A stretch of DNA of 64,000 nt from Sedimentisphaerales bacterium (GTDB lineage: Bacteria > Planctomycetota > Phycisphaerae > Sedimentisphaerales > SM23-30): assembly GCA_963666285.1 (NCBI GenBank), contig OY762711.1; one strand, given 5' to 3'. This document shows, in pieces, positions 1-64,000 of this stretch. Made by a program: the position numbers and the translations under genes. The notes under the pieces were generated by a model. That model did no database searches. It saw only the letters and a program-made list of their open reading frames with translations, and was not told where the DNA came from. The first letter of the stretch is position 1; the number at the start of each line of letters is the position of its first letter.

Positions 1-81
1 ATATGTATGGGTTATCAAGTAATATCATCCCTATACCTTACAAGATTTTATCAAAAATGAAACCAGAAAAGCAGATATTTT

Positions 82-1182
82 TTATTGTAAATAACTCAAT
101 CTATTTGGAACAAGTCGCTCAACATAACAATACACTACAATATCCGGTCTATATTTTTTAATTAATTCCATATCTTTATGAGCTGAATGCCGTATATATA
201 TTGATTTGCCAAATGTCCGTTCAAGATATTTGCCTAAAACAGACTCCAAAAAAGAATCACAAATAAAGAGAGCTGTTTTAGCCTGCCCTTTAGCCTCACA
301 AACATATTCAGTATTCCAGTAATTAACAGTTTCCTTATCAGATATAACTTCAGGTAGTATGGAATCAAAATCAGCCTCTAAAGCATCTTCAACCATTTCC
401 GGGATACAAAGCATTCCAGCAAGATCGCCTTTTTGTTGAACAGATTTATAGTTAAACTGATCCTGGCTAATCCAGTTAAGTTCACATTGCGGATCTATCA
501 TACGCATAACTTCCAAATACCCAATATATCCACCTTGGTCTGTCCAATGTGTATCATAATTAAAATAAAGTTTTGTGTCAATAATATGTTTCCTAAGACA
601 ATCTTGAAGATATAGAAACCCTTCAACCTTGTTCTCATTAAACATAATTTCCAATTGCTCTGCAATTCTAGGCCTGTCAATAACAGTTAAATATTCAGGT
701 AAATTTTCAGGGTACATTGAATGTTTATCAGGAACAATTATAAAATACAATTTTCCCCCATAACTTTCAACAATTTGTTTCCGGTCTATATAACTTTTAG
801 ACCATTCATCAAGCTGACGGTAAGATAAAACTCTGATAGCCCTGTGTTTGTCAATTACATTCGCCTCACCCTTATAAAACAGCATATCATTTTTACCAAA
901 AATAACTTTTGAAGAAAGTGACATATTATAATGCTTCAATTGCTCGCTTATTTCCTGAATAAGCTCTCTTCTCCCAGGAAAGGTTGCTATAATATAATTA
1001 TCGATTTTCATGGGATACAACTCTAATTGCTTAAGCGTCTCTGGAAATTCAGGTAAAGACTTTTGTAATTTTGATCTGCAACCAGAAACTTCTCCATAAA
1101 ATGATATTAAAATGTTAAGGAACGCCGGTAACATCAAAATCATCAAGGTGATATATATAAGAATTCGTTGTTTTGTGGACAT
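82..1182 (-). CDS. AlgX/AlgJ-family SGNH polysaccharide O-acetyltransferase
   Basis: Motifs FIIVPDKHSMYPE, DTHWT and ICDSF, N-terminal TM anchor, directly downstream of an MBOAT gene. Start moved to ATG 1182 (MSTKQ) to avoid overlap. Confidence 0.8.
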   Translation of the reverse strand: MSTKQRILIYITLMILMLPAFLNILISFYGEVSGCRSKLQKSLPEFPETLKQLELYPMKIDNYIIATFPGRRELIQEISEQLKHYNMSLSSKVIFGKNDMLFYKGEANVIDKHRAIRVLSYRQLDEWSKSYIDRKQIVESYGGKLYFIIVPDKHSMYPENLPEYLTVIDRPRIAEQLEIMFNENKVEGFLYLQDCLRKHIIDTKLYFNYDTHWTDQGGYIGYLEVMRMIDPQCELNWISQDQFNYKSVQQKGDLAGMLCIPEMVEDALEADFDSILPEVISDKETVNYWNTEYVCEAKGQAKTALFICDSFLESVLGKYLERTFGKSIYIRHSAHKDMELIKKYRPDIVVYCYVERLVPNRLSYLQ

Positions 1183-1192
1183 ATAACACTCT

Positions 1193-2581
1193 CTAGAAAC
1201 GATAGTAAATAAATGGGTTATAAGTACCGCATAATAAAAAGGCAACAGATAACAGAAATAAAGATAAATATATAATTATTCCTGTTATATGCCGCGAAAA
1301 AGGTGGTTTATCATAATCTAATCTAACAACTGACAAAAAAGCTCCTATTGCAGACATACAACCCCAGGCAGAATAATTAACTTCTCTAAATGTGTGGGCA
1401 GGAATATCACACAATCCAATCATAGCAAACAGATACCCCTTAAGTTGTTCGAAAGAGTTGCATCTAAATAATACCCATCCAATTATAACGACTATAAAGA
1501 CATAAGACCTTTTAAGTATAGTTGGAAATACAAATTTATTTACAAAAAAAAGTCTTTCAAAAATTAAGAAGAAGCCATGGAAAAGGCCCCATAGCAAAAA
1601 ATTCCAACCCGCACCATGCCATAAACCACATAATATAAAAACTACTAATAAGTTTCTATATGTTACAAAATTACTCACCCTACTGCCGCCAAGCGGAATA
1701 TACAAGTAATCTCTAAACCAGGTAGAAAGTGAAATATGCCAGCGATGCCAGAAATCTGATATAGAATGAGCAATGTAAGGTCGATCGAAATTACGTTGAA
1801 AATTAAATCCCATTATTCTGCCAAGACCTATAGCCATAATGGAATAGCCGTTAAAATCAAAATATATCTGAAAATAATATGAAAGTGCCCCAATCCAACT
1901 TGCTATAAATGAAAGGTAATTGCTGTCTTTGCTGAAATAATAATCTGCTGCAACTGCAAAATTATTGGCAAGTAGTACTTTGGCTGCAAGTCCAAGTATA
2001 AACAATTGGGTCCCAGAAATAACATTTTCGAATTTGATAGAAATATCATGTAAATCCTGACGTATATGCTCGTATCGCACAATTGGCCCGGCAATAAGTT
2101 GAGGAAACATTGAAATATAAGTACCCAAAATAATTATATTCTTCTCAGACTTATACTTGCTCCTATAAACGTCAATAACATACGAAAGTGCTTGAAAAGT
2201 AAAAAAAGAAATACCAACTGGAAGAGGTAATTTCCTAAAATAATCATAATTTGGCACAACATAACCCAAAAAGGATTTCATATTACCAACAATAAATGGT
2301 GAATATTTGAAAAAAAACAATACCGAAAGATTAAAAATAACTGCTAAATACAAGAAACATTTGCGAGCTGCAATATCTCTGTCAATCAGTAAAGCCAAAA
2401 ACCAATTAACAATAATAGACACCAGCATAAGAAAAACATATACTGGTTCACCCCAGGCATAAAACAATAAACTAAAAAAGAAAATAGCAGTTATTTTTAT
2501 AGACGGTTTATTCGTGCAAAAATAGACCGCAAGAAAAAGCGGCAAAAAATAAAACAAAAATGTAATTGAACTAAAAACCAT
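1193..2581 (-). CDS. algI: MBOAT family O-acyltransferase (AlgI-like)
   Basis: MVFSSITFLFYFLP start, LPVGISFFTFQALSY, FPQLIAGPI, QIYFDFNGYS, FWHRWHISLSTWFRDYLYIPLGG, GLWHGA, YNPFIYYRF C-terminus. Confidence 0.9.
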   Translation of the reverse strand: MVFSSITFLFYFLPLFLAVYFCTNKPSIKITAIFFFSLLFYAWGEPVYVFLMLVSIIVNWFLALLIDRDIAARKCFLYLAVIFNLSVLFFFKYSPFIVGNMKSFLGYVVPNYDYFRKLPLPVGISFFTFQALSYVIDVYRSKYKSEKNIIILGTYISMFPQLIAGPIVRYEHIRQDLHDISIKFENVISGTQLFILGLAAKVLLANNFAVAADYYFSKDSNYLSFIASWIGALSYYFQIYFDFNGYSIMAIGLGRIMGFNFQRNFDRPYIAHSISDFWHRWHISLSTWFRDYLYIPLGGSRVSNFVTYRNLLVVFILCGLWHGAGWNFLLWGLFHGFFLIFERLFFVNKFVFPTILKRSYVFIVVIIGWVLFRCNSFEQLKGYLFAMIGLCDIPAHTFREVNYSAWGCMSAIGAFLSVVRLDYDKPPFSRHITGIIIYLSLFLLSVAFLLCGTYNPFIYYRF

Positions 2582-2613
2582 TTGAACTTTATAAAATAGT
2601 AATCGCCAATCAA

Positions 2614-5550
2614 TCAATTATACAAATTGTAGTGCCTGAAGTTATTCAGCCCATATTTATTTACAAGTTTTCTCTGATACAATTCTGCCTTGATTATTTT
2701 CACATTCCCAGGTTTAATACCAGGATTTGTTAATATTATCTCAATATTATCTATAGCTGAATTCAGCATCCATTTATACGAAATATCTAAAGGCACAATA
2801 TTGATACCGTTTTTTAGATTACATATCAACTTTGAATCTGGACGATTATCCCAAGATATTTCGGCGGAAAGCTTATTATAAGATGAATCCAGAGTGATAG
2901 ATAATACACCTTCTTTAGCACCATTTACCGGTTGTTCAAAAGTTACATTAGAATAAATTCCATTTTCACCAAGAAAAAAAGGACCTGGATTATTTATACT
3001 ACTTCTCAGATCAAGGGTATTGATAATCGAACCAGAATTATAACCAAAATTTATTGGATGATCTCCAATATTGTCGGTTTGTGGAACTGCTTCTAAGGCA
3101 GATAACATATGCGCTTTGTCTGGAACAGGAATATTGGCTTTCAGATAATATTTCTCTGGCATGAAATATACACTATTGCCAAGCTTTACTGGGATATTGC
3201 CGGATAATGCAAAACGATACAAATAATACCCCCTGGTATTTACATATTGGCCATCAATATGTATGTCATCTCTAACAACAGATACTTTCACACTCTGCTC
3301 AATCAATCTGCCAATTGCATGTTCTTCTTGCAGTTCACAGGCAAACATGAAATAACTGTGATATTCAATTGGAAGGAATCTTTGAGCTGCAATGTTTTCA
3401 AGATTAGCTTGTGTTAAGCTCAAAAATGTCTCTTCAGGGGCTAAAATTCGATTCATATTGAATTTTATATCATGCAATTCCTTAATTGCCTGCTCATCAA
3501 ATGCTTTGCCTTTGAGTCCCTTTCCTATATAGGGCATCCCCCATTTACTACCATCAATGAAATCGGAATCTGTAAAATGAGAAATAGTTCGCATACTTTT
3601 TCCAAACTGAATTGGTGTTTTAGATTCAAACTGGCAAAATATCGCTGCTCCAATTATACATAATATTCCAGATATCTTCTTGTTATACAAATTTGTGGCA
3701 AAAGAGAAATACAACAAAGGGAAAAAAGACATTAATATAACATATTGCCTACCGGAAGTATTTCCATCAACACGAGAAAAACTGTATCCGAGAGTAAGCA
3801 AAGAATATATTACAGCTATAAAAGACAATAATAATATCGTTTTTTTATTAGATATTTGCTTGTATTTCATTAAAAGAAACATTATTAAAAATGCCAATAG
3901 TGGCACTGCAATTACACAATTACCTAAAATAACTTCCGATAGACTTTTCGAAAAGAGCCATAAATTTCCAGCCCATACCTGATTGTTTGCCTTAAACGAA
4001 AGCATCATCTTTACCAAGGCATAAACATAGCTCCAATATGAAGTAAATAATGATATGATCAGGATTATACTCAAAACTAAACCGGTTTTAGCAAAACTTA
4101 CAATATTTGTTTTGTATAATAATATTAATTGATATATTAATATCGGTATAGTAGCCACTACAGCAACCGTTCCAAGTGGAACCCTAAAAAACGGCAAAAA
4201 GGCCGCCAGAAGTACCCAAACAAACACCCAAAATATTTTATTCTCAAATACTTTGTAATATAGCAACAAGCAGAAAAAAATAACAGGTACTGAAATATGC
4301 ATATATAAACTTAAAACAAATATAGCTAAATACCATGGAATCACTAATCGATACGCAAAGTATTGTGCCAATAACATTATAGATGCAAATATAGAAAAGC
4401 CATATATATTTGAAAAAAGGTTGTATTCACTGCAGAAAAAACCACCAAATATATATCCACAAACATCACTAAAACCATAGGTTACTTGATAATCTTTAAA
4501 TAATTCGCCATACCCATGCTTATAAGCATCATATGGAGAAAAACGTGCAGAAAATTCAAAAAGATTATAAGGTAATTCTGGATAAACCTTGTTGTTTGCC
4601 CAAAAAAATAAGACTATTGCACCACCAATAAACACAGGCAATGACGAAAAATCAATACTTCCATCCTTAAATAAATACCTAAAGATATTGATTATTCCAA
4701 ATACAATTAAAGGCAATACAATACAAAGAATTATTTTTGTATGATTACAATTATTAACTAAATCTGAGTCTATATAAAATGGTAAAGGAATAAAAAGCAG
4801 ATAAAGAAGCAAAATTGCTAGCATAATCGGAGTACATATGAGATTCTTATACATTTTCATTTCTCGGATAAGAAAATATGATACGGAACTGAAAATTGGC
4901 AAAAATATAGTTAAACCCAATAATAATAAGCGACATTGTTTCCATGAAATATCAAATGAATATAACAACTTATAATAACAAAGAAATGTATATAGCCCGG
5001 CCCCAGCAAAAAGAGAAAGAGTAGTAGTAGTAATTACACATTTGATGTATTCAGAAGAATACTTATTGTCTTTCTCAAAAATAATAATCGATAAAACAAA
5101 AAACACTAAATACAAAGATAAAAAAATCCAATCAGCATAAAGTTCTTCTGTTGATACATTTTTTAATGCGGAAATTAACCAAAATATAACAGGGAAAAGG
5201 GCATATAACACTAGATTGAAAGCATCTATTTGCCTGCTTCTTTGTTTTGCATAATTAAACATAAACAACATCAGATGAAATATTAAAACGGATACAAGAA
5301 TTGCAATTTTTATAGAGATAATTCTATTTGTTACCAAAATAGACATCTGGTTGCTAATACTAAAATGCAATTCGGAAAATTGATTTTCCCATAATGGAAA
5401 GCTTACTAAACAAAGTAGAGTTATGACAATTGATAATAAAGAAACAAAAAATGATAATAGCACAGCATTAATATCACTATTGCATAAAAATTGTTTGTAT
5501 CTATTTAATATTTTCATTAAATCTTCCAACGAATTATTTTTGAGCAACAA
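2614..5550 (-). CDS. Large polytopic membrane protein with C-terminal soluble domain (possible GT-C-type glycosyltransferase)
   Basis: 978 aa; many hydrophobic segments in the first ~640 aa; lies in a glycan locus. Function is inference only. Confidence 0.6.
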   Translation of the reverse strand: MLLKNNSLEDLMKILNRYKQFLCNSDINAVLLSFFVSLLSIVITLLCLVSFPLWENQFSELHFSISNQMSILVTNRIISIKIAILVSVLIFHLMLFMFNYAKQRSRQIDAFNLVLYALFPVIFWLISALKNVSTEELYADWIFLSLYLVFFVLSIIIFEKDNKYSSEYIKCVITTTTLSLFAGAGLYTFLCYYKLLYSFDISWKQCRLLLLGLTIFLPIFSSVSYFLIREMKMYKNLICTPIMLAILLLYLLFIPLPFYIDSDLVNNCNHTKIILCIVLPLIVFGIINIFRYLFKDGSIDFSSLPVFIGGAIVLFFWANNKVYPELPYNLFEFSARFSPYDAYKHGYGELFKDYQVTYGFSDVCGYIFGGFFCSEYNLFSNIYGFSIFASIMLLAQYFAYRLVIPWYLAIFVLSLYMHISVPVIFFCLLLYYKVFENKIFWVFVWVLLAAFLPFFRVPLGTVAVVATIPILIYQLILLYKTNIVSFAKTGLVLSIILIISLFTSYWSYVYALVKMMLSFKANNQVWAGNLWLFSKSLSEVILGNCVIAVPLLAFLIMFLLMKYKQISNKKTILLLSFIAVIYSLLTLGYSFSRVDGNTSGRQYVILMSFFPLLYFSFATNLYNKKISGILCIIGAAIFCQFESKTPIQFGKSMRTISHFTDSDFIDGSKWGMPYIGKGLKGKAFDEQAIKELHDIKFNMNRILAPEETFLSLTQANLENIAAQRFLPIEYHSYFMFACELQEEHAIGRLIEQSVKVSVVRDDIHIDGQYVNTRGYYLYRFALSGNIPVKLGNSVYFMPEKYYLKANIPVPDKAHMLSALEAVPQTDNIGDHPINFGYNSGSIINTLDLRSSINNPGPFFLGENGIYSNVTFEQPVNGAKEGVLSITLDSSYNKLSAEISWDNRPDSKLICNLKNGINIVPLDISYKWMLNSAIDNIEIILTNPGIKPGNVKIIKAELYQRKLVNKYGLNNFRHYNLYN

Positions 5551-6433
5551 TAATCATTTGCCCATATCTTATACTGAATGGGATTTTCTTTATCCATTTA
5601 GGCAATAACCTGAGAATGAATATTACCCAAAATAGACACCATGAAGTTCCATTATGAGCCATTACAGCGTCAATATAAGAAATATTTAATTTTTTGGGAA
5701 AATTGAGAACATATTTATACTCTAAATCATTGTTTTCAATAATCTGTCGAGCTCCTTTTACTGAAAAATAAAATAAATGTTCTGAAACAAAATGCTCCCA
5801 TGTCTTGCCAGCTATTCTCTGACTCAATGCCCCCATCATAGGAGTCACTGCGACAAAATAGCCGTCTTCTTTTAAAAGATACTTTGCCGTTTGTATTGCC
5901 TCATTTGGGTCTCTTACATGCTCTATAACGTCAAACATTATGACTGCATCAAACTGACCTGCCATGGAACTAAAACTATCTTGAGAAAAATATCCTTGAT
6001 ATACCTTGTCAGGGCCGAACAACTTCCTGATTCTATCACATCCATCATGTGCAACCTCTACACCATACGGCTCATATCCAAGCTCAGATGCTACCTCCAT
6101 TAAACGGCCAGTGGCTGCTCCTATGTCTAATATCTTTGCATTTGGAGGCAGATTTCTCAAATGTTTGTTAAAAAAATTGAGGAAATTATCTTTTTTTAAC
6201 CTGGAATAATTGTCTTCTTCTCCCCAATTTGCATAATATCCCATTTTATAAATCGCATCTAACTGTGAATCTGTCGGCTGAGGATTAATTCTGGCTGAAT
6301 AACAGTTAAGACATTTCTCATATGTAAACTGGTCTTTTCTGAACATATATCTGAATGTAGTCCCACCGCAACAGGGACACTTCTCAGCAGTATATGAAGC
6401 AGACACGGATTTGATCAATGTTTCATCTGTCAT
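5534..6433 (-). CDS. Class I SAM-dependent methyltransferase with N-terminal Cys motifs
   Basis: ILDIGAATG motif, FDVIEHVRDP, N-terminal CPCC and CLNC. Confidence 0.85.
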   Translation of the reverse strand: MTDETLIKSVSASYTAEKCPCCGGTTFRYMFRKDQFTYEKCLNCYSARINPQPTDSQLDAIYKMGYYANWGEEDNYSRLKKDNFLNFFNKHLRNLPPNAKILDIGAATGRLMEVASELGYEPYGVEVAHDGCDRIRKLFGPDKVYQGYFSQDSFSSMAGQFDAVIMFDVIEHVRDPNEAIQTAKYLLKEDGYFVAVTPMMGALSQRIAGKTWEHFVSEHLFYFSVKGARQIIENNDLEYKYVLNFPKKLNISYIDAVMAHNGTSWCLFWVIFILRLLPKWIKKIPFSIRYGQMIIVAQK

Positions 6434-7592
6434 AATTAATATTCCGTTTAAGCTTATTAATTGAATTCAAAACCAAATCGGGAGTAATTTTCTGCATACA
6501 AATATTATCACCACCACAAGGAGTGGAATCCATTTCATGAATGCAGGGTGAACATTTAACATTACTATATAAGATAAGATTAATTTCAGTCTCCATCCCA
6601 AAATGCTCAGGACAAGACATGCCGAATAGAGAAACTGTTGGCTTCCTTAGAGCATAAGCAATGTGCATAGGTCCGGTATCACCAGTAACAATTAAAAACG
6701 CTTTTTCCATTACCAAAAGATATTCATTAAATGACAATTTTCCAGCCAAATTATAAATACCACTATTATCATCAAACATTTCAAAAAGCTGCCGGGTATA
6801 TTCCTGCTCCTTTTTAGTACCGGTTAATACAATATTAAAATCTTCTTTTACAGAAATAATTACTTCCCAAAAATACTGCAATGGCCATCTTCTTTCAAAT
6901 GCTAACTCAGACGCATGAACATTGAAAATCACATACGGCTTTGCAGAATTAATAAAATCCTTATCAATAGCAACCAAATTTACTTTAGGATAGTTTAAAT
7001 ATGCAAGTTCAATAGAGCTATCCTCTTTATTGCTTAATACCTGCCCCAAACTAATATAATTATCACTATAATGATTTCTTGTATTAAAAAAGACAATATG
7101 TGAATAAAGCGAACGTTTAATTTTTGCAGAATGCCTGACAAAACCTATCCTGTTTTTCGAAAATGAAAGAGTAGTAATGAGAGTTGAAAAATATGAATAA
7201 ATTTCTAAATCAAAAAAAACATCTATCTTCATTTTCCATAATTTGAATAAAAATACAGGCAGTTTATATAAATCAAAAAGTTTATCAGGAAAAAGTAATA
7301 TATTGTCGATTTCACTGATTGTTTTACAGATTGGATAGTTTTCCTTAGATGTTATATAAGTAATATTTGAATCAGGAAATTCAATTTTAAGATATTTAAT
7401 TAGCCTAGTCGATTGGATTATACTACCAAGTCCTACATATTTTGCAATAACAATATTATGAATTTTATCCTGATCCAACAGATGATCTCTTCTTAGAAAT
7501 AATTTGCTAAGAAAGCACACAAATGGTCTTATAAGAATACATAAAACCAGTCCACAAGTTCTGTCTAATTTTATTTTAAGATTAAGATTCAT
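6423..7592 (-). CDS. Glycosyltransferase family 9 (heptosyltransferase-like)
   Basis: GLGSII, RRWP, NLAGKLS, GDTGPMHIAYAL, CSPC...CMQKI motifs. Confidence 0.9.
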   Translation of the reverse strand: MNLNLKIKLDRTCGLVLCILIRPFVCFLSKLFLRRDHLLDQDKIHNIVIAKYVGLGSIIQSTRLIKYLKIEFPDSNITYITSKENYPICKTISEIDNILLFPDKLFDLYKLPVFLFKLWKMKIDVFFDLEIYSYFSTLITTLSFSKNRIGFVRHSAKIKRSLYSHIVFFNTRNHYSDNYISLGQVLSNKEDSSIELAYLNYPKVNLVAIDKDFINSAKPYVIFNVHASELAFERRWPLQYFWEVIISVKEDFNIVLTGTKKEQEYTRQLFEMFDDNSGIYNLAGKLSFNEYLLVMEKAFLIVTGDTGPMHIAYALRKPTVSLFGMSCPEHFGMETEINLILYSNVKCSPCIHEMDSTPCGGDNICMQKITPDLVLNSINKLKRNINYDR

Positions 7593-7701
7593 TGATACAT
7601 ATTTTAAAGAAATAACACATAATATTCATAATCAATTATATATAAACATTATAAATAAAAGACTATATACAAATCAATGATAAACCACCCATTACTATTT
7701 T

Positions 7702-7741
7702 AAAAAGAACAAGGCCCCGCAGGGTTACCTACAGGGCCTTG
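7702..7741 (-). terminator. Intrinsic terminator of the rRNA transcript
   Basis: CAAGGCCC...GGGCCTTG hairpin followed on the minus strand by TTCTTTTT, just past the 5S 3' end. Confidence 0.8.
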
Positions 7742-7747
7742 AAAAAA

Positions 7748-7854
7748 GTTGGCGGCGACTTACTTTCACGCTCACGCACTATCATCAGCGTTAGTGCCTT
7801 AGCTTCTGAGTTCGGAAAGGGATCAGGCGTTTCACACTAACTATGACCACCAAC
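7748..7854 (-). rRNA. rrf: 5S rRNA (short, about 107 nt)
   Basis: Minus strand GTTGGTGGTCATAG...CCGAACTCAGAAGCTAAG...GCCGCCAAC with paired ends. Ends approximate. Confidence 0.93.
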
Positions 7855-7990
7855 AGTTCGGAAGAATAACAGGTCCAAAGACCTGATTCATTACACTTGT
7901 TGTATCATATAATATGAGGTAAGGAACAAAATTTGCAGGATACCATTTATAACCAATTATCCTTAGAGCTTTACAGCTCAAAAATAATGT

Positions 7991-10847
<2,857 letters not shown>

Positions 10848-11023
10848 ACATTATTTTTAAGCTGTGGTCATATCGCTCTAAAGATTCATCAGTTTTATAA
10901 ATGGAATTATATTTACGAAATTGTAATTTTAATAATTATGTGCAAGACACTTATATTCATATCTTTACGATATGATTCGCAAGTATTACCTACAAAAATC
11001 ATTACCTTTACCTCATATTAAAT

Positions 11024-11035
11024 TGTCAAAGAACT
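11024..11035 (-). promoter_or_regulatory. boxA-like rRNA antitermination element
   Basis: Minus strand AGTTCTTTGACA in the 23S leader, resembling the boxA consensus TGCTCTTTAACA. Confidence 0.6.
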
Positions 11036-11056
11036 TCGCTTTATTGCGAGCCGTAA

Positions 11057-11085
11057 ATTTTAACAGCTCTTATTTTCTTTGTCAA
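11057..11085 (-). promoter_or_regulatory. Sigma70 promoter for 23S-5S (proximal)
   Basis: TTGACA-17bp-TAAAAT followed by TTACGGCTCGC; A-rich upstream. Confidence 0.8.
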
Positions 11086-11144
11086 GAACCTTTTTGAAAT
11101 TTTTTATTTTTTTCGTTTCAGGTTTCTCAACTAGCGAGCCTTAT

Positions 11145-11173
11145 ATATTAAGGCCACTTCCCTTTCTCGTCAA
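11145..11173 (-). promoter_or_regulatory. Sigma70 promoter for 23S-5S (middle)
   Basis: TTGACG-17bp-TAATAT followed by ATAAGGCTCGC; A-tract upstream. Confidence 0.7.
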
Positions 11174-11247
11174 GTGTTAATTTTATTTTTTTTGAAGTTT
11201 TTTTTAACTCCTAAAGATTAACACTTTTGTTGATCAAGGGATGGAAG

Positions 11248-11275
11248 ATTGTATCGTTAATTTTATAATTGTCAA
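11248..11275 (-). promoter_or_regulatory. Sigma70 promoter for 23S-5S (distal)
   Basis: TTGACA-16bp-TACAAT with a long A-tract (UP-element-like) upstream. Confidence 0.75.
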
Positions 11276-11308
11276 CAATTAAATTTAACTTTTTTTTTCA
11301 ATCTTCAA

Positions 11309-11381
11309 TGGAGACGATCGGGATCGAACCGACGACCTTCTGGATGCAAACCAGACGCTCTCCCAGCTGAGCTACGTCCCC
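11309..11381 (-). tRNA. tRNA-Ala(TGC), CCA not encoded
   Basis: GGGGACGTAGCTCAGCTGGGAGAGCGTCTGGTT-TGC-ATCCAGAAGGTCGTCGGTTCGATCCCGATCGTCTCCA folds as a cloverleaf. Confidence 0.96.
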
Positions 11382-11437
11382 TTGAATCGCTGACACTTCA
11401 CCACTGTGACATGCAGCTCTTTATTTACTTGTTATAT

Positions 11438-11554
11438 TTAGCTCAGCTTGTCTTTTAACCATTTGAATAAAGCTGATACTAATACTATGACAAGGAAGAT
11501 GAAACCCATTGATCTAATTAAGGTTCTCATCGATGCCAATATTGTAATAAGCAT
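11438..11554 (-). CDS. Putative 38-aa single-TM small protein between the tRNAs
   Basis: Hand translation: MLITILASMRTLIRSMGFIFLVIVLVSALFKWLKDKLS-stop; GGAGA SD 7 nt before ATG; below the ORF-track cutoff. Confidence 0.6.
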   Translation of the reverse strand: MLITILASMRTLIRSMGFIFLVIVLVSALFKWLKDKLS

Positions 11555-11596
11555 TTAGCTTTCTCCGTTTTACGGTTATCTTAAGCCTGCTAAAAA

Positions 11597-11670
11597 TGGG
11601 CCCAGATGGAGTCGAACCATCGACCTCTCCGTTATCAGCGGAACGCTCTAACCAACTGAGCTATGAGCCC
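11597..11670 (-). tRNA. tRNA-Ile(GAT), CCA not encoded
   Basis: GGGCTCATAGCTCAGTTGGTTAGAGCGTTCCGCT-GAT-AACGGAGAGGTCGATGGTTCGACTCCATCTGGGCCCA folds as a cloverleaf. Confidence 0.96.
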
Positions 11671-11726
11671 TGCCCACTTATTTTTTGCTCAGGGCTTTAA
11701 CCCCTCGCGTTGATAAGAGACCGGGA

Positions 11727-11755
11727 ATTATATTACTTATAGCTATTTACGTCAA
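11727..11755 (-). promoter_or_regulatory. Sigma70 promoter of the tRNA-Ile/tRNA-Ala unit
   Basis: TTGACG-17bp-TATAAT about 55 nt upstream of tRNA-Ile, followed by GC-rich TCCCGG. Confidence 0.8.
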
Positions 11756-12106
11756 GCAGTAACTTGTATTTTTTTATTAAAAATTAACAGAACAGTAAAC
11801 CATTGTAATCCACAATTCAAATAAACCATTTTACAACAATAACTTATGCTATTATCGGCTTAATATCTTATTAACTCGAACAAATCATCAGAATAATTGG
11901 CAAACACTGCTATTTCCATATTTTAACTCATAAATATTTATAACAGTAATAGTAGATTTAATGATGATTAACAGTACTAATACGATATATCAATATTTTC
12001 TGGTTGCTGGAGATATATATTATGATAAAATTATTATACGATTAACTTAGTTTCATTGAAATAACTTTCCCGGCGGTTCGGAAACTGCAAAAACATACGG
12101 GCAAAC

Positions 12107-13822
12107 ATGGAAGATTTTAAGACATATTTATTAAACCAGAATGTTTTCCAACCATCTGAGTTGGACAATATCCCTGATAATTTACAGGAGCCTTTACACT
12201 ATTGGCTCCTAGGGCAATTTCCTTCCAGGGAAATAGACATCTGGATATGTCTTTCGGAATTCCTGCACACTAAGTTAATATCACCCGATTCTGTCGAGTA
12301 TTCACCAAATCTCAAACTGTTATTGCCGGCAAAGTTAGCTCATAACCTCACAGTCGCTCCTATCGAAATTACGGGGAATACCGTGAAACTTGTTATGGCA
12401 GACCCAGGACAGCTTGATAAATGCGATGAAATTGGCCTGATGCTCAACCTGGACAGCCTATCCGACACTTCGTCAGCAAACCTGGAAGTTATTGGACAAC
12501 TGGCCAGTCCCAGCGATGTCAGGGAGATAATTAAAAGAGTATATGGGCTCGGTGCTGAAACCGTTGAAAATGTAATTATCGAAAATGAATATTCTCTTTC
12601 TGAGTCCGAGACGGCAGATATTTCTCAAGCGATCCATGTTGATATTAACAGCGAAGGCTATCATGATGCCGCAATAATAAGATTTGTTAATCAGCTAATT
12701 TTGGAAGCCATTAAGTGCAATGCCTCTGATATTCATCTGGAACCTTATGAAACAAGCTTCCAGGTACGATATAGAATTGACGGAATGCTGCATACAGAGC
12801 CTGTTCCTTCCAATATTAAAAATCTTGAATCAGCTATAATATCAAGAATTAAAATAATGGCTAATCTGGATATCGCTGAAAAACGTCTTCCGCAAGATGG
12901 ACAAATTAGAATTCAGGCCCTAGGACGCCCTATCGATGTCAGGGTATCTGCTATCCCAACTATGTTTGGCCAGGGGCTGGTATTAAGACTTCTGGATAGA
13001 GAAACTGCTTTTATCAAGTTCGATAATCTCGGCATGTCAGAAAGACATATGAGCATGTTTAAGAATGCAGTATCTATCTCCCATGGCGTTGTCCTGCTCA
13101 CAGGCCCTACCGGAAGCGGTAAAACTACTACATTATATTCGCTGCTCAATGAAATCAATAGAGATAACAGCAAAGTTATTACTGTTGAAGATCCAATTGA
13201 ATATCAACTGGAAAATGTTTCGCAAATCCAGGTTAAACCGGAAATTGGACTTACCTTTACACATTCATTGCGAAGCATACTCAGGCATGACCCTGATATC
13301 ATAATGATTGGTGAAATCCGGGATACAGACACTGCCAGGATCGCAATTTCATCTGCAATGACCGGACATCTCGTGCTGAGCACCCTGCATACTAATGATG
13401 CTACTTCTTCATCTATCAGGCTGATGGAAATGGGAATCGAACCATATCTGGTGGCTTCTGCCCTCGAACTGGTGGCTGCCCAAAGACTTGTCCGACTATT
13501 ATGCCCAAGATGTAAAATTGCCGTTTTAGATAAAAATAAAATACCTGATGATATTCGAGGAAGGCTAACTCCGGGCAAAATATTTGAACCTGTCGGTTGC
13601 AATGATTGTCGCCATACCGGATACAAAGGACGTTCGGCTATAATAGAAATGTTTGAACTAAATGAAGAAATTCGCAATATGATTATAGAAAAGGCGAATG
13701 CTTCTTCTATTAGAAATAAAGCCGTTGAAAAAGGAATGGAAACTTTATACGAAAACGGATTAGAAAAAATTAACCAGGGAATTACCTCACTGGCTGAAGT
13801 ATATCGTGTAGCTGGAAAATAG
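12107..13822 (+). CDS. gspE: GspE/PulE/PilB secretion ATPase
   Basis: ASDIHLEP, LDIAEKRLPQDG, Walker A GPTGSGKTTT, LRHDPDIIMIGEIRD, TGHLVLSTLHTND, two CxxC. Confidence 0.92.
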   Translation: MEDFKTYLLNQNVFQPSELDNIPDNLQEPLHYWLLGQFPSREIDIWICLSEFLHTKLISPDSVEYSPNLKLLLPAKLAHNLTVAPIEITGNTVKLVMADPGQLDKCDEIGLMLNLDSLSDTSSANLEVIGQLASPSDVREIIKRVYGLGAETVENVIIENEYSLSESETADISQAIHVDINSEGYHDAAIIRFVNQLILEAIKCNASDIHLEPYETSFQVRYRIDGMLHTEPVPSNIKNLESAIISRIKIMANLDIAEKRLPQDGQIRIQALGRPIDVRVSAIPTMFGQGLVLRLLDRETAFIKFDNLGMSERHMSMFKNAVSISHGVVLLTGPTGSGKTTTLYSLLNEINRDNSKVITVEDPIEYQLENVSQIQVKPEIGLTFTHSLRSILRHDPDIIMIGEIRDTDTARIAISSAMTGHLVLSTLHTNDATSSSIRLMEMGIEPYLVASALELVAAQRLVRLLCPRCKIAVLDKNKIPDDIRGRLTPGKIFEPVGCNDCRHTGYKGRSAIIEMFELNEEIRNMIIEKANASSIRNKAVEKGMETLYENGLEKINQGITSLAEVYRVAGK

Positions 13823-13877
13823 CTTATCAGTAAATATAAGTAATAATAATCTTCAAACCTATTTTTTGTTAAATCTT

Positions 13878-15359
13878 ATGCTCGGAATAGATATTGGCAA
13901 CAACCAAATAAATATACTCAACCTGAAACGCAAACGCGGTAAATGGACCGTTACTGGTTCCGCCGTAATATCTTATGGCAAAGATCAGCAGGTTGAATCG
14001 ATAGGAAAAAAACTGCTAAATATAATTGGAAAGCAAGGTTGGAATAAAAGAGACGCTGTGATATCTATTGCTAACAAGCCTTGCTTTGTTAAAAGACTTG
14101 AGGTTAATGAAGTTCACACCGGTACTCTTTCGCGTGCTGAAATCGATAACCTTATCAGCAAAGCCAAAAACTCACTTGTTGCCTCTGCTGAAAATATGGT
14201 CTTCGATATTTGGCAGCCTAGACTTTCTCATATCGGCAATCGTTTTGCCCTTATCGGTGCTGCCCAAAAAAGCTCGATATTATTTGCTCGACAACTTGCC
14301 GACTACTGCGGCTTAAAGCTAAAATCTATCGAACTCAGGCCTGTAGCAATATTAAACGGATTAATGAATTGCTGGAACAATGCCGAAGAACAAAATATAG
14401 CAGTAATTTATAAGGATATCTCTCGTTTTGTAGTAGCCATATTTGACAACCTTGGACTTGTTTCTATACAAACCACTCCTATAGGATCAGGTGATGCAAA
14501 TGACGATGCTAACCAAATATTAAGAATATTTAATACTATAAAACTTAAAAGTGACAGTTCTTTACCAAACAGAATATTTCTTTCGGGCATATCTAATACT
14601 GAATTCTCTAAATGGGAAAATGATCTGGGTGCTATTATTGCTCACAATACTTCAATGGAAGTAACTACCTGTGACACTGATCTGGATATTGCCTGGCAGG
14701 CAGATAATTCCGATCATGCACCTGATTTTGCTGGGGCTTTGGGGGCTGCATTTGATGGCGTAGGTGCCAGTCCTGTATCTTTCGATTTTCTACATATAAA
14801 AGAAAAAAAAACGCAGGATAATAAAAACAATAGTCATACTACTCTTCTGATTGCTATCATTTTATTATCGATGCTTGCTTTGATTTTATGGATCAGTATT
14901 GTTGGCCAGAGAAAATCTACTATTAGAAGGCTTGAAAAAGATGTAGCTAATTCGGAACCCTTAAAAACACAAGTTTATGATGCACAGTCTCATTGGGTGA
15001 GTTGTATGAAATATATTCATGAGGCCAAAGGAGGTTCCAGACTGGAATATCTCAAGGTGCTTTATGAAATTTCCAGACGTATGCCTGAAACAGATAAAGC
15101 ATATCTTACAAACCTTTCAGTATACACAGACAAAAATGAAAATGGATATAATGTTAAACTTACGGTAAAGGCCACTGAAGCAACTTTAATTACTGAATTG
15201 ATTGAAAGCTTGAATAAATCCGATAAGTTCAAAGATATCAAGCAGGACGGTGCTAGAACACATGACGAAACGGATACATTCTATCCAATCAGCTTTTCTG
15301 TTACATTTAATCTGAACAGACCTCCTGCCATAAAACCTTATCCGAAAGGAGCAGAGTAG
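13878..15359 (+). CDS. PilM-like cytoplasmic domain plus TM and PilN-like periplasmic domain (GspL-like)
   Basis: LGIDIG actin-fold start, IFLSG, one TM at about residues 328-345, downstream of gspE. Start set at ATG 13878. Confidence 0.65.
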   Translation: MLGIDIGNNQINILNLKRKRGKWTVTGSAVISYGKDQQVESIGKKLLNIIGKQGWNKRDAVISIANKPCFVKRLEVNEVHTGTLSRAEIDNLISKAKNSLVASAENMVFDIWQPRLSHIGNRFALIGAAQKSSILFARQLADYCGLKLKSIELRPVAILNGLMNCWNNAEEQNIAVIYKDISRFVVAIFDNLGLVSIQTTPIGSGDANDDANQILRIFNTIKLKSDSSLPNRIFLSGISNTEFSKWENDLGAIIAHNTSMEVTTCDTDLDIAWQADNSDHAPDFAGALGAAFDGVGASPVSFDFLHIKEKKTQDNKNNSHTTLLIAIILLSMLALILWISIVGQRKSTIRRLEKDVANSEPLKTQVYDAQSHWVSCMKYIHEAKGGSRLEYLKVLYEISRRMPETDKAYLTNLSVYTDKNENGYNVKLTVKATEATLITELIESLNKSDKFKDIKQDGARTHDETDTFYPISFSVTFNLNRPPAIKPYPKGAE

Positions 15360-15362
15360 ATA

Positions 15363-15962
15363 ATGGCACTCAAAAAGCGTAATATTCTTATTCTGCCAAT
15401 TATAATCATCATAGCTTTTGTTGGTTACTTTACTTACAAAAAATGTACCGAATACCTTGAAAAACTGGAACATGAAATAAATCAGAAAAGCCTTGAATAC
15501 AGCCTGATCAAACAGGAAATAGATGATAATAAGGTGTATGAAGAAAAATGGGACAGCATAAAATCATTTATGAACGAACTACCTGGCGATCGAATGAACA
15601 ACTATGGAGATTTTCTGATCAATCTGGAAACTGAACGTAATTTTGATCTTCAGTCTACACCCGAAGAAGTTCCAATTCCGGCTAATGAAGAAATGCAGGA
15701 AATTGTTTTTAAGCTGCAGTTTACTTCTACAATTACAGACCTGGCTGAATTCCTGGGCAGACTTGACAGCGAACAGAATAAACTTCTACAAATTAAAAGT
15801 ATGACTGTAAACTACCACGGTAAATCATTCAGACCAGGTTACTCCACTATTGATAAAAATGAAGACAAAGAACTGGTTGTTGATCTTGTTTTAGCTACCC
15901 CAGCCAAAGCTGTAGAAAGTGAAGAAAACGACATAAAATATGGCGGAACTTTACTGCCTTAG
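15363..15962 (+). CDS. PilO/GspM-like bitopic membrane protein
   Basis: N-terminal TM, coiled coil, LAEFLGRLD..LLQIKSM segment; operon context. Confidence 0.55.
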   Translation: MALKKRNILILPIIIIIAFVGYFTYKKCTEYLEKLEHEINQKSLEYSLIKQEIDDNKVYEEKWDSIKSFMNELPGDRMNNYGDFLINLETERNFDLQSTPEEVPIPANEEMQEIVFKLQFTSTITDLAEFLGRLDSEQNKLLQIKSMTVNYHGKSFRPGYSTIDKNEDKELVVDLVLATPAKAVESEENDIKYGGTLLP

Positions 15963-16009
15963 TTAATCAATAAAAAAGAGATAGAAGCACATAACATGCC
16001 ATACATGAT

Positions 16010-17815
16010 ATGGTATATAACATTAATATGAAATATTACATGACCCGCAAGAAAAAAAATTCTGCTACTATTTGGAAAATTAGAGAAGCATGGAGTGAAA
16101 GAGACAAGCTGGCCGGATCGGTGGGAGTACCCTCATTCATTGCTCAGTTGCTTTATAACCGCGGCATAAGCGACCCTGACAGCGCTAGAGATTTTCTCAC
16201 TCCAAAACTTAGCCAGCTTCATGAACCGGAGTCGATGAAAGGTATAAAGCCTTCTGTTGCTAGAATCAGGGAAGCTCTCGAAAAAGATGAAAAGATTGTT
16301 ATTTATGGCGATTATGATGTTGACGGTACAACCGGAACTGCCATCCTCTGGCATTGCCTTAAATTATGCGGTAAAGAAGTAGATTTTTATGTCCCTCATA
16401 GAATTGATGAAGGATACGGACTGCATTCAGACGCAGTAAGACAACTTGCAGAAGAAGGCTGCACTCTGCTTATAACCGTAGATTGTGCTATTACAGCAGT
16501 GGAACAGGTTGAACTGGCTAATACTCTGGGAATGGATGTTATTATAACAGACCATCACACCCCGCCGGAAATTCTACCTCCTGCTCTGGCTATTGTTCAC
16601 CCTAATCTTCCTGATGAATATTATCCTAACCCACATCTTTGCGGTTCAGGAGTAGCTTTCAAGCTTAGTTGGGCTATTGCAAAAACCTTTTCTGGCGGTT
16701 CAAAAGTAAAACCGGAATTTAGAGAGTTTTTATTAGCTGCTACATCACTTGCAGCACTTGGTACTATTGGTGATGTCGTCCCCCTGGTTGGCGAAAACCG
16801 TGTACTGGCATTATGGGGTATCAATGGCCTGATGAATAGTAAAAATTTAGGTATTAAAGCCCTCATGGAAAAAGCCGGCCTCAAGGATGCCCTTACCAGC
16901 AGAGATGTTGCCTTCATGCTCGCTCCCCGACTTAATGCTGCCGGCCGACTAGGACATGCCAGGCTGGCAATAGAACTTTTCACAACTGAAAGTCAGATGA
17001 AAGCTGAACAAATTGCCAGCTACTTGGACCAGCAAAATAAAAATCGCCAGAAAATTGAAAAAGAGATTACCGACCAGGCATGCAAAAAAATTAAAGCTGC
17101 CGGATGGGATAAAAATGATTGGAAAGTTATTGTCATTGAAGATGAAAACTGGCATTCCGGCGTTGTAGGAATTGTTGCTGGAAGGCTTTTGGATAAGTTT
17201 AGCAAACCAACAATAGTACTTACCGCCACCGAAAATGGCTGGTATCACGGTTCTGCTCGCAGCATTGACGGGTTTAATATTTATGATGCTCTTAATGCCT
17301 GTTCTGAGCACCTGATCGATTTTGGAGGCCATTCCAAGGCTGCTGGCATGAAAGTTTCATTAGATAAAATTAATGACTTCAGAAATGCATTAAATCAGTA
17401 CGCACAGGATCACCTGGATGAAGATGATATCAAAATGGTGATAAATATTGATACCGAAACGAAGCTGCACGAATTGACTATGAATGCAGTTAAATCTATA
17501 AGCAACCTGGAGCCAATTGGTGAAGGTAACCCGCCTGTAACCCTTGCCGCCAAGGGACTGGAACTTGTTGAGCCTCCTCGTAAAATGGGTAAAGCAGGAA
17601 ACCACTTATCACTTATGGTTAGAGACCCAGAAAAAAGCAACCTGATTATGCGAGCGGTTGCATTCAGTATGGCAGATATGGAAAAAATACTCACTGATGC
17701 TCAGACTATTGATATTGCTTTCAGTCCGAAAGTTAACCATTTTAATGGCAATTCAACTGTTGAAATGATGGTCACCGATATTAAAGTTTCTTCTGAAAAT
17801 AGTGTTCTTGAGTAA
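16010..17815 (+). CDS. recJ: ssDNA-specific exonuclease RecJ
   Basis: YGDYDVDG, ITVDC, ITDHH, PRLNAAGR, GSARS, GGHSKAAG. True start may be a few codons downstream. Confidence 0.95.
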   Translation: MVYNINMKYYMTRKKKNSATIWKIREAWSERDKLAGSVGVPSFIAQLLYNRGISDPDSARDFLTPKLSQLHEPESMKGIKPSVARIREALEKDEKIVIYGDYDVDGTTGTAILWHCLKLCGKEVDFYVPHRIDEGYGLHSDAVRQLAEEGCTLLITVDCAITAVEQVELANTLGMDVIITDHHTPPEILPPALAIVHPNLPDEYYPNPHLCGSGVAFKLSWAIAKTFSGGSKVKPEFREFLLAATSLAALGTIGDVVPLVGENRVLALWGINGLMNSKNLGIKALMEKAGLKDALTSRDVAFMLAPRLNAAGRLGHARLAIELFTTESQMKAEQIASYLDQQNKNRQKIEKEITDQACKKIKAAGWDKNDWKVIVIEDENWHSGVVGIVAGRLLDKFSKPTIVLTATENGWYHGSARSIDGFNIYDALNACSEHLIDFGGHSKAAGMKVSLDKINDFRNALNQYAQDHLDEDDIKMVINIDTETKLHELTMNAVKSISNLEPIGEGNPPVTLAAKGLELVEPPRKMGKAGNHLSLMVRDPEKSNLIMRAVAFSMADMEKILTDAQTIDIAFSPKVNHFNGNSTVEMMVTDIKVSSENSVLE

Positions 17816-17840
17816 ATGCTATCTTTTACCTTAACATCTT

Positions 17841-17976
17841 AAAATGACTGGCTTTACAGTCTAATTTGCTGTAACAGATTATATTACAATTCGTTACAGT
17901 AATAAATTGTTTGCACTGCAACATTCCTTGTAAATACCTCGCAAACTGACCATCGGTCAGTTTAGTTAACATGTAA
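17841..17976. repeat. Dispersed structured repeat / MITE-like family A, copy 1
   Basis: Aligns by eye to 31687-31855 (AAAATGAC...GTAACA..ATTATA..GTTACA...CATTCCTTG...AATACCTC.CAAACTGAC.ATC.GTCA.TTT). Confidence 0.75.
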
Positions 17977-18077
17977 ATGAAAAAGACCTCTATCAAACTG
18001 CGATAGAAGCCTTTTTATTCATTTCATTCTCTTTTCAACAGTAATATTATATCACTGCATTTCCTTTATCCATTATA

Positions 18078-18944
18078 TTAGCGTCTGCGACGAAGCAGAA
18101 GACCGCCTAGAGTCAATAGACCAACTGTTGCTGGTTCTGGAACTGCTATCAGTTCTTCTGGAGCAAGAACTGTATCACTGATACGAATATTGTCCATATA
18201 ACCATTGATATGATCAACAAAACCACCGTTATACCAGCCGCGACCAAATGTCCATGTATAATTTGTGAATGCTAAAGCATTATCTGCAATTGACTGACCA
18301 TTTCCTTCTAGAGAATCTTCAGAAATATCTAAAGAACCAACTACCTGGTAACCTGAACCATCATCAATCAGCATTGTTACAGTTTCGCCATCACTCTGAA
18401 CAGCCAGACCATACCAATAGTTAGCTTGTAGAGTATAATCTCCATCTAATACCCAGCGTTGACCGCCAACAGTATCAAAATTCAGACGGAATTTATTATC
18501 AATACCATTATTCTGCAGATAAAAATCTGCTTCAGCTTCACCCTGGCTTGAACCATCTCGACCTATTATTGTTTTCCAACCATTAAGTTCTTTAAGAGAA
18601 ACTGAACATTCAATTGTCCATGTTGAAGATGACCATGTAGTCAAGGCTTCATCAGTGCAATAACCATCCTGGTGACTGTCAGCATTTCTCATTCCAACTG
18701 AAGAACCCGGCAACTCGGTATTACTTACAAAAGATGGACCATAATAATCACTCCAACCTCTCATTAGATACCCGCCAACAGAATCTACTGTTCCGCCAGA
18801 GCCATCAGCTTCACCTGCTGCTGAATCTGTAAATGGTTCACCTGCGACACCGTCTTCAAAATCCCAATATGCAATCGTAGCACCAAAAGTAGATACACTC
18901 ATCAATGCCAGGAACACAAAACATAGTTTAACCAACTTACTCAT
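18078..18944 (-). CDS. Secreted LamG-like protein with PEP-CTERM sorting signal
   Basis: Signal peptide, IAYWDFED, WTIEC, GYMDNIRISD, C-terminal VPEPATVGLLTLGGLLLRRRR. Confidence 0.88.
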   Translation of the reverse strand: MSKLVKLCFVFLALMSVSTFGATIAYWDFEDGVAGEPFTDSAAGEADGSGGTVDSVGGYLMRGWSDYYGPSFVSNTELPGSSVGMRNADSHQDGYCTDEALTTWSSSTWTIECSVSLKELNGWKTIIGRDGSSQGEAEADFYLQNNGIDNKFRLNFDTVGGQRWVLDGDYTLQANYWYGLAVQSDGETVTMLIDDGSGYQVVGSLDISEDSLEGNGQSIADNALAFTNYTWTFGRGWYNGGFVDHINGYMDNIRISDTVLAPEELIAVPEPATVGLLTLGGLLLRRRR

Positions 18945-19516
18945 CGTATCGATCCTCCAAAGAAATCACATTTTCTCTTGTAATAATCCTAACGTTAATT
19001 ATTACATTCTCATTATTAAAGAATTTCCATATATGTGGAAATTCACAAAACACAAAAAACATAATTTTGTATGTATACTTATTAATGATTAGTAACAATT
19101 CAAAAATGAATTGCATTTAAATATAAATAAGTCAAAAAGATTTCCTTTGCATGACTTTTATCTAAGGACAAGAATTAGTCCCTTTAAGATATATAATTAT
19201 TATATCATAGAGTTTTTCTCAGGTCAAGAATTTTGTCAAAAACAGCATCATATTCGCATTTTTCCACAAGTTATGAATTTTAATAATCTTACATAATAAT
19301 ATTTAAGTTCAAAATAAACGATATTATTAACTATATTGTACAAAGTAATTATTTATGCACATATTATTCAAATATGCGCATAGATTTATAAAAACTGAAT
19401 TTAATTGAAAAATGCGTCAAAATGGGCAATTGATAACGATTAACGAGATATGATAATAGTTAAAATTGTATTGAAATCATTTTGTCTGGCCAATGACTAG
19501 CCAGATTAAGGTTGCC

Positions 19517-20320
19517 TTATTCTCTTCCAGCTGGAAACGCCACCGAAAAGATTGTTCCTTTGCCTAACTCACTCTCAACAGATATATTTCCTTTGTGTGT
19601 CTCTACTATCTGTTTACAAACCATTAGCCCAAGGCCTGTTCCTATTCTATCCTGACTTTTGCCGCCCTTTTTTGTCGTAAAAAACGGCTCAAATATTTTA
19701 TGCAAAATATCTTCAGGTATGCCATGTCCGGTATCCTCAACAGCTATCTCCACCATACAATCCTCAACTCTTTTAGCTGATACCTTTAAAACTCCCTTCC
19801 TGTCATCAATCATTGCCTGCCGAGCATTAATTATCAAATTCAGTATCACCTGTTGGAGCTGACTATGGATTGCATAAACATCAATATCCTCTGGGACATC
19901 TATTATTACTTTTATCCCGTCTTTTTCAAAATCTCTCGCCAGGCATCGAAATGATTCCCGTACGACATTATAAAGATTAACATCGTGAAATTCCTGGCTT
20001 TCTGCCCGAGTCATCCCCAGAATGCTTTCTATGATATGCCCTGCTTGCGTGCCCTGTTTAACGGTCTTTTCTAAGGTCTTTTTTATCAATTTTTTGTCAT
20101 CTGGATGTTTTAATGCCAACTCGGCATAATTAATAATAGGCATCAAAAGATTATTAAACTCATGTGCAACCAGACAGCTCATTGTACCCATTGTTGCCAA
20201 TTTTTGAGCAAATATCAACTGTTCCTCAAGATCCTTAATCTTCTGCTCGCTATCTTCCAGTTGGCGATAGATATTTTTACGCTGATTTAAGAATTCTGTT
20301 TTTTCTTCCAAATGTTCCAA
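19517..20320 (-). CDS. Cytoplasmic histidine kinase (HisKA plus HATPase, no sensor domain)
   Basis: AHEFNNLL H-box, NLIINA, DTGHGI, FEPFFTTK, GTGLGL. Confidence 0.9.
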   Translation of the reverse strand: MEHLEEKTEFLNQRKNIYRQLEDSEQKIKDLEEQLIFAQKLATMGTMSCLVAHEFNNLLMPIINYAELALKHPDDKKLIKKTLEKTVKQGTQAGHIIESILGMTRAESQEFHDVNLYNVVRESFRCLARDFEKDGIKVIIDVPEDIDVYAIHSQLQQVILNLIINARQAMIDDRKGVLKVSAKRVEDCMVEIAVEDTGHGIPEDILHKIFEPFFTTKKGGKSQDRIGTGLGLMVCKQIVETHKGNISVESELGKGTIFSVAFPAGRE

Positions 20321-20525
20321 TTTAACTATTGCGACCCTGTAAAAATGAGTTAAAATAATTATAGGACCTGTATATCGTTCTAATATCCAGGTTTCTATTT
20401 AATCGGAACAATGGGGCTGTTTTCTTGAGATTTACCCAAATAGAAACCCGTACTTTTATTTTTTCTGATATAGCCTTATATTACAGATACTTACCATTAT
20501 TACGTTTGGGGGAATATCGAACTTT

Positions 20526-20783
20526 ATGAATGAGTATCAAATTTTGGAAAGCTTGCTGGCTGTAGCCGAAGAACTTGGTATCGAAGTCCGAAAGGAACAA
20601 ATCGATGGAGTTTCTGGAGGTGGTCTATGCAAACTTAAGAATAGGCTGGTTTTAATTATTGATCGAACTTCACCATTAACTGAACAAATCAACGCTGCTG
20701 CCGCTTCTCTTAAGGACCGACCGGAACTCGAATGTATATATCTCAGACCTCAGGTTAGAGACGCAATAGAAAGTACTGTATAA
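20526..20783 (+). CDS. Small hypothetical protein
   Basis: 85-aa ORF with G-rich SD (GGGGGA); LGIEVRKE..GGGLC.L pattern. Confidence 0.7.
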   Translation: MNEYQILESLLAVAEELGIEVRKEQIDGVSGGGLCKLKNRLVLIIDRTSPLTEQINAAAASLKDRPELECIYLRPQVRDAIESTV

Positions 20784-20797
20784 ACAGAATTTCCTTA

Positions 20798-21823
20798 TCA
20801 GGTATATCTCTTAGGAGGCCTTGTTATATTATTAAGTACTGGTACTACCAGGCCGACAAGTAATACTCCATATAATTCTGCAAAAAATACTGGCAGATAC
20901 AACCGAAAAAGAATAGCAAAAGATCCTGCCAAATATGCCGCCCAAACCTGTCCCCTAACTGTTATTGGCCGAGACGTTGTATCTAAAAACAAAACCATTG
21001 CTGAAAAAAATACATACCCTGTAAAGATTTGATAAATTATATAAGCAGTTATAACATCACCTGATAGACCGCTGGCTAGAATACTGTGATACCCATCGGA
21101 ACTCTTTATAGGCAGCAATACAATTGCCATAATAACAGCAAAAATATAAGTTGCAGGAACACGCCAGTTTAAATATCCTCGGTATATACAGTATACTCCA
21201 AATATTGAAAATATTGCCGGACTTGCGGCAATTACCGGCATATCACAACCCAGCAAACAATCCACAATTGTAGGCAATCTGTTAATAAAGATATCCTCAA
21301 TATTTAATTTCCCATCAATCATCACCAGCTTTGACAACTCAAATGAATTCATTGTCATCGCAGTTCCTGTCTGCTGCTCATACTGTCCAAAAATATTCTC
21401 CAAAATACCCCTGTCAAATAACTCGAGTATGGCAACAGAAAGCAAAACCGGATGCAGCCAATATCTTCCCATACCCTTGAAAAAGTGTTTGTATAAAACC
21501 GCAAAAGCCGTTACTAAGAGAATTATTGGCCAACCAAGCTCTGCCGGAAGAATGTAACAGGCAACCATTGCTAAAAATAGCGTATGAGCCGTCGAACCGC
21601 GATAACCGCCGCAACGGCAAAAAATAATTGTTTTTTCAAGTATAAAAGCAAATACAACCGGTATAATACACGTCATTATTGACAATTTATTACATATTAA
21701 ATTTACTCCAATACCTGATAATACAATCAAAAACAACTGAACGTATAACATCATTCGTGACGTTTCCGCTACCGGTCTAAACGGACTGCAATGGCATAAA
21801 TGAGTTCTTCTACTACTTTCCAT
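20798..21823 (-). CDS. rnfD: RnfD/NqrB-family membrane protein (divergent)
   Basis: HLCHCSP...TSRMML start, KHFFKGMG, LNWRVP, DTTSRPITVRG; overlaps the rnfC-like gene. Confidence 0.7.
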   Translation of the reverse strand: MESSRRTHLCHCSPFRPVAETSRMMLYVQLFLIVLSGIGVNLICNKLSIMTCIIPVVFAFILEKTIIFCRCGGYRGSTAHTLFLAMVACYILPAELGWPIILLVTAFAVLYKHFFKGMGRYWLHPVLLSVAILELFDRGILENIFGQYEQQTGTAMTMNSFELSKLVMIDGKLNIEDIFINRLPTIVDCLLGCDMPVIAASPAIFSIFGVYCIYRGYLNWRVPATYIFAVIMAIVLLPIKSSDGYHSILASGLSGDVITAYIIYQIFTGYVFFSAMVLFLDTTSRPITVRGQVWAAYLAGSFAILFRLYLPVFFAELYGVLLVGLVVPVLNNITRPPKRYT

Positions 21824-23105
21824 CCTTAATCCTTTTTGCCATTTTTATATTTTCTAGTATTTTCAATCCTGCCGGACAGCAATAGCTGCACAAACCACAT
21901 TCCAGGCAATCAAATAAACCGTATTGTTCAGCCTTTATAAAATCTTGAAGCTCTATCAGATCGTTCAGTCTAATTGGGTCCAGAGCTGCAGGACAAAATT
22001 CAATACAGCGACCACAATTCAAACAGCGGTCCGGTGCGTTTCTGGACGATTCTTTTATAACTACATAACTCTCACAAAATGGTCCTATGACTGTTCGAGC
22101 CGGATCAACTGCTGCCCCGGTAAGACTTCTACCTGCAACAATACATTCATAATGATTTTTGACCTGTGCTATTTCCAGTAACTCTGATACCGGTAATCCA
22201 ACCGGTACCAGGTAATGCCCCGGATTATCAACTGCATCACCACAAACTGTTACTATTCGCTCTGTCGGATTAATACCTGCTAATATCGCTCTTTCAATTA
22301 ATGCTAATGTCTGAATATCAAATACCACACTGTGTTCTGTGTCTTTTCTGCTAATTACTGACTGCCTGCACAGAGTTTGCAAGACACACTTAGGATGATA
22401 CTGGGGATATTTTTCACTTATGGGAACTGTAAGAACCTGCCAGTTATCTGGATTCTCTGTGTCAATCTCAAGCTCATTTGGATAAGCCATTATCGCAGTC
22501 TCAGCTTCGAAAAAATGTTTCATAAGAGCCAGCCCGGTATAAACTATATCAGGATAACTATTCAAAATGGCTGCCGGGGTATTAATATCCGGTTCCGGAG
22601 ATGCTGCATTAGCAATTACAATACGTATATGTTTTGATTTTAATTCACACAGCTTATCATAAAGCAAAACACCATCAGAACACACAATCCCGGTTTTGGA
22701 TATAAGTTCCAGGATATAGCTGGAATCTGTTTTTTCCGGCATCACGGATTTATTCCCATGACCTACATATATCCGTGTACAAAATGATTTGCTCGGCTTT
22801 ATACATATTGCCCGGCATTCTCCATATTTTTGTATCTGACAATATGTAAGGGATACAATCTCACCATCACATGGACTGTATATCGGTTCCGGGGAACAAG
22901 CCAGAACTTCTCCCGCTGATACCCTGCTGCCATCATTGTTCTTAATTTCCGCCGGCATGCCTTCATACTCTGGCACAGGTATAAATAAGTTGCCCGTATA
23001 ACCATCCAGCTCGGTTATCTCAAAAGATGGTATCTCCCCCAGTGGAGAAAGATATATTCCACGCGGGAAATTTCGCTCTATATTGTGACGCTTAAGAAAA
23101 TTCAA
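21813..23105 (-). CDS. rnfC: RnfC-like Fe-S protein with SLBB domain (divergent)
   Basis: YSPCDGEI, KYPQ, TERIVTVCGDAV, VPVG, CLNCGRCIEFCP and CLECGLCSYCCP. Confidence 0.75.
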   Translation of the reverse strand: MNFLKRHNIERNFPRGIYLSPLGEIPSFEITELDGYTGNLFIPVPEYEGMPAEIKNNDGSRVSAGEVLACSPEPIYSPCDGEIVSLTYCQIQKYGECRAICIKPSKSFCTRIYVGHGNKSVMPEKTDSSYILELISKTGIVCSDGVLLYDKLCELKSKHIRIVIANAASPEPDINTPAAILNSYPDIVYTGLALMKHFFEAETAIMAYPNELEIDTENPDNWQVLTVPISEKYPQYHPKCVLQTLCRQSVISRKDTEHSVVFDIQTLALIERAILAGINPTERIVTVCGDAVDNPGHYLVPVGLPVSELLEIAQVKNHYECIVAGRSLTGAAVDPARTVIGPFCESYVVIKESSRNAPDRCLNCGRCIEFCPAALDPIRLNDLIELQDFIKAEQYGLFDCLECGLCSYCCPAGLKILENIKMAKRIKDGK

Positions 23106-23179
23106 TGCTTTTACATTCCAGAGTTACATATTAGCTTTCAGTCATCTTTGATAAATATCTCGTCAGACCGCATTCCGGT

Positions 23180-24130
23180 TTATTGGTAATTTTTCAGTCT
23201 GCCATCAATTATTATCACCTTGGATTCTTGCAATAGCTTCTCCTGCAGGTCCAGTATCTGTTGATTGGACTTCTTCCGTATTACAATTTCACTCAGCTCA
23301 GTTCTCTCAAATGGTATATCAACCTTAGGTATTATTTTTTCAAGCCTGATTTTATACCAATACTGCCGACCATTATCTACAACCTGAAAAGATTCACTTA
23401 TATCTCCTGAATTAGACAAATTAAATGCCTGGTTTCGCAATGCTTCCGGAAGATGGGTGTCCTTCAAAGAAAATGCCGATACAAAACCTCCGTTTCTAAG
23501 CGAAGTTTCATCTTCGGAATATTCAAGAACTACATTATCAAAACTCTTGCCCAAAGACAGTTCTGTCTCTGCCCGTTCAATACTTCTGGCAGAACTTACT
23601 GACAAAAGCATTACAGAACGCTTCTGGCCGTATAATCGAATATATTCATCCTGTAGCTCTTCTTCTGAAACTTCTGCCGGCACCTCTATACATGCTCGAA
23701 GAATGGCCTGCTTTTTTAATATAAGATCGAACAATTCAGGTGTCAGCCCACGTTTTTTCAATACAAACGCAAATATAGCTCGCTGATCTGACTCCGGCTT
23801 ATCTGGTGCTATCTCACTAAGAAATCGTTTAAACTCATCGGCATACATCTCATCGGTCAGCACAATTCCCTTATCTGCCGCATATTGTAGCACCACCTCA
23901 AGCAGTACCATATCATCCATGACCTTACGACCATAAGCTCGCAATACCAGATCGTCCAGCTCATGCTGGGCGATAAATTTCCCATTTACTGCCGCACAAG
24001 ATTTTACCGTGGGTGTATCCAAAATACCGGCTCTATTACTGCCAACGTTATCACAGCCGACTATGAAAACTAACATTAAAAATAAATAATATCGAATATT
24101 CATAAAATTATTCTTCAACTTCTGAAGCAA
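23180..24130 (-). CDS. PpiC/SurA-like peptidyl-prolyl isomerase lipoprotein
   Basis: Lipobox IVGC, AAVNGKFI, SFDNVVLEYSED..SLRNGG. Start probably MNIRYY (24103). Confidence 0.75.
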   Translation of the reverse strand: MLQKLKNNFMNIRYYLFLMLVFIVGCDNVGSNRAGILDTPTVKSCAAVNGKFIAQHELDDLVLRAYGRKVMDDMVLLEVVLQYAADKGIVLTDEMYADEFKRFLSEIAPDKPESDQRAIFAFVLKKRGLTPELFDLILKKQAILRACIEVPAEVSEEELQDEYIRLYGQKRSVMLLSVSSARSIERAETELSLGKSFDNVVLEYSEDETSLRNGGFVSAFSLKDTHLPEALRNQAFNLSNSGDISESFQVVDNGRQYWYKIRLEKIIPKVDIPFERTELSEIVIRKKSNQQILDLQEKLLQESKVIIIDGRLKNYQ

Positions 24131-24356
24131 CTACTGCTTTTTTTGTTTCATATCTTCTAATTGATGCTCTATAACTACTTACTGCTGCAAATATGCCGCA
24201 AGATAAGCTTATTACCGCTCCTGCATTAATAGTAATTAAACCTAACGGAATTGGTATACTTGCTAATGGCCTGAATATTGACATAAAAACACCCACTAAC
24301 AAAGTCGTCAGAATAAACATTACTATTGCACCCACAACACCTATCACATATCTCAT
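24108..24356 (-). CDS. Small two-TM membrane protein
   Basis: 82-aa ORF with two hydrophobic helices, co-directional between the Nif3 and PPIase genes. Confidence 0.7.
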   Translation of the reverse strand: MRYVIGVVGAIVMFILTTLLVGVFMSIFRPLASIPIPLGLITINAGAVISLSCGIFAAVSSYRASIRRYETKKAVVASEVEE

Positions 24357-24369
24357 AATATATCCTGAT

Positions 24370-25482
24370 TTATACTTGTCTAAACGGATCTTTATCTTTT
24401 GTACTTACAAAAGCGTCCAGCTGTTTGAATTCTTCCTTTATCTGCCTGGCAATACGTTTCAGGATAATTCGCTCTGAATTACTATGGCTAGTACAGATTG
24501 TCGTTACCCCCGCCGCCTGAAGCTGCAGTGCATCATGATGCTTCAACTCGCCGGTCATAAAGAAATCACAACCTGTCGCTATTACATCACCTATCAGGCA
24601 TCCGCATGAACCGGCTCCGACTGCTGCTTTTGTTACCTTTGCCGTTGCTGAACCGATCAATCCAACGCTTTCTATTTTAAGTTGCCTTTTCACTTCAGTA
24701 ATAAGCTCAGCTGCTTTTACAGGCTTGGCCAACTCGCCAAATCTTCCCAAACCATGACTAGCGTTCTGTATCAGGGGGTAGACATCATATGCTACTTCTT
24801 CATAACTGTGAGCTGCCTCCATCGCACCTAAAACTTCATTCAGCCTGTCTTTAGGCACTATTGTTTCCAGGCGATACTCATTTACTTCCTCAAAGCTGCC
24901 CGGCTTACCTATCGATGGTTTGCTTGCCAAACCGCAATTAAAGGTACCTGTTCCGTCAACCCGGTAACTGCATTTGGTATATTTGGCATTCTCACCGATC
25001 ACACCGGCCCCCGCACCAAACATCGCTTCACTGACAGTCTCAAACTCATTTACTGGCACAAATACCACCACCTTATAATAACTGGATTCAACATGAGCGG
25101 CTTTCGCCAGTGGTTTTGGTTCTACAATTCCAATTATCCCGGCAAGCAAATCATTAATCCCGCCCTCTGCCATATCCAACGCTGTATGCATCGAATAAAT
25201 GGCCATACCATTTCGAATCACATCATATAACAGCGGCGATGTGCCCCTGCCTGGCAAAACACGTTTTATCGCACTGAATATTGGTGGATGATATGCCAGT
25301 ATCAAATCAACCTTCTTTTGTTTTGCTTCCTCAAGTACTTCTGTCGTCAGGTCAATAGTCAAAATCACATTTTTAATCTTCTGCTCTGGGTCACCTGTCA
25401 AAAGGCCCACATTATCCCAATCTTCTGCTAACTCCAGGGGAGCTATTTTTTGTAAAAAAGGTAATATTTCCACTAATTTCAT
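24370..25482 (-). CDS. Nif3-like dinuclear metal centre protein with PII-like insertion (YqfO type)
   Basis: LAEDWDNVGL, AYHPPIF, HTALD, AHSYEEVAYD, TGELKHH, HSNSE. Confidence 0.92.
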   Translation of the reverse strand: MKLVEILPFLQKIAPLELAEDWDNVGLLTGDPEQKIKNVILTIDLTTEVLEEAKQKKVDLILAYHPPIFSAIKRVLPGRGTSPLLYDVIRNGMAIYSMHTALDMAEGGINDLLAGIIGIVEPKPLAKAAHVESSYYKVVVFVPVNEFETVSEAMFGAGAGVIGENAKYTKCSYRVDGTGTFNCGLASKPSIGKPGSFEEVNEYRLETIVPKDRLNEVLGAMEAAHSYEEVAYDVYPLIQNASHGLGRFGELAKPVKAAELITEVKRQLKIESVGLIGSATAKVTKAAVGAGSCGCLIGDVIATGCDFFMTGELKHHDALQLQAAGVTTICTSHSNSERIILKRIARQIKEEFKQLDAFVSTKDKDPFRQV

Positions 25483-25889
25483 AAATTTTTCTTCCTGTCG
25501 TAAATACTATCTCTTTTTCGCAATATTTAGAGCACTCCTATTTCTGATGAAGTCAGCCGAAACCGCAACAGGCAAAAAGCGAACTCACCACAAAGTGATG
25601 CGAAGCATAAAAATTAAATTGCTCTAAACTTTGCATATATCTCCATAAGAGCTTACAGGTAATACCCTTACGCAATATTTGCCACTTATTACATTTCTGC
25701 CGTAATTCAACATAAGTATAAGCATAGTAGCCATTTATTTCACGGATAAATTTTCCGATACTATTATTCCTGCCATTTTCCTCAAAAAATTGATACCAGG
25801 TTTAAATTCAATGAAACTATTGGTGAAATAATAACCAATTGATATTATAATACTTCAAAAAGAACTTATAGGAGAAACCATTAAATATA

Positions 25890-26687
25890 ATGCGTATCAT
25901 TTTGCCAATTAAACAGGTACCGGAAACTCGCAAAGTTCGGATGGACGAAAAAACTGGAACGGTTATAAGGGAAGGCGTTGAGTCAATCATAAACCCACTT
26001 GACTTATATTCCATCGAATTTGCCTTGAAAATTAAAGAACATATTAAATGCGAGATAATCGGAATTAGTATGGGACCTGAAAAAGCTGAAGTTGCTCTCA
26101 AAGAAGCAATCGCTATGGGTATTGACTCTGCTAGATTAATTAGCGACCGGGCTTTTGCCGGCAGTGACACCTGGGCAACCAGCTATGTTCTGTATAAAGC
26201 AATTCAAAAAATTGGTAATGTTGATCTGGTTATCTGCGGTGAAAGAGCCACTGATGGCGACACAGGTCAGGTTGGCCCCGGAATCGCCGCTTTTATGGAT
26301 ATTCCGGTTGTAACCTATGTCAGTAGCTTAAATAATATCTGTCCTGAATATTGCACTATCGACCGAACTATTGAACATGGTCACGAAACACTCAAAACTG
26401 AATTCCCGGCGGTTCTGACTGTTGTTAAGGAAATTGGCGAGCCGAGACTTCCTACCCTTAAAGGAAAAATACAAGTCAAAAATACTGTTATTCCGCACTG
26501 GAACCTAAACGACCTTGGAATCGAAGCAAACAAAGTCGGGCTGAAAGGCTCACCGACTCGGGTGATGAAAATATTTAGGCCGCAGGTTACCCGTGAATGC
26601 AAACTGCTTTATGCCGACGATGAACCCAAAATGGAATCTACCGTGAACCGGCTGGCTAAAAGTATTAGAGATATGGAGTTGTTTTAA
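25890..26687 (+). CDS. etfB: Electron transfer flavoprotein beta subunit
   Basis: IKQVPET, INPLD, FAGSDTWAT, GERATDGDTGQVGP, GLKGSPT. Confidence 0.93.
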   Translation: MRIILPIKQVPETRKVRMDEKTGTVIREGVESIINPLDLYSIEFALKIKEHIKCEIIGISMGPEKAEVALKEAIAMGIDSARLISDRAFAGSDTWATSYVLYKAIQKIGNVDLVICGERATDGDTGQVGPGIAAFMDIPVVTYVSSLNNICPEYCTIDRTIEHGHETLKTEFPAVLTVVKEIGEPRLPTLKGKIQVKNTVIPHWNLNDLGIEANKVGLKGSPTRVMKIFRPQVTRECKLLYADDEPKMESTVNRLAKSIRDMELF

Positions 26688-26688
26688 T

Positions 26689-27690
26689 ATGACCGCGGTA
26701 AATGCCGACATTTGGATATTAGCAGAACAATCCCAGGGGATAATTCAGCGTGTCACTTTTGAACTTATAACTCGTGGATTGAAACTGTCTGCAAAACGGA
26801 ATTGTAAACTGTGTGTTATGCTCTTTGGCCATGGAATCTCCGACCAGGATTTACAGGACTTAATCGACCGGGGAGCAAACAAAATCGTTTATTTAGAACA
26901 TACCGACTTGAAAGATTTCTTAATTGAACCGTTTTCCGATGCTATGTGCGGTATTATCAGCCAATATAATCCTGAAGTTATTCTCGCCGGGGCAACCACA
27001 ACCGGAAGAACACTCATGCCGTATGTGGCAATTAAAGTCAATACCGGACTGACCGCCGATTGCACCTCGCTTGACATTGAGCCGGAAACAGGCAACCTGA
27101 TTCAGACACGCCCTGCTATCGGCGGCAATATTATGGCATCTATCCTGACACCAGAACATCGCCCGCAGATGGCAACGGTTCGTCCCAGGTCTACTAGCTC
27201 CGCAGAAAACAATGGACCTCGAATAGGTGAAATCATCAAAACTTCACCTGAAAAACTAACCTCAAGCCGGCTGACGTTAGTTAAATTTTCGCCATTTGAA
27301 GATAAAATTAATATTTCCGATGCTGATATTGTCGTTACTGTCGGCAGAGGTATCAAGAAAAAAGAAAATCTGTCTATTATATATGATCTGGCAGAAACTC
27401 TTAACGCTGCTATTGGTGCTACCAGGGAAGTAGTCGATCGCGACTGGCTCAGTTATTCTCACCAGGTTGGACTCAGCGGGCACACCATATCACCTAAACT
27501 TTATATCGGCATAGGACTTTCCGGCAGTATACAGCATATTGCCGGCATGCAGACATCGGAAAAAATAATTGCTATAAATAATGATCCTGATGCCCAGATT
27601 TTCAAGCTGGCCGACTATGGCATAGTAGGCGATCTATTCGAAATAGTGCCTTTACTCACCCAAAAGCTGAGGGACGGGGCAAAACTATGA
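26689..27690 (+). CDS. etfA: Electron transfer flavoprotein alpha subunit
   Basis: GLTADCT, QTRPAIGGN, PQMATVRP, QVGLSG, GLSGSIQHIAGM, AINNDPDA. Confidence 0.93.
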   Translation: MTAVNADIWILAEQSQGIIQRVTFELITRGLKLSAKRNCKLCVMLFGHGISDQDLQDLIDRGANKIVYLEHTDLKDFLIEPFSDAMCGIISQYNPEVILAGATTTGRTLMPYVAIKVNTGLTADCTSLDIEPETGNLIQTRPAIGGNIMASILTPEHRPQMATVRPRSTSSAENNGPRIGEIIKTSPEKLTSSRLTLVKFSPFEDKINISDADIVVTVGRGIKKKENLSIIYDLAETLNAAIGATREVVDRDWLSYSHQVGLSGHTISPKLYIGIGLSGSIQHIAGMQTSEKIIAINNDPDAQIFKLADYGIVGDLFEIVPLLTQKLRDGAKL

Positions 27691-29123
27691 TAAACAAAAC
27701 TAATTATAACCCTGTTACCAGTCAAATAGCTGACATGCTCGCTGAAATTGTCGGAAACAAATATGTCATCTTTGGCGATAGCCACGAACTCGAACAATAT
27801 TCCCACGACGAAATACCAGACAGAAACTATGCCAGAATGCCGGAAGTTGTTCTTCGACCTGGCACAACAGAAGAAATTGCTCAGATTATGACTCTGGCTA
27901 ACCGCGAGCTTATACCCGTCACCCCGCGTGGTGCCGGATCTGGTCTTTCAGGCGGTGCTGTCCCGGTCCACGGCGGAATTGTTCTGCTCACTGACAGGAT
28001 GAACTCTATTATCGAGTTTGACAAAGATAATATGATGATCACCGTTGAGCCTGGCATGATCACAAACGAGATTAATGAATATCTTGAAGAATTCGGGCTT
28101 TTCTTTGCCGGATATCCGATGAGCGGAGAAACTTGCTATATCGGCGGCAACGTCGCTGAAAATGCTGGCGGTGGCAAGGCTGTCAAATATGGCGTCACCG
28201 GCAGATATATCCTGGGGCTGGAAATTGTTACCCCGGTCGGGAAAGTCATCCGGCTCGGCGGAAAACTCATCAAGGACGTTGCCGGATATAATCTGATCGG
28301 ATTAATTACAGGATCGGAAGGAACCCTGGCTGTTATCACCAAAATAACACTCAAACTCATGCCGCTTCCCAAACACCAGGTTGACCTGCTATGCCTGTTC
28401 AATACCTCACAAGATGCTATTCAAACCGTGCCAAAGATAATGACAGAATGCGGTATCATCCCAACAGCAATTGAATTTATGGATAGAAATGCCGTTCAGG
28501 CTGCCTGTCAATATCTGAACGAATCTATTCCCTACCATCAGGCAGGAGCTATGCTTATTATCACTGTTGACGGCAGCAACTCACAGCAGGTTGAAACCGA
28601 ATACGAACTAATTGGCAAGCTTTGCGAAAAATACGGAGCGATTGAGGTTTACGTTGCCGATAACCCGACCACTTCGGAAAGAATCTGGAAAATACGAAGA
28701 AATATCGGGGAAGCTTATAATATTATTAGTAAAAGGCAAAGTAACGAGGATATCGCTGTCCCCCCTGCCTCTATCCCGCAAATGGTTACTATTCTTGGTA
28801 ATTTATCCCAAAAATATAATGTGATGATACCTTGTTTCGGTCATGCCGGTGATGGTAACCTGCATGCCAGGATCGTCTCTGATCCTCAATGGTCCGATGA
28901 AAAATGGTACCAGATTCTTCCACAATTGCTGGATGAACTTTATGACGAAACTGCTCGACTTGGCGGCACTATCTCAGGAGAGCATGGTATCGGCCATAAA
29001 CGTAAAGGATCCCTGGCAAAAGTAGCCGATTCGAATTATCTCGATATTCTCCGTTCAATTAAAATGGCATTTGACCCAAACAATATATTGAACCCCGGCA
29101 AAATCTTTGACATGAAACAATAG
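27687..29123 (+). CDS. FAD-linked 2-hydroxyacid oxidoreductase (GlcD/LctD-like)
   Basis: PRGAGSGLSGG, IGGNVAENAGG..AVKYGVT, GSEGTL, GHAGDGNLH, SGEHGIG, DPNNILNPGK. Confidence 0.9.
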   Translation: MINKTNYNPVTSQIADMLAEIVGNKYVIFGDSHELEQYSHDEIPDRNYARMPEVVLRPGTTEEIAQIMTLANRELIPVTPRGAGSGLSGGAVPVHGGIVLLTDRMNSIIEFDKDNMMITVEPGMITNEINEYLEEFGLFFAGYPMSGETCYIGGNVAENAGGGKAVKYGVTGRYILGLEIVTPVGKVIRLGGKLIKDVAGYNLIGLITGSEGTLAVITKITLKLMPLPKHQVDLLCLFNTSQDAIQTVPKIMTECGIIPTAIEFMDRNAVQAACQYLNESIPYHQAGAMLIITVDGSNSQQVETEYELIGKLCEKYGAIEVYVADNPTTSERIWKIRRNIGEAYNIISKRQSNEDIAVPPASIPQMVTILGNLSQKYNVMIPCFGHAGDGNLHARIVSDPQWSDEKWYQILPQLLDELYDETARLGGTISGEHGIGHKRKGSLAKVADSNYLDILRSIKMAFDPNNILNPGKIFDMKQ

Positions 29124-29143
29124 CAAATATAAGGAATACACAA

Positions 29144-30184
29144 ATGAAAGCAATGCAGCTTACCGGCATAAACCAGATGAAAATGCTTGATGTCCCTGAT
29201 CCGGAAATAGAAAATGATACTGATGTATTAATAAAGATGCTTTGTGTAGGCGTTTGCGGCAGCGATATTCACTATTTTGAAACAGGAAAAATTGGCAGTC
29301 AGGTTGTTGAATACCCATACACTGTCGGCCATGAAGGTGCCGGTGAAGTAGTCGCTGTTGGCAAAGCTGTTACACATGTCAAACCCGGTGACCGCATAGC
29401 TGTTGAACCGGCGATGCCTTGCTGGCAATGTGACCAATGCAAAGCTGGCAGGCACAACACCTGTCGCAAATTGAAATTCCTCGGCTGCCCCGGTCAGGCC
29501 GAAGGCTGCCTGAGCGAATACCTGGTTATGCCGGAAACCAGCTGCTTCAAAATTAGCGACAATCTCTCTATGCAGGAAGCTGCCCTTTCTGAACCGCTCG
29601 CTATTGGTGTTTATGCTGTCAAACAGTCAATTCCTATGCCAAAAGCCAAAATCGGTGTTCTCGGCACCGGCCCAATTGGGTTCAGCGTCTTTTTGCCGGC
29701 TTTAGCTCAAGGTGCTGCAAAAATATATGCAACAGATAAGATAGATGCCCGCTTAAAACTTGCCCAAAAAGCAGGTGTCTCTTGGACCGGCAACCCCAAA
29801 AAAAGCGATATCGTCGAAGAAATACTATCACGAGAACCACTTGGACTTGATGTTGTTTTTGACTGCTGCGGTGATCAGGAAGCACTGGATCAGGCAATTG
29901 AGTTACTCAAACCTGGCGGCAAGCTCATGATTATCGGTATCCCCAGATTCGATCGGTTCGCTTTCCCGGTTGACCTGCTTCGCCGCAAGGAATTATGTCT
30001 GCAAAACGTTCGCAGACAATGCGATTGCGTAGAAGATGCCTTGGCTATGATCGATCGCAAAGATTTCAATGTCAATATTATGGCCACCCACCACTTCAAC
30101 TTCGAACATACTCAAGAAGCCTTCGACTTGGTGGCAGGTTACAAAGACGGTGTACTTAAAGCTATGATCCATTTTGACCAATAA
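29144..30184 (+). CDS. Zinc-dependent alcohol dehydrogenase (sorbitol/threonine DH-like)
   Basis: GVCGSDIH, GHEGAG, CWQCDQC..C, GTGPIG. Confidence 0.9.
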   Translation: MKAMQLTGINQMKMLDVPDPEIENDTDVLIKMLCVGVCGSDIHYFETGKIGSQVVEYPYTVGHEGAGEVVAVGKAVTHVKPGDRIAVEPAMPCWQCDQCKAGRHNTCRKLKFLGCPGQAEGCLSEYLVMPETSCFKISDNLSMQEAALSEPLAIGVYAVKQSIPMPKAKIGVLGTGPIGFSVFLPALAQGAAKIYATDKIDARLKLAQKAGVSWTGNPKKSDIVEEILSREPLGLDVVFDCCGDQEALDQAIELLKPGGKLMIIGIPRFDRFAFPVDLLRRKELCLQNVRRQCDCVEDALAMIDRKDFNVNIMATHHFNFEHTQEAFDLVAGYKDGVLKAMIHFDQ

Positions 30185-30201
30185 ACACTACTAATAAATC
30201 A

Positions 30202-30705
30202 ATGTTAAAAAGTTTCGCCCCATTGGAAAACAAGAATTGCAGAATACTTATTCTTGGCACTATGCCCAGTGTAGAATCACTGGCAAAGCAGCAGTATTAC
30301 GGTTTCAAATACAATGCTTTCTGGCCGATTATGGGCAATTTACTGAATTTCGATCCGGAAATACCTTATAACGAGCGTTGCAATTACCTTCCCCAGCACG
30401 GCATCGCTCTTTGGGATGTACTCAAAAACTGCCGGCGCAAAGGTAGTCTCGACAGTAATATCACAGACGAAATCCCAAACGACTATCTTTCTTTCTTAAA
30501 CCAACACCCCAAAATTCACTCCGTATTCTTCAATGGCGGCCCAGCTGAAAAACTTTTCAAAAAGCACATAGCCCCTGTTATCCCGAAACATATAGACAAA
30601 CTGCACTTCCATCGTCTGCCATCAACCTCACCTGCCAATGCCAGGCTAAATTTTGAGCAGAAACTGAAGTACTGGAGCATCATTCTCAATAAAATAAACC
30701 TCTAA
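30202..30705 (+). CDS. DNA-deoxyinosine/hypoxanthine glycosylase (UDG superfamily)
   Basis: ILILGTMPSVESL, YY...NAFW, IALWDV, GSLDSNI, FFNG, LPSTSPAN. Confidence 0.88.
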   Translation: MLKSFAPLENKNCRILILGTMPSVESLAKQQYYGFKYNAFWPIMGNLLNFDPEIPYNERCNYLPQHGIALWDVLKNCRRKGSLDSNITDEIPNDYLSFLNQHPKIHSVFFNGGPAEKLFKKHIAPVIPKHIDKLHFHRLPSTSPANARLNFEQKLKYWSIILNKINL

Positions 30706-30771
30706 CAAAAAGGATTATTACAGCAATATCAGCTGAAAACCTTTTTGTTAGAAGTTTTATGGGTAATACAT

Positions 30772-30831
30772 TTAGAGTATTTCTAAAAATTGCTTTTGTT
30801 GCGAAAGATGATTTTTTAGAGACGCCCTTTA
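30772..30831. repeat. MITE-like family B, short copy
   Basis: Core AAATTGCTTTTGTTGCGAAAG shared with 42156 and 54056; imperfect inverted ends AGAGTATTTCTAAAAA / TTTTTAGAGACGCCCT. Confidence 0.55.
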
Positions 30832-31533
30832 GTCTTCCAGCTTCTTGCCGGTCCATGGACAATAAGACCAGGAAATGTGAGCATCTTTACCATTAGGACA
30901 TTTTCGCGGTACATGGAGAGTATCAAGCGGTAAACTGATATTAGCTTCAGCTTTACTCCCATTTCTCATCGAAACAGATAATGATATATTTCCCTTTTCA
31001 TATGGATTCATCAGTCTTTCTGAACTGGTACTGGTATCATCAAATACATAAAAATGCATATTTCTTCCCATCTCGCCCATTGCATTTGCCAGCATTGGCC
31101 TGAAAGCTGATAAAAATACTTCTATTTCTGTCTTAACCTTCGTCATAGGTGCTAATTTACGCTTCTGCTCAGATTTATCTTCATAATATACCTCCAGATT
31201 TCTTTCCACTTCTTCTTGAGGATAAAATCTGAAAGCGCCAAATGCTGAAATATCTGCTTCACATACTGCCAGGATAGAAACTCCCGCAAATACTTCCAGT
31301 GTCTCTTTTTTCTCTGCTTCAGAAATCGATGAATCCTGCTCAAAAGTTGCAGCCCAAAACTCATATGGTATCCACCAGAACACTACCATATTACTGTCAC
31401 CAACTCCTGATGGCTCAGGCTGGGTTTCAGTTGTCAACTTATCTGTATTAACGTCAGCTAATTTTTTACGTTCTATTGCTAACAAAGGCGTAACAACAAC
31501 AAGCAATAAAATAACAGCGAATTTGATTTTCAT
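30829..31533 (-). CDS. Secreted hypothetical protein with C-terminal zinc-ribbon-like tail
   Basis: Signal peptide MKIKFAVILLLVVVTPLLA; C-terminal CPNG...YCPWTG; GAAAGG SD. Confidence 0.75.
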   Translation of the reverse strand: MKIKFAVILLLVVVTPLLAIERKKLADVNTDKLTTETQPEPSGVGDSNMVVFWWIPYEFWAATFEQDSSISEAEKKETLEVFAGVSILAVCEADISAFGAFRFYPQEEVERNLEVYYEDKSEQKRKLAPMTKVKTEIEVFLSAFRPMLANAMGEMGRNMHFYVFDDTSTSSERLMNPYEKGNISLSVSMRNGSKAEANISLPLDTLHVPRKCPNGKDAHISWSYCPWTGKKLED

Positions 31534-31686
31534 AACACGACCTTTCAAAATAATTATTATCTTTTTCATATATCTCCGAGTTTGCAATTATAGACCGCAC
31601 GACATGTCGAAACAAGTAAATAATATGAATATTTAGTATTTAGACTAACACTTGCTATTATCCTCCTTACTCTCTTATAATAACTG

Positions 31687-31855
31687 ACTTACTCAAAATG
31701 ACCGGTTTTGCACTTTACTTTGCCGTAACAAATTATAGCACAATCTGTTACATTAATATTTAAAATTGGGTGACGTGCTGCGGCATTCCTTGCCTGATAA
31801 CAAAGACCTCACAACGAATACCTCTCAAACTGACTATCAGTCACTTTGAGTAACT
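31687..31855. mobile_element. MITE-like family A, copy 2 with terminal inverted repeats
   Basis: Ends ACTTACTCAAAATGAC and GTCACTTTGAGTAACT are inverted (14/16); homologous to 17841-17976; no ORF. Confidence 0.65.
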
Positions 31856-31912
31856 TATAATTATTTCCTAACACGTTTACATATAATCAAATTTACAGTA
31901 GAATATCTCTTT

Positions 31913-32626
31913 ATGAGGAAAATTGGATATATTTTTATAGTCATCATAACGGTGTTCTTCCTGTACGCCCCTTTCGATGCAGAATTCAGCAAAAGAGAAA
32001 AACCTGATCTCGATATAACTTTTGGCCAGACCGACCCTGCTGATATCATCTACGGGTGCAGACATAACCTGGACTGTCTTTCTAAAAGCACAAACTCAAA
32101 TGACGTTGCAGAATTCATTATGGATAGGCCCAAATGGACTTTTGAGAATAACACCGAAAGCTTCGATATGATATACAGTTCTCAGCATAACCTGCTCCAA
32201 AATGGCAAGGTTGTCTGGGCTGCTATTGTACTGGCAAATGAAGACTTATTCAAAGGGGCCGGTGAGCAGCTGCCGGCTGCGATAGTATATAGTTTTGACC
32301 CTTTTTTCGACTCACAGCCTCAAAAGCTCAACGAAATCTCGGATTTGATATTTACAGTTAAGGCGAATAGCTCAGATTCCGAACTAAATGATTTTGCTAA
32401 TATTGTTTCTGACAAGAAAAAAGTAATTCTAAACACAAAAGTTCCAAATTGCCTTACCGATAATAAAGAGTGCAATTTCTGCTTTATCATAATAGATCCT
32501 GACTTCCTGCCTGATGGTAGATTATCAAAACGGTTGCTGCCGGTTCTGGCCATTCCGGGCCAGGACACTGCATTATTGCTTCCTGATGAGTTTTGGGACC
32601 AAAGGCTGGTCGATTTCTATAAGTAA
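31913..32626 (+). CDS. Membrane-anchored hypothetical protein
   Basis: 237 aa, N-terminal hydrophobic segment, GKVVWAAIVLANEDLF motif. Confidence 0.75.
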   Translation: MRKIGYIFIVIITVFFLYAPFDAEFSKREKPDLDITFGQTDPADIIYGCRHNLDCLSKSTNSNDVAEFIMDRPKWTFENNTESFDMIYSSQHNLLQNGKVVWAAIVLANEDLFKGAGEQLPAAIVYSFDPFFDSQPQKLNEISDLIFTVKANSSDSELNDFANIVSDKKKVILNTKVPNCLTDNKECNFCFIIIDPDFLPDGRLSKRLLPVLAIPGQDTALLLPDEFWDQRLVDFYK

Positions 32627-32655
32627 ACACAAGTGTAGTAAAAGATTAAAAGGTA

Positions 32656-34167
32656 TTGTTGATTATGCTGCAAAGATTATATGTTATTGTATTGCTATTG
32701 GTTCCCTTATGCCTTTCCTCCTTTGCCGATTTGCCTGTACCCACCGCCGAAAAATTGCCTCGGTACCGAGGCTTCAATCTGCTTAACAAGTTCTATAAAG
32801 GACCAAATTCTGGACCTTACGATGAAAGTGATTTCCAACTGATATCTGAGCTCGGATTCAATTTTGTCCGACTGCCGATGGATTATCGAATTTGGATAAA
32901 TAACGGAGATTGGAATGAATTTGATCAACATCAAATGCAGGAAATTGACCAGGCAATAGAATGGGGTATAAAGTACCAGGTTCATGTCTGTCTCAATTTC
33001 CATCGTGCTCCCGGATACACTGTTGCCCAACCTCCTGAAAAAACCGACCTATGGACCGACACCGAAACTCAAAAAGTATGTGCTATGCATTGGGCTTACT
33101 TTGCCAGGAGATATAAAGATATACCCAATAAATACCTCAGCTTTAACCTGCTTAACGAACCCAAAGATATTAATAAAGATAAATTCATCAAAGTTATTAA
33201 AATACTGGTTGAAGCCATCAGAAATGAAGACCCGAACAGGTTAATCATATCCGACGGTATAAACTGGGGCCAAACGCCTTGCCCGGAACTTAAATCTCTC
33301 AAAATTGCGCAGGCAACCCGCGGCTATGAACCGTTTGAACTCACTCATTACAAGGCAGAATGGGCAAATCAGGAAACGGACTGGAGTGTTCCAGCCTGGC
33401 CGCAGCCGCTGGCTATTAACGGATATTTATATGGGCCTGATAAACGGGATCTGCATTCACCAATACTCATAGATGTAAACCTAAAAGATATATGCAAGAT
33501 GAAAGTTAAAGTTGGCACCGTTTCTCGTATTGGCAACCTCATTGCCAAAGCTGACGACAAAACTATATGGCAGCAGGCTTTTACTCCCGGACCGGGTAAT
33601 GGCCCCTGGGAAAAAGTTGTCTTCAAGGAACAATGGAACATGTACCAGAATGAATACAACCGGTTCTATGAATTTGAAATCCCCGCAGGCAAATACACTC
33701 TATCTATAGATAATATCGAAGGTGACTGGATAACTATTCCGGCTTTATCATTTAGCCATCCTGACGGTATCGAAAACCAGCTTGACATTACTCTCAAATG
33801 GGGGCAGGAAAATATCAAGCTCAAATACGACCCTTCTGATTCTGCCTCTCCCTTTACCGCTGAAAAATCTCGCGATAAACAATGGCTCAGGGAAAAGTAT
33901 CTTGATCCTTGGGTAAAACTGAAAAATGATAATGTCGGTGTTTTTGTTGGTGAATGGGGAGCATATAATAAAACCCCGCACGATGTCACTTTGCGGTGGA
34001 TGGAAGATTGCCTGAAAAACTACCAGGAAGCTGGTATAGGTTGGGCTCTATGGAATTTTAGAGGATCATTTGGCATTATGGACAGTTCCCGCAAAGATGT
34101 GCAATACGAAGAGTTCAGAGGGCACAAACTTGACCGGAAAATGCTGGAACTCCTACAGAAATATTAA
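32656..34167 (+). CDS. Secreted glycoside hydrolase family 5
   Basis: YRGFNL, GFNFVRLPMDY, LNFHRAPG, NLLNEP (acid/base), VGEWG (nucleophile), GWALWNF. Confidence 0.92.
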   Translation: MLIMLQRLYVIVLLLVPLCLSSFADLPVPTAEKLPRYRGFNLLNKFYKGPNSGPYDESDFQLISELGFNFVRLPMDYRIWINNGDWNEFDQHQMQEIDQAIEWGIKYQVHVCLNFHRAPGYTVAQPPEKTDLWTDTETQKVCAMHWAYFARRYKDIPNKYLSFNLLNEPKDINKDKFIKVIKILVEAIRNEDPNRLIISDGINWGQTPCPELKSLKIAQATRGYEPFELTHYKAEWANQETDWSVPAWPQPLAINGYLYGPDKRDLHSPILIDVNLKDICKMKVKVGTVSRIGNLIAKADDKTIWQQAFTPGPGNGPWEKVVFKEQWNMYQNEYNRFYEFEIPAGKYTLSIDNIEGDWITIPALSFSHPDGIENQLDITLKWGQENIKLKYDPSDSASPFTAEKSRDKQWLREKYLDPWVKLKNDNVGVFVGEWGAYNKTPHDVTLRWMEDCLKNYQEAGIGWALWNFRGSFGIMDSSRKDVQYEEFRGHKLDRKMLELLQKY

Positions 34168-34172
34168 ACCGG

Positions 34173-34727
34173 TTATAATAATTGTTCAATCCTGGAAACC
34201 AAAGATTCTGGTGATGTCCTTGGCGTAAACCGCCAAACCGGATGCCCTTGTCTATCTATCAGGAATTTAGTAAAATTCCATGGAATATCTATGCTGCCGC
34301 TACTGTTAGGCACTGCTCGCGTCAGCCATTTATATAAAGGATGAGCCCCTTCTCCGTTTACCTCTATCTTATCAAACATGGTAAAGGTTACACCGTAATT
34401 CTGCTGACAGAATTTCTTGATCTCTTCTGCGGTACCAGGCTCCTGGTTCCTGAACTGGTTACAGGGAAAACCGATTATTTCAAAACCTCTATCCTTATAT
34501 TTCTTATACAACTCTTCCAATCCACCGTATTGAGATGTATAAGCACATAAGCTGGCAGTATTTACCACCAGTACAACCTTGCCTCGATAACGGTCCAGAC
34601 TAACCTCTTCTCCGCCAAGCAAATTAGCAGAAAAGTCATACAAGGTAGTACTATCTGAGTTCTGCTCCACTCTGCTTATTTTTTCAGAAGAATTACAGCC
34701 TGAAATAAACATAACAGCTGAAAATAA
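34173..34727 (-). CDS. Glutathione peroxidase family lipoprotein (3' exon; ATG at 34712 is probably internal)
   Basis: VNTASLC, GFPCNQFRNQEPG, WNFTKFLIDR. The frame stays open and hydrophobic (LFSAV-MFISGC) up to the intron boundary. Confidence 0.88.
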   Translation of the reverse strand, partial: LFSAVMFISGCNSSEKISRVEQNSDSTTLYDFSANLLGGEEVSLDRYRGKVVLVVNTASLCAYTSQYGGLEELYKKYKDRGFEIIGFPCNQFRNQEPGTAEEIKKFCQQNYGVTFTMFDKIEVNGEGAHPLYKWLTRAVPNSSGSIDIPWNFTKFLIDRQGHPVWRFTPRTSPESLVSRIEQLL

Positions 34728-36627
34728 ATCGAGTAGGCGGGGGTATTACTACCCCAACCTCTCACACCACCCGGCAAGCCTGCTAAGCACCAAGGCGGTT
34801 CCCTATGGTCTGTTTGCCAGTTCCTGCCATCTTTCCAGCGTACTTACCAATCCTTGTTCTTTAAACCGTTGCAAATTCATAGCTTGATGAGATTGTGGTA
34901 TCGCACTTTTCCTCCAGAGACCCTTGCCGGACAACGCACCTATCCAGGCTTGATACTCATCAACACCATTTCGCCTATAAAATCTTGCTATTGTATAGAC
35001 TCGCTTCAACTGCTTGAGTTTAATCACTCGCAGTTTACGACGAACCCAACAATCCAATCCTTTTAGCTTGTGTTTACACTGAGCATAACGATAATATGTC
35101 GTCCAACCTGTTAAAGTCATGTTGATCCTGGCAATTATCTCTGAATATCTGCCCGGTTTATTACGCCGGGTAAGGCTACGTACCTTATCCTTAAAACGGC
35201 AGATACTCTTCGGGGCTATACCAAGGTTCCCGTCGCCGAAACAGGCGATAGCCAAGGAAGCTTCTTTCACTTACATGGCCAACCGCCGATTTCTCCTTAT
35301 TAACACGAAGTTTAAGTTTAGACTCAAGGAACTTTGTTGCACTTTCAAGTACCCGTTCACCTGCTCTGGTTGACTGTACATATATATTACAGTCATCGGC
35401 ATAGCGAACAAAGCGATGACCTCGTTTTCCAGTTCTCTGTCGAAATCTGTTAACAGAATATTCGCCAGTAGTGGACTTAGCGGACCACCTTGCGGTGTCC
35501 CGTCTTTACGAGGTATTACTACACCATTCTGCATTAAACCTGCATTCAAAAAGGCTCGTATTAGTTTTAACAGTCGTTTATCCTTGATATAACGAGCTAT
35601 TCGAGCCATCAATACATCGTGGTTTACACGATCAAAGAATTTCTCCAGATCCAGGTCAACTACATAAACATAGCCTCCCTTTACGTACTCACTGGCTTGA
35701 TCTATCGCCTGATGAGCACTTCGACCCGGACGAAACCCATAACTGAGTTCGCTGAATTCACGCTCCAGTATGGGGGTAAGCTTCTGTAGAATACCTTGCT
35801 GAACCATACGGTCTATGGCCGTGGGAATACCCAACTGACGTTTTCCACCGCCGGATTTGGGGATTTCCACCCCTCTTACCGGTGATGGAACATATGTACC
35901 GGCCATTAAGGATTCTATCAGTTCATCTATATGCTCGCGGCACCATGCATACATGTCATCAACGGTCATACCATCGATACCTGCTGCCCCGTTGTTAGAT
36001 ACCACTCGCACATACGCTGTTCGCAGATTGTCTTTATCGACTATCTGCTCCATAAGATGGTCGGTCAGGGGTAAGACTTCGGGATTCGCCGGGATGCAAC
36101 TACACGCCTCTAACCCGGTAGATTGAGTTCCGCTCTCTCCACCGCAGCCGAAGTTCAGGTTGTGCTGAGTTGACAGTGGTCTGTTGTCCATCGAGTCTCC
36201 TGTTATTACGTTCCTGTCCATAAGATTCAGTCCTTCGCAAATATTAAAAGGGAATATTTACTACTATGACCTCTGCTGACTTCTGTAAGGCTCCAATGCT
36301 TCTCGGACATTATAGCCTTGAAACAAATGATGTTGATACCCAACATACCTTACAGACCTCCCGGGGTAAGATTTAATACTTCCGGTCGGGCCTCGCCGGA
36401 TTTACCTTTATCGTCTCCGAATGAGTATCGGGCTTCAGAATCCATTGCTTCCTTACCCGGACGACACCGGCCTTATATCCGATTCCTGTTCGTCGAGTCC
36501 GACTTTTGCCTAAGGCTTCCTTACCACCCAGCGTCACCGCTACGCAGTTGCCTTCGACTTGCGGTTCCGCTCATCACGGCCCGCAGGGGACTTTAACCCC
36601 ATGAGCATTAAATCATGCCCGGCGCAC
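34728..36627 (-). mobile_element. Group II intron, class IIC
   Basis: 5' GTGCGCC at 36627 directly after a hairpin plus T6; domain V AACCGCC...GGTGGTGTGAGAGG with CGC triad; domain VI ending CCTACTCGAT at 34728; RT without endonuclease domain. Confidence 0.93.
34803..36191 (-). pseudogene. Group II intron reverse transcriptase/maturase, frameshifted
   Basis: GAAGIDG, RQLGIPTAIDR, SYGFRPGRS, DLEKFFD, GTPQGGPLSPLLANI. RYADD (35392-35403) lies in a shifted frame between indels at 35425-35428 and 35239-35241. Confidence 0.88.
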
Positions 36628-36655
36628 AAAAAAGCCGGACAAATATGACCGGCTT
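36628..36655 (-). terminator. Terminator-like hairpin used as the IIC intron target
   Basis: AAGCCGG-tcatatttgt-CCGGCTT plus TTTT directly before the intron 5' end. Confidence 0.75.
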
Positions 36656-36663
36656 ATAATCAA
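36628..36663 (-). CDS. Putative 5' exon of the glutathione peroxidase gene (signal peptide N-terminus)
   Basis: TTG ATT ATA AGC CGG TCA TAT TTG TCC GGC TTT TTT joins in frame with 34727; no clear SD. Confidence 0.45.
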
Positions 36664-36677
36664 TTATAATATCAAAA

Positions 36678-37592
36678 TCAACGACCACCGTACCATGTAA
36701 CAACCCTTAAAAGGTCTGGCTGAAGCATTCCAGTTTCTGTATCATAACACCATTCTGTATTTTTCGCCACTTCAGCTGCATCAATTCTATAGGTTGTTTT
36801 TGCAAGCTCCAAAGTCTTTGGAGACTGCCAACTGGTTATTTCTGCATGCCCATCAGCAAAAGCAATAGTTCCTCTCTTATTATGCCATACCGCCATATAA
36901 TCCCACCAAGAGCTGTCCTGAAATTTATTTTCTCTAGAATGAACTTGGAAAGATCCTAGAAGATAATTCTGCCCCAACGTTGACTCTTCTACAAACACCA
37001 TTTTTTCTGACGGTGTTTTAATCTGGCCGGCTTTTGTATAAGCTTTAACTCCATTATGACCACTTACAACATCTTCACCATTCATTGTTCCTGTAATCGC
37101 ATAAGAAACAAAAGCATCCATTGGAGCACTTTTCTTAAAATTCTTATCTCCCGGACAATGGTAAACATCATGGGTCTTGTTATATTTCCATAACTTACCT
37201 AATTCGATACCGAACTTACGGTAATCCAGGGCATTTGTATTATTAAATGCTGAATCACCATTTGACAATGACCTGTGATTATTAGATCCGCTGGTATCTT
37301 CAACTGTCGGTGCACATATCCAAGGGTGTAAACCGGCTGGACGCCTATCAGTCTCATTGTAAGGTAACTGGCCATTGTAACCGGAAGCCATTCCGCCAAC
37401 CAGCTGGTCTCCATTGTCGCCGCAATACATTACCCAGGATGAAATCAATGCTTTCTGGTTGCCCAAACATACGGCAGCCGTTGCCTGTTGCTTTGCTTTA
37501 TTCAAAGAAGGCATTAAAATACTTACCAATAAGGCAATAATAGAAATTACTACCAATAGCTCAATTAATGTAAAACCTTTTCTTTTTGACAT
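36678..37592 (-). CDS. Prepilin-type N-terminal cleavage protein with H-X9-DG motif (DUF1559-like)
   Basis: KGFTLIELLVVISIIALLVSILMPSL, YHCPGD, HNKRGTIAFADGH. Confidence 0.9.
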   Translation of the reverse strand: MSKRKGFTLIELLVVISIIALLVSILMPSLNKAKQQATAAVCLGNQKALISSWVMYCGDNGDQLVGGMASGYNGQLPYNETDRRPAGLHPWICAPTVEDTSGSNNHRSLSNGDSAFNNTNALDYRKFGIELGKLWKYNKTHDVYHCPGDKNFKKSAPMDAFVSYAITGTMNGEDVVSGHNGVKAYTKAGQIKTPSEKMVFVEESTLGQNYLLGSFQVHSRENKFQDSSWWDYMAVWHNKRGTIAFADGHAEITSWQSPKTLELAKTTYRIDAAEVAKNTEWCYDTETGMLQPDLLRVVTWYGGR

Positions 37593-38059
37593 TTTGTTCT
37601 CCTGTTATATATAGAACCTATAAAAATAATGTGGAATAATTATAAAGTAATGCTTTGTGACTCTTTTCTGGTTGAAAATTCGAATAAATGATTTTTGATG
37701 GTATTATTACAAAAAAAACAATATCATTTTCTTTTCAATAATAAACCCGTAATATGCGGGAAGTTGGAGTCTAAAAAAGCAAAATATATAAAACTTTTCA
37801 AATAAATACGTTACAAAAAAAACACAGTTTTATAACCACTTTGCCACAAACCATTATACACTATTTTGTTTCAAATGCGAAGAAAAAACTACCAAAATTC
37901 TCGCCAAAATCACCTTAATTTGTAACAATTAAACAATGCATGCAAATAAAATGGTTTAAAAAACTTATAATAATACATATGTAAGCCCATACAAACATAA
38001 ATATTTACTAAACAATAACTTAATAAATCCAATACTGGACTGCCATTTAAGCATGCAAA

Positions 38060-40096
38060 TTAAAATCTTAACTGTAAACGCCCAAAAAACATACGACCCG
38101 GTGTACTGACTGAGGTATAGTGCCCAAAACCAAAAACAGGGTCATGTTCATCACACAATAAATCTGAAACTCCGATTAAAATTTCACCGTCCCCATCAAA
38201 TATTTTTCGGCTTAGAGTCATATCCAGCCTATGGCTGGCCCCGACGTCATCTATATCAAAAAATGATCGTGTCGTATCCGCAAAACGATAATTTGTATTT
38301 AAAGTCCAGTTATTGTCAACATAATATCTCCAGCTCACCCCAGCCTTATGCTTTGCCGGTGCATAGGACCTGAAATTCTGGTCGGCATATTTATCTCGAA
38401 GATCATTATAGGCAAACCAAAAAGTTAACTTAGATGTTTTTAATCGCTTTTCTAATTCAATCTCTGCTCCATAACCCTCAATTTTATCCTGGTTATACAC
38501 CTGAGACATTCGCCTGCCCAGGCCTAATGGATCATCAACAAATTCTAAACCCACCATATTATCAAATTCCTGATAATAACCATTTATAAACAATTGGGTA
38601 TTATCTTCAAACACCTGCTGATATCCAACTTCATATGACCATATTTCTTCATTTTTCAAATTATCTGGTTTCAGAAAATTAGTGGCATATAGACCGGGCG
38701 CTACCATAATACTCACCTGGTTGGAATTCCTTAGAAAATATGTTGGTGCACGAAATGCCCTGCCAACACTAAACCTCAAGGACTTTTTTTTCTGCTCATT
38801 CATATGACGCAGAGCTGTCACCCTGGTAGCTACTTCATCATCATTATCCGAAAACCAGTCCCCTCTTAGCTGCCCTTCAAAAGTCCAGTTTTTGCTGTAT
38901 TCCCACCGGTCTAAAACAAAAGCACCTATCTGTCTTTCATTTGCATATTTTTCTTCATACTGCACTTGAGTTGGACTTGGAGAATCAAACTCCAGCGATG
39001 TAAGATGCAGATTTGCTCCCGCCTGGATATGATGCCGATTGATTTCTGCTAAATCATACTGAACTTCAAAATCGTATTCTTCGGCCAGGTAATTCACTGT
39101 CGCCATGCTGTGAATATCATAATTGTTATACCTGCCTTGTAGATACCCGCTGCTGCCGTCGTCAAATTTACAATTTAACCTGGCATAGGCAAATAAACTT
39201 TCAGTAGTATAATCATCTCTTGAATATATACCGACATACTCTATATTTCCTGTACTGAAGTCTGTATAATCCAGACCGAAATCGATTGTCGTATCATCAT
39301 TTATACGGTAAGTATTCTTTATATCTAATATGTACTTTCTGACATTATCCGTTGCAGAAAAACCTAATGGACCGATTAATGTTTCTAATGTGCCATTTCT
39401 GTACGACAACTCTCCGGCACCTGCCCGCTCGGAATCGACCAGTTCCTGCCATAGAAATGACAAGCGAGTACTGAATTTCTCATTACCAAAACCATACCTC
39501 AAATGATTCTCAATATCATTAAACTCAGTAAAAGAAGAACTTATAAATACGCCCTGAGTGTCCGAGGGCTTCTTTGTTATAACATTAATGACGCCATTTA
39601 ACGCATTTGCACCCCAAGCTGCTCCTCCGGGACCTCTCAAGATTTCAACTCTTTCAATATCTTCTAATATCAATGGATAGATAAAAAATTCCACTCCGCC
39701 ATAATAAGGACTATTATAGGGTTTCCCATCGATCAGTATCAGCGATCGCTCTGCCATTATATCATGCATTCCCCTGACACCTGTAGGATATATGCCCCTA
39801 CGGCAAGGAAGAACATCAACTCCAGGACGAAACTGCAAGATATTGGGCAAATCCATCAAACCGCTATAATGAATATCTTCTGATGTTAAGATACTCACCG
39901 GGATTGTACTTTCATTGATCCACTGCTCCTGTCGTGATGCCGACACAATTACCGGCACTTCCAGTAATTCCTCAAGTGACATATCCAGTATGTCATCATC
40001 AGAATTATCTTCAGAATTTTCAGCTGAATTAGCCAATGTGACCATAACTGAAAAATATACCACCAGAAATAATATTGTAGTAAAACTCTTATTCAT
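38060..40096 (-). CDS. TonB-dependent receptor
   Basis: MSLEELLEV..VSASR, IERVEILRGPG..WGANA.NGVINVITK plug, C-terminal F. Confidence 0.9.
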   Translation of the reverse strand: MNKSFTTILFLVVYFSVMVTLANSAENSEDNSDDDILDMSLEELLEVPVIVSASRQEQWINESTIPVSILTSEDIHYSGLMDLPNILQFRPGVDVLPCRRGIYPTGVRGMHDIMAERSLILIDGKPYNSPYYGGVEFFIYPLILEDIERVEILRGPGGAAWGANALNGVINVITKKPSDTQGVFISSSFTEFNDIENHLRYGFGNEKFSTRLSFLWQELVDSERAGAGELSYRNGTLETLIGPLGFSATDNVRKYILDIKNTYRINDDTTIDFGLDYTDFSTGNIEYVGIYSRDDYTTESLFAYARLNCKFDDGSSGYLQGRYNNYDIHSMATVNYLAEEYDFEVQYDLAEINRHHIQAGANLHLTSLEFDSPSPTQVQYEEKYANERQIGAFVLDRWEYSKNWTFEGQLRGDWFSDNDDEVATRVTALRHMNEQKKKSLRFSVGRAFRAPTYFLRNSNQVSIMVAPGLYATNFLKPDNLKNEEIWSYEVGYQQVFEDNTQLFINGYYQEFDNMVGLEFVDDPLGLGRRMSQVYNQDKIEGYGAEIELEKRLKTSKLTFWFAYNDLRDKYADQNFRSYAPAKHKAGVSWRYYVDNNWTLNTNYRFADTTRSFFDIDDVGASHRLDMTLSRKIFDGDGEILIGVSDLLCDEHDPVFGFGHYTSVSTPGRMFFGRLQLRF

Positions 40097-40419
40097 AAGT
40101 ATTTAGATTAATAAATGTATATCATTTCATACATTATTCACACTCTGCTAATTTGATATCGACACCATATATTACCTCTCTTTCAAAAAAACTGACGAAA
40201 ATTACGGTTTTTTTGTAACTTGTTGTTTGTTATGCTGTAATATATTATAAATAACAATTATTACTAATTTTAAGTTGCTTAATATTGCTGATTTATACAA
40301 CGCTTTTGTGTTATCGGCCTTATTGGCACGGATTCTTGTTGAATCTATGGCAATAAAAACCGAATAACAATAATGAAGGCAGGCATTTAGCTATGGCTCG
40401 ATCGGTCGGGACAAACTAA

Positions 40420-40998
40420 ATGCCTGAGCTTAAAATGTCTGTTAAAATTGAAAATACTCTAGAGATGATTACAGTTACTGATCAGGAACTCGCTGCACGG
40501 GCCTGCGACGGGTGCAGATCGTCTTTTGACGAGCTGGTGCAAAGATACAGCCAGAAGGTTTTCAAGTTCATTTTCATGAAAACCAACAATATCGAATGCA
40601 CTGAAGACATTGTGCAAGATGCATTTGTCAGGGCTTGGCAAAATATTGAAAAGTATGATCCGCAATATTGTTTTTCAACCTGGCTCTATACTATTGCTAT
40701 CCGGCTTACTCATAACCATTTCCGGAAACGCAAAATAAATTGTATAGAAGATGAAATCTTAGACAGTAGAAGCGGCAACCAGCAAACACCGGATCAAATT
40801 GTCAGCCAGGCGGAAGAAAACCAGAGAGTCTGGAAATTGGCAGCTGACCTTAAACCGGAATATTACAATATTCTTTGGTTGAAATATGTTGAACTGCTCA
40901 GTATAGAAGAAATTGCAAAGGCTACAGGCAAAAGTGAGGCTAACGTTAAAGTGATTCTTCATCGAGCCAGAAACAAACTAGCGAAAAAACTTAATTAA
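40420..40998 (+). CDS. ECF RNA polymerase sigma factor
   Basis: FDELVQRY, EDIVQDAF, FSTWLYTIA, SIEEIA..VKVILHRAR. Start uncertain. Confidence 0.92.
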   Translation: MPELKMSVKIENTLEMITVTDQELAARACDGCRSSFDELVQRYSQKVFKFIFMKTNNIECTEDIVQDAFVRAWQNIEKYDPQYCFSTWLYTIAIRLTHNHFRKRKINCIEDEILDSRSGNQQTPDQIVSQAEENQRVWKLAADLKPEYYNILWLKYVELLSIEEIAKATGKSEANVKVILHRARNKLAKKLN

Positions 40999-41018
40999 AT
41001 TGACACCTTTTTTTTGTT

Positions 41019-41660
41019 TTGAGGGTTATGATGTTTTGTGAACATTATAGATTAAAAATTTCAGAATCAATCGATACCGGCATGGAACTACCTTCCGGTA
41101 CTCTAAAGCATATTGCTAAATGCAAAAATTGCAGGCAATATTTTGATTCTATTAAAAAACTTGAATTCACTCTGGAACAAGAACCAGAGGCAATACGGAA
41201 TTACAATTTCGATAATCTTAACCTGGCAATCAGCAGCAAAATCGACCTCGATGAACCGATTGACACTGAATCATTGCATTATCCAACGATCAAATATAAT
41301 CACAAGTTTGCCATGGCTGCTACGTTAATTATCGCCGCCACTCTTGCATTTTCGATCTTTGTTAACTCTACTACGAAAATAGAACACACTGATACTCACT
41401 TGGCGAATAGCGGCAATACCCCATCAACCCATATCGAAACTGCCGACATTCAGGGAACCGAAGATAAAAACTCGCTTGCCGCTACTCCGCAAATGGCGAT
41501 CATATTCCAGCTTTATTCTAATTTAGACAAAAAAGAAGTTAAATCCACTCTTTTGGAAAGTAAGGAATACTACGACAAAACCCAGGAAATATCAGAAAAA
41601 TCTTATGATATTTTGAATAAAGCTCTTAAAAACAGTCATTTTATATCATTACTGTTCTAA
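41019..41660 (+). CDS. Putative zinc-binding anti-sigma factor
   Basis: CEHY...HIAKCKNC (HxxxCxxC) plus one TM, directly after the ECF sigma gene. Confidence 0.75.
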   Translation: MRVMMFCEHYRLKISESIDTGMELPSGTLKHIAKCKNCRQYFDSIKKLEFTLEQEPEAIRNYNFDNLNLAISSKIDLDEPIDTESLHYPTIKYNHKFAMAATLIIAATLAFSIFVNSTTKIEHTDTHLANSGNTPSTHIETADIQGTEDKNSLAATPQMAIIFQLYSNLDKKEVKSTLLESKEYYDKTQEISEKSYDILNKALKNSHFISLLF

Positions 41661-41668
41661 CACATACG

Positions 41669-41704
41669 CTGCGTTGCTTTAATACTAACACTAAAGCAAC
41701 GCAG
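41669..41704. terminator. 13-bp perfect inverted repeat between convergent genes
   Basis: CTGCGTTGCTTTA-10nt-TAAAGCAACGCAG; no long U-tract. Confidence 0.55.
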
Positions 41705-41712
41705 AAGCAATT

Positions 41713-41997
41713 TCAGCTTGTCTTATATACATCTATCTCAGGTTCACCTTCGCAATGCCCTACGATCTGGGGTAAAATATTCTTGAAATGGTCTGTGTCA
41801 AAATGGGCTTTCAAGTCATCATTTGTATCCCATTTCTCTATAAAGGCATAAACACCATCCTTTTCCGTATGCTTATGCAAATCATATTCCAGACACCCGG
41901 TCTCCTTTAATGTTTCAAATATGAGCTCTCTCACAAGAACCATAAATTCCTCTAGCTCGCCCACTTTAACCTTTAATTTAGCTACTACTGTAATCAT
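41713..41997 (-). CDS. Antibiotic biosynthesis monooxygenase / quinol monooxygenase family
   Basis: MITVVAKLKVK, ETGCLEYDLH, FIEKW...HFDTDHF. Confidence 0.87.
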   Translation of the reverse strand: MITVVAKLKVKVGELEEFMVLVRELIFETLKETGCLEYDLHKHTEKDGVYAFIEKWDTNDDLKAHFDTDHFKNILPQIVGHCEGEPEIDVYKTS

Positions 41998-42141
41998 AAT
42001 TTTCCTCTCAAAATAAATATATAACAAAATAGTTAATTTCGCCGTTTTTAAGTTGCATAAACCGCCAAAAGTGCGATTCCGCTCAAACAGTTGCTGAAAT
42101 CTAATAATAGAGTATCAATTAAAAAAATCCAGCATAAAACA

Positions 42142-42308
42142 TAAGGTGACCTATGGAAATTGCTTTTGATGCGATAGTTTGAAATTTTGGTTGCTGGCAA
42201 GGAACATAAAATCGTGCATATTGAGCTATATTCACGGTTTTATGTGACGCATGTCAGCAGACAAAAGAAAAACTAGTCGCTCAAAATGAATTTCCAGGGG
42301 TTGCCTTA
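42142..42308. mobile_element. MITE-like family B, longest copy
   Basis: Imperfect TIR TAAGGTGACCTATGGAAATT / AATTTCCAGGGGTTGCCTTA; 39-bp core matches 54056-54094 at 36/39. Confidence 0.6.
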
Positions 42309-42488
42309 AGTTTTCCTAAAAACTAAATTGCATTTTTTACAGCAAATTCAGAATACTATTGTTCTTTTAACTTACCAGCATCATACACTAAAACCGGTAC
42401 CAACACTTCTTTCATGCAAATATACTGGTTACGTTTTTTTTACATAACTATGAAAATAAACAAAGACATTGATTCAAAATAGTGTAAA

Positions 42489-43301
42489 ATGGGAAACGGA
42501 TTAAAAATGAAAGAAACAGAAACAAATAAAATAGCATGGGGCAAATTATCAAAAGACCACTATAACCATTATAAAAAGGTACTGCTAAGTGGTAAATTTC
42601 AATTAGATCCCACAATACTTGCTGAAATTGGTGATATTAGCGGCAAAACAGTTTTGCACCTGCAATGTAATACAGGTGCAGACTCAATCATGCTCGCCAG
42701 GATGGGCGCAACTGTCACTGGAGTTGATTTTGTCCCTGACAATATTTTCTATGCTCGTAAATTAGCCGAAGATTGCGGCATCAATAACATACAGTTTATT
42801 GAATCAGACATAATGAAATTAATGGATTTTCACCATGACAAGTATGATATTGTTTTTACCTCTAATGGTGTGCTTATCTGGCTACCTGATAAAAATAAAT
42901 GGGCGGAAACCATAAGGCATACATTAAAAGATGATGGCTTTTTTTATATTCATGACGCTCATCCTTTTTATTACATCTTTGATGAAGTTGAATATCCAAA
43001 AGGTAACTTGATCGCTAAATATCCTTATTTCAGCAATGCACCTGATATGTGTGATACTATTGGCGGATATGCCTGTGAATCAAAAACGGTAAAAACATAT
43101 GAATGGATGTATAAAATTAGCGACATCATCAATTCTTTATCCGCGGCAGGTTTATTTATTGAATATATGCATGAATATGACAGATGTTCGCCCGGCATGG
43201 TGGCCGGCTCTAATGAAACAGATCAAAATGGGTTAGCATATGTTAAGGAATTTGAAAATATAATGCCGGTTGTATTCAGCTTAAAAGCCGTGATTAGATA
43301 A
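42489..43301 (+). CDS. Class I SAM-dependent methyltransferase
   Basis: VLHLQCNTGAD, GATVTGVDF, YDIVFTS.GVLIWLPD, DAHPF. Confidence 0.88.
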   Translation: MGNGLKMKETETNKIAWGKLSKDHYNHYKKVLLSGKFQLDPTILAEIGDISGKTVLHLQCNTGADSIMLARMGATVTGVDFVPDNIFYARKLAEDCGINNIQFIESDIMKLMDFHHDKYDIVFTSNGVLIWLPDKNKWAETIRHTLKDDGFFYIHDAHPFYYIFDEVEYPKGNLIAKYPYFSNAPDMCDTIGGYACESKTVKTYEWMYKISDIINSLSAAGLFIEYMHEYDRCSPGMVAGSNETDQNGLAYVKEFENIMPVVFSLKAVIR

Positions 43302-43490
43302 TTTTAGCACTCAAACCTTCAAGCTGCAATAGTCACCGAATATGACCATGCGTTACTCATTATATTATAATCAAAGTGTGTTGTGATATAAAGCTTAGTA
43401 AATATAATATAATAATATGTTCACTAAACACGCAAAAGATATACTTCAGTTAAAGCATTGTAATCAGAATTAAATAATGGAACTTATAAC

Positions 43491-44402
43491 ATGAAAAAGT
43501 TTTTTTTGATAAATTGGTTATTGTTCGTTGTCTCATTTACTGGCCTTATGACTGGTGGCTGTGCTCGATATGGAATTTTATGTGATAGTAGTCAAATTAA
43601 ATACGCAAAGACAGCTGAGATTTCAGATGATGCCTCCAAAATAGAATCTCTACATATAAATATAGATTCTGGCTCTATTACTGTCCGTGGGTCAGATACG
43701 GATGAATGCCGGTTACTAGCAACGATAAAAGCACTTTCATTTACCAGCAAAGAAGCCAAAGCGTTAGTTGATGGAACTCAAATAAAGATACTGAATTCTG
43801 GGACACAAATGGAAGTTGAAGTCAAAAAGCCGATAATGCAAAAATTTGATCAACTTGAAGTTTCACTTGAAATTTCAATTCCACACGCAATTTCATCTAA
43901 ACTGCATACATCAAGCGGCAATATAATAGTAACCGGCCTGGACGGTTCAGTTGACTGTAGTACTATAACCGGCTCGATTGAGATCAAAAAAGTGCAAGGA
44001 AATGTCACAGCCAATACTAACAGTGGAAATATTAAGCTGGATGACGTTGAATCGCAGCATATGGAACTAAAGGTAAAGACTGGATCGATAAATGGTGAGG
44101 CTTTGGTGGATGAATTGACAGGAGCAGTAATATCAGGAAACATTTCTATGAAATGTATACCGGGATCAAAGGTTAGCGACGTTTCATTATCCGCTAATAC
44201 AGGCTGCATATGGCTAACACTGCCAAAAGATTATTCTGGCAATATAGATGTATCGACAGATCTTGGTCATATCGATTCAGACTTGCCGCAAGTAACAAAA
44301 AATCCTGACCATAAGAAGCTTAGAGGTATTATTGGAAATGGCAACGGAAAGTTAAAAATAAAGACTATTAATGGGGGAATTACTGTTAAGATGCAAAATT
44401 AG
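43491..44402 (+). CDS. DUF4097-like beta-strand repeat lipoprotein (putative adhesin)
   Basis: TGGC lipobox; repeated T.SG.I motifs; ends KTINGGITV. Confidence 0.82.
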   Translation: MKKFFLINWLLFVVSFTGLMTGGCARYGILCDSSQIKYAKTAEISDDASKIESLHINIDSGSITVRGSDTDECRLLATIKALSFTSKEAKALVDGTQIKILNSGTQMEVEVKKPIMQKFDQLEVSLEISIPHAISSKLHTSSGNIIVTGLDGSVDCSTITGSIEIKKVQGNVTANTNSGNIKLDDVESQHMELKVKTGSINGEALVDELTGAVISGNISMKCIPGSKVSDVSLSANTGCIWLTLPKDYSGNIDVSTDLGHIDSDLPQVTKNPDHKKLRGIIGNGNGKLKIKTINGGITVKMQN

Positions 44403-44434
44403 ACTATCTTAACAGTTACCTATGCACTGAACTC

Positions 44435-45245
44435 ACACTTTAAATTTACACTTTACACTTTCAATGCCGCTCCTCTTTTTTTCATCCTTCATCCTTTATA
44501 CTTCATCCTTCAGGTGCAAACAATATTGATATAAACATTACTTACGCGTAAGCTTTAAAATAAGTTGTGAGCCGTTAGGCGAACACCATAATTCTTCACT
44601 CTTCGTTCTTCACTCTTCACTTATTTTTTGGTCTGCCCAACACAAAAAAATAACAACTTACGACAAATTCCACAAAATCCCCTCCCCACCGCAACTCTTC
44701 CCCAAACACGCCTCGCACTCATTCAAACATCCCCGCACTCATTCAAACATCCCCGCACTCTTCAATTTCTATTCGTTTTTTAACCCATCCTTCACCTAAC
44801 TACTCTCACTTATAAATCAATTAGCCTCGGCGAAGCCGACACCTTCACATCATTGGACTTGTCCAATGATGTGCCAGAGTGCGAAGCACGTAGTTAATAT
44901 ACTGGTTGCTGGTCGCTCGTTGCTGTTTAGCTGCTTATCTGCTCTAATCTCTAACGACCTTCGGTCGTTCGCGTAGCCGTTTAAAATAAGCCGTCCGCGA
45001 AGCCGAAACCTCAACTCTTACCTCTTACCTATGTTCGCGTTCCCGTCCGTATAACGCCGCACCCATTCAACGTATCGCCGTATATTGCCCGCGGCCCGCA
45101 ATTCCCCGCCGTTCAAATCCATTTGCCTTTTCACCGCCATCCCACCGCCGCGCCGCCTCGTTACCTTTCCGCACACCTCCCGTTACCCATGTCCTGAACG
45201 AACCAACCTTCCCTGGCATCTGAAACCTGATCCCTGGCCCCTGAT
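44435..45245. repeat. Non-coding mosaic of heptamer tandem repeats and GAA-loop mini-hairpins
   Basis: ACACTTT, TTCATCC, TTCACTC, TGGTTGC, CTCTAAY, CTCTTAC and CCCTGRY runs; hairpins at 44827, 44846, 44879 and 44953. Confidence 0.8.
44714..44760. repeat. 20-bp tandem repeat, about 2.3 copies
   Basis: CGCACTCATTCAAACATCCC twice plus CGCACTC. Confidence 0.9.
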
Positions 45246-45617
45246 TTTCTCGAAAAAATCACCGCGTTTTTACAACCACCAAATCGCGAAAATCAATAAT
45301 TCCCAAAAATTTTATCCCGTTTACTACAAACACCTTACAATTTTTCGGGCCAACCATCCCGCCCAAAAAATCAGCGCACTTTCGACATACCATCCAATAG
45401 CAGAGAGCCGACAAAAAATGAGTACCAGCAAATATCAGCTCTCGCTAAAACTTAACAACGACGAAAACTTCGTCTTAAATATAAACAACGCTCAATAAAA
45501 ACTGAATATTTGTATCACGCCTCGGCAAATCAGAATGATTTGCCCTCTAGAATTGACAATCTCAATTCGTCTCCGCAAGAGCTTGCCTCGCAGCGGTCTG
45601 GCAGCAGACCCTGCCTG

Positions 45618-46955
45618 CTATTCAGGGTCAGCGTCAACCAGCATAAACCTTATCTGGGCTTCTGCTGCCAGCTGATCTCCTACCATTGCCTTACATTTAC
45701 AGTCACCGGTACGACTCTTAATACGAACAGCTTCAACTTCCAATATAAGCTGATCGCCCGGCACAACTGCCTTTCGCATTTTCACCTTATCCATACTCAA
45801 TAGAACCGCAAGCTGACCGGTATGCTCCAGACGCTGGGCAAACAAAAGACCGGACATCTGTGCCAGGGCCTCTACAATCAAAACTCCCGGCATAATAGGC
45901 GTACCGGGGAAATGGCCCTGGAAAAACGGCTCGTTCATTGTCACATTCTTTATCCCAACCGCACGTTTATCACCTTCGATTGAGATTACCCTGTCAACCA
46001 TCAGAAACGGATAACGATGCGGAAGTATCTTTTGTATCTTCCTGATATCCAATACCGTATCAGATGACGGCGTCTTTTTTTCCTGCTGTCTCTCGGCAAC
46101 ATCAAGCAGCTCACTTACAAGCTTATGATTGGTGCTGTGCCCGCTGCGATACGCCACAATCCTGCCATGAATAGGCCTGCCAAGCAGCATAATATCACCC
46201 AACAGATCTGCAATCTTATGTCGTACACATTCATCCTGGAAACGAAACTCATTATCCATCGGACCTTCCGGGCCAATTACCAGAACATCTTTACCGGTAA
46301 GATGCGAGCCTATCCCTTGTTTACTGAAATGCTCGGCCTCTTTCTGAAGAATAAATGTTCGTGCCGGTGATATCTGGCTGATAAAGTTTTCCTGGGAATG
46401 ATGGTATCGATACAGCTGGCGACCTATTAGCGGCTCACTTTCAGAATAGTCCAGTTCGTAAATAACGGTCAGCTCGTCACTCTTGTCAGGTAATGCATAC
46501 AAAACAGCGTCACCTTCTCTAACCGTAATTGGCTCGGTGATAACGAAAGGCTGCACTTTCTTTACCTGCTCAACAATACCGGCTTCAAGGAAAGCCTCGG
46601 TAAATGGATGACAGCTGCCGTCAATATTAGGCATCTCGACATTATCGATCTCGACTATCAGGTTAGTTATGCCTAACGCATTTACTGCCCCCATAAAATG
46701 TTCGATAGTTTCGATATAAGCATCACCAACACAAAGTGCCGTACGACGCATACGCTGCGTAACCCTATCAATATTCAACGGAATAGATACCGGAGGGTCA
46801 AGGTCAACACGAATAAACTCTATGCCGTGATCTACATCTGCCGGCTTCATCTTAAGAGTAACGTCATTGCCGGAAAATAATCCTCTATCCGCAACAACAG
46901 CCTCTTTTGCAATTGTCTTCTGGTTGTTCAATACACAAATCTCTCTAAAAAGCAA
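45618..46955 (-). CDS. lpxC-fabZ: Bifunctional LpxC / FabZ fusion
   Basis: QKTI..GLFSG, TIEH, ISPARTF, VRHKIADLLGD, then LPHRYPFLMVDR, FQGHFP.TPIMPGVL. Start possibly TTG 46931. Confidence 0.93.
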   Translation of the reverse strand: MLFREICVLNNQKTIAKEAVVADRGLFSGNDVTLKMKPADVDHGIEFIRVDLDPPVSIPLNIDRVTQRMRRTALCVGDAYIETIEHFMGAVNALGITNLIVEIDNVEMPNIDGSCHPFTEAFLEAGIVEQVKKVQPFVITEPITVREGDAVLYALPDKSDELTVIYELDYSESEPLIGRQLYRYHHSQENFISQISPARTFILQKEAEHFSKQGIGSHLTGKDVLVIGPEGPMDNEFRFQDECVRHKIADLLGDIMLLGRPIHGRIVAYRSGHSTNHKLVSELLDVAERQQEKKTPSSDTVLDIRKIQKILPHRYPFLMVDRVISIEGDKRAVGIKNVTMNEPFFQGHFPGTPIMPGVLIVEALAQMSGLLFAQRLEHTGQLAVLLSMDKVKMRKAVVPGDQLILEVEAVRIKSRTGDCKCKAMVGDQLAAEAQIRFMLVDADPE

Positions 46956-47966
46956 TTAATCAATTTGCTTCAATACTTTATTCACTTTCTTAGCCATATC
47001 AGGCAGCTTCTTTATTACTGCTATCTGACGCATGACATCACTAAAATTCTGAACAGGGTTACCAATTACCTTGCTGCCGGCTGCCACAACCTGCCCCTGC
47101 ATAATTCCAGACTTGGGGCCTACCATGACCCTATCTTCAACCACGGCATGGTCACCCATACCTACCTGACCGGCCAGGACAACATAGCTCCCTATATGGC
47201 AACTGCCGGCAATTCCAACCTGGCTAACTATTATGCTATTTGCTCCGATTTTTACATTATGAGCAATCTGCACCAGATTATCAATCTTTGTACCTGTTCC
47301 AATTACTGTACTGCCAAATTTGGCGCGATCTATACAAACATTTGCACCAATCTCGACATCATCTTCGATTACTACATTCCCAATATGGGGAATATGCTTA
47401 TGTTTGCCATCTACCATACGGTAGCCAAAACCATCGGTACCTATCGATGTATTACTGTTTATATCTACTTTATCGCCAATAACGCAGCAGTGGTTTACTA
47501 CAACGTTGGGCCAAATCCGACAATTTGAGCCGATTTTCACCTTTTGGCCGATATAGCTGCCGGCACCAATGGTTGTATTATCACCAATTTCAACACCTTT
47601 TTCAATAACTGCCGATGGGCCTACAATTACATTTTTACCAAGTTTAGCAGATGGTGCAACCGCGGCTGTTGGATGATGTTGAAAATCCGGCCCTTCAAGT
47701 TCAGGGGCAAACATCTGCAGCAAAATATCTACTGCTTCATCAACATTATCAACATAAAGCAGTACAACTCCTTCGACAGAATCAGTACCTTTGGGCACTA
47801 TCGCTGCTGATGCTTTTGTTGCCACAAGTTTTGATGAGTATGACTTGTCAGTCAAAAAAGATATCTCTCCATTAACTGCATCATCCAGCGAATTGATTGC
47901 CGTTATCTCAACACTGCCATCTGCTGCTGTACAGCCCAGCTTATCAGCTATTTCCTGTAATTTCAT
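46956..47966 (-). CDS. lpxD: UDP-3-O-acylglucosamine N-acyltransferase
   Basis: Hexapeptide repeats, [31 protein letters not shown]. Start at MKLQEIA. Confidence 0.95.
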
Positions 47967-48057
47967 ATTATCTCTTAATAAATCTATTGCGTCGGCCTTT
48001 AAAATAAGGTCACGCAGTGACACCGTAACTTTTCACTTTTAGTTATTAGTTTTTTAC

Positions 48058-48654
48058 TTACTTAGCTGCATCCATCTTCTCAATTACCATGCCGGTAATA
48101 TCAAGAGTTGGGGCATTATAGATCACCTGACGTTCACGAATAACCGCAAATAGCTCCTGGATATTACGAGTATTGGAAAGATCGGTATCGTCTTTATTAA
48201 CAACTAATGTAAGGTTATTTTCACGTGCAACCTGAGCAGTTGCAATAGTAAGTTTTCCGTATAGTGCTTCTGTCCATGCACGAGTTTCAATAGAAAGTGT
48301 CTGCTGCTCGTATTCCTTTAACGCTTCCAGACGAGCCTTCTTATCAAACCAGGTTTTCAGCTTTTCTGAATATTCTTTGCTGCCCGGCTCATAAACATTT
48401 TTCAGTTCTTCATCGATCGCGTCAGCTTCTTCTTTGATCCTGCCCATCTCTGCTCGAGCTTCAGTGCCGCGTTTTTCTGTCTCTTTCTGACGGTCGAGGT
48501 ATTCCTGGCATTCAGTAAGAGCCTTGGTAACATTGACAACCGCTATCTTTCCCGATGATACCTTAGCAACATCCTGGGCATCTGTTGAACGTAAAGATAT
48601 AAATAAACCGGCAATAACTACCAAAGCAACAGCCAACATAGCATTATTTTTCAT
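48058..48654 (-). CDS. skp: OmpH/Skp periplasmic chaperone
   Basis: Signal peptide, KIAVVNV, coiled coil, LDITGMVI; directly upstream of lpxD. Confidence 0.85.
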   Translation of the reverse strand: MKNNAMLAVALVVIAGLFISLRSTDAQDVAKVSSGKIAVVNVTKALTECQEYLDRQKETEKRGTEARAEMGRIKEEADAIDEELKNVYEPGSKEYSEKLKTWFDKKARLEALKEYEQQTLSIETRAWTEALYGKLTIATAQVARENNLTLVVNKDDTDLSNTRNIQELFAVIRERQVIYNAPTLDITGMVIEKMDAAK

Positions 48655-49062
48655 AATGAGTCCTTTCAGTTTGTATTATCCATAGTAGCAGCTTCAAAAT
48701 ACTACAGATGTAAATTGATTTTTCCTAAACGTTTTTGCACCCTACAATTATAGTCAATATACGAGCAATAACAACCCAAAATCAGGTAATTTGGTACAAC
48801 CTTAACACCATTAATATGCTCTTTTTTACTGGCTAATTGGCCACATATCGGCATCCACAAAGCATCCAGACAAATTAATAACTTGAAATTGATATTTAAA
48901 TCACTATATTATGGTGCGGGTGTGTTCTGGCTCTGCCAGATAACATCCCCTACCGTATTTGTAATTATTCGTAACAGAGAATACCTGGTACGACCATAAT
49001 AAGCCAATTTGGGGCAAATTATTATTTCGGATTACCAGGAACTCGCACGCTTTGCGTGTTAA

Positions 49063-50379
<1,317 letters not shown>

Positions 50380-50409
50380 TCGCACGATTACATTCCACCC
50401 AAAAACCTC

Positions 50410-50444
50410 AAAAGGCGCGACCAATTATGGCTCACGCCTTTTTT
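50410..50444 (+). terminator. Intrinsic terminator after eno
   Basis: AAAAGGCG...CGCCTTTTTT about 30 nt after the stop codon. Confidence 0.7.
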
Positions 50445-50519
50445 GTTGCATTCTCACATCTAACTACGTAGAATGAAATAAGTTAGCTTTTGAGTAAAAA
50501 TTGAAACCGTCAAGAAAGG

Positions 50520-51221
50520 GTGTTTAAAATGAAAAAGGCAATTGGTCTTCTAACTCTATTGATTCTATGCAATTGCGCATGTTTTACTTATGCTGATACT
50601 ATCTCTGTCCTCCTGCCTCAGTTCAGTGATAAAACCGGCCCGGTTACTGAAGATATCGACTTGGAAACGGTTTTTACAGATATTGAATGGGTTTCAATGA
50701 AGATATCAGGCTATGCAACTCCTGGCTATGGCCAAGGTGACGGTGTTGAAAGACCATTCTGGGAAACTTATACAATCCCTGCTGAAATCGAAGCTTACAT
50801 GAGTTATCCTGATCTCGGATATTTTCTGGCAAAGTCTGATGAAGTTAATGGGACATTCGAAGTTGAGATCGTGTTTAATAAAAAATATTATGCCAATTGG
50901 AACGTTCTATTTGATGGAATACATGACCTTTCTCTATATACCAGCTCTATATCAGTTATTGGAGGAAATACAATACAGCAGCCATCAATAACCTTTTATA
51001 ATGTCACTATGTCTGTTGGCGGCACAATAGACTCTTCAGTTCATGAGATTATCTCAGACGAAGACAGAATCTATATACAGGAACTGACCGAGCTCGTTAG
51101 TAACTGGCTGCAGGAAGGTTCTGCACCAAACCTTGACGGAGACCTCAACCTGGACGGTAAAGTTGACATGACAGATTTCGCTATGCTCGCTGATACCTGG
51201 CTTAACGAAACAACAGAATAA
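50520..51221 (+). CDS. Secreted protein with C-terminal dockerin-like motif
   Basis: Signal peptide from MKKAIG; DGDLNLDGKVDMTDFAMLADTWL. Confidence 0.8.
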   Translation: MFKMKKAIGLLTLLILCNCACFTYADTISVLLPQFSDKTGPVTEDIDLETVFTDIEWVSMKISGYATPGYGQGDGVERPFWETYTIPAEIEAYMSYPDLGYFLAKSDEVNGTFEVEIVFNKKYYANWNVLFDGIHDLSLYTSSISVIGGNTIQQPSITFYNVTMSVGGTIDSSVHEIISDEDRIYIQELTELVSNWLQEGSAPNLDGDLNLDGKVDMTDFAMLADTWLNETTE

Positions 51222-51283
51222 ACATAAATACAGAACATTAGTTCATACACGCAAACTTCGTTATCCCAAAAATTTTCGATCAT

Positions 51284-52354
51284 ATGAATACATCTAACCA
51301 CCAGCACCTGAAAATAAAACATTTCCGCATGTGGGGCATCTTTTTAATTCCGCAGTTTTTTATGGCATTAAAGATACTCTTCTATCGCATTCAATCTCTT
51401 GCTGCAAGAGGTTTTGACATTTCCCTACCCGGCTATATCTCCGATTTGCCGCTTCAGCTTATAACCATATTCATTACAATATACTTCCTGTTCTGGGGCC
51501 GAAAAGCCGCCAATATTTTGCAGTATTTTATGAACCAATGGCAGCCTGAATATCGAACAGATTTAGCCGCTTACGCGATCAGAATGCTGGGACTGATTTT
51601 CCTGCTTAAACTTATTAAAGATGTTTCTGCTCTATTTATTGCAATCCTGTATGGTTTCAAATCCGATATTTCTTTGTTTAATTCAATACCAGTACCAATT
51701 GCCGTAGTTTCCATAATAACGTTTTCAATACAAATATTATTAACATGGTATCTACTATATAAAGGTAATTTCTTATTTAACATCGTACATCGCCCAGGCA
51801 TAGAAATAAAAGATACCTGCCTGAAAGCTATACACTGTTGGGGGCTGTTTCTACTGCCAAGATTCCTGTATTCAGCTACTGGTTTTATTGCATTTGCGTT
51901 TTACAACCCTTCCCCGGATGCTTACATCTCTCAGAAACAAAAAATCACTTTCCTGATGCAGCATCTCAACTACATATATGTATTCACTATCACAATTTAC
52001 CTGCTTCTTTTCGGCAGGCAAGCTGCAATATTACTGGGATTTTTCATGAATAAATGGCAATCTCAGCATACAAGCGAAACTGCTGCATTTTTCATCCGCA
52101 TCCTGGGTATGCACCTGCTGCTCCAGCAACTCGAATCAATAGTAAGATTATTCCAGAACATCACAACCCGGCACCAATGGCATGAATTCAAAGATGCATA
52201 CAATCTGCCGGGCATCCTCAACCTTACTTCCCTGCCGCAAATTTTAACCATAGCTGCCTGGCTTGCTGTCACCTGGTACCTGCTCTACCGCGGACGGTTC
52301 CTACTCAACTTCATCAACAGACCAGCCCATAATCCGCAATATCCTGATCTGTAA
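51284..52354 (+). CDS. Polytopic membrane protein made of two homologous halves
   Basis: WGIFLIPQF / WGLFLLPRF, FMNQWQ / FMNKWQ, TWYLLYKG / TWYLLYRG pairs. Confidence 0.78.
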   Translation: MNTSNHQHLKIKHFRMWGIFLIPQFFMALKILFYRIQSLAARGFDISLPGYISDLPLQLITIFITIYFLFWGRKAANILQYFMNQWQPEYRTDLAAYAIRMLGLIFLLKLIKDVSALFIAILYGFKSDISLFNSIPVPIAVVSIITFSIQILLTWYLLYKGNFLFNIVHRPGIEIKDTCLKAIHCWGLFLLPRFLYSATGFIAFAFYNPSPDAYISQKQKITFLMQHLNYIYVFTITIYLLLFGRQAAILLGFFMNKWQSQHTSETAAFFIRILGMHLLLQQLESIVRLFQNITTRHQWHEFKDAYNLPGILNLTSLPQILTIAAWLAVTWYLLYRGRFLLNFINRPAHNPQYPDL

Positions 52355-52373
52355 AACCAATCATCAGGCATAT

Positions 52374-52404
52374 AAAAAAGCGTGATCAAGTACTGACCAC
52401 GCTT
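52374..52404 (-). terminator. Intrinsic terminator after the sulfatase gene
   Basis: Minus strand AAGCGTGGTCA...TGATCACGCTTTTTT. Confidence 0.65.
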
Positions 52405-52415
52405 CATATATAATT

Positions 52416-53858
52416 TTATTCCTGCCTGTTATTCTCTGGCAAATGGCCGGTATCTTTCGGCATCTTAGCATTCCACACCAAAAGCATACCTTTCAGCCGT
52501 TTGACAATATCAGGATTTTTATCGGCCAGGTTTTTCGTCTCACTGCGGTCATTGTCAAGATCATATAGCTGTACTTTAGAACCGTCATATTCACAGAGCA
52601 GCTTCCATTTACCGTCTCGAACAGACAAGTCCGGCAGATTTTTTACCCCGGAATCTGAATTCCTGTCCGGAGGCCTGCGGAAAAATATCGGGGCCTGCCT
52701 GCTCTTCTCAGACTTACCTAGCAATGTACTTGCCAGGTTCTCACCGTCAAAATCAGCCTTTGGTAAAGCTGCAGTACCGGTAATATCCAATATCGAAGGC
52801 ACCAAATCTATCGCACTGAAAATGGACTTGGTATTTACCTTACCGGCCTTGCTCTTTTCTAAAAGGCCCGGCCCCCATGCTATCAGCGAAGATCGCACTC
52901 CGCCTTCATAAAGCATTACCTTACCACCCCTGAAAGGCCCGGCCGAACCTGCACCATGTTCCGGGCCATTATCAGAGCATATCAGGATAAGAGTATTATT
53001 TGCCAGTTTAGGATCATCTTTAACCTTGCTGAATAATCTACCAAACTGCTGGTCCATCTCTTCCAGTACACCGAGGTATATCTCGCGTTTATTTCTTGAC
53101 CATCTATCAACCGAAGGGAAATACGGGCTATGTACATCATCCGGCCAAACGTTAATATAGAATGGCTTATCTGCTGTCTTTGCCTTATCGATAAATTCAA
53201 CCGCCCTATCGACAAAACCACTGGTAATCTTCGAACGTAGCATCCAGGTATGCGGGCCGCCCAGCCTTTCGGCATCGCCCCAGATACGACCCTTCTTGAC
53301 TCCGCCCTGCCCGTCTGGAACTTCCGTCAGCGGCAGAAGTTTAGGGCCCATACCCTCAAAATTAGTCAGCGATTCATCAAAACCATATTCTGTTATCGCA
53401 GGAGCATTATCAACATCACGCTGACCGCCCATATGCCATTTGCCGAAATGACCGGTCATATACCCATTATTATGTAGGCATTTCGCCAGGGTAACCACCT
53501 CCGGGTCCAGCCAGTTAGCTATACCACGCTGCTTATTCAGCTCACGACGTGCCAGGTATGAACCTATACGGTATCGCTGAGGATAACAACCGGTTGTAAT
53601 CGCAGTTCGTGACGGCGAACAGATCGGAGAATTAACATAAAACTGCTCGAACCTTATCCCCTGGGACGCCATTTTATCAATATTCGGCGTGGAGGCATCG
53701 GTATTGCCAAAACAGGAGAAATCTCCCCAACCCATGTCATCTACAAACACAAGAAGCACATTTGGCTTATCTGCGGCATACAAAACGGGGGAAAAAATAC
53801 CGGCAAAAAATAAAAATACAAAAATTAACAATAATCTTCTACAGGCTGCATTGTTCAT
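52416..53858 (-). CDS. Formylglycine-dependent sulfatase
   Basis: PNVLLVFVDDMG, CSPSR, GKWHMG, SDNG, YEGGVR. Start set at MNNAACRR. Confidence 0.93.
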   Translation of the reverse strand: MNNAACRRLLLIFVFLFFAGIFSPVLYAADKPNVLLVFVDDMGWGDFSCFGNTDASTPNIDKMASQGIRFEQFYVNSPICSPSRTAITTGCYPQRYRIGSYLARRELNKQRGIANWLDPEVVTLAKCLHNNGYMTGHFGKWHMGGQRDVDNAPAITEYGFDESLTNFEGMGPKLLPLTEVPDGQGGVKKGRIWGDAERLGGPHTWMLRSKITSGFVDRAVEFIDKAKTADKPFYINVWPDDVHSPYFPSVDRWSRNKREIYLGVLEEMDQQFGRLFSKVKDDPKLANNTLILICSDNGPEHGAGSAGPFRGGKVMLYEGGVRSSLIAWGPGLLEKSKAGKVNTKSIFSAIDLVPSILDITGTAALPKADFDGENLASTLLGKSEKSRQAPIFFRRPPDRNSDSGVKNLPDLSVRDGKWKLLCEYDGSKVQLYDLDNDRSETKNLADKNPDIVKRLKGMLLVWNAKMPKDTGHLPENNRQE

Positions 53859-54041
53859 GATAATACTCCTAAAACAATGTAAAAAACAATACTTACAGTT
53901 CAATACTTTTTTTATTATAACAATTTTCCACATCTTTTCCAGTGCCTATATTTCTTAAACTGACCGATCAGAATCTGCATATTTTTATCTTTTTCATTGT
54001 TGAATAGCATAAATTATTATATAGTTCTATTTACTAATACT

Positions 54042-54098
54042 TCAGGCGCCCTCCTGAAATTGCTTTTGATGCGAAAGTTTAAGATTTTGGTTGCCTTA
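54042..54098. repeat. MITE-like family B, internally deleted copy
   Basis: Left part matches 42142-42194 and it ends GGTTGCCTTA like 42299-42308. Confidence 0.65.
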
Positions 54099-54123
54099 AT
54101 TCTACATTTTCTAAGGAAATTTT

Positions 54124-55215
54124 ATGAGAGCTGCAAAACTTATTATATTTTTCACCTTCCTCGGTAATTCTCTTTATGCAGACACTGTCATACAAAATGA
54201 TATGCCCGCTATTCAAATGATAAATTACGCCCAGATGCAGGAAAACATTTCGAGTGATACCAGATGTGAATATATGACAGCCGATGGTCAATGGCTTGCA
54301 ATTAAGGCATCAATAAAAGATAAAAAAGCTGAGTTTTGCCCGGTAATTGCAAAATCATTTCGACTTTTACTTCCCGGCAGCAAACCGAATACTGCAACAG
54401 ATACGCTTATAGTCGGTTTTGACAAAGGTCGTTATAAAGATACGATCCCGTTAATTAACGCTCACTCACATAACGACTATGAACACAAGAAACCATTAAT
54501 AGAAGCTCTTAATAATGGGTTTTGCAGTATTGAGGCTGATATTTACCTGAAAGACAATGTATTAGTTGTTTCGCATGATGAAGACAAAATAAAAATGGAC
54601 AGAACCCTTGAAAATCTATATCTCAAGCCGCTGTATAACATGTATTTGGAAAAGAAAAACAATTCCGGTAAATTGTCTCATCAGGACGATTATGAGCTGC
54701 TATTGTATATAGATATAAAAGAAGGTATAGAAGTTTACCATGAGCTTCTGGTAGTTCTAAAAAGATACCGCGAGATGCTTACAAAAACAGAAAACGGCAG
54801 AGAAATAACCGGTTTCGTTCGAATCATTATAACAGGAAACAGACCTGTCGATGAAATATTATCCGATAACAACCGGTACATGTATCTTGACGGTAGAACC
54901 AATGAGATAGAAAAATACCAGGAATACCCCCAAGGAGCTGTTCCGGTAATAGGAATTAGTGCATCTAATTTTAAAAGAAAATCTTTAGACACTTCTTCAG
55001 AAAACAGTTTTGCTCAAAAATATGATATTGATAAAATTAGAGAACTTGTCGCAATATGCAGAAAAAATGGATATAAACTTCGACTTTGGACAGTCCCAAA
55101 TGATTCTTCAAGCTGGTCGGTATTAATAAATCTTGGCGTTGATCTTATAAACACTGACAATCTGACCGGCCTTAAAAACTATCTTCTGGATAACTCGTTC
55201 ACTATTAAGCAATAA
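54124..55215 (+). CDS. Secreted PLC/GDPD-like phosphodiesterase
   Basis: NAHSHNDY, SIEADI, VSHD, YIDIK, LRLW, GVDLINTD. Confidence 0.82.
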   Translation: MRAAKLIIFFTFLGNSLYADTVIQNDMPAIQMINYAQMQENISSDTRCEYMTADGQWLAIKASIKDKKAEFCPVIAKSFRLLLPGSKPNTATDTLIVGFDKGRYKDTIPLINAHSHNDYEHKKPLIEALNNGFCSIEADIYLKDNVLVVSHDEDKIKMDRTLENLYLKPLYNMYLEKKNNSGKLSHQDDYELLLYIDIKEGIEVYHELLVVLKRYREMLTKTENGREITGFVRIIITGNRPVDEILSDNNRYMYLDGRTNEIEKYQEYPQGAVPVIGISASNFKRKSLDTSSENSFAQKYDIDKIRELVAICRKNGYKLRLWTVPNDSSSWSVLINLGVDLINTDNLTGLKNYLLDNSFTIKQ

Positions 55216-55265
55216 TATCCTAAAAACCTTATGACTGCCAATAGACTATATTGATTATTGAGCAA

Positions 55266-55799
55266 TCAGATTATATTCTTTTTAGACCATTCTCTTATCT
55301 TACGGATCTCCTTTTGGGATAAATTCAGCGATTCCAGAAAATCCTGATGAGCTTCCGGTGCCGCTGCTTCAAATTCACGGTGCCATTGCCGCATTCCCTG
55401 CTCATCCAGCCCGGCTGCCGCCAGGAAACTCACCCACATCTCCCTGGTTACCACCCTGGCATCCTTCAACAGCTTCTTATTACCCAGTAGCCCGACGATT
55501 ATCTGCTGCTGACAACGCAGATCATTTATCTCATCGTTTATCGCTGACAGTCGCTGCTGCAGTAATTCCGCTCGATGCGACTTGCCCTGCTTGAGAATCT
55601 CGGCAATCTCATTCAGTGAAAGACCCGTTCTGCGAAGCTCACATATCTGCTCAAGCTTACAATAATGTTCATCGGTATAAACTCGATAATCGCCGCTCGC
55701 TCGCTTTCCCGGACTTAACAGACCTATCGAATCATAATACAGCAGCGTACTGCGAGACAATCCAAACTCTTTCGCCAGTTTTGAAACACTGTATTCCAT
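55266..55799 (-). CDS. MerR family transcriptional regulator
   Basis: YSVSKLAKEFGLSRSTLLYYDSIGLL..R..DYRVY; GAGG SD before ATG 55799. Confidence 0.92.
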   Translation of the reverse strand: MEYSVSKLAKEFGLSRSTLLYYDSIGLLSPGKRASGDYRVYTDEHYCKLEQICELRRTGLSLNEIAEILKQGKSHRAELLQQRLSAINDEINDLRCQQQIIVGLLGNKKLLKDARVVTREMWVSFLAAAGLDEQGMRQWHREFEAAAPEAHQDFLESLNLSQKEIRKIREWSKKNII

Positions 55800-55810
55800 G
55801 TTCAAACCTC

Positions 55811-55840
55811 AAAAAGCCCCCCGGCATAACACCGGGGAGC
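55811..55840 (-). terminator. Terminator-like hairpin between the small gene and merR
   Basis: Minus strand GCTCCCCGG-tgttatg-CCGGGGGGC-TTTTT. Confidence 0.7.
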
Positions 55841-55851
55841 ATAAACTGCCT

Positions 55852-56037
55852 TTATTTATATTGGCTTCTAACCTGATTTACCCATTCGACATCACCCGGC
55901 TTTAGCCATTCCAGAAAACTCTGATGACCGTCCGGGTTGGTATGTTCAAATATCTTATGCCATTTGTGCATATCTGCCTGGCTCAAACCAACCTGCCCGA
56001 ACATATCCTTCCATTGTTCTACTGATACTTTACTCAT
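55852..56037 (-). CDS. Stand-alone homologue of the adjacent MerR C-terminal domain (61 aa)
   Basis: VSVEQWKDMFGQVGLSQADMHKWHKIFEHTNPDGHQSFLEWL vs MerR VTREMWVSFLAAAGLDEQGMRQWHREFEAAAPEAHQDFLESL; GAAAGGA SD. Confidence 0.85.
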   Translation of the reverse strand: MSKVSVEQWKDMFGQVGLSQADMHKWHKIFEHTNPDGHQSFLEWLKPGDVEWVNQVRSQYK

Positions 56038-56118
56038 TTGATTTCCTTTCAATCTTAGGATAACATTTTTCGTTAAAACTCCAATAGCATTCTGGCCAAA
56101 AACTGCTAACTGAAATCT

Positions 56119-56149
56119 AATTTACACTATAAAGCTATAGACAGGTCAA
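56119..56149 (-). promoter_or_regulatory. MerR-type promoter/operator
   Basis: TTGACC-19bp-TAAATT with dyad CTATA-gctt-TATAG inside the spacer. Confidence 0.7.
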
Positions 56150-56265
56150 ACACAATATTATTTTTTTTCAATCTTCTACCTTTCCTGCTCACTGGAATAC
56201 TATCCATTAACAGGCTATAATCTTATAAAGAAATACATACAAAATCATCAGAAAGGAAACACAAA

Positions 56266-56460
56266 ATGAAAGCTTATGTAAATGCTGAAACCTGCATAGG
56301 TTGTGAAGTTTGCGTTACTACCTGCCCCGGCGTATTCCAGATGAACGACGATAATATAGCAGAGGTCATTGTCAATATCGTGCCGGAAGCTGACCAGGAT
56401 AACTGCCGAGAGGCTTCTGACTCATGCCCGGTAGAAGCCATTACAATCGAAGATGATTAG
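56266..56460 (+). CDS. Single-cluster ferredoxin
   Basis: CIGCEVC...CP and CPVEAI; GAAAGGA SD. Confidence 0.92.
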   Translation: MKAYVNAETCIGCEVCVTTCPGVFQMNDDNIAEVIVNIVPEADQDNCREASDSCPVEAITIEDD

Positions 56461-56489
56461 ATCGCCCAAATTACGTAATAGCCATCAGG

Positions 56490-57800
56490 TCATAATAATG
56501 ATTTCTGCTTTATCTCGAGATATTTCTTCAAAAGCTGAGGTGTTAGCTGCTTCGGTTCAACATCCAGAACTGAAACTCCGCTTCGGCTCATACTTAGCAA
56601 TGCCTCACTTCGCTGATTCATTATATCAATTGCTACCGCCTTCTGATACAGGTTTTCAGAATCAAATAACGGCTCACTGGAAACTGCATCTACATCTGTA
56701 TCTACCATAGTTATAGCCAACGGTAAATGGCGGCGGCGAAACCTGGCCATATATCCGATTATGTCGGCATTGGCACTGCTGTCAATTATATCTGTCATCA
56801 GGCATACCAGGCTCCGTTTACGGCTTTTTAACGCCAGGTATTGACAGGCAGAATTATAATCACTTTCGACCATTTTGGGCTTCATATCATAAAGCTGGTC
56901 TACCACAAGGTTCAGGTTGCTTAACTTCCTGACCGGCGGCAGATACCTGTCGATTTTATCACTAAAAACAAGAAGGCTAAACCAGTCACCGCGAGACAAG
57001 GTAACACCTGCCAACATGATTGCTGCCTCGATAAAATAATCCAATCTGCTCTGGCCGTCAAACTCAGAAACACTGCTTCGACCGGCATCAATTGCAACCA
57101 GAACATTCTGCTGACGTTCTGGCTCAAAATTGCGCACTATCATCTGCTGACGCCGGGCTGTTGCTTTCCAGTCGACTTTATTAGTACTATCGCCGGGAAC
57201 GTAATAACGCAAACTTTCAAAGTCTGTCCCCTGTCCGTATTTCCTCATTGAGGTCAAACCCGGATCATTTGTATATCCATGCCTTAACAGGTAATTAAAA
57301 TGATCAAACTTTGTCAAATTGGGATATACAACTACATCCGATTCCAGATATATCTCATACTGACGAGCCAGTATCCCCAGGGCAGGCAGCACCCGCATAT
57401 ACAAAGTACTGTAACGATAATGACCTCTTTTTACCGGACAAACATTATATCTAACAACAGCATCTTCTCCCCGTAGCAGTTTAACCTTGATTGGCTTGTT
57501 ATCGTAAACAAAATCATCAGGCACTCCATCGACTAGCCACAGTTCTACCGTCCTTCGGCTATTATTGGAAATATGAAGTTCAACCTGCTCTTCTTTTCCC
57601 TGGGAAAATCTGGATGGCACTACCCTGTTTATACCAACTTTGGAACGTCCGGGTACCATAAAAAAATCTATCAGAACATAAAACAGCAGCAGAAGATAAT
57701 ACAGCAACCCAAGGCTGGCTATTCCGTCTACGAACTGACCGGCCAGTAGCGCAGGGCTTCCTAGCAGAATCAGGATTATAAGTTTTAAGGATGGTACCAT
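56490..57800 (-). CDS. DUF58 / vWA-like protein
   Basis: GTDFESLRYYVPGD..VDWKATAR, IDAGRS. Confidence 0.88.
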   Translation of the reverse strand: MVPSLKLIILILLGSPALLAGQFVDGIASLGLLYYLLLLFYVLIDFFMVPGRSKVGINRVVPSRFSQGKEEQVELHISNNSRRTVELWLVDGVPDDFVYDNKPIKVKLLRGEDAVVRYNVCPVKRGHYRYSTLYMRVLPALGILARQYEIYLESDVVVYPNLTKFDHFNYLLRHGYTNDPGLTSMRKYGQGTDFESLRYYVPGDSTNKVDWKATARRQQMIVRNFEPERQQNVLVAIDAGRSSVSEFDGQSRLDYFIEAAIMLAGVTLSRGDWFSLLVFSDKIDRYLPPVRKLSNLNLVVDQLYDMKPKMVESDYNSACQYLALKSRKRSLVCLMTDIIDSSANADIIGYMARFRRRHLPLAITMVDTDVDAVSSEPLFDSENLYQKAVAIDIMNQRSEALLSMSRSGVSVLDVEPKQLTPQLLKKYLEIKQKSLL

Positions 57801-57832
57801 TTATTTGCTCGCCAACTTTTATAGTATATCCC

Positions 57833-58789
57833 CTATCTGGGCACCTCTATTCTACCCAGCAATACATTTAGACAGTCATCTGCTGACCGACCCTCAATCT
57901 CGTATTCCGGCTTGAGAATAACTCTATGTCTTAGTACCGGTAAGGCCATTTCTTTTACACTGTCAGGGGTAACAAACTCATATCCTGAAACAACAGAGTG
58001 AGCTTTCGCCGCCAGCAGCAGCATACCCCCCGAACGCGGACCCGCACCTAGTGCTATCTGGGGCATAACCCTTGTTTCCCGTACTATCTTTACAATATAA
58101 TCCAATACTTTCTGATCTGTTGGCAGCTTTCGCACGTAATCTCGTATTTCTGCCAGAGTAGCAAGGTCAACTACCTTCTCAATATTTGCGGTTGACAAAT
58201 CACGACTGTCAAAACCGGCTTCGATATTGGCAAGTATACGGTTCTCATGTTCAAGCTCAGGATAATCAATATTAATCTTAAGCATAAACCTGTCCAGTTG
58301 AGCCTCCGGCAACGGATATGTCCCCTCAAATTCTACCGGGTTCTGTGTCGCAACCACCATAAACACTTTTGACAGCGGATAAGTTACTCCGTCAACTGAA
58401 ACACTCTGCTCTTCCATAGCTTCCAGGAGTGCCGATTGTGTCTTGGCCGGTGCCCGGTTAACCTCATCTGCCAGGAATATATCGCTGAATACCGGGCCAT
58501 GGCGAAACTCAAAGCAACTCCCGGTATTATTATAAATATTCACACCAACAATATCGGAAGGCATCAGGTCGGGCGTAAACTGTACTCGCATAAACTTACT
58601 ATCTGTCAGAACTGAAAGTAGTCTGGCTAATAATGTCTTGGCTGTCCCCGGAACGCCCTCTAGCAGCACATGCCCTCCGGCAAACATTGCAGAGGTTAGA
58701 TGCTCCAACGCTCTTTCCTGACCGACAACTACCCTTCCGGCCTGTTCTATTATCTGCGAAACATAAGTATTAACTTTTCCTGTATCCAT
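57833..58789 (-). CDS. moxR: MoxR family AAA+ ATPase
   Basis: GHVLLEGVPGTAKT, QFTPDLMPSD, ADEVNRAPAKTQSALLEAM, ATQNPVEFEGTYPLPEAQLDRF. Confidence 0.95.
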   Translation of the reverse strand: MDTGKVNTYVSQIIEQAGRVVVGQERALEHLTSAMFAGGHVLLEGVPGTAKTLLARLLSVLTDSKFMRVQFTPDLMPSDIVGVNIYNNTGSCFEFRHGPVFSDIFLADEVNRAPAKTQSALLEAMEEQSVSVDGVTYPLSKVFMVVATQNPVEFEGTYPLPEAQLDRFMLKINIDYPELEHENRILANIEAGFDSRDLSTANIEKVVDLATLAEIRDYVRKLPTDQKVLDYIVKIVRETRVMPQIALGAGPRSGGMLLLAAKAHSVVSGYEFVTPDSVKEMALPVLRHRVILKPEYEIEGRSADDCLNVLLGRIEVPR

Positions 58790-59942
58790 CGGATAACTCC
58801 AATTCTATTTTGCCTAATTCTTTTATTAGATTTTTAACTTCTCGTTTTGATATTTCACTTTCTAAAGCCGCACCTGCCCTGTCTAGAATATCCCGGTAGT
58901 ATCCTTCCTGCCCTTCAGTTCTCTTGGCGATTTCTGCTGAAAGACTTATATTATCACAAGTTGCAGGAAGGCCAACAGATTCAGAAAACTTTCCTCGCAG
59001 CCATTTATAATTCAACTCAAACATAAGCGGATACGCCCCGGCATTAGTCCAGCATGAACCTGCCGAATGAACATATTCCAACTTGGCACGACGTCTCTGA
59101 CCCGGCAGCTGCCTAACCGGGCCAAATCGCTTGCCCTGCTGCCATATATAACACATTCCGGCAACTGCCAGCGAAACTACAAACCACCCCCAGGGTGTAT
59201 TTGCCAGCATATTACCTAACAGGGTATATGATGTCTCTATATCCTTATATTCTCGATAATGACTCTCATCAAAAAGTACCTCTCCTGCACGTATACCGCC
59301 TAAGGCATAATGCACCAGATTAATCGCAAGTACACTGTTGTCATCGAGGCTAAGGTTCGTATTCGTTAAAATATCTGGCGATACAAGCCTGATTATTTTG
59401 CCAAGACCTAACTCCTTCTCTATTATCCTGGCCTTGCTATTTTCGTAGTACAACACCTTATATTCTTCAGTATCATCCATATCAAAGGAATACCTGAATT
59501 CCCAACTAGTCTTTGTCACATCCCGGGCCAGGATATTTTCCTCTTCTTTAACTTTACCCGAAGCACCTCCATATAACGCTGCTATACTATCATCCGGGAG
59601 TATTCCGCTATCGCAGATCAATACCCCGCCATCACGCACCCATCTCTCAAGCGAAGCTATATGATCATCAGCTATCACTACCTTTGGAGATATCATCAAC
59701 AATACCTTACAGCTTTCCTGCAGCTGTTCGAATCTGTCCAGCCTGTCGATATTGTATTCAAGCTCTTCACATAACAGGTAGAATGCCTTTGTCCCTTTGA
59801 AACCGGTGTACTTACTGCTGTGTAGATCTTTGTGCAGTTCAGACTCACCTGAACCCAGTGAAAACATTATAACAGTCGACAAAACAATCAGGCCTGTGAT
59901 TATCAATAGATCTTTTTTATTGTCTTTGATTGCTTTCAGCAT
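58770..59942 (-). CDS. DUF4350-like membrane protein
   Basis: N-terminal TM, GTKAF, WVRDGG, VLFDESH, TM then RFGP; MoxR cluster context. Confidence 0.75.
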   Translation of the reverse strand: MLKAIKDNKKDLLIITGLIVLSTVIMFSLGSGESELHKDLHSSKYTGFKGTKAFYLLCEELEYNIDRLDRFEQLQESCKVLLMISPKVVIADDHIASLERWVRDGGVLICDSGILPDDSIAALYGGASGKVKEEENILARDVTKTSWEFRYSFDMDDTEEYKVLYYENSKARIIEKELGLGKIIRLVSPDILTNTNLSLDDNSVLAINLVHYALGGIRAGEVLFDESHYREYKDIETSYTLLGNMLANTPWGWFVVSLAVAGMCYIWQQGKRFGPVRQLPGQRRRAKLEYVHSAGSCWTNAGAYPLMFELNYKWLRGKFSESVGLPATCDNISLSAEIAKRTEGQEGYYRDILDRAGAALESEISKREVKNLIKELGKIELELSDGYRKS

Positions 59943-60724
59943 TAGTTCGCCTGCTCACACTCCCGCTCTATCTGCTCGTAAGCACTATACATATTTCGGA
60001 AGTATAGCTCATCGCATCCCTTAAATCCGTATGCCACCGATTCAAATCCGATAATATACTGTCGAAATTTATTAAATATAATGCTGCCGCGCCCGCATTC
60101 CCGCAAGTAATCTCCGTTTGTCTTGGATGGATGCACTATGATATACTCAAATGACTCAAGACGCTTTAATAGCGATGCTGTCAAAAATGACAACGCCCGG
60201 GCATAATCCTTCGCCGCTAGGCTTTTTTCCATCTCTAACAGAAGGTCTTTCACACTCATACGATAGGTATTCTCTGCAAAATCGCCATCAACTCCAAAAG
60301 CTTTCCTATTCGCAGAACCTGTGTGAATTGTAATATACAACGCCCATATAAAATGTGCTAATATTGCCAGCATAGTTATAACACACCAGATTATTAGAAC
60401 CCATACCAGGAAATTTGCCAGCCCGGAATGCTCACCAGGTTCTCTATCTCCAAATAATTTATCCAGAAAATCAATGACTTTTCGCCAGAAACTGTTTTCC
60501 TGCCCCAAGATGTCCCTGAACTCTGGCCGGCTCATAACTTTTTGGGTCGAGTCTTTTATTGCTGAGCTTTCCGGACATTCTACAGATTCACGAATTGAAG
60601 ATGCCCCCAATGCATAATCTCCTGGCTCAGAACCTTTCCCATCTTCAGCATATATATCAATGGCCAACAGCAATAACAATATTACCATTGGCCATAATAT
60701 GATTTTTTCTGTTATTGTTTTCAA
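59942..60724 (-). CDS. DUF4129-like membrane protein
   Basis: TM segment, SKTNGDY, FESVAYG. Confidence 0.72.
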   Translation of the reverse strand: MKTITEKIILWPMVILLLLLAIDIYAEDGKGSEPGDYALGASSIRESVECPESSAIKDSTQKVMSRPEFRDILGQENSFWRKVIDFLDKLFGDREPGEHSGLANFLVWVLIIWCVITMLAILAHFIWALYITIHTGSANRKAFGVDGDFAENTYRMSVKDLLLEMEKSLAAKDYARALSFLTASLLKRLESFEYIIVHPSKTNGDYLRECGRGSIIFNKFRQYIIGFESVAYGFKGCDELYFRNMYSAYEQIERECEQAN

Positions 60725-61608
60725 TCCAACCTGCCGGGATCATATGTAAAATCTCTAACTTCCTGGTCTATACCAGCTGTATCCTGACCTGCCATACCTT
60801 GTGCCAGCATTTCCAGGTCAAAACCTTCCTTACGAATCCGCAGATCATAATATAATAATACAATTGCTCCGGCTGTTATCGGTGCAGTTATTATTGATGC
60901 TATTGTTTGCATCGCCTGCTGTACTATTAAAAATGTGGTACTGGCTGATTCTACCGATTCCGGGTCAGTTATAGCTGCTAATCCTCCGCCCATTATTGCT
61001 CCAACTATCCCCGTGAGTGCTCCATTAATTATTGCAGCTATCAATCCGGCTAAAAATATTGTTCCGAATATTTTGCCTAGATTACCCTTCGTCAGTTCTT
61101 TGCTGCGGCTAAGTGAACTCATCGCCCCTGAACCTTCAAGAACTATCACCACTGATATCATACTGTACCATAAACCAAAAATAACACCTGGCACAATAAA
61201 CAAAAAGTACCCTAGAATTATTATCAGCGTAGAAACAAAGCCCGCACCAATCATCTTGCCTAGTTTTGGTAGAACAACACCAAATACTTCACCTGTTTCC
61301 AAGCTCTTTCCCAAATATAATTCTGAAAAACCCTGGGCCAGAATTCCCGAACACAATACAGTTCCCAACATAGATAGTAAACCCGGCCCCAAAGCCATTA
61401 CGATCGCAATGATCGCCTCTGCACCTGACATATTCTGATTTGGCGATGAAATCACCGTTACATTCAGAAATGCTGAAATAATACCAATAGGAACAAAAAT
61501 AATTGATATCATCGCTGCAAATTTAAGAAAATTCTTACTGTAAAAGAAAAATACCCTGTCAATAATGCGAGTCGCACTCATTGGCACAAATTGCTGACCT
61601 TCCATCAT
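60721..61608 (-). CDS. Polytopic membrane protein of the MoxR cluster
   Basis: PMS..IID, SLSRSKEL, LLYYDLRIRKEGFDLE. Confidence 0.78.
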   Translation of the reverse strand: MMEGQQFVPMSATRIIDRVFFFYSKNFLKFAAMISIIFVPIGIISAFLNVTVISSPNQNMSGAEAIIAIVMALGPGLLSMLGTVLCSGILAQGFSELYLGKSLETGEVFGVVLPKLGKMIGAGFVSTLIIILGYFLFIVPGVIFGLWYSMISVVIVLEGSGAMSSLSRSKELTKGNLGKIFGTIFLAGLIAAIINGALTGIVGAIMGGGLAAITDPESVESASTTFLIVQQAMQTIASIITAPITAGAIVLLYYDLRIRKEGFDLEMLAQGMAGQDTAGIDQEVRDFTYDPGRLD

Positions 61609-61805
61609 AAGTCCTTTCACCTGATAAATAATAACCATTAAAATATTTAGTAGTAACTTAAAATATTATATTTGCTATAACTCCATTGTCAATCAGTAAT
61701 TCTAACGTTTTTCGTCTTGTCCGAGTATTTATTTGATTCCATAGCGGCTGCATACTATAATGTCATTTGTTCTGGACATTTATGATTGTTAATAGGATTA
61801 ATCAT

Positions 61806-62570
61806 ATGATCGAATATGACGTACATGACAAAATTGAAACCCCGGAAAATGTAGAGCTCACCCGCACTATCGCCGGGCTGGGGTCAAGAATTTCTGCGGG
61901 ATTATTTGACTATTTGCTAATCGTTTTGATCTTCCTTGTCATTTTTTTCATTCTCGCGCTAAGTTCAAACGTCTTTTCATATCGCGGCGGCAGTATGTCA
62001 GATTTCGTTTTGGCCGCTTTCTTCATAGGCATGTTTCTATTCTACTGGGGCTATTTCGCTTTTTTTGAATGGATTACCAACGGCCAGACTCCCGGCAAAA
62101 AAAGTGTCCACCTCAGGGTAGTTTGCGAAAACGGCAGCCCGATCACGTTCAAACATATCGCCGTTAGAAATATTATTCGATTTGTCGATATGCTGCCGGG
62201 CATGTATTTCCTCGCTATTGTTTTCATCTTCTGTTCCAAACGTAAACAAAGAATTGGTGATATGGCAGCAGGAACAATAGTGGTAAGCGAAGAAAAACTG
62301 CAATACGGAGCAACTGACAAAGTTAATAAGAAAAATGACAATTGGCAGATGGAAATTACTGCTGAAGTTCTGGAAAAATCCGGCCTGAGCCCCGAAGAAC
62401 TTAACATTATACAGAACTTTTACGTTCGAAGATCGGAGCTTAGCCACGATGCTATTGTCAAAATACTGCCTGGCATACTTAAGCCGATAATGTCACGTCA
62501 AGGCACCTGGCGGGATGATATGTCTATCAGTGAAATGCTTGACTATATTGAATGCACGTTGCAGATTTAG
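61806..62570 (+). CDS. RDD family protein
   Basis: ETPENV, AGLGSR..A.LFD, GQTPGKK, RNIIR.VD, QRIGDMAAGT. Confidence 0.9.
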   Translation: MIEYDVHDKIETPENVELTRTIAGLGSRISAGLFDYLLIVLIFLVIFFILALSSNVFSYRGGSMSDFVLAAFFIGMFLFYWGYFAFFEWITNGQTPGKKSVHLRVVCENGSPITFKHIAVRNIIRFVDMLPGMYFLAIVFIFCSKRKQRIGDMAAGTIVVSEEKLQYGATDKVNKKNDNWQMEITAEVLEKSGLSPEELNIIQNFYVRRSELSHDAIVKILPGILKPIMSRQGTWRDDMSISEMLDYIECTLQI

Positions 62571-62588
62571 AAGTAAAAAGGAAAAAAC

Positions 62589-63569
62589 ATGACACCGGCT
62601 GCCTTTCTGGAAAACCGAAAACCCATCTGGGACAGGGTCGAGCACCTGCTTGACTGTGCCGGTAAATCCGGATGCAGAAAACTCACCCACCAACAGCTGC
62701 ATGAATTAACCAGGCTGTACCCTACAATTGCGGTCGATGTATCAAAAGTCAGAATGTATAAGTTGGATAATATCACTCTGTCAAGGGTTAACGACCTGGC
62801 TATACGGGCACACGGTTTACTCTACCAAAGAAAAAAAGAAAAAAGCGATACCGGTGTTATTAAATTCATTCTGAAAGACTATCCGGCTATCTTCCGAAAA
62901 AATATCTCTTATCTGCTTTTCGCCATTTTGCTCTTTTGCATACCTATGGTCTCGACATATTCGATTGTCAGGCTCAACCCCGATACGGCATACACCTTTA
63001 TGCCATACGGCCTGGATATTGAAAATTCGGATACTGTCACCGCCGAAGATGTCAGCGAGCGATACCGACAAATGTCCGGAACGGTAATGTCCGCTTCAAT
63101 TACAACAAATAATATACAAGTCGCCCTGATTGCTTTCTCACTGGGCATAGTTTTCGCACTGGGAACCTGCTATATATTGCTTTCCAACTCAATTATGCTG
63201 GGCTGCTTCATAGGCCATTTTACAAACCATGGGCTCAGCACCGAACTATGGTATTTCCTCGCACCACACGGCCTGCTGGAAATATTTGCGATTATAGTTG
63301 CCGGTGCCGCCGGGCTAAAACTTGGACTTTCAATACTAATACCCAAAAACCTTACCAGGGTTGACTCACTGAAAAAAGGTGCCTCTGAGTCTGTTGTGTA
63401 TGTGCTGGGGACAATTCCAATGTTCATCGTTGCAGGATTCATTGAAAGCTACATCACACCCGCCTATTTTGATGGAAGGTTAAAAGTACTCATTGGCTTC
63501 GCCGCACTTGGCATATCCCTGGCATACCTGCTCCTAGTCGGCAGAAATAAGCCGCAAATGGAAAATTAA
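62589..63569 (+). CDS. spoIIM: SpoIIM / DUF95 membrane protein
   Basis: NNIQVA, PHGLLEI, AGFIESYITP. Confidence 0.85.
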   Translation: MTPAAFLENRKPIWDRVEHLLDCAGKSGCRKLTHQQLHELTRLYPTIAVDVSKVRMYKLDNITLSRVNDLAIRAHGLLYQRKKEKSDTGVIKFILKDYPAIFRKNISYLLFAILLFCIPMVSTYSIVRLNPDTAYTFMPYGLDIENSDTVTAEDVSERYRQMSGTVMSASITTNNIQVALIAFSLGIVFALGTCYILLSNSIMLGCFIGHFTNHGLSTELWYFLAPHGLLEIFAIIVAGAAGLKLGLSILIPKNLTRVDSLKKGASESVVYVLGTIPMFIVAGFIESYITPAYFDGRLKVLIGFAALGISLAYLLLVGRNKPQMEN

Positions 63570-63653
63570 AAAAGCCCGATAGTTTTTTCTACCGAGCTTA
63601 GTTTACTTCATTAGGAACAATTATTTTTTTACTGCTTCTTATCTTTTGCTCTA

Positions 63654-64000
63654 TCAGCTCCCGCCAAACAGCAGGAATAACCCCAGCGTTGTCAAAACAA
63701 CGGCAAATGTAATAACACCCACCAGGCCCAATATATCATTGACCGGTGCCGGTACTACTTTTTCAAAAGGCCTGTTAGCCGTATTCAAACCACTGGCAAC
63801 CGCCCTTTGAGCTGCGTTCATACCGCGACGTTTGGATTGAGCTTTCTCCTGGATCTGTGGTTCCTGTAATGGTACTTCGGCTACTGCTTCTTCCTTAGGC
63901 GATGTCTGTTCGGCCAATTCCTGCATGACAATATCTTCGGCTTCTTCATCTGAAGCTGAAACCTGGGCGGCAAAAGAAGGCTCTTTTTCTTCATCTTCAT
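63654..64000 (-). CDS. Partial hypothetical protein, acidic region and C-terminal TM
   Basis: Frame is open from the window edge to the stop at 63654; E/D-rich. Confidence 0.7.
   Translation of the reverse strand, partial: EDEEKEPSFAAQVSASDEEAEDIVMQELAEQTSPKEEAVAEVPLQEPQIQEKAQSKRRGMNAAQRAVASGLNTANRPFEKVVPAPVNDILGLVGVITFAVVLTTLGLFLLFGGS

Follow-up and report, generated by a model that had tools for sequence, protein, structure and literature searches.

A small gene for a predicted membrane protein between tRNA-Ile and tRNA-Ala in one family of Sedimentisphaerales

Protein genes among stable-RNA genes and the tRNA-Ile/tRNA-Ala spacer

In CPR bacteria, protein-coding genes occur in the spacers of rRNA operons (Lui et al. 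2021, PMC8172020), where, according to the accessible text of that report, they often encode homing endonucleases, are larger than the gene described here, and are possibly transcribed separately. Here, by contrast, one protein of 33-41 amino acids (aa) with a predicted membrane segment is encoded family-wide in a spacer of ~200 nt, in a unit to which 16S is not linked. A second precedent is found in the same genome, in which the order tRNA-Thr - tuf - rpmG - tRNA-Trp - secE likewise places protein genes between same-strand tRNAs (we assigned the names tuf, rpmG and secE by recognising the translations). However, tuf and rpmG are universal translation genes, are not located between tRNA-Ile and tRNA-Ala upstream of 23S, and include no family-restricted membrane peptide. 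The first-pass annotation of the locus did not recognise the arrangement, which is less unusual than it supposed given the tuf and rpmG genes between tRNA-Thr and tRNA-Trp and the spacer genes in the accessible text on CPR bacteria (PMC8172020). In the largely open-access literature covered, no report was found that describes this gene or any small membrane protein encoded between tRNA-Ile and tRNA-Ala. The protein family is new, and the arrangement is of a known kind at an unusual, stable site.

Unlinked 16S and 23S-5S rRNA genes are reported from Planctomycetes, with 40 of 40 unlinked reads for the order MSBL9 (Brewer et al., bioRxiv 10.1101/705046); the accessible text of that study makes no mention of any protein-coding gene flanked by the spacer tRNAs. 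In the genome examined here, two 16S genes (near 1,183,650 and 1,451,093 of contig C1) and a single 23S-5S unit (23S at 3,847,989-3,850,847) are all unlinked, the 16S genes being megabases distant from the 23S-5S unit. This genome belongs to the Sedimentisphaerales, which we take to be the same order as MSBL9.

The window that we analyzed is a stretch of 64,000 nt from this genome (contig OY762711.1 of assembly GCA_963666285.1). On its minus strand, tRNA-Ile(GAU) (11597..11670, CCA encoded, the sole copy in the genome) is followed by a 215-nt gap carrying a 38-codon ORF, and then by tRNA-Ala(UGC) (11309..11381, CCA encoded). The ORF occupies 11438..11554, with its ATG at 11554 and its stop ending at 11438, and it is supported as a small membrane-protein gene by its translation, alignment, coding statistics and helix prediction. 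It is preceded by a 42-nt leader containing a Shine-Dalgarno (SD) motif, GGAGA (11562..11566), which lies 7 nt ahead of the ATG and pairs with the 3' end of the genome's own 16S. Behind it, a 56-nt spacer (11382..11437) with a predicted hairpin doubles as the 5' leader of tRNA-Ala. The 23S gene (7989..10847, minus strand, one copy, not linked to either 16S gene) and the 5S gene (7747..7854, minus strand) complete a unit with the order promoter - tRNA-Ile - ORF - tRNA-Ala - 23S - 5S, without 16S. The gap, the GGAGA-7nt-ATG start and the 38-aa frame on the tRNA strand all match what the first-pass annotation had described, as does the hydrophobic core (best 19-residue Kyte-Doolittle mean of 2.47, from residue 12, with a net charge of +2 after the segment).

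A frame of this kind rarely arises by chance. An ATG-started ORF of at least 35 aa that has an SD motif and encodes a membrane segment was found in 0.05% of 20,000 random 215-nt windows of the same genome, and in 0.005% of 20,000 sequences made by shuffling the spacer. Across the 55 tRNAs of the genome, three have a hydrophobic ORF within the next 215 nt, and only the one behind tRNA-Ile(GAU) carries an SD motif.

Coding signature and inheritance of the spacer gene

The ORF evolves as a protein-coding sequence. Its last 26 codons align gap-free in 17 genomes, with identities of 0.62, 0.81 and 0.40 at the three codon positions. Synonymous differences are saturated (pS 0.76, against a pN of 0.27), and pN is below pS in all 136 pairs among these 17 genomes, although the pairs are not independent. 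In seven disjoint close pairs, 57 of 175 synonymous sites differ as compared to 31 of 592 non-synonymous sites, yielding a pooled dN/dS of 0.13 (p = 1e-19). Non-triplet indels were found in the 5' flank in 11 of 11 pairs and nowhere within the ORF, where the only indel is a single one of 3 nt. In every one of the 35 aligned rows the stop codon comes two codons past an invariant Lys, and 10 of 11 library proteins share this spacing. One library protein, P0011, reads through the usual stop into tRNA-Ala, reflecting either a stop loss or an assembly error.

An antisense frame sharing the wobble position is also stop-free over the 78-nt core in all 17 sequences, as one would see if the ORF were a chance frame or the shadow of an antisense frame or of a structured RNA. 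However, the antisense frame has no fixed start or stop and a weaker pN/pS contrast (0.32/0.63, versus 0.27/0.76 for the ORF), and RNAalifold placed 0 consensus pairs over the ORF in the 17 sequences. Together with the rarity in random windows and the close-pair dN/dS, this leaves the non-gene reading barely credible, and the coding statistics already refute it. Sequence comparison thus confirms that the ORF is a real protein-coding gene under purifying selection: the dN/dS check that the first-pass annotation had called for gives about 0.13 in close pairs, and the frameshifts or stops in relatives that it named as contrary evidence are not seen, with the stop position fixed.

Conservation of the SD, which the first-pass annotation had also proposed to check, holds in part. 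An SD-like motif precedes the chosen start (starts were picked by hand) in 21 of 30 orthologous loci and is absent from the other nine, and pairing with the genome's 16S end beats shuffles (p < 0.1) in 16 of 30. The window locus is not among these 16; its SD is weak taken alone, with a duplex energy of −6.6 kcal/mol (p = 0.275 versus shuffles).

To map the gene's distribution we used a profile built from 16 family loci, which were obtained by a DNA search of 41 related genomes followed by spacer extraction. Single-copy orthologues lie directly behind tRNA-Ile(GAU) in 17 of 25 genomes of the family, representing 14 of its 18 genera; counting only genomes with an assembled tRNA-Ile flank, the orthologue is present in 17 of 18. 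The family genomes are 62-99% complete. Eight of them lack the ORF: six have no strong tRNA-Ile match (these are 70-88% complete), in one the tRNA is cut by a contig end, and the eighth (G009), which is 99% complete, has an Ile-Ala spacer of 36 nt (L010 1465-1500) and no copy of the ORF at E values up to 1. The ORF is therefore dispensable in G009.

Outside the family, the profile (E 0.001) found no orthologue in 376 other Sedimentisphaerales genomes, and the 10 Ile-Ala spacers of other families that we examined (10-124 nt) all lack the ORF. Some weaker hits were obtained: in 14 of 141 genomes outside the family there were matches at E 0.004-0.05, mostly in long open frames, and among 398 genomes of the phylum two matched at about E 0.01, each time in a long frame. 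Eight weak matches that we read out (five outside and three inside the family) were partial, missing the C-terminal motif or else a start, and had no adjoining tRNA. Searching the class with one sequence alone reached no further than the genus (3 of 301 genomes), the profile being needed to reach the wider family.

Metagenomes and protein collections gave a similar picture. Among the metagenome loci listed, which number at least 20, 19 of 20 lie directly behind tRNA-Ile and 18 are followed by tRNA-Ala. Loci in named records were labelled Sedimentisphaerales or Phycisphaerae in five of seven cases and Pirellulales in one; the remaining one was spurious. The pattern matches L065 and L076 were discarded as spurious. 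On one 9.5-kb metagenome contig the unit occurs twice as an inverted copy (L052 and L053), which is likely an assembly artefact. A profile search of 1.84 billion protein representatives returned 11 matches, all of the same family, and none of the nine that we looked up is named; the exact 38-aa protein of the window is absent from this collection. The gene marks one family of Sedimentisphaerales, in a spacer that is treated as non-coding and mostly skipped by gene callers.

On a 23S tree of 27 rows (midpoint-rooted, with clade support not formally tested and with genomes having little or no 23S omitted), the 19 family rows split off at 100/99, and the ORF label requires two changes. G009 sits inside the family, on an unstarred inner branch. 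These placements point to one gain of the ORF and one loss, in G009, as the likely history.

The position of the ORF is conserved across relatives, whose synteny the first-pass annotation had suggested comparing, and tRNA-Ile is its sole constant neighbour. Both flanking tRNAs are present in 16 of the 17 ORF-bearing family genomes. In the exception (G019) the unit was split, and the ORF stayed with tRNA-Ile while tRNA-Ala and 23S moved away; at the G019 locus, tRNA-Ile and the ORF are separated by a hairpin with a U-run after it. The 23S gene lies downstream in 14 of 16 other ORF-bearing family loci, and no 16S was found upstream in any of 20 loci (over 1.3-1.5 kb, where the contig reaches so far). 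Upstream, the closest long frames at 28 loci belong to many different families, changing from genus to genus, and include no integrase. In genus g17 (L049 1336-1611, L017 1501-1573, L016 1503-1575), the unit is broken up: tRNA-Ile and the ORF are found together, behind a U-run hairpin, and tRNA-Ala stands alone, with no adjoining 23S. In another genome (G018), the gene for RNase P RNA (L040 115-530) is found ~830 nt upstream of tRNA-Ile, in the opposite orientation.

The protein and the families it resembles

The orthologues are 33-41 aa long and have one hydrophobic segment. An amphipathic N-terminal part (moment 0.43) is followed by an invariant Gly, ~15-19 hydrophobic residues, and a tail of the form W-x-(K/R)-D-K-x-x-stop; in 35 rows, the Gly and the Lys are conserved in 35, the Asp in 33 and the Trp in 32. 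AlphaFold2, run with these 35 rows, predicts one continuous helix over residues 2-37 (pLDDT 86). Small residues occupy positions 5, 12, 15 and 19 of the 26-residue core in 100, 89, 94 and 83% of rows, forming one helical face of Gly-5, Ala-12, Ala-15 and Gly-19. The window copy, with Val, Ser and Lys at core positions 12, 15 and 19, keeps two of these four small residues. The count of Lys and Arg averages 1.7 before and 2.2 after the membrane segment, a modest charge bias that only mildly favours a cytoplasmic C-terminus; N-out/C-in is the most likely topology as predicted from composition.

No significant family match was found in Pfam, NCBIfam, PHROG, PADLOC or PDB, nor did the ORF match DLW-39 (NCBIfam NF038356), even at E 1. 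PDB sequence searches retrieved just EMC3, at E 0.8-1.0, and Foldseek gave no match, as expected of a single helix. In the ESM Atlas, three unnamed clusters of 37-38 aa scored 0.78-0.79, under the useful range, and there was no named match. One member matched in PADLOC at E 0.02, and SecE-like rows at E 0.15 were rejected, as the genome has its own secE. In the viral collections no relative was found; 24 DNA-pattern matches there all score 17 or less on the family profile. The protein is best read as a single-pass inner-membrane protein of a new, unnamed small-protein family.

One named likeness is to the major coat protein of Pf3-type inoviruses. Since the attachment sites of inovirus prophages can be in tRNAs (PMC6813254, accessible text), the gene might be a coat gene left at a tRNA integration site and since domesticated by the host, which could use it, for instance, to hinder the assembly or entry of filamentous phage. 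With 33-41 aa and one segment, the family falls within the size range used for inovirus coats (30-90 aa, one membrane segment) in the accessible text of PMC6813254. Phage_Coat_B (PF05356) was the Pfam family matched by the most members, namely 3 of 35 with a best E of 0.013. In PHROG, the Pf3 coat belongs to phrog_2374, which gave matches at E 0.04-0.13 with the C-terminal register unchanged. The Pf3 coat itself (NC_001418 ORF44) is a 44-aa single-pass protein without signal peptide, whose Gly, Ala and W-I-K align in the same register when the C-termini are flush. Only in this register does it score 25.7 on the ungapped family profile, more than all but one of 13,334 other membrane segments of the genome, although Pf3 was picked after the Pfam match and is thus a selected comparison.

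These similarities weaken on closer comparison. The best Phage_Coat_B match reaches 15.9 bits against a cut-off of 23.5, and family members score 56 or more in leave-one-out tests as compared to 25.7 for the Pf3 coat. Profile-profile comparison (hhalign) gives probabilities of 5% and 2.7%. In reciprocal searches the coat models pick the gene in just one and two of 17 genomes, at E 0.36-0.87, and PF05356 scores above cut-off in none of 201 genomes of the order. There are no relatives in viral collections and no integrase nearby, and we saw no inovirus or prophage context, the gene being flanked directly by tRNAs with unrelated host genes upstream; nor are Planctomycetes named in the accessible main text of PMC6813254. 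Below cut-off, without phage context and at chance level in the reciprocal tests, the likeness leaves a phage origin very unlikely.

A second resemblance is to type I toxins of the Fst/Ldr type, which have ~35 aa, one membrane segment and a Trp followed by a charged tail. The family differs from these in being single copy and in having no conserved Pro-x-x-x-Gly-type motif (Pro occurs in 4 of 35 rows at one column). More broadly, the peptide may self-associate, as a pore, a holin-like protein or a growth-limiting toxin, and be kept low by rapid decay of its excised mini-mRNA, with no classical antisense antitoxin. Its size, single segment and Trp before the charged tail would suit such a protein, and the stripe of small residues could serve self-packing. 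Weak PHROG holin rows (E 0.05-0.6, one or two members) point the same way, as does the folding of the spacers, which is better than that of shuffles (mean z of −2.5, with nine of 20 below −2). The window spacer, also at z −2.5, contains a long helix pairing the SD region with the end of the ORF.

Yet the fold is not shared, with an SD-enclosing helix in just five of 20 loci, and over 30 loci the SD-start region is unpaired at 0.40 versus 0.37 for the spacer, indicating no extra occlusion. No Fst/Ldr/Hok-type family in Pfam or NCBIfam matches at E up to 1 (16 and 35 members), and the gene is single copy and vertically inherited with a near-consensus promoter in front. An antisense promoter-like site was seen in one of 30 loci by a consensus scan, which misses weak promoters, and no Rfam family matches in the Ile-Ala spacer. 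We therefore find a self-associating peptide improbable, and the type I toxin idea of the first-pass annotation is not borne out: there is no toxin-family match, no conserved SD occlusion, and only a single, vertically inherited copy.

Proposed transcription with tRNA-Ile and proposed role

A predicted sigma-70-type promoter, TTGACG-17 nt-TATAAT (11727..11755, minus strand), matches the consensus at 11 of 12 positions. It stands 85 nt in front of tRNA-Ile and is preceded by an A/T-rich tract. The other two genomes of the genus have identical hexamers, and the eight bases after them are the same as well. A first scan of the 130 nt ahead of tRNA-Ile retrieved a site in 16 of 30 loci. When 220 nt were scanned with a looser pattern and six near-duplicate loci were left out, 22 of 24 loci showed a TTGAC-type promoter at 85-197 nt upstream of tRNA-Ile, as compared to 4.3% of random windows; as such windows consist largely of coding sequence, the control is a lenient one. 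Within the Ile-Ala spacer promoter-like sites occur in two of 30 loci.

Further predicted promoter-like sites lie between tRNA-Ala and 23S, in the window at 11275-11248, 11173-11145 and 11085-11057 (minus strand), and sites of this kind (matching at least 10 of 12 positions) are present in eight of the 20 loci in which the region could be measured. The 23S gene can therefore probably also be transcribed without the ORF, from these extra sites. In the same region, a run at 11034-11023 (minus strand) upstream of 23S is presumably boxA-like. On the other side of the unit and divergent from the tRNA promoter, 12107-15359 (plus strand) encodes a PilB/GspE-type ATPase with an MshEN domain together with a PilM/PilN-like gene; the ATPase adjoins the tRNA promoter only in the three genomes of the genus. 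In four RNA runs (X1-X4, small shares of each), coverage was limited to tRNAs, and to those of other organisms.

In the window, same-strand tRNAs bound the ORF on both sides and no promoter or terminator was found in the spacer between them, which is the layout of a tRNA-punctuated mRNA. Because of this, the simplest reading is that the ORF is transcribed together with tRNA-Ile and released by tRNA processing. A protective 5' hairpin after tRNA-Ile was considered as a feature of the ORF and dropped as non-specific, being present in nine of 24 ORF loci versus six of 10 ORF-less spacers.

On this basis we lean, with little more than even confidence, towards a vertically inherited accessory protein of the membrane, driven by the tRNA promoter and made via tRNA processing, with an output that tracks stable RNA. 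The ORF would have been gained once in the tRNA-Ile/tRNA-Ala spacer, at or near the base of the family, and would be transcribed together with tRNA-Ile from the strong promoter ahead of it. RNase P would cut at the 5' end of tRNA-Ala, and RNase E/G is the likely enzyme to cut or trim behind tRNA-Ile. Searches recovered RNase P RNA, RNase E/G and YidC; RNase Z fell below its cut-off. As judged from established tRNA processing, these cuts would free an RNA of ~200 nt with SD, ORF and stop, and translation may take place on the nascent precursor, on the freed piece, or on both, i.e. before or after the cuts.

The peptide would probably be inserted after release from the ribosome, via SRP to YidC or SecY, as proteins under ~50 aa are targeted to SecY or YidC post-translationally by SRP (PMC10502375, accessible text). 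At this size, below the limit of 45-50 aa that follows from the same text (PMC10502375), a peptide that co-translationally tethers the rRNA transcript to the membrane, or acts as an on-ribosome insertion sensor, was rejected. The invariant residues and the small face suggest that the helix packs by that face against a larger membrane protein, as an accessory subunit or modulator; its W-x-K/R-D-K tail would then lie at the cytoplasmic interface. Accessory small membrane proteins are known from transport or respiratory complexes. The spacer location would provide a high output that follows stable-RNA synthesis.

The ORF lies between the tRNAs for Ile and Ala themselves, and it is possible that its translation matters in cis, as an Ile/Ala-sensing leader, as protection from Rho or as tRNA spacing, with the peptide incidental. 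Ile and Ala make up 15% and 12% of residues, versus 12% and 8% around the membrane segments of the genome, and the fixed distance from invariant Lys to stop in all 35 rows could also reflect such a role. However, Ile, Val and Leu replace one another freely, and codon usage is not biased towards tRNA-Ile(GAU); of 170 Ile codons, 46 are AUA, a codon that this tRNA does not decode. Neither a run of sensing codons nor conserved structure was seen over the ORF, in line with the absence of consensus pairs noted above, and no terminator-like site follows the ORF in the window. The distance from stop to tRNA-Ala varies between 5 and 252 nt in relatives, the ORF kept with tRNA-Ile when tRNA-Ala and 23S left (G019), and the invariant Gly, Trp, Asp and Lys suggest function as a protein. 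We consider a purely cis-acting role quite improbable.

RelA/SpoT (PF04607) was found in none of the 25 family genomes, as compared to 11 of 14 controls, and is stated to be absent from Planctomycetes (PMC8622095, accessible text). Any coupling of the gene to growth is therefore unlikely to run through ppGpp, and the stable-RNA or growth-rate control claimed in the first-pass annotation is weakened in its ppGpp sense. The same absence would fit a frozen accident, in which a real protein is expressed at housekeeping level and does a job unlinked to tRNA or ribosome output; so would the gain in one family, the absence from G009, and the extra promoters that can drive 23S separately. Against this, none of the 25 family genomes has a relocated copy of the ORF, though the upstream genes change freely, and in G019, where the unit split, the ORF went with tRNA-Ile. 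We judge such an accident unlikely; were the function indeed unrelated to position, the gene would still represent a new small-protein family, of modest interest.

Under the favoured reading of a tRNA-promoter-driven accessory protein, a conserved gene in the Ile-Ala spacer implies that transcripts of stable RNA can serve as messages too, making the locus a test case for tRNA punctuation in bacteria and a handle on how ppGpp-less planctomycetes might link ribosome synthesis to the membrane. A bolder proposal, which we regard as rather doubtful, is that the Ile-Ala spacer is a recurring expression slot for small membrane proteins, and that in this ppGpp-free family a peptide made from RNA cut out of the pre-tRNA/pre-23S transcript, at a level proportional to stable-RNA synthesis, reports ribosome-making to a membrane complex. 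If true, a free-living bacterium would use a mitochondrion-like, tRNA-punctuated message to couple translation capacity to the membrane, and the complex addressed would be one of protein insertion, energy conservation or envelope growth.

Elsewhere in the genome, contigs C2-C4 are of nearly equal size (65.6, 65.6 and 66.6 kb) and contain no tRNAs. A nine-tRNA array including tRNA-Leu(AAG) is found at 5,226,832-5,229,866 of contig C1, probably on a mobile element, and within the window, positions 36230-36543 (minus strand) match the group II intron domains RF02001 and RF01998.

Follow-up and report, generated by a model that had tools for sequence, protein, structure and literature searches.

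In the window, by which we mean the whole stretch of 64,000 nucleotides that was analysed, a group II intron separates a prepilin-type gene from a glutathione peroxidase gene. Read along the minus strand, the order is prepilin-type gene, hairpin with U tract, intron and glutathione peroxidase. The features that we discuss are the following.

36678..37592, minus strand: gene with a prepilin-type N-terminal methylation domain, 304 aa, upstream of the intron (ORF, PF07963, TIGR02532)
36628..36655, minus strand: hairpin of terminator type with U tract; the intron target site, and candidate codons of a 5′ exon for the peroxidase signal
34728..36627, minus strand: class C (IIC) group II intron, 1,900 nt (ends; BLAST against the genome)
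36370-36543, minus strand: Rfam D1-D4-3 match in the intron
36230-36315, minus strand: Rfam D1-D4-1 match in the intron
35191..36191, minus strand: ORF1, encoding the RT domain of the intron protein and broken in the window copy; start ATG at 36191 behind AGGAG
35424..35428, minus strand: one-base loss private to the window copy, upstream of YADD (35403-35392); a gap against both copies in genome G017
35238..35241, minus strand: conserved UUU_C site between the RT and thumb/X domains; candidate +1 ribosomal frameshift
35195..35234, minus strand: possible 8-bp stem 3′ of the slip site, weakly supported
35193-35191, minus strand: lineage-wide stop of ORF1
34803..35240, minus strand: ORF2, in the +1 frame, the thumb/X (maturase) domain; open to its end (PF08388; pN well below pS)
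34728..34799, minus strand: domains V (with CGC triad) and VI
34173..34727, minus strand: 3′ exon, glutathione peroxidase, starting within the hydrophobic stretch of a lipoprotein signal (PF00255, homologs); body intact

A class C intron behind a terminator hairpin

The consensus ends of group II introns are 5′ GUGYG and 3′ AU or AC, and a CGC triad in domain V is a mark of the IIC class. The window intron runs from GTGCG at 36627 to CTCGAT at 34728, ends that are common to its relatives, and in a domain V alignment it has a short domain V with the CGC triad. The domain I-IV structure of a group II intron is recognised by two Rfam models (RF02001 and RF01998), the insertion lies a few bases past a terminator-like stem-loop, and P0121 scores above the cutoff of TIGR04416, in keeping with a class C RT-maturase. 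The best solved match of a fused sister protein, P0230, is GsI-IIC (6AR1; E 2e-141, residues 49-459). The initial annotation had called this a IIC intron; the ends, the hairpin target, the Rfam domains and the RT-maturase marks all agree, and these marks together with the best solved match place it in class C. The exception is autonomy, as a private one-base loss before YADD sets the window copy apart from an autonomous, active element.

Class C introns insert after terminator hairpins (excerpts of PMC8919778 and PMC7306698); examples from this class are GsI-IIC, whose RT structure is 6AR1, and the intron of the E. rectale maturase (structures 5HHL and 7UIM). Known class C introns also resemble the window lineage in their short domain V with CGC triad, and in a protein that combines RT and thumb/X domains without an endonuclease. 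Among the 15 other 5′ junctions of related introns that were listed, 13 sit after a hairpin and U tract (-18 to -24 kcal/mol), one follows the end of another intron and one is not a true end. In its own genome the window intron is the only full copy found by BLAST; the other trace is a 99-nt 5′ stub behind a tRNA terminator (C1:2695228).

The hairpin at the insertion site looks like the terminator of the pilin gene. Its stem starts 23 nt past the pilin stop, it belongs to an AGCCGG...CCGGCT terminator type that is present elsewhere in the genome, and its fold reaches -13.7 kcal/mol (z -1.6), similar hairpins of the genome having a median of -14.7. An earlier suggestion that the hairpin may also terminate the pilin-like gene fits this type, the near-median strength and the distance from the stop. 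A simple terminator scan, with a loop limit of 8 nt, missed it.

The RT gene of the window intron carries two frame breaks, which are absent from the initial annotation. Sequencing error was considered as their cause and rejected: both breaks are found in short-read contigs (X1 and X2) that show no gaps or other letters relative to the window, and the second is shared with relatives. X1 and X2 may be the source sample. The first break is the one-base loss upstream of YADD, private to the window copy, and an unbroken relative of 333 aa (P0137) shares 95% and 90% identity with the two pieces of the window ORF1. This break is real damage; with the private loss a working maturase in cis is absent, and the window copy is predicted to make no working RT-maturase.

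The Rfam model of domains V and VI (RF00029) has no match to the window copy at E<=1 and matches five of the seven other loci, and the upper stem of domain V pairs more poorly in the window copy than in its relatives. Both are weak evidence against splicing of the window copy. A candidate intron circle, seen as a depth-3 junction in the X2 contigs, was rejected, its letters being those of the tandem-intron junction of G017; this circle-like junction most likely comes from another organism.

The peroxidase signal and the exon join

A scripted removal of 34728-36627 reproduces the in-frame exon join that the initial annotation had described, leading from TTG 36663 into the peroxidase ORF. The joined ORF has 196 aa, with a Cys at position 23 behind the lipobox ISGC. 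Two further remarks were borne out as well, namely that the annotated ATG (at 34712) leaves 5 residues ahead of the Cys, and that no Shine–Dalgarno (SD) sequence precedes the TTG. In the joined form the lipobox Cys follows a hydrophobic stretch, with a mean hydropathy of 1.87 against 1.77-2.73 in five homologs. These five closest peroxidases, which are 60-81% identical and are single-member ENA clusters, all have lipoprotein signals of 21-23 residues (Cys at 21-23), and such signals also occur in several more distant members of the peroxidase family. Against the homolog signals, the start of the 3′ exon scores 21 (P0004) and 16 (P0005), and 0, -2 and 2 for the other three; the search alignment of P0004 begins at its residue 10, which is the intron boundary. 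Because the exon start matches P0004 and P0005, and because the P0004 alignment starts at that boundary, the 3′ end of the intron adjoins the middle of an ancestral lipoprotein signal of the peroxidase.

How the 5′ exon came to read as a possible other half of the signal can be explained by two histories. In the first, the hairpin formerly doubled as coding DNA for the initial residues of the signal, and the intron landed inside an intact gene that is now largely disabled. The join keeps the frame and puts the Cys at 23, a length that agrees with the 21-23 of the homologs, and the 5′ exon has a mean score of 5.8 against the homolog N-termini, within the range of 0-25 found between homologs. 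As a null, the 808 other terminator-like hairpins of the genome were joined at 3 offsets to the same 3′ exon, giving 2,424 joins. An in-frame start at a workable distance was found in 822 of them, a crude rule for signal peptides was satisfied by 183, the score against the five homolog N-termini equalled or exceeded that of the real 5′ exon in 43, and only 4 passed both the signal rule and the homolog score, as the real join does, by criteria that were chosen post hoc, after the case had been seen. The in-frame join is unusual, yet not unique. Among terminators of the same type, 2 of 15 joins outscore the real one, by motif composition alone. None of 76 other lipoprotein-like ORFs (crude rule) depends on a TTG without SD, and none of the 76 has a terminator-like hairpin in its signal DNA. 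We put the chances of this first history slightly below even.

The second history is that the promoter, the start and the first ten or so codons of the peroxidase were deleted up to the T run of the pilin terminator, leaving a headless relic whose join to the hairpin is due to chance. The hairpin is indeed a typical terminator by type, strength and position, a hairpin and U tract precede most of the listed junctions of related introns (the 13 of 15 above), and the start lacks an SD. That said, the deletion would have to end exactly in the U tract, the chance join would have to be one that few controls match (4 of 2,424), and comparison with homologs reveals no decay in the peroxidase body. We give a headless relic the same chances as the first history, a little short of being probable. 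The deletion could precede or follow the arrival of the intron.

For the present day, the initial annotation had proposed that the exported peroxidase needs splicing and receives it, a claim that the broken RT/maturase, the terminator hairpin and the TTG without SD tell against. Because the window copy is predicted to make no working RT-maturase, the peroxidase is likely not dependent on splicing, and splicing-dependent expression today is, in our judgement, unlikely. Export would call for transcripts that read through the terminator and are then spliced. The ORF is intact, the joined exons bring back a lipobox signal and the domains of the ribozyme can for the most part be recognised, all of which would suit such export. 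Against it, the maturase of the intron itself is broken, the other intron RTs found in the genome are only 33-37% identical to the window RT, RF00029 misses the window copy while matching most of the other loci, and transcription would have to pass the hairpin to reach a weak start. We regard export by this route as unlikely. Class C introns behind terminators are described as rarely transcribed (excerpts of PMC8919778 and PMC7306698). The stretch from the pilin gene to the intron yielded no scored sigma-70 promoter for the peroxidase; the sigma-70 sites found number 11, which equals the shuffled mean of 10.9. It is likely that the peroxidase gene is silent, or expressed without export, rather than rescued by splicing.

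An intron-less allele was found in none of the data searched, i.e. contigs, relatives, a genome collection and metagenomes. The contigs of four sequencing runs have no joint that skips the intron, a close peroxidase is found neither in 60 relatives nor in 24 other genomes of the family, and two metagenome patterns gave 0 matches. Among the matches listed from 2 of the 64 parts of the genome-collection scan, there are distant relatives only.

A lineage with a split reverse transcriptase

The second break in the RT gene is lineage-wide. It occurs at the same place in two full introns of G017, a genome of another genus in which the DNA is 73% identical, and it occurs also in G120, in G015 and in one viral contig. 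This second break appears not to be damage. Known class C proteins are single ORFs, whereas in the window lineage the RT and thumb/X domains lie in two frames, with one conserved site.

With the RT half from G017 as query, the best 120 homologs comprise 81 proteins that are split at the site (query included), 35 that are fused and 4 that are neither; P0188, whose residue at the site is Ile and whose tail is longer, was put among the 81 by hand. A cruder first pattern gave 74, 36 and 10 for the same 120. The fused homologs are ordinary proteins of about 471 aa. The split proteins end just past the RT domain, at the same stop codon in 76 of the 78 with a full tail, and the maturase/thumb domain follows in the +1 frame. 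ORF1 spans positions 1-272 of TIGR04416 and ORF2 spans 284-351 (homolog P0244). The split proteins form one clade, for which the support is moderate (FastTree, 0.88 in a 43-tip subsample and 0.76 with all 81); the sister proteins closest to it are fused, and at the site they read F-G-D-G within one frame. Core identity within the clade goes down to 64%, and the frame transition is in this sense conserved in divergent homologs.

A search with ORF2 returned 48 stand-alone ORF2-like proteins from gene callers, several of which lie on contigs equal in length to that of an ORF1 match and were paired with it on this basis. The source names of the split-lineage matches include Phycisphaerae, Spirochaetales and Verrucomicrobiota. 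At the DNA level, the clade was found only in G015, G017 and G120 among 400 genomes of the order, and in the one viral contig; there was none among the best hits in 400 genomes of the class or 400 of the phylum, none in 401 genomes of another phylum and none in plasmids. A second split lineage was not seen among 87 scorable representatives at 50% identity, 12 of which are short, at scattered positions.

Selection was assessed with four DNA copies in six pairwise comparisons. In the 63 codons before the site pN is 0.007-0.10 and pS 0.18-0.81; in ORF2 the values are 0.04-0.21 and 0.26-0.81. These values indicate purifying selection on both halves. Within the overlap of 15 codons, pN/pS favours the +1 frame in 2 of the 3 pairs without the window copy and in 0 of the 3 pairs with it. 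The two introns of G017 differ at 7 of 1,894 bases and each lies behind a different terminator; two such near-identical copies behind different terminators point to recent movement in that genome.

The lineage might instead be non-autonomous, having inherited an old frameshift while the proteins of other introns move it. Both G017 and G015 do carry a class-C-like protein of the fused form, which could function in trans, and about 30% of bacterial intron proteins are incomplete according to PMC8919778 (excerpt). What speaks against a passive lineage is the purifying selection on both halves, with synonymous sites near saturation, together with the lack of scattered stops or indels across the 81 split clusters, and the fact that G120 (92% complete) showed the split form only. 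We hold non-autonomy to be highly improbable.

The slip site and candidate +1 frameshifting

The frame switches at overlapping Phe codons (UUU_Y). In frame 0 a Phe is present in 80 of the 81 split proteins, and a Leu takes the same spot in 31 of the 35 fused ones. The next residue is Q, R, P, W, a stop (directly after the Phe in three clusters) or L; 53 of 81 need a codon that begins with C or T, 28 are ambiguous Arg, and 0 require a purine. On the tree this residue undergoes 19 changes; C/T changes number 6 and purine changes 0, against 2-9 purine changes at positions 3 and 5-11 of the tail. Position 12 resembles the residue after the Phe in that it too lacks any purine/pyrimidine change. After GYRL-F the frame-0 tail varies in the way of +1-frame wobble positions (R/W/G and P/A/S/T swaps), and each of the 78 full tails can accommodate both +1 glycines of the motif in the fused relatives. 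It is because of this wobble-like variation and the fit to both glycines that we place the switch at the Phe.

All five distinct DNA sites, each of them from close kin, read CTG TTT CG[A/G]. Eight ORF2 calls that span the site, one of which is the L193 copy, read CF, FF or YF in the +1 frame, and since they do so the Phe codon is UUU and the preceding Leu codon variable. The upstream stretch of one further ORF2 call (P0267) does not fit.

Sites of the type UUU_Ynn are especially prone to +1 shifts in bacteria (PMC5009743, excerpt). Re-pairing of tRNA-Phe in the P site requires overlapping codons such as UUU/UUY. The same excerpt reviews bacterial +1 frameshifting in YopN-TyeA (UUU_Ynn) and prfB (CUU_U/UUU_U), to which the lineage is alike in having overlapping Phe codons that permit such re-pairing in the +1 frame; the likeness extends to a stop as the next codon in some members of the split lineage. 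Unlike these two systems, the split lineage is a mobile retroelement, and no SD-like stimulator was seen just upstream of its slip site. The UUU_CGN +1 sites of influenza PA-X and the amalgaviruses (excerpts of PMC5009743 and PMC5052127) provide another comparison, as all five DNA sites here are UUU_CG[A/G]. The viral sites act on eukaryotic ribosomes, however, whereas our lineage is bacterial, and in the latter the codon after UUU can also be CAR, CCN, UGG or a stop.

Judged from comparative sequence evidence of this kind, the RT-maturase of the lineage is quite probably made by programmed +1 ribosomal frameshifting at UUU_Y. The peptidyl-tRNA-Phe would shift its pairing from UUU onto the UUY that overlaps it. 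The majority of ribosomes would terminate 16 codons past the slip site and release an RT-only fragment, while a minority would slip by +1 and make the full RT-maturase, the low yield of which would keep the mobility of the intron low.

A possible 8-bp stem starts 5 nt downstream of the slip site. Its 3′ arm overlaps a near-invariant CCG UUU URA at the frame-0 stop, whose near-invariance the stem could explain; two of the pairs are broken in the window copy. One G-C to C-G switch in the stem is suggested by a single ORF1/ORF2 protein pair, matched through the equal length of their contigs. As an established stimulator the stem is not supported: it has no extra stability against shuffles (z -0.84 to +0.92), RNAalifold chose a different fold and the 5 sequences show no covariation.

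The same CCG UUU UAA/UGA at the end of ORF1 might be a second site at which the frame switches also, or instead, by a prfB-like slip on the stop that would keep the 16-residue frame-0 tail in the protein. On the tree, changes at positions 15, 16 and 17 of the tail number only 1, 1 and 2, although these are wobble positions when read in the +1 frame, and UUU_U next to a stop is known in a minority of prfB genes (PMC5009743, excerpt). The conservation may stem from the RNA stem instead, three clusters stop right behind the first Phe, and from the first site to the second the +1-frame motif of the fused relatives is preserved. A switch at the second site is, on balance, very unlikely.

Alternatively, the RT and thumb/X domains could be initiated separately and then assembled, or the frame could be corrected at the RNA level by transcriptional slippage or editing. 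The 48 stand-alone ORF2-like proteins listed by gene callers are compatible with separate proteins, as is a GTG that the window carries in the +1 frame, nine codons upstream. L119 and L193 lack this GTG, though, and L118 lacks an alternative TTG; the called ORF2 starts vary, and the five DNA sites have no ORF2 start codon in common. Separate initiation would also leave the overlapping Phe codons unexplained. As for correction at the RNA level, the run has only 3-4 T, which is short for polymerase slippage. We consider these alternatives improbable.

Frameshifting at the Phe codons, the reading that we prefer, bears on how such an element is controlled. We lean towards the idea that the lineage throttles its own spread in this way, with a rare transframe product that would be active; the RT-only, RNA-binding fragment may act as a brake on the intron, although this role is speculative. 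On this idea the slip rate would be tied to tRNA supply or to a stop codon. Such throttling suggests a translational route by which a retroelement can limit its own activity and, if true, would make this, within the reach of our searches, the first bacterial group II intron to be controlled by recoding.

In the literature searched, subscription papers lying outside it, we found no report of a programmed frameshift for the proteins of bacterial group II introns. Miura et al. 2022 (PMC8919778) suggest that some interrupted ‘non-canonical’ intron proteins might be completed by read-through or frameshifting; unlike the case of the split lineage, the excerpt gives no lineage, site or selection evidence. 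Neither the main text of PMC3711429 nor the excerpt of PMC5009743 mentions a maturase, or an intron (in the latter, a group II intron), and the frameshift passage excerpted from PMC12584367 concerns a laboratory mutant. As far as these searches reach, a programmed +1 frameshift in a bacterial group II intron lineage is apparently new, beyond the general speculation in PMC8919778.

Frameshifted intron proteins are routinely filed as pseudogenes, and a defined clade in which UUU_Y is conserved shows that some of them probably function. The split lineage also offers a natural and testable bacterial +1 cassette with built-in variants, as Arg, Gln, Pro, Trp or a stop comes next. The split coincides in position with the end of RT-only crystal constructs (5HHL can be aligned as far as residue 324 of the fused P0230). 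The X domain corresponds to the polymerase thumb (PMC5769746, excerpt), and the split falls exactly between the palm and the thumb of an RT family that is used in biotechnology.

The peroxidase start and fused relatives

A perfect TATAAT lies at window positions 36663-36668, 5 nt upstream of an in-frame ATA, with no -35 box seen for it. Were this ATA taken as the start position, the lipoprotein signal would have 21 residues, like that of the close peroxidase homolog P0004. It is possible that the ATA is a lost leaderless ATG start of the peroxidase gene. At four loci in relatives (L003, L008, L010 and L013) the peroxidase domain is a C-terminal fusion in open frames of 450-490 aa, the N-terminal part of which resembles a gluconolactonase-type domain.

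Partial copies of the intron, a tandem junction and a divergent contig

The genome also holds a 5' stub (C1:2695228-2695326, 99 nt) of an intron with 94% identity to the window's copy, the remainder of which is gone. The stub is directly 3' of the terminator of a tRNA gene, in the orientation opposite to the window's copy. Two intron copies in the relative G015 (contigs C140, loci L120/L146, and C47, locus L224) are without most of the RT region, and keep the slip site, a candidate for +1 frameshifting, and the maturase frame ORF2.

In the relative G017 (locus L118, C32:10803-13513), immediately after a complete split-gene intron comes a short one that begins TTGCG, in which no long ORF was seen. 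A junction of this kind also occurs, at low depth, in sequencing run X2.

One contig from a second sample (run X3, record 23) runs from the pilin gene through the terminator and 19 nt of the intron, leaving the window at 36609 and continuing for ~970 nt more that do not align to it. The 20 letters adjoining the departure point are absent from the genome. This departure may be an insertion or a chimera.

Other RT genes and window features

Elsewhere the genome has a near-identical pair of RT ORFs, in 450-aa frames, that belong to a different group II lineage (C1:911273-912031 and C1:5395969-5396715); one of the two has YADN in place of YADD.

The window itself also carries an rRNA region, with no 16S rRNA within the window among the matches listed:

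7989-11670, 23S rRNA, 5S rRNA and two tRNAs

Window positions 31680-31870 are a non-coding repeat, with 42 matches in the genome by BLAST.

Follow-up and report, generated by a model that had tools for sequence, protein, structure and literature searches.

Two described MerR-type systems provide the closest precedents for the locus considered here. TipAL of Streptomyces lividans is self-regulated and is paired with TipAS, a short form consisting of the ligand domain only, according to the accessible text of PMC6078987. In the AlbAL/AlbAS pair of Klebsiella oxytoca, a free ligand-binding domain sequesters the ligand within a positive-feedback circuit, as far as the available parts of two sources describe it (bioRxiv 10.64898/2026.09.21.753095; PMC6078987). 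For the family at large, the consulted sections of PMC8113463 present MerR operators as pseudo-palindromes within 19-20-bp spacers, and those of PMC5045206 give an 8-bp rule for the centre of 22-bp MerR sites relative to the -35 element.

The locus lies in a 64,000-nt stretch (the window) of contig OY762711.1 from a Sedimentisphaerales bacterium. On the minus strand, a promoter with -35 hexamer TTGACC (56144..56149) and -10 hexamer TAAATT (56119..56124), as read from the sequence 19 nt apart, is followed by the Shine-Dalgarno (SD) sequence AAGGA (56044..56048), located 6 nt upstream of the ATG at 56037 of a 61-aa gene (55852..56037). This gene, recognized as an ORF and by homology, encodes a free-standing copy of the MerR C-terminal domain; its product aligns with residues 117-169 of the adjoining MerR at 35% identity (E 5e-11), as had been claimed. 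A GC-rich hairpin (55840-55816) with a T5 run, together spanning 55811..55840, is predicted to be a leaky terminator or a 3' stabiliser, and immediately 3' of the T run comes the SD sequence GAGGT (55806..55810) of merR (55266..55799, ATG at 55799), which encodes a 177-aa MerR-family regulator (PF13411, E 7e-18). Thus, the promoter, the strong SD, the small gene, the hairpin with T5 and merR were all found where the original prediction had placed them. The 64-aa 4Fe-4S ferredoxin at 56266-56460 (plus strand), transcribed away from the cassette, is a chance neighbour, because it is absent from 247 other loci; the flanking GDPD-like genes recur in none of these loci either, which rules out both as members of the system. 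Farther away, the stretches 56490-61638 (minus strand) and 61767-63569 (plus strand) hold a MoxR AAA gene and a DUF58 gene (Pfam) with membrane-protein ORFs around them, which looks like an ordinary MoxR cluster.

The regulator consists of an HTH region (residues 3-71), a predicted coiled coil and a C-terminal domain at about 117-173 that carries His140, Glu144 and His151. Its winged HTH scores well above the Pfam cut-offs (PF13411, 64.9 bits against 21.6; PF00376, 42.2 against 28.2), and its best PDB matches, MtaN (1jbg) and TipA (2vz4), cover the N-terminal part only. VCA0056, which we took to be a possible orthologue, was dropped as a lead, the papers listed for it concerning a blue-light or anaerobiosis MerR.

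The cassette resembles TipAL/TipAS in its MerR HTH, in self-regulation and in having a short form made of the ligand domain only; relatives of it have a predicted internal start at the domain border. Self-regulation is read here from genomics, since the operator heads the merR-containing unit and is the single site in the genome. Unlike TipAS, the short form in the window is a separate, diverged gene placed first, and the domain is about 60 aa rather than about 140 and has no conserved Cys. With AlbAL/AlbAS the cassette shares the combination of a regulator and a free ligand domain, sequestration being here only proposed, whereas AlbAS, which arises from an in-frame start, is a tandem domain of 221 aa and has no sequence match to the domain described here. 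The TipAS family of Pfam matched neither window protein at E<=1 and was not among the 25 families listed for 80 members. The domain profile did not match the TipAS or AlbAS chains at E<=10, and the SkgA and Mta-like chains match in the HTH only. Because the TipAS sequence test failed and a separate gene is used, the cassette is not filed under the TipA/AlbA class; it may well work like these systems, but membership is not claimed.

The 19-bp-spacer, MerR-type promoter of the original prediction is borne out by 179 operator sites, across which the 19-nt geometry is fixed. Each letter of the -35 hexamer occurs at a frequency of 0.97-0.99, and in the -10 hexamer A at position 2 (motif position 27) and T at position 6 (motif position 31) are conserved at 1.00 and 0.95, respectively. 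The majority letters of these sites give the consensus TTGACCYGWCTANNRCTTCANRGTTNANNNT. With a matrix built from other loci, the window promoter scores 36.1 bits and is the only match in its 6.35-Mb genome, where the runner-up scores 14.6; a generic promoter scan missed it because that scan takes only 16-18-nt spacers. The predicted 22-bp MerR operator (56125..56146, limits inferred from the sequence) would lie inside the spacer and overlap the -35. Its centre, at motif position 14.5, agrees with the 8-bp rule as worded in the accessible part of PMC5045206; the family criterion that we applied was a pseudo-palindromic operator centred 7-8 bp from the -35. Symmetry is imperfect, mean complementarity over the 179 operators being 0.45 around centre 10.5, 0.40 around 14.5 and 0.33 around 16.5. 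The last value concerns the CTATA-GCTT-TATAG dyad (56127..56140; CTATA at 56140-56136, TATAG at 56131-56127) on which the original prediction had relied: the dyad is present in the window, but symmetry about its centre, at position 16.5 of the 31-mer, shows only weak conservation in the family.

In its HTH, TTGAC -35, 19-nt spacer and imperfect symmetry between -35 and -10, the system resembles BmrR, Mta, EcmrR and CueR, as these are portrayed in the consulted parts of PMC5045206 and PMC8113463. It differs from them in having an effector domain unrelated by sequence and an operator consensus of its own, and in that what it apparently produces in the main is a sensor-domain copy, not an efflux pump.

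The operator also stands upstream of 80 of the 84 free genes for which 150 nt of flank were available; the four remaining cases comprise two frameshifted merR pieces, one distal gene and one degenerate site. An exact-pattern scan of the genomes of 50 of the 64 loci given found two sites per genome in 7 of the 50 (1 match in the reversed control). Operator-first scans of 301 genomes from a single deltaproteobacterial class gave 10 matches in 9 genomes (control 4); 7 of these score >29 bits, and 6 of the 7 precede family genes. In 151 gammaproteobacterial genomes, 29 matches were spread over 20 genomes (control 1); 28 of them score >25 bits and 27 have an assignable first gene. At one locus (L090:1004-1110, plus strand), a second operator 6 kb upstream of the cassette, with a similar leader and a very short ORF, is perhaps a decayed duplicate.

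A search with the small protein returned seven short homologues, and a profile search retrieved 551 proteins, free and fused together, at E<=0.001. Among 80 GTDB loci, which were fetched with the small-protein alignment and are therefore biased toward free copies, the free domain was found in 36; it directly precedes merR in 33 of these, has no merR in the stretch in two and follows a MerR-methyltransferase fusion in one. Because of this bias, 80 metagenome loci were picked by MerR alone, with a query that favours close relatives of the window's MerR. They comprise 54 with the free gene, 13 with another gene between operator and merR, 2 with merR directly and 11 that are undecidable, mostly at contig ends. 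The 54 loci, together with the promoter before 80 of 84 free genes, bear out the predicted co-occurrence of small gene, merR and promoter across genomes. By record titles, the family spans at least seven phyla (Thermodesulfobacteriota, Pseudomonadota, Omnitrophota, Verrucomicrobiota, Acidobacteriota, Myxococcota and Planctomycetota). A copy of the domain, in the merR-only layout, is present in just 1 of 60 relatives of the window's genome, many of these genomes being incomplete, which fits lateral spread.

In our opinion, these data probably reflect a conserved two-gene unit in which a ligand-activated MerR mainly yields a free domain that soaks up a toxic compound. The compound would bind the His/Glu/His tail domain of MerR and, by analogy with other family members, the loaded regulator would activate its own 19-bp-spacer promoter by untwisting the DNA, with read-through into merR providing positive autoregulation. 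The 61-residue domain would likely be made in excess, because its gene comes first and the hairpin follows; as with TipAS and AlbAS, it could then sequester the compound stoichiometrically, protecting the cell and damping the loop. The small protein is the apparent output of the circuit, because the cassette is the sole operator match in the genome. What stands of the sensor-plus-sponge circuit originally put forward is that the two genes form a conserved unit under selection, headed by a MerR-type promoter with a 19-bp spacer.

The intergenic hairpin of the window has a z of -3.04, and only 1 of 200 shuffles folds as well. A hairpin with z<=-2 is found in 62 of 85 relatives but in only 4 of 85 segments used as controls. 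By a crude tail call, 9 of the 62 hairpins are followed by five or more T; the hairpin of the predicted terminator is thus conserved, but the U-tail is a minority feature. The element is predicted to act as a leaky terminator or as an mRNA stabiliser, either of which would favour the first gene. A conserved hairpin in the 5' leader, seen by eye, was rejected as not significant (z<=-2 in 18 of 81 loci; window z +0.53).

His27, Glu31 and His38 are invariant, and Met23 is near-invariant, in 80 short proteins, 38 of which were picked by length from the profile search, some with genomic context unchecked. The equivalents of the three residues are also invariant in 36 MerRs, and there is no Cys among the invariant or near-invariant columns of these MerRs. 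It should be noted that in the comparison of free and fused domains the alignment anchor fixes His27 and Glu31 in advance; His38 is not constrained in this way and is invariant nonetheless. Trp44 marks the free form (89 of 91 free copies), whereas Ser occupies this position in 83 of 85 fused domains; free and fused domains thus differ systematically and need not do the same job. An AlphaFold2 model of the small protein (pLDDT 95) has four helices (6-15, 20-33, 35-45 and 50-59) and places Met23, His27 and Glu31 at i, i+4 and i+8 on helix 2 and His38 at the start of helix 3, so that the four residues may form one site. His27, Glu31 and His38 may hold the ligand directly or via a bound metal ion; a domain of about 60 residues is small for a drug pocket.

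Sequence searches with the small protein in Pfam, NCBIfam and PDB found no family, and weak Death, SAM and neurocalcin rows are not believed. Foldseek with the model returned no match at E<=0.001, and in VIA-align the best Z was 3.9, with TipAS and AlbAS not among the best 50 matches listed; for so small a helical domain these lists say little, and absence from them implies neither a different nor a new fold. The ESM Atlas holds only unnamed clusters, at 0.87.

The same residues could belong to a small metal-dependent enzyme that destroys or modifies the inducer by means of a His/Glu/His triad, MerR reusing the domain as a sensor and the free form acting catalytically rather than as a sponge. 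The invariance of the triad and of Met23 nearly so, the restriction of Trp44 to the free form and the fact that the genes replacing the free domain behind the promoter are mostly enzymes are what such a protein would lead one to expect. We consider it unlikely, given the length of about 60 residues, the lack of a profile match to any enzyme and the retention of these residues in the fused regulator, as is expected of a binding site.

The nature of the compound is suggested by the other genes behind the operator. In pooled, biased samples amounting to 205 distinct operators, the first gene encodes the free domain in 83 cases, merR in 63, a START-like protein in 20 and a MerR-methyltransferase fusion in 18; rarer first genes encode an HxxH protein (5), EamA (5), GNAT (4), an alpha/beta hydrolase (2), an Ntn amidase (1) and a MerB-like protein (1), and three are unassigned. 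The START-like, methyltransferase, GNAT, hydrolase and EamA genes point to a toxic small molecule, and the ligand is most likely, on these sequence associations, a small organic molecule open to methylation, acetylation, hydrolysis or export. A metal-bound or organometallic ligand is possible, and heme appears to fit least. Heme, one of the candidates first proposed, lost ground because the promoter otherwise precedes genes for methyltransferases, acetyltransferases, hydrolases and an exporter. By tblastn, no START, HxxH or methyltransferase partner is present in the window's genome.

The commonest non-cognate target is a START/SRPBCC-like protein of about 165 aa (L092:2815-3336, minus strand, and 19 other loci). 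It is the sole cross-lineage partner in a neighbour clustering of proteins of at least 90 aa, and genomes that have the free gene can carry it as a second target (L087, L092). It has an FPLLCPVRE motif, a C-terminal HYL and conserved Cys36 and His158; the label START-like is only a lead, because there is no PDB sequence match and Polyketide_cyc2 stays below its cut-off (best E 7e-6). The HxxH protein, all-helical and about 135 aa long, stands behind the operator at L133:2307-2717 (minus strand) and at L149, L118, L180 and L194. It has a conserved F-x-H-x-G-H-L-R motif with His29 and His32. Its model (pLDDT 93) is closest in VIA to a saposin-like chain (Z 6.2 over 75 residues); Pfam and Foldseek gave no match, and the ESM Atlas places it in unnamed clusters of up to 1062 members. 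A MerB/SaoL-like ORF under the second operator of one genome (G642; L220:801-1406, minus strand) matches PF03243 at E 3e-11, falls below the NCBIfam cut-offs and has an in-frame TGA at the likely catalytic residue; it is possibly a selenoprotein. At L216:3-950 (minus strand), an MFS gene (H+ antiporter-like) that follows merR and overlaps it is a possible further efflux output.

The MerR-methyltransferase fusions (about 390 aa; L202, L210, L211, L222-L249) are common in gammaproteobacteria, often beside GNAT genes. They share the operator and keep a degenerate domain between HTH and methyltransferase; they differ from the cassette in that an enzyme is fused to the regulator. Some genomes hold both a fusion and a short MerR, so cross-regulation is possible. 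The methyltransferase part matches 3svz/3f4k (E 3e-27), structures of BT_2972 for which the consulted part of PMC3225368 gives no established substrate; our literature search found no publication on the fusions.

Alternatively, MerR could respond to a metal ion, an organometal or heme, with the free domain serving to buffer or carry metal. This reading can draw on the fact that His, Glu and Met are metal ligands, on the conserved His29/His32 and Cys36/His158 of the HxxH and START-like partners, on the MerB-like ORF with its in-frame TGA and on the many MerR proteins that sense metals. It is nevertheless rather improbable. The MerR has no conserved Cys and scores 27-49 bits against the CueR, ZntR, CadR, MerR and SoxR models, whose cut-offs are 117-261; no metal ATPase or CDF was found among the first genes of the 205 operators; organic substrates are what the GNAT, amidase, alpha/beta hydrolase and EamA partners suggest; and the MerB-like case is single.

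Sequestration by a free domain gains from a second route to the short form. Relatives in which merR directly follows the operator are predicted to make it from an internal start. An ATG or GTG with an SD of -4 kcal/mol or better stands at the domain border in 38 of 40 such genes, compared with 12 of 86 free-gene loci, 3 of 13 other-gene loci and 4 of 14 undecided loci; in this count duplicates and frameshifted genes were dropped, and the cut-off was chosen after a first inspection. The signal is seen at the nucleotide level. Of the Arg codons at the border, 51 of 54 are AGA or AGG, whereas the remainder of these genes has 76 of 792; free-gene loci show no comparable bias (36 of 109 at the border, 374 of 1311 outside it). 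The SD is also stronger than under synonymous resampling in 39 of 40 operator-merR genes but in 42 of 85 free-gene loci. Since 37 of the 40 genes fall under one branch (SH-aLRT 88), the class is largely one clade and the Fisher p of 3e-19 overstates the contrast. Partly independent support may come from a gammaproteobacterial sample (33 of 301 genomes), in which 16 of 17 further operator-merR genes keep the signal, as opposed to none of four EamA-first loci, which lie on three branches inside the operator-merR clade.

In the genomes of the two operator-merR loci that lack the internal start (L066 and L190), a free gene stands behind an operator at another site (L089 and L206); the free gene of L206 resembles the internal-start type by eye, which would suggest a second origin of the free gene. 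L101, which has neither form, and L185, with a weak signal, do not fit cleanly, and at L205, an EamA-first plasmid locus, an ATG persists at the border (SD unscored). The window's merR also passes the internal-start test (GTG, weak SD of -5.5). The original likening to TipA and AlbA gains strength from the merR-only relatives, in which an internal SD and start are predicted at the same border.

These observations also bear on a damper acting at the protein level, in which the free domain would bind MerR, or compete for a protein partner, with no small molecule sequestered. Regulator and small protein share the domain and the operon, they have subfamily-specific surface residues, and the accessible text of bioRxiv 10.64898/2026.09.21.753095 has the AlbA ligand domains touching each other in the dimer. 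Yet if the genome's one operator served nothing but a damper, the circuit would lack an output, and it is precisely the loci with an exporter in first place that have lost the short form; we regard such a damper as very improbable.

Free copies occupy one side of a branch with support 87 (FastTree, 53 columns; quick trees were also built). In 76 of 84 loci they are closer to one another (median 53%) than to their own MerR (45%). Moreover, the small gene is under purifying selection, with pN<pS in 29 of 30 disjoint pairs (median 0.20). The similarity of the small ORF to the adjoining gene and its patchy occurrence (1 of the 60 relatives) might suggest a duplicate of the 3' end of merR in decay, but this is hardly credible in view of the single clade, mutual closeness and selection. 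At L213:1589-1943 (plus strand), a free gene passes by a frame change into a MerR C-terminal remnant that lacks the HTH, which may represent a deleted cassette or an assembly error.

The cassette is real, conserved and apparently undescribed: searches of the openly accessible literature found no description of this domain, operator or layout. A broader reading is tentative, and we would not yet rely on it. It holds that these proteins form a MerR subfamily that extends across phyla, is so far undescribed, has a ligand fold of 60 residues (His/Glu/His) that is itself new, and guards soil, sediment and marine bacteria against one widespread class of natural toxin. Two interchangeable routes would lead to the free domain, one by internal start and the other by a separate gene with at least two origins, and the operator would mark detoxifiers (START-like, HxxH, BT_2972-like methyltransferase, GNAT, amidase, EamA and MerB-like) all acting on that toxin.

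The domain at the core of the circuit has no Pfam, NCBIfam or PDB match, and this one family appears to have arrived at the TipA/AlbA design in two ways, through an internal start and through duplication of a gene. At 900 bp, with two genes and a predicted operator, the circuit is well suited to a reporter screen. Once the inducer is found, functions would follow for several unannotated families that share the operator, and a common environmental toxin might come to light together with a tiny sequestering protein for biosensors. Should the broader, cross-phylum reading be true, one reporter screen would name the compound and assign all of the detoxifiers.
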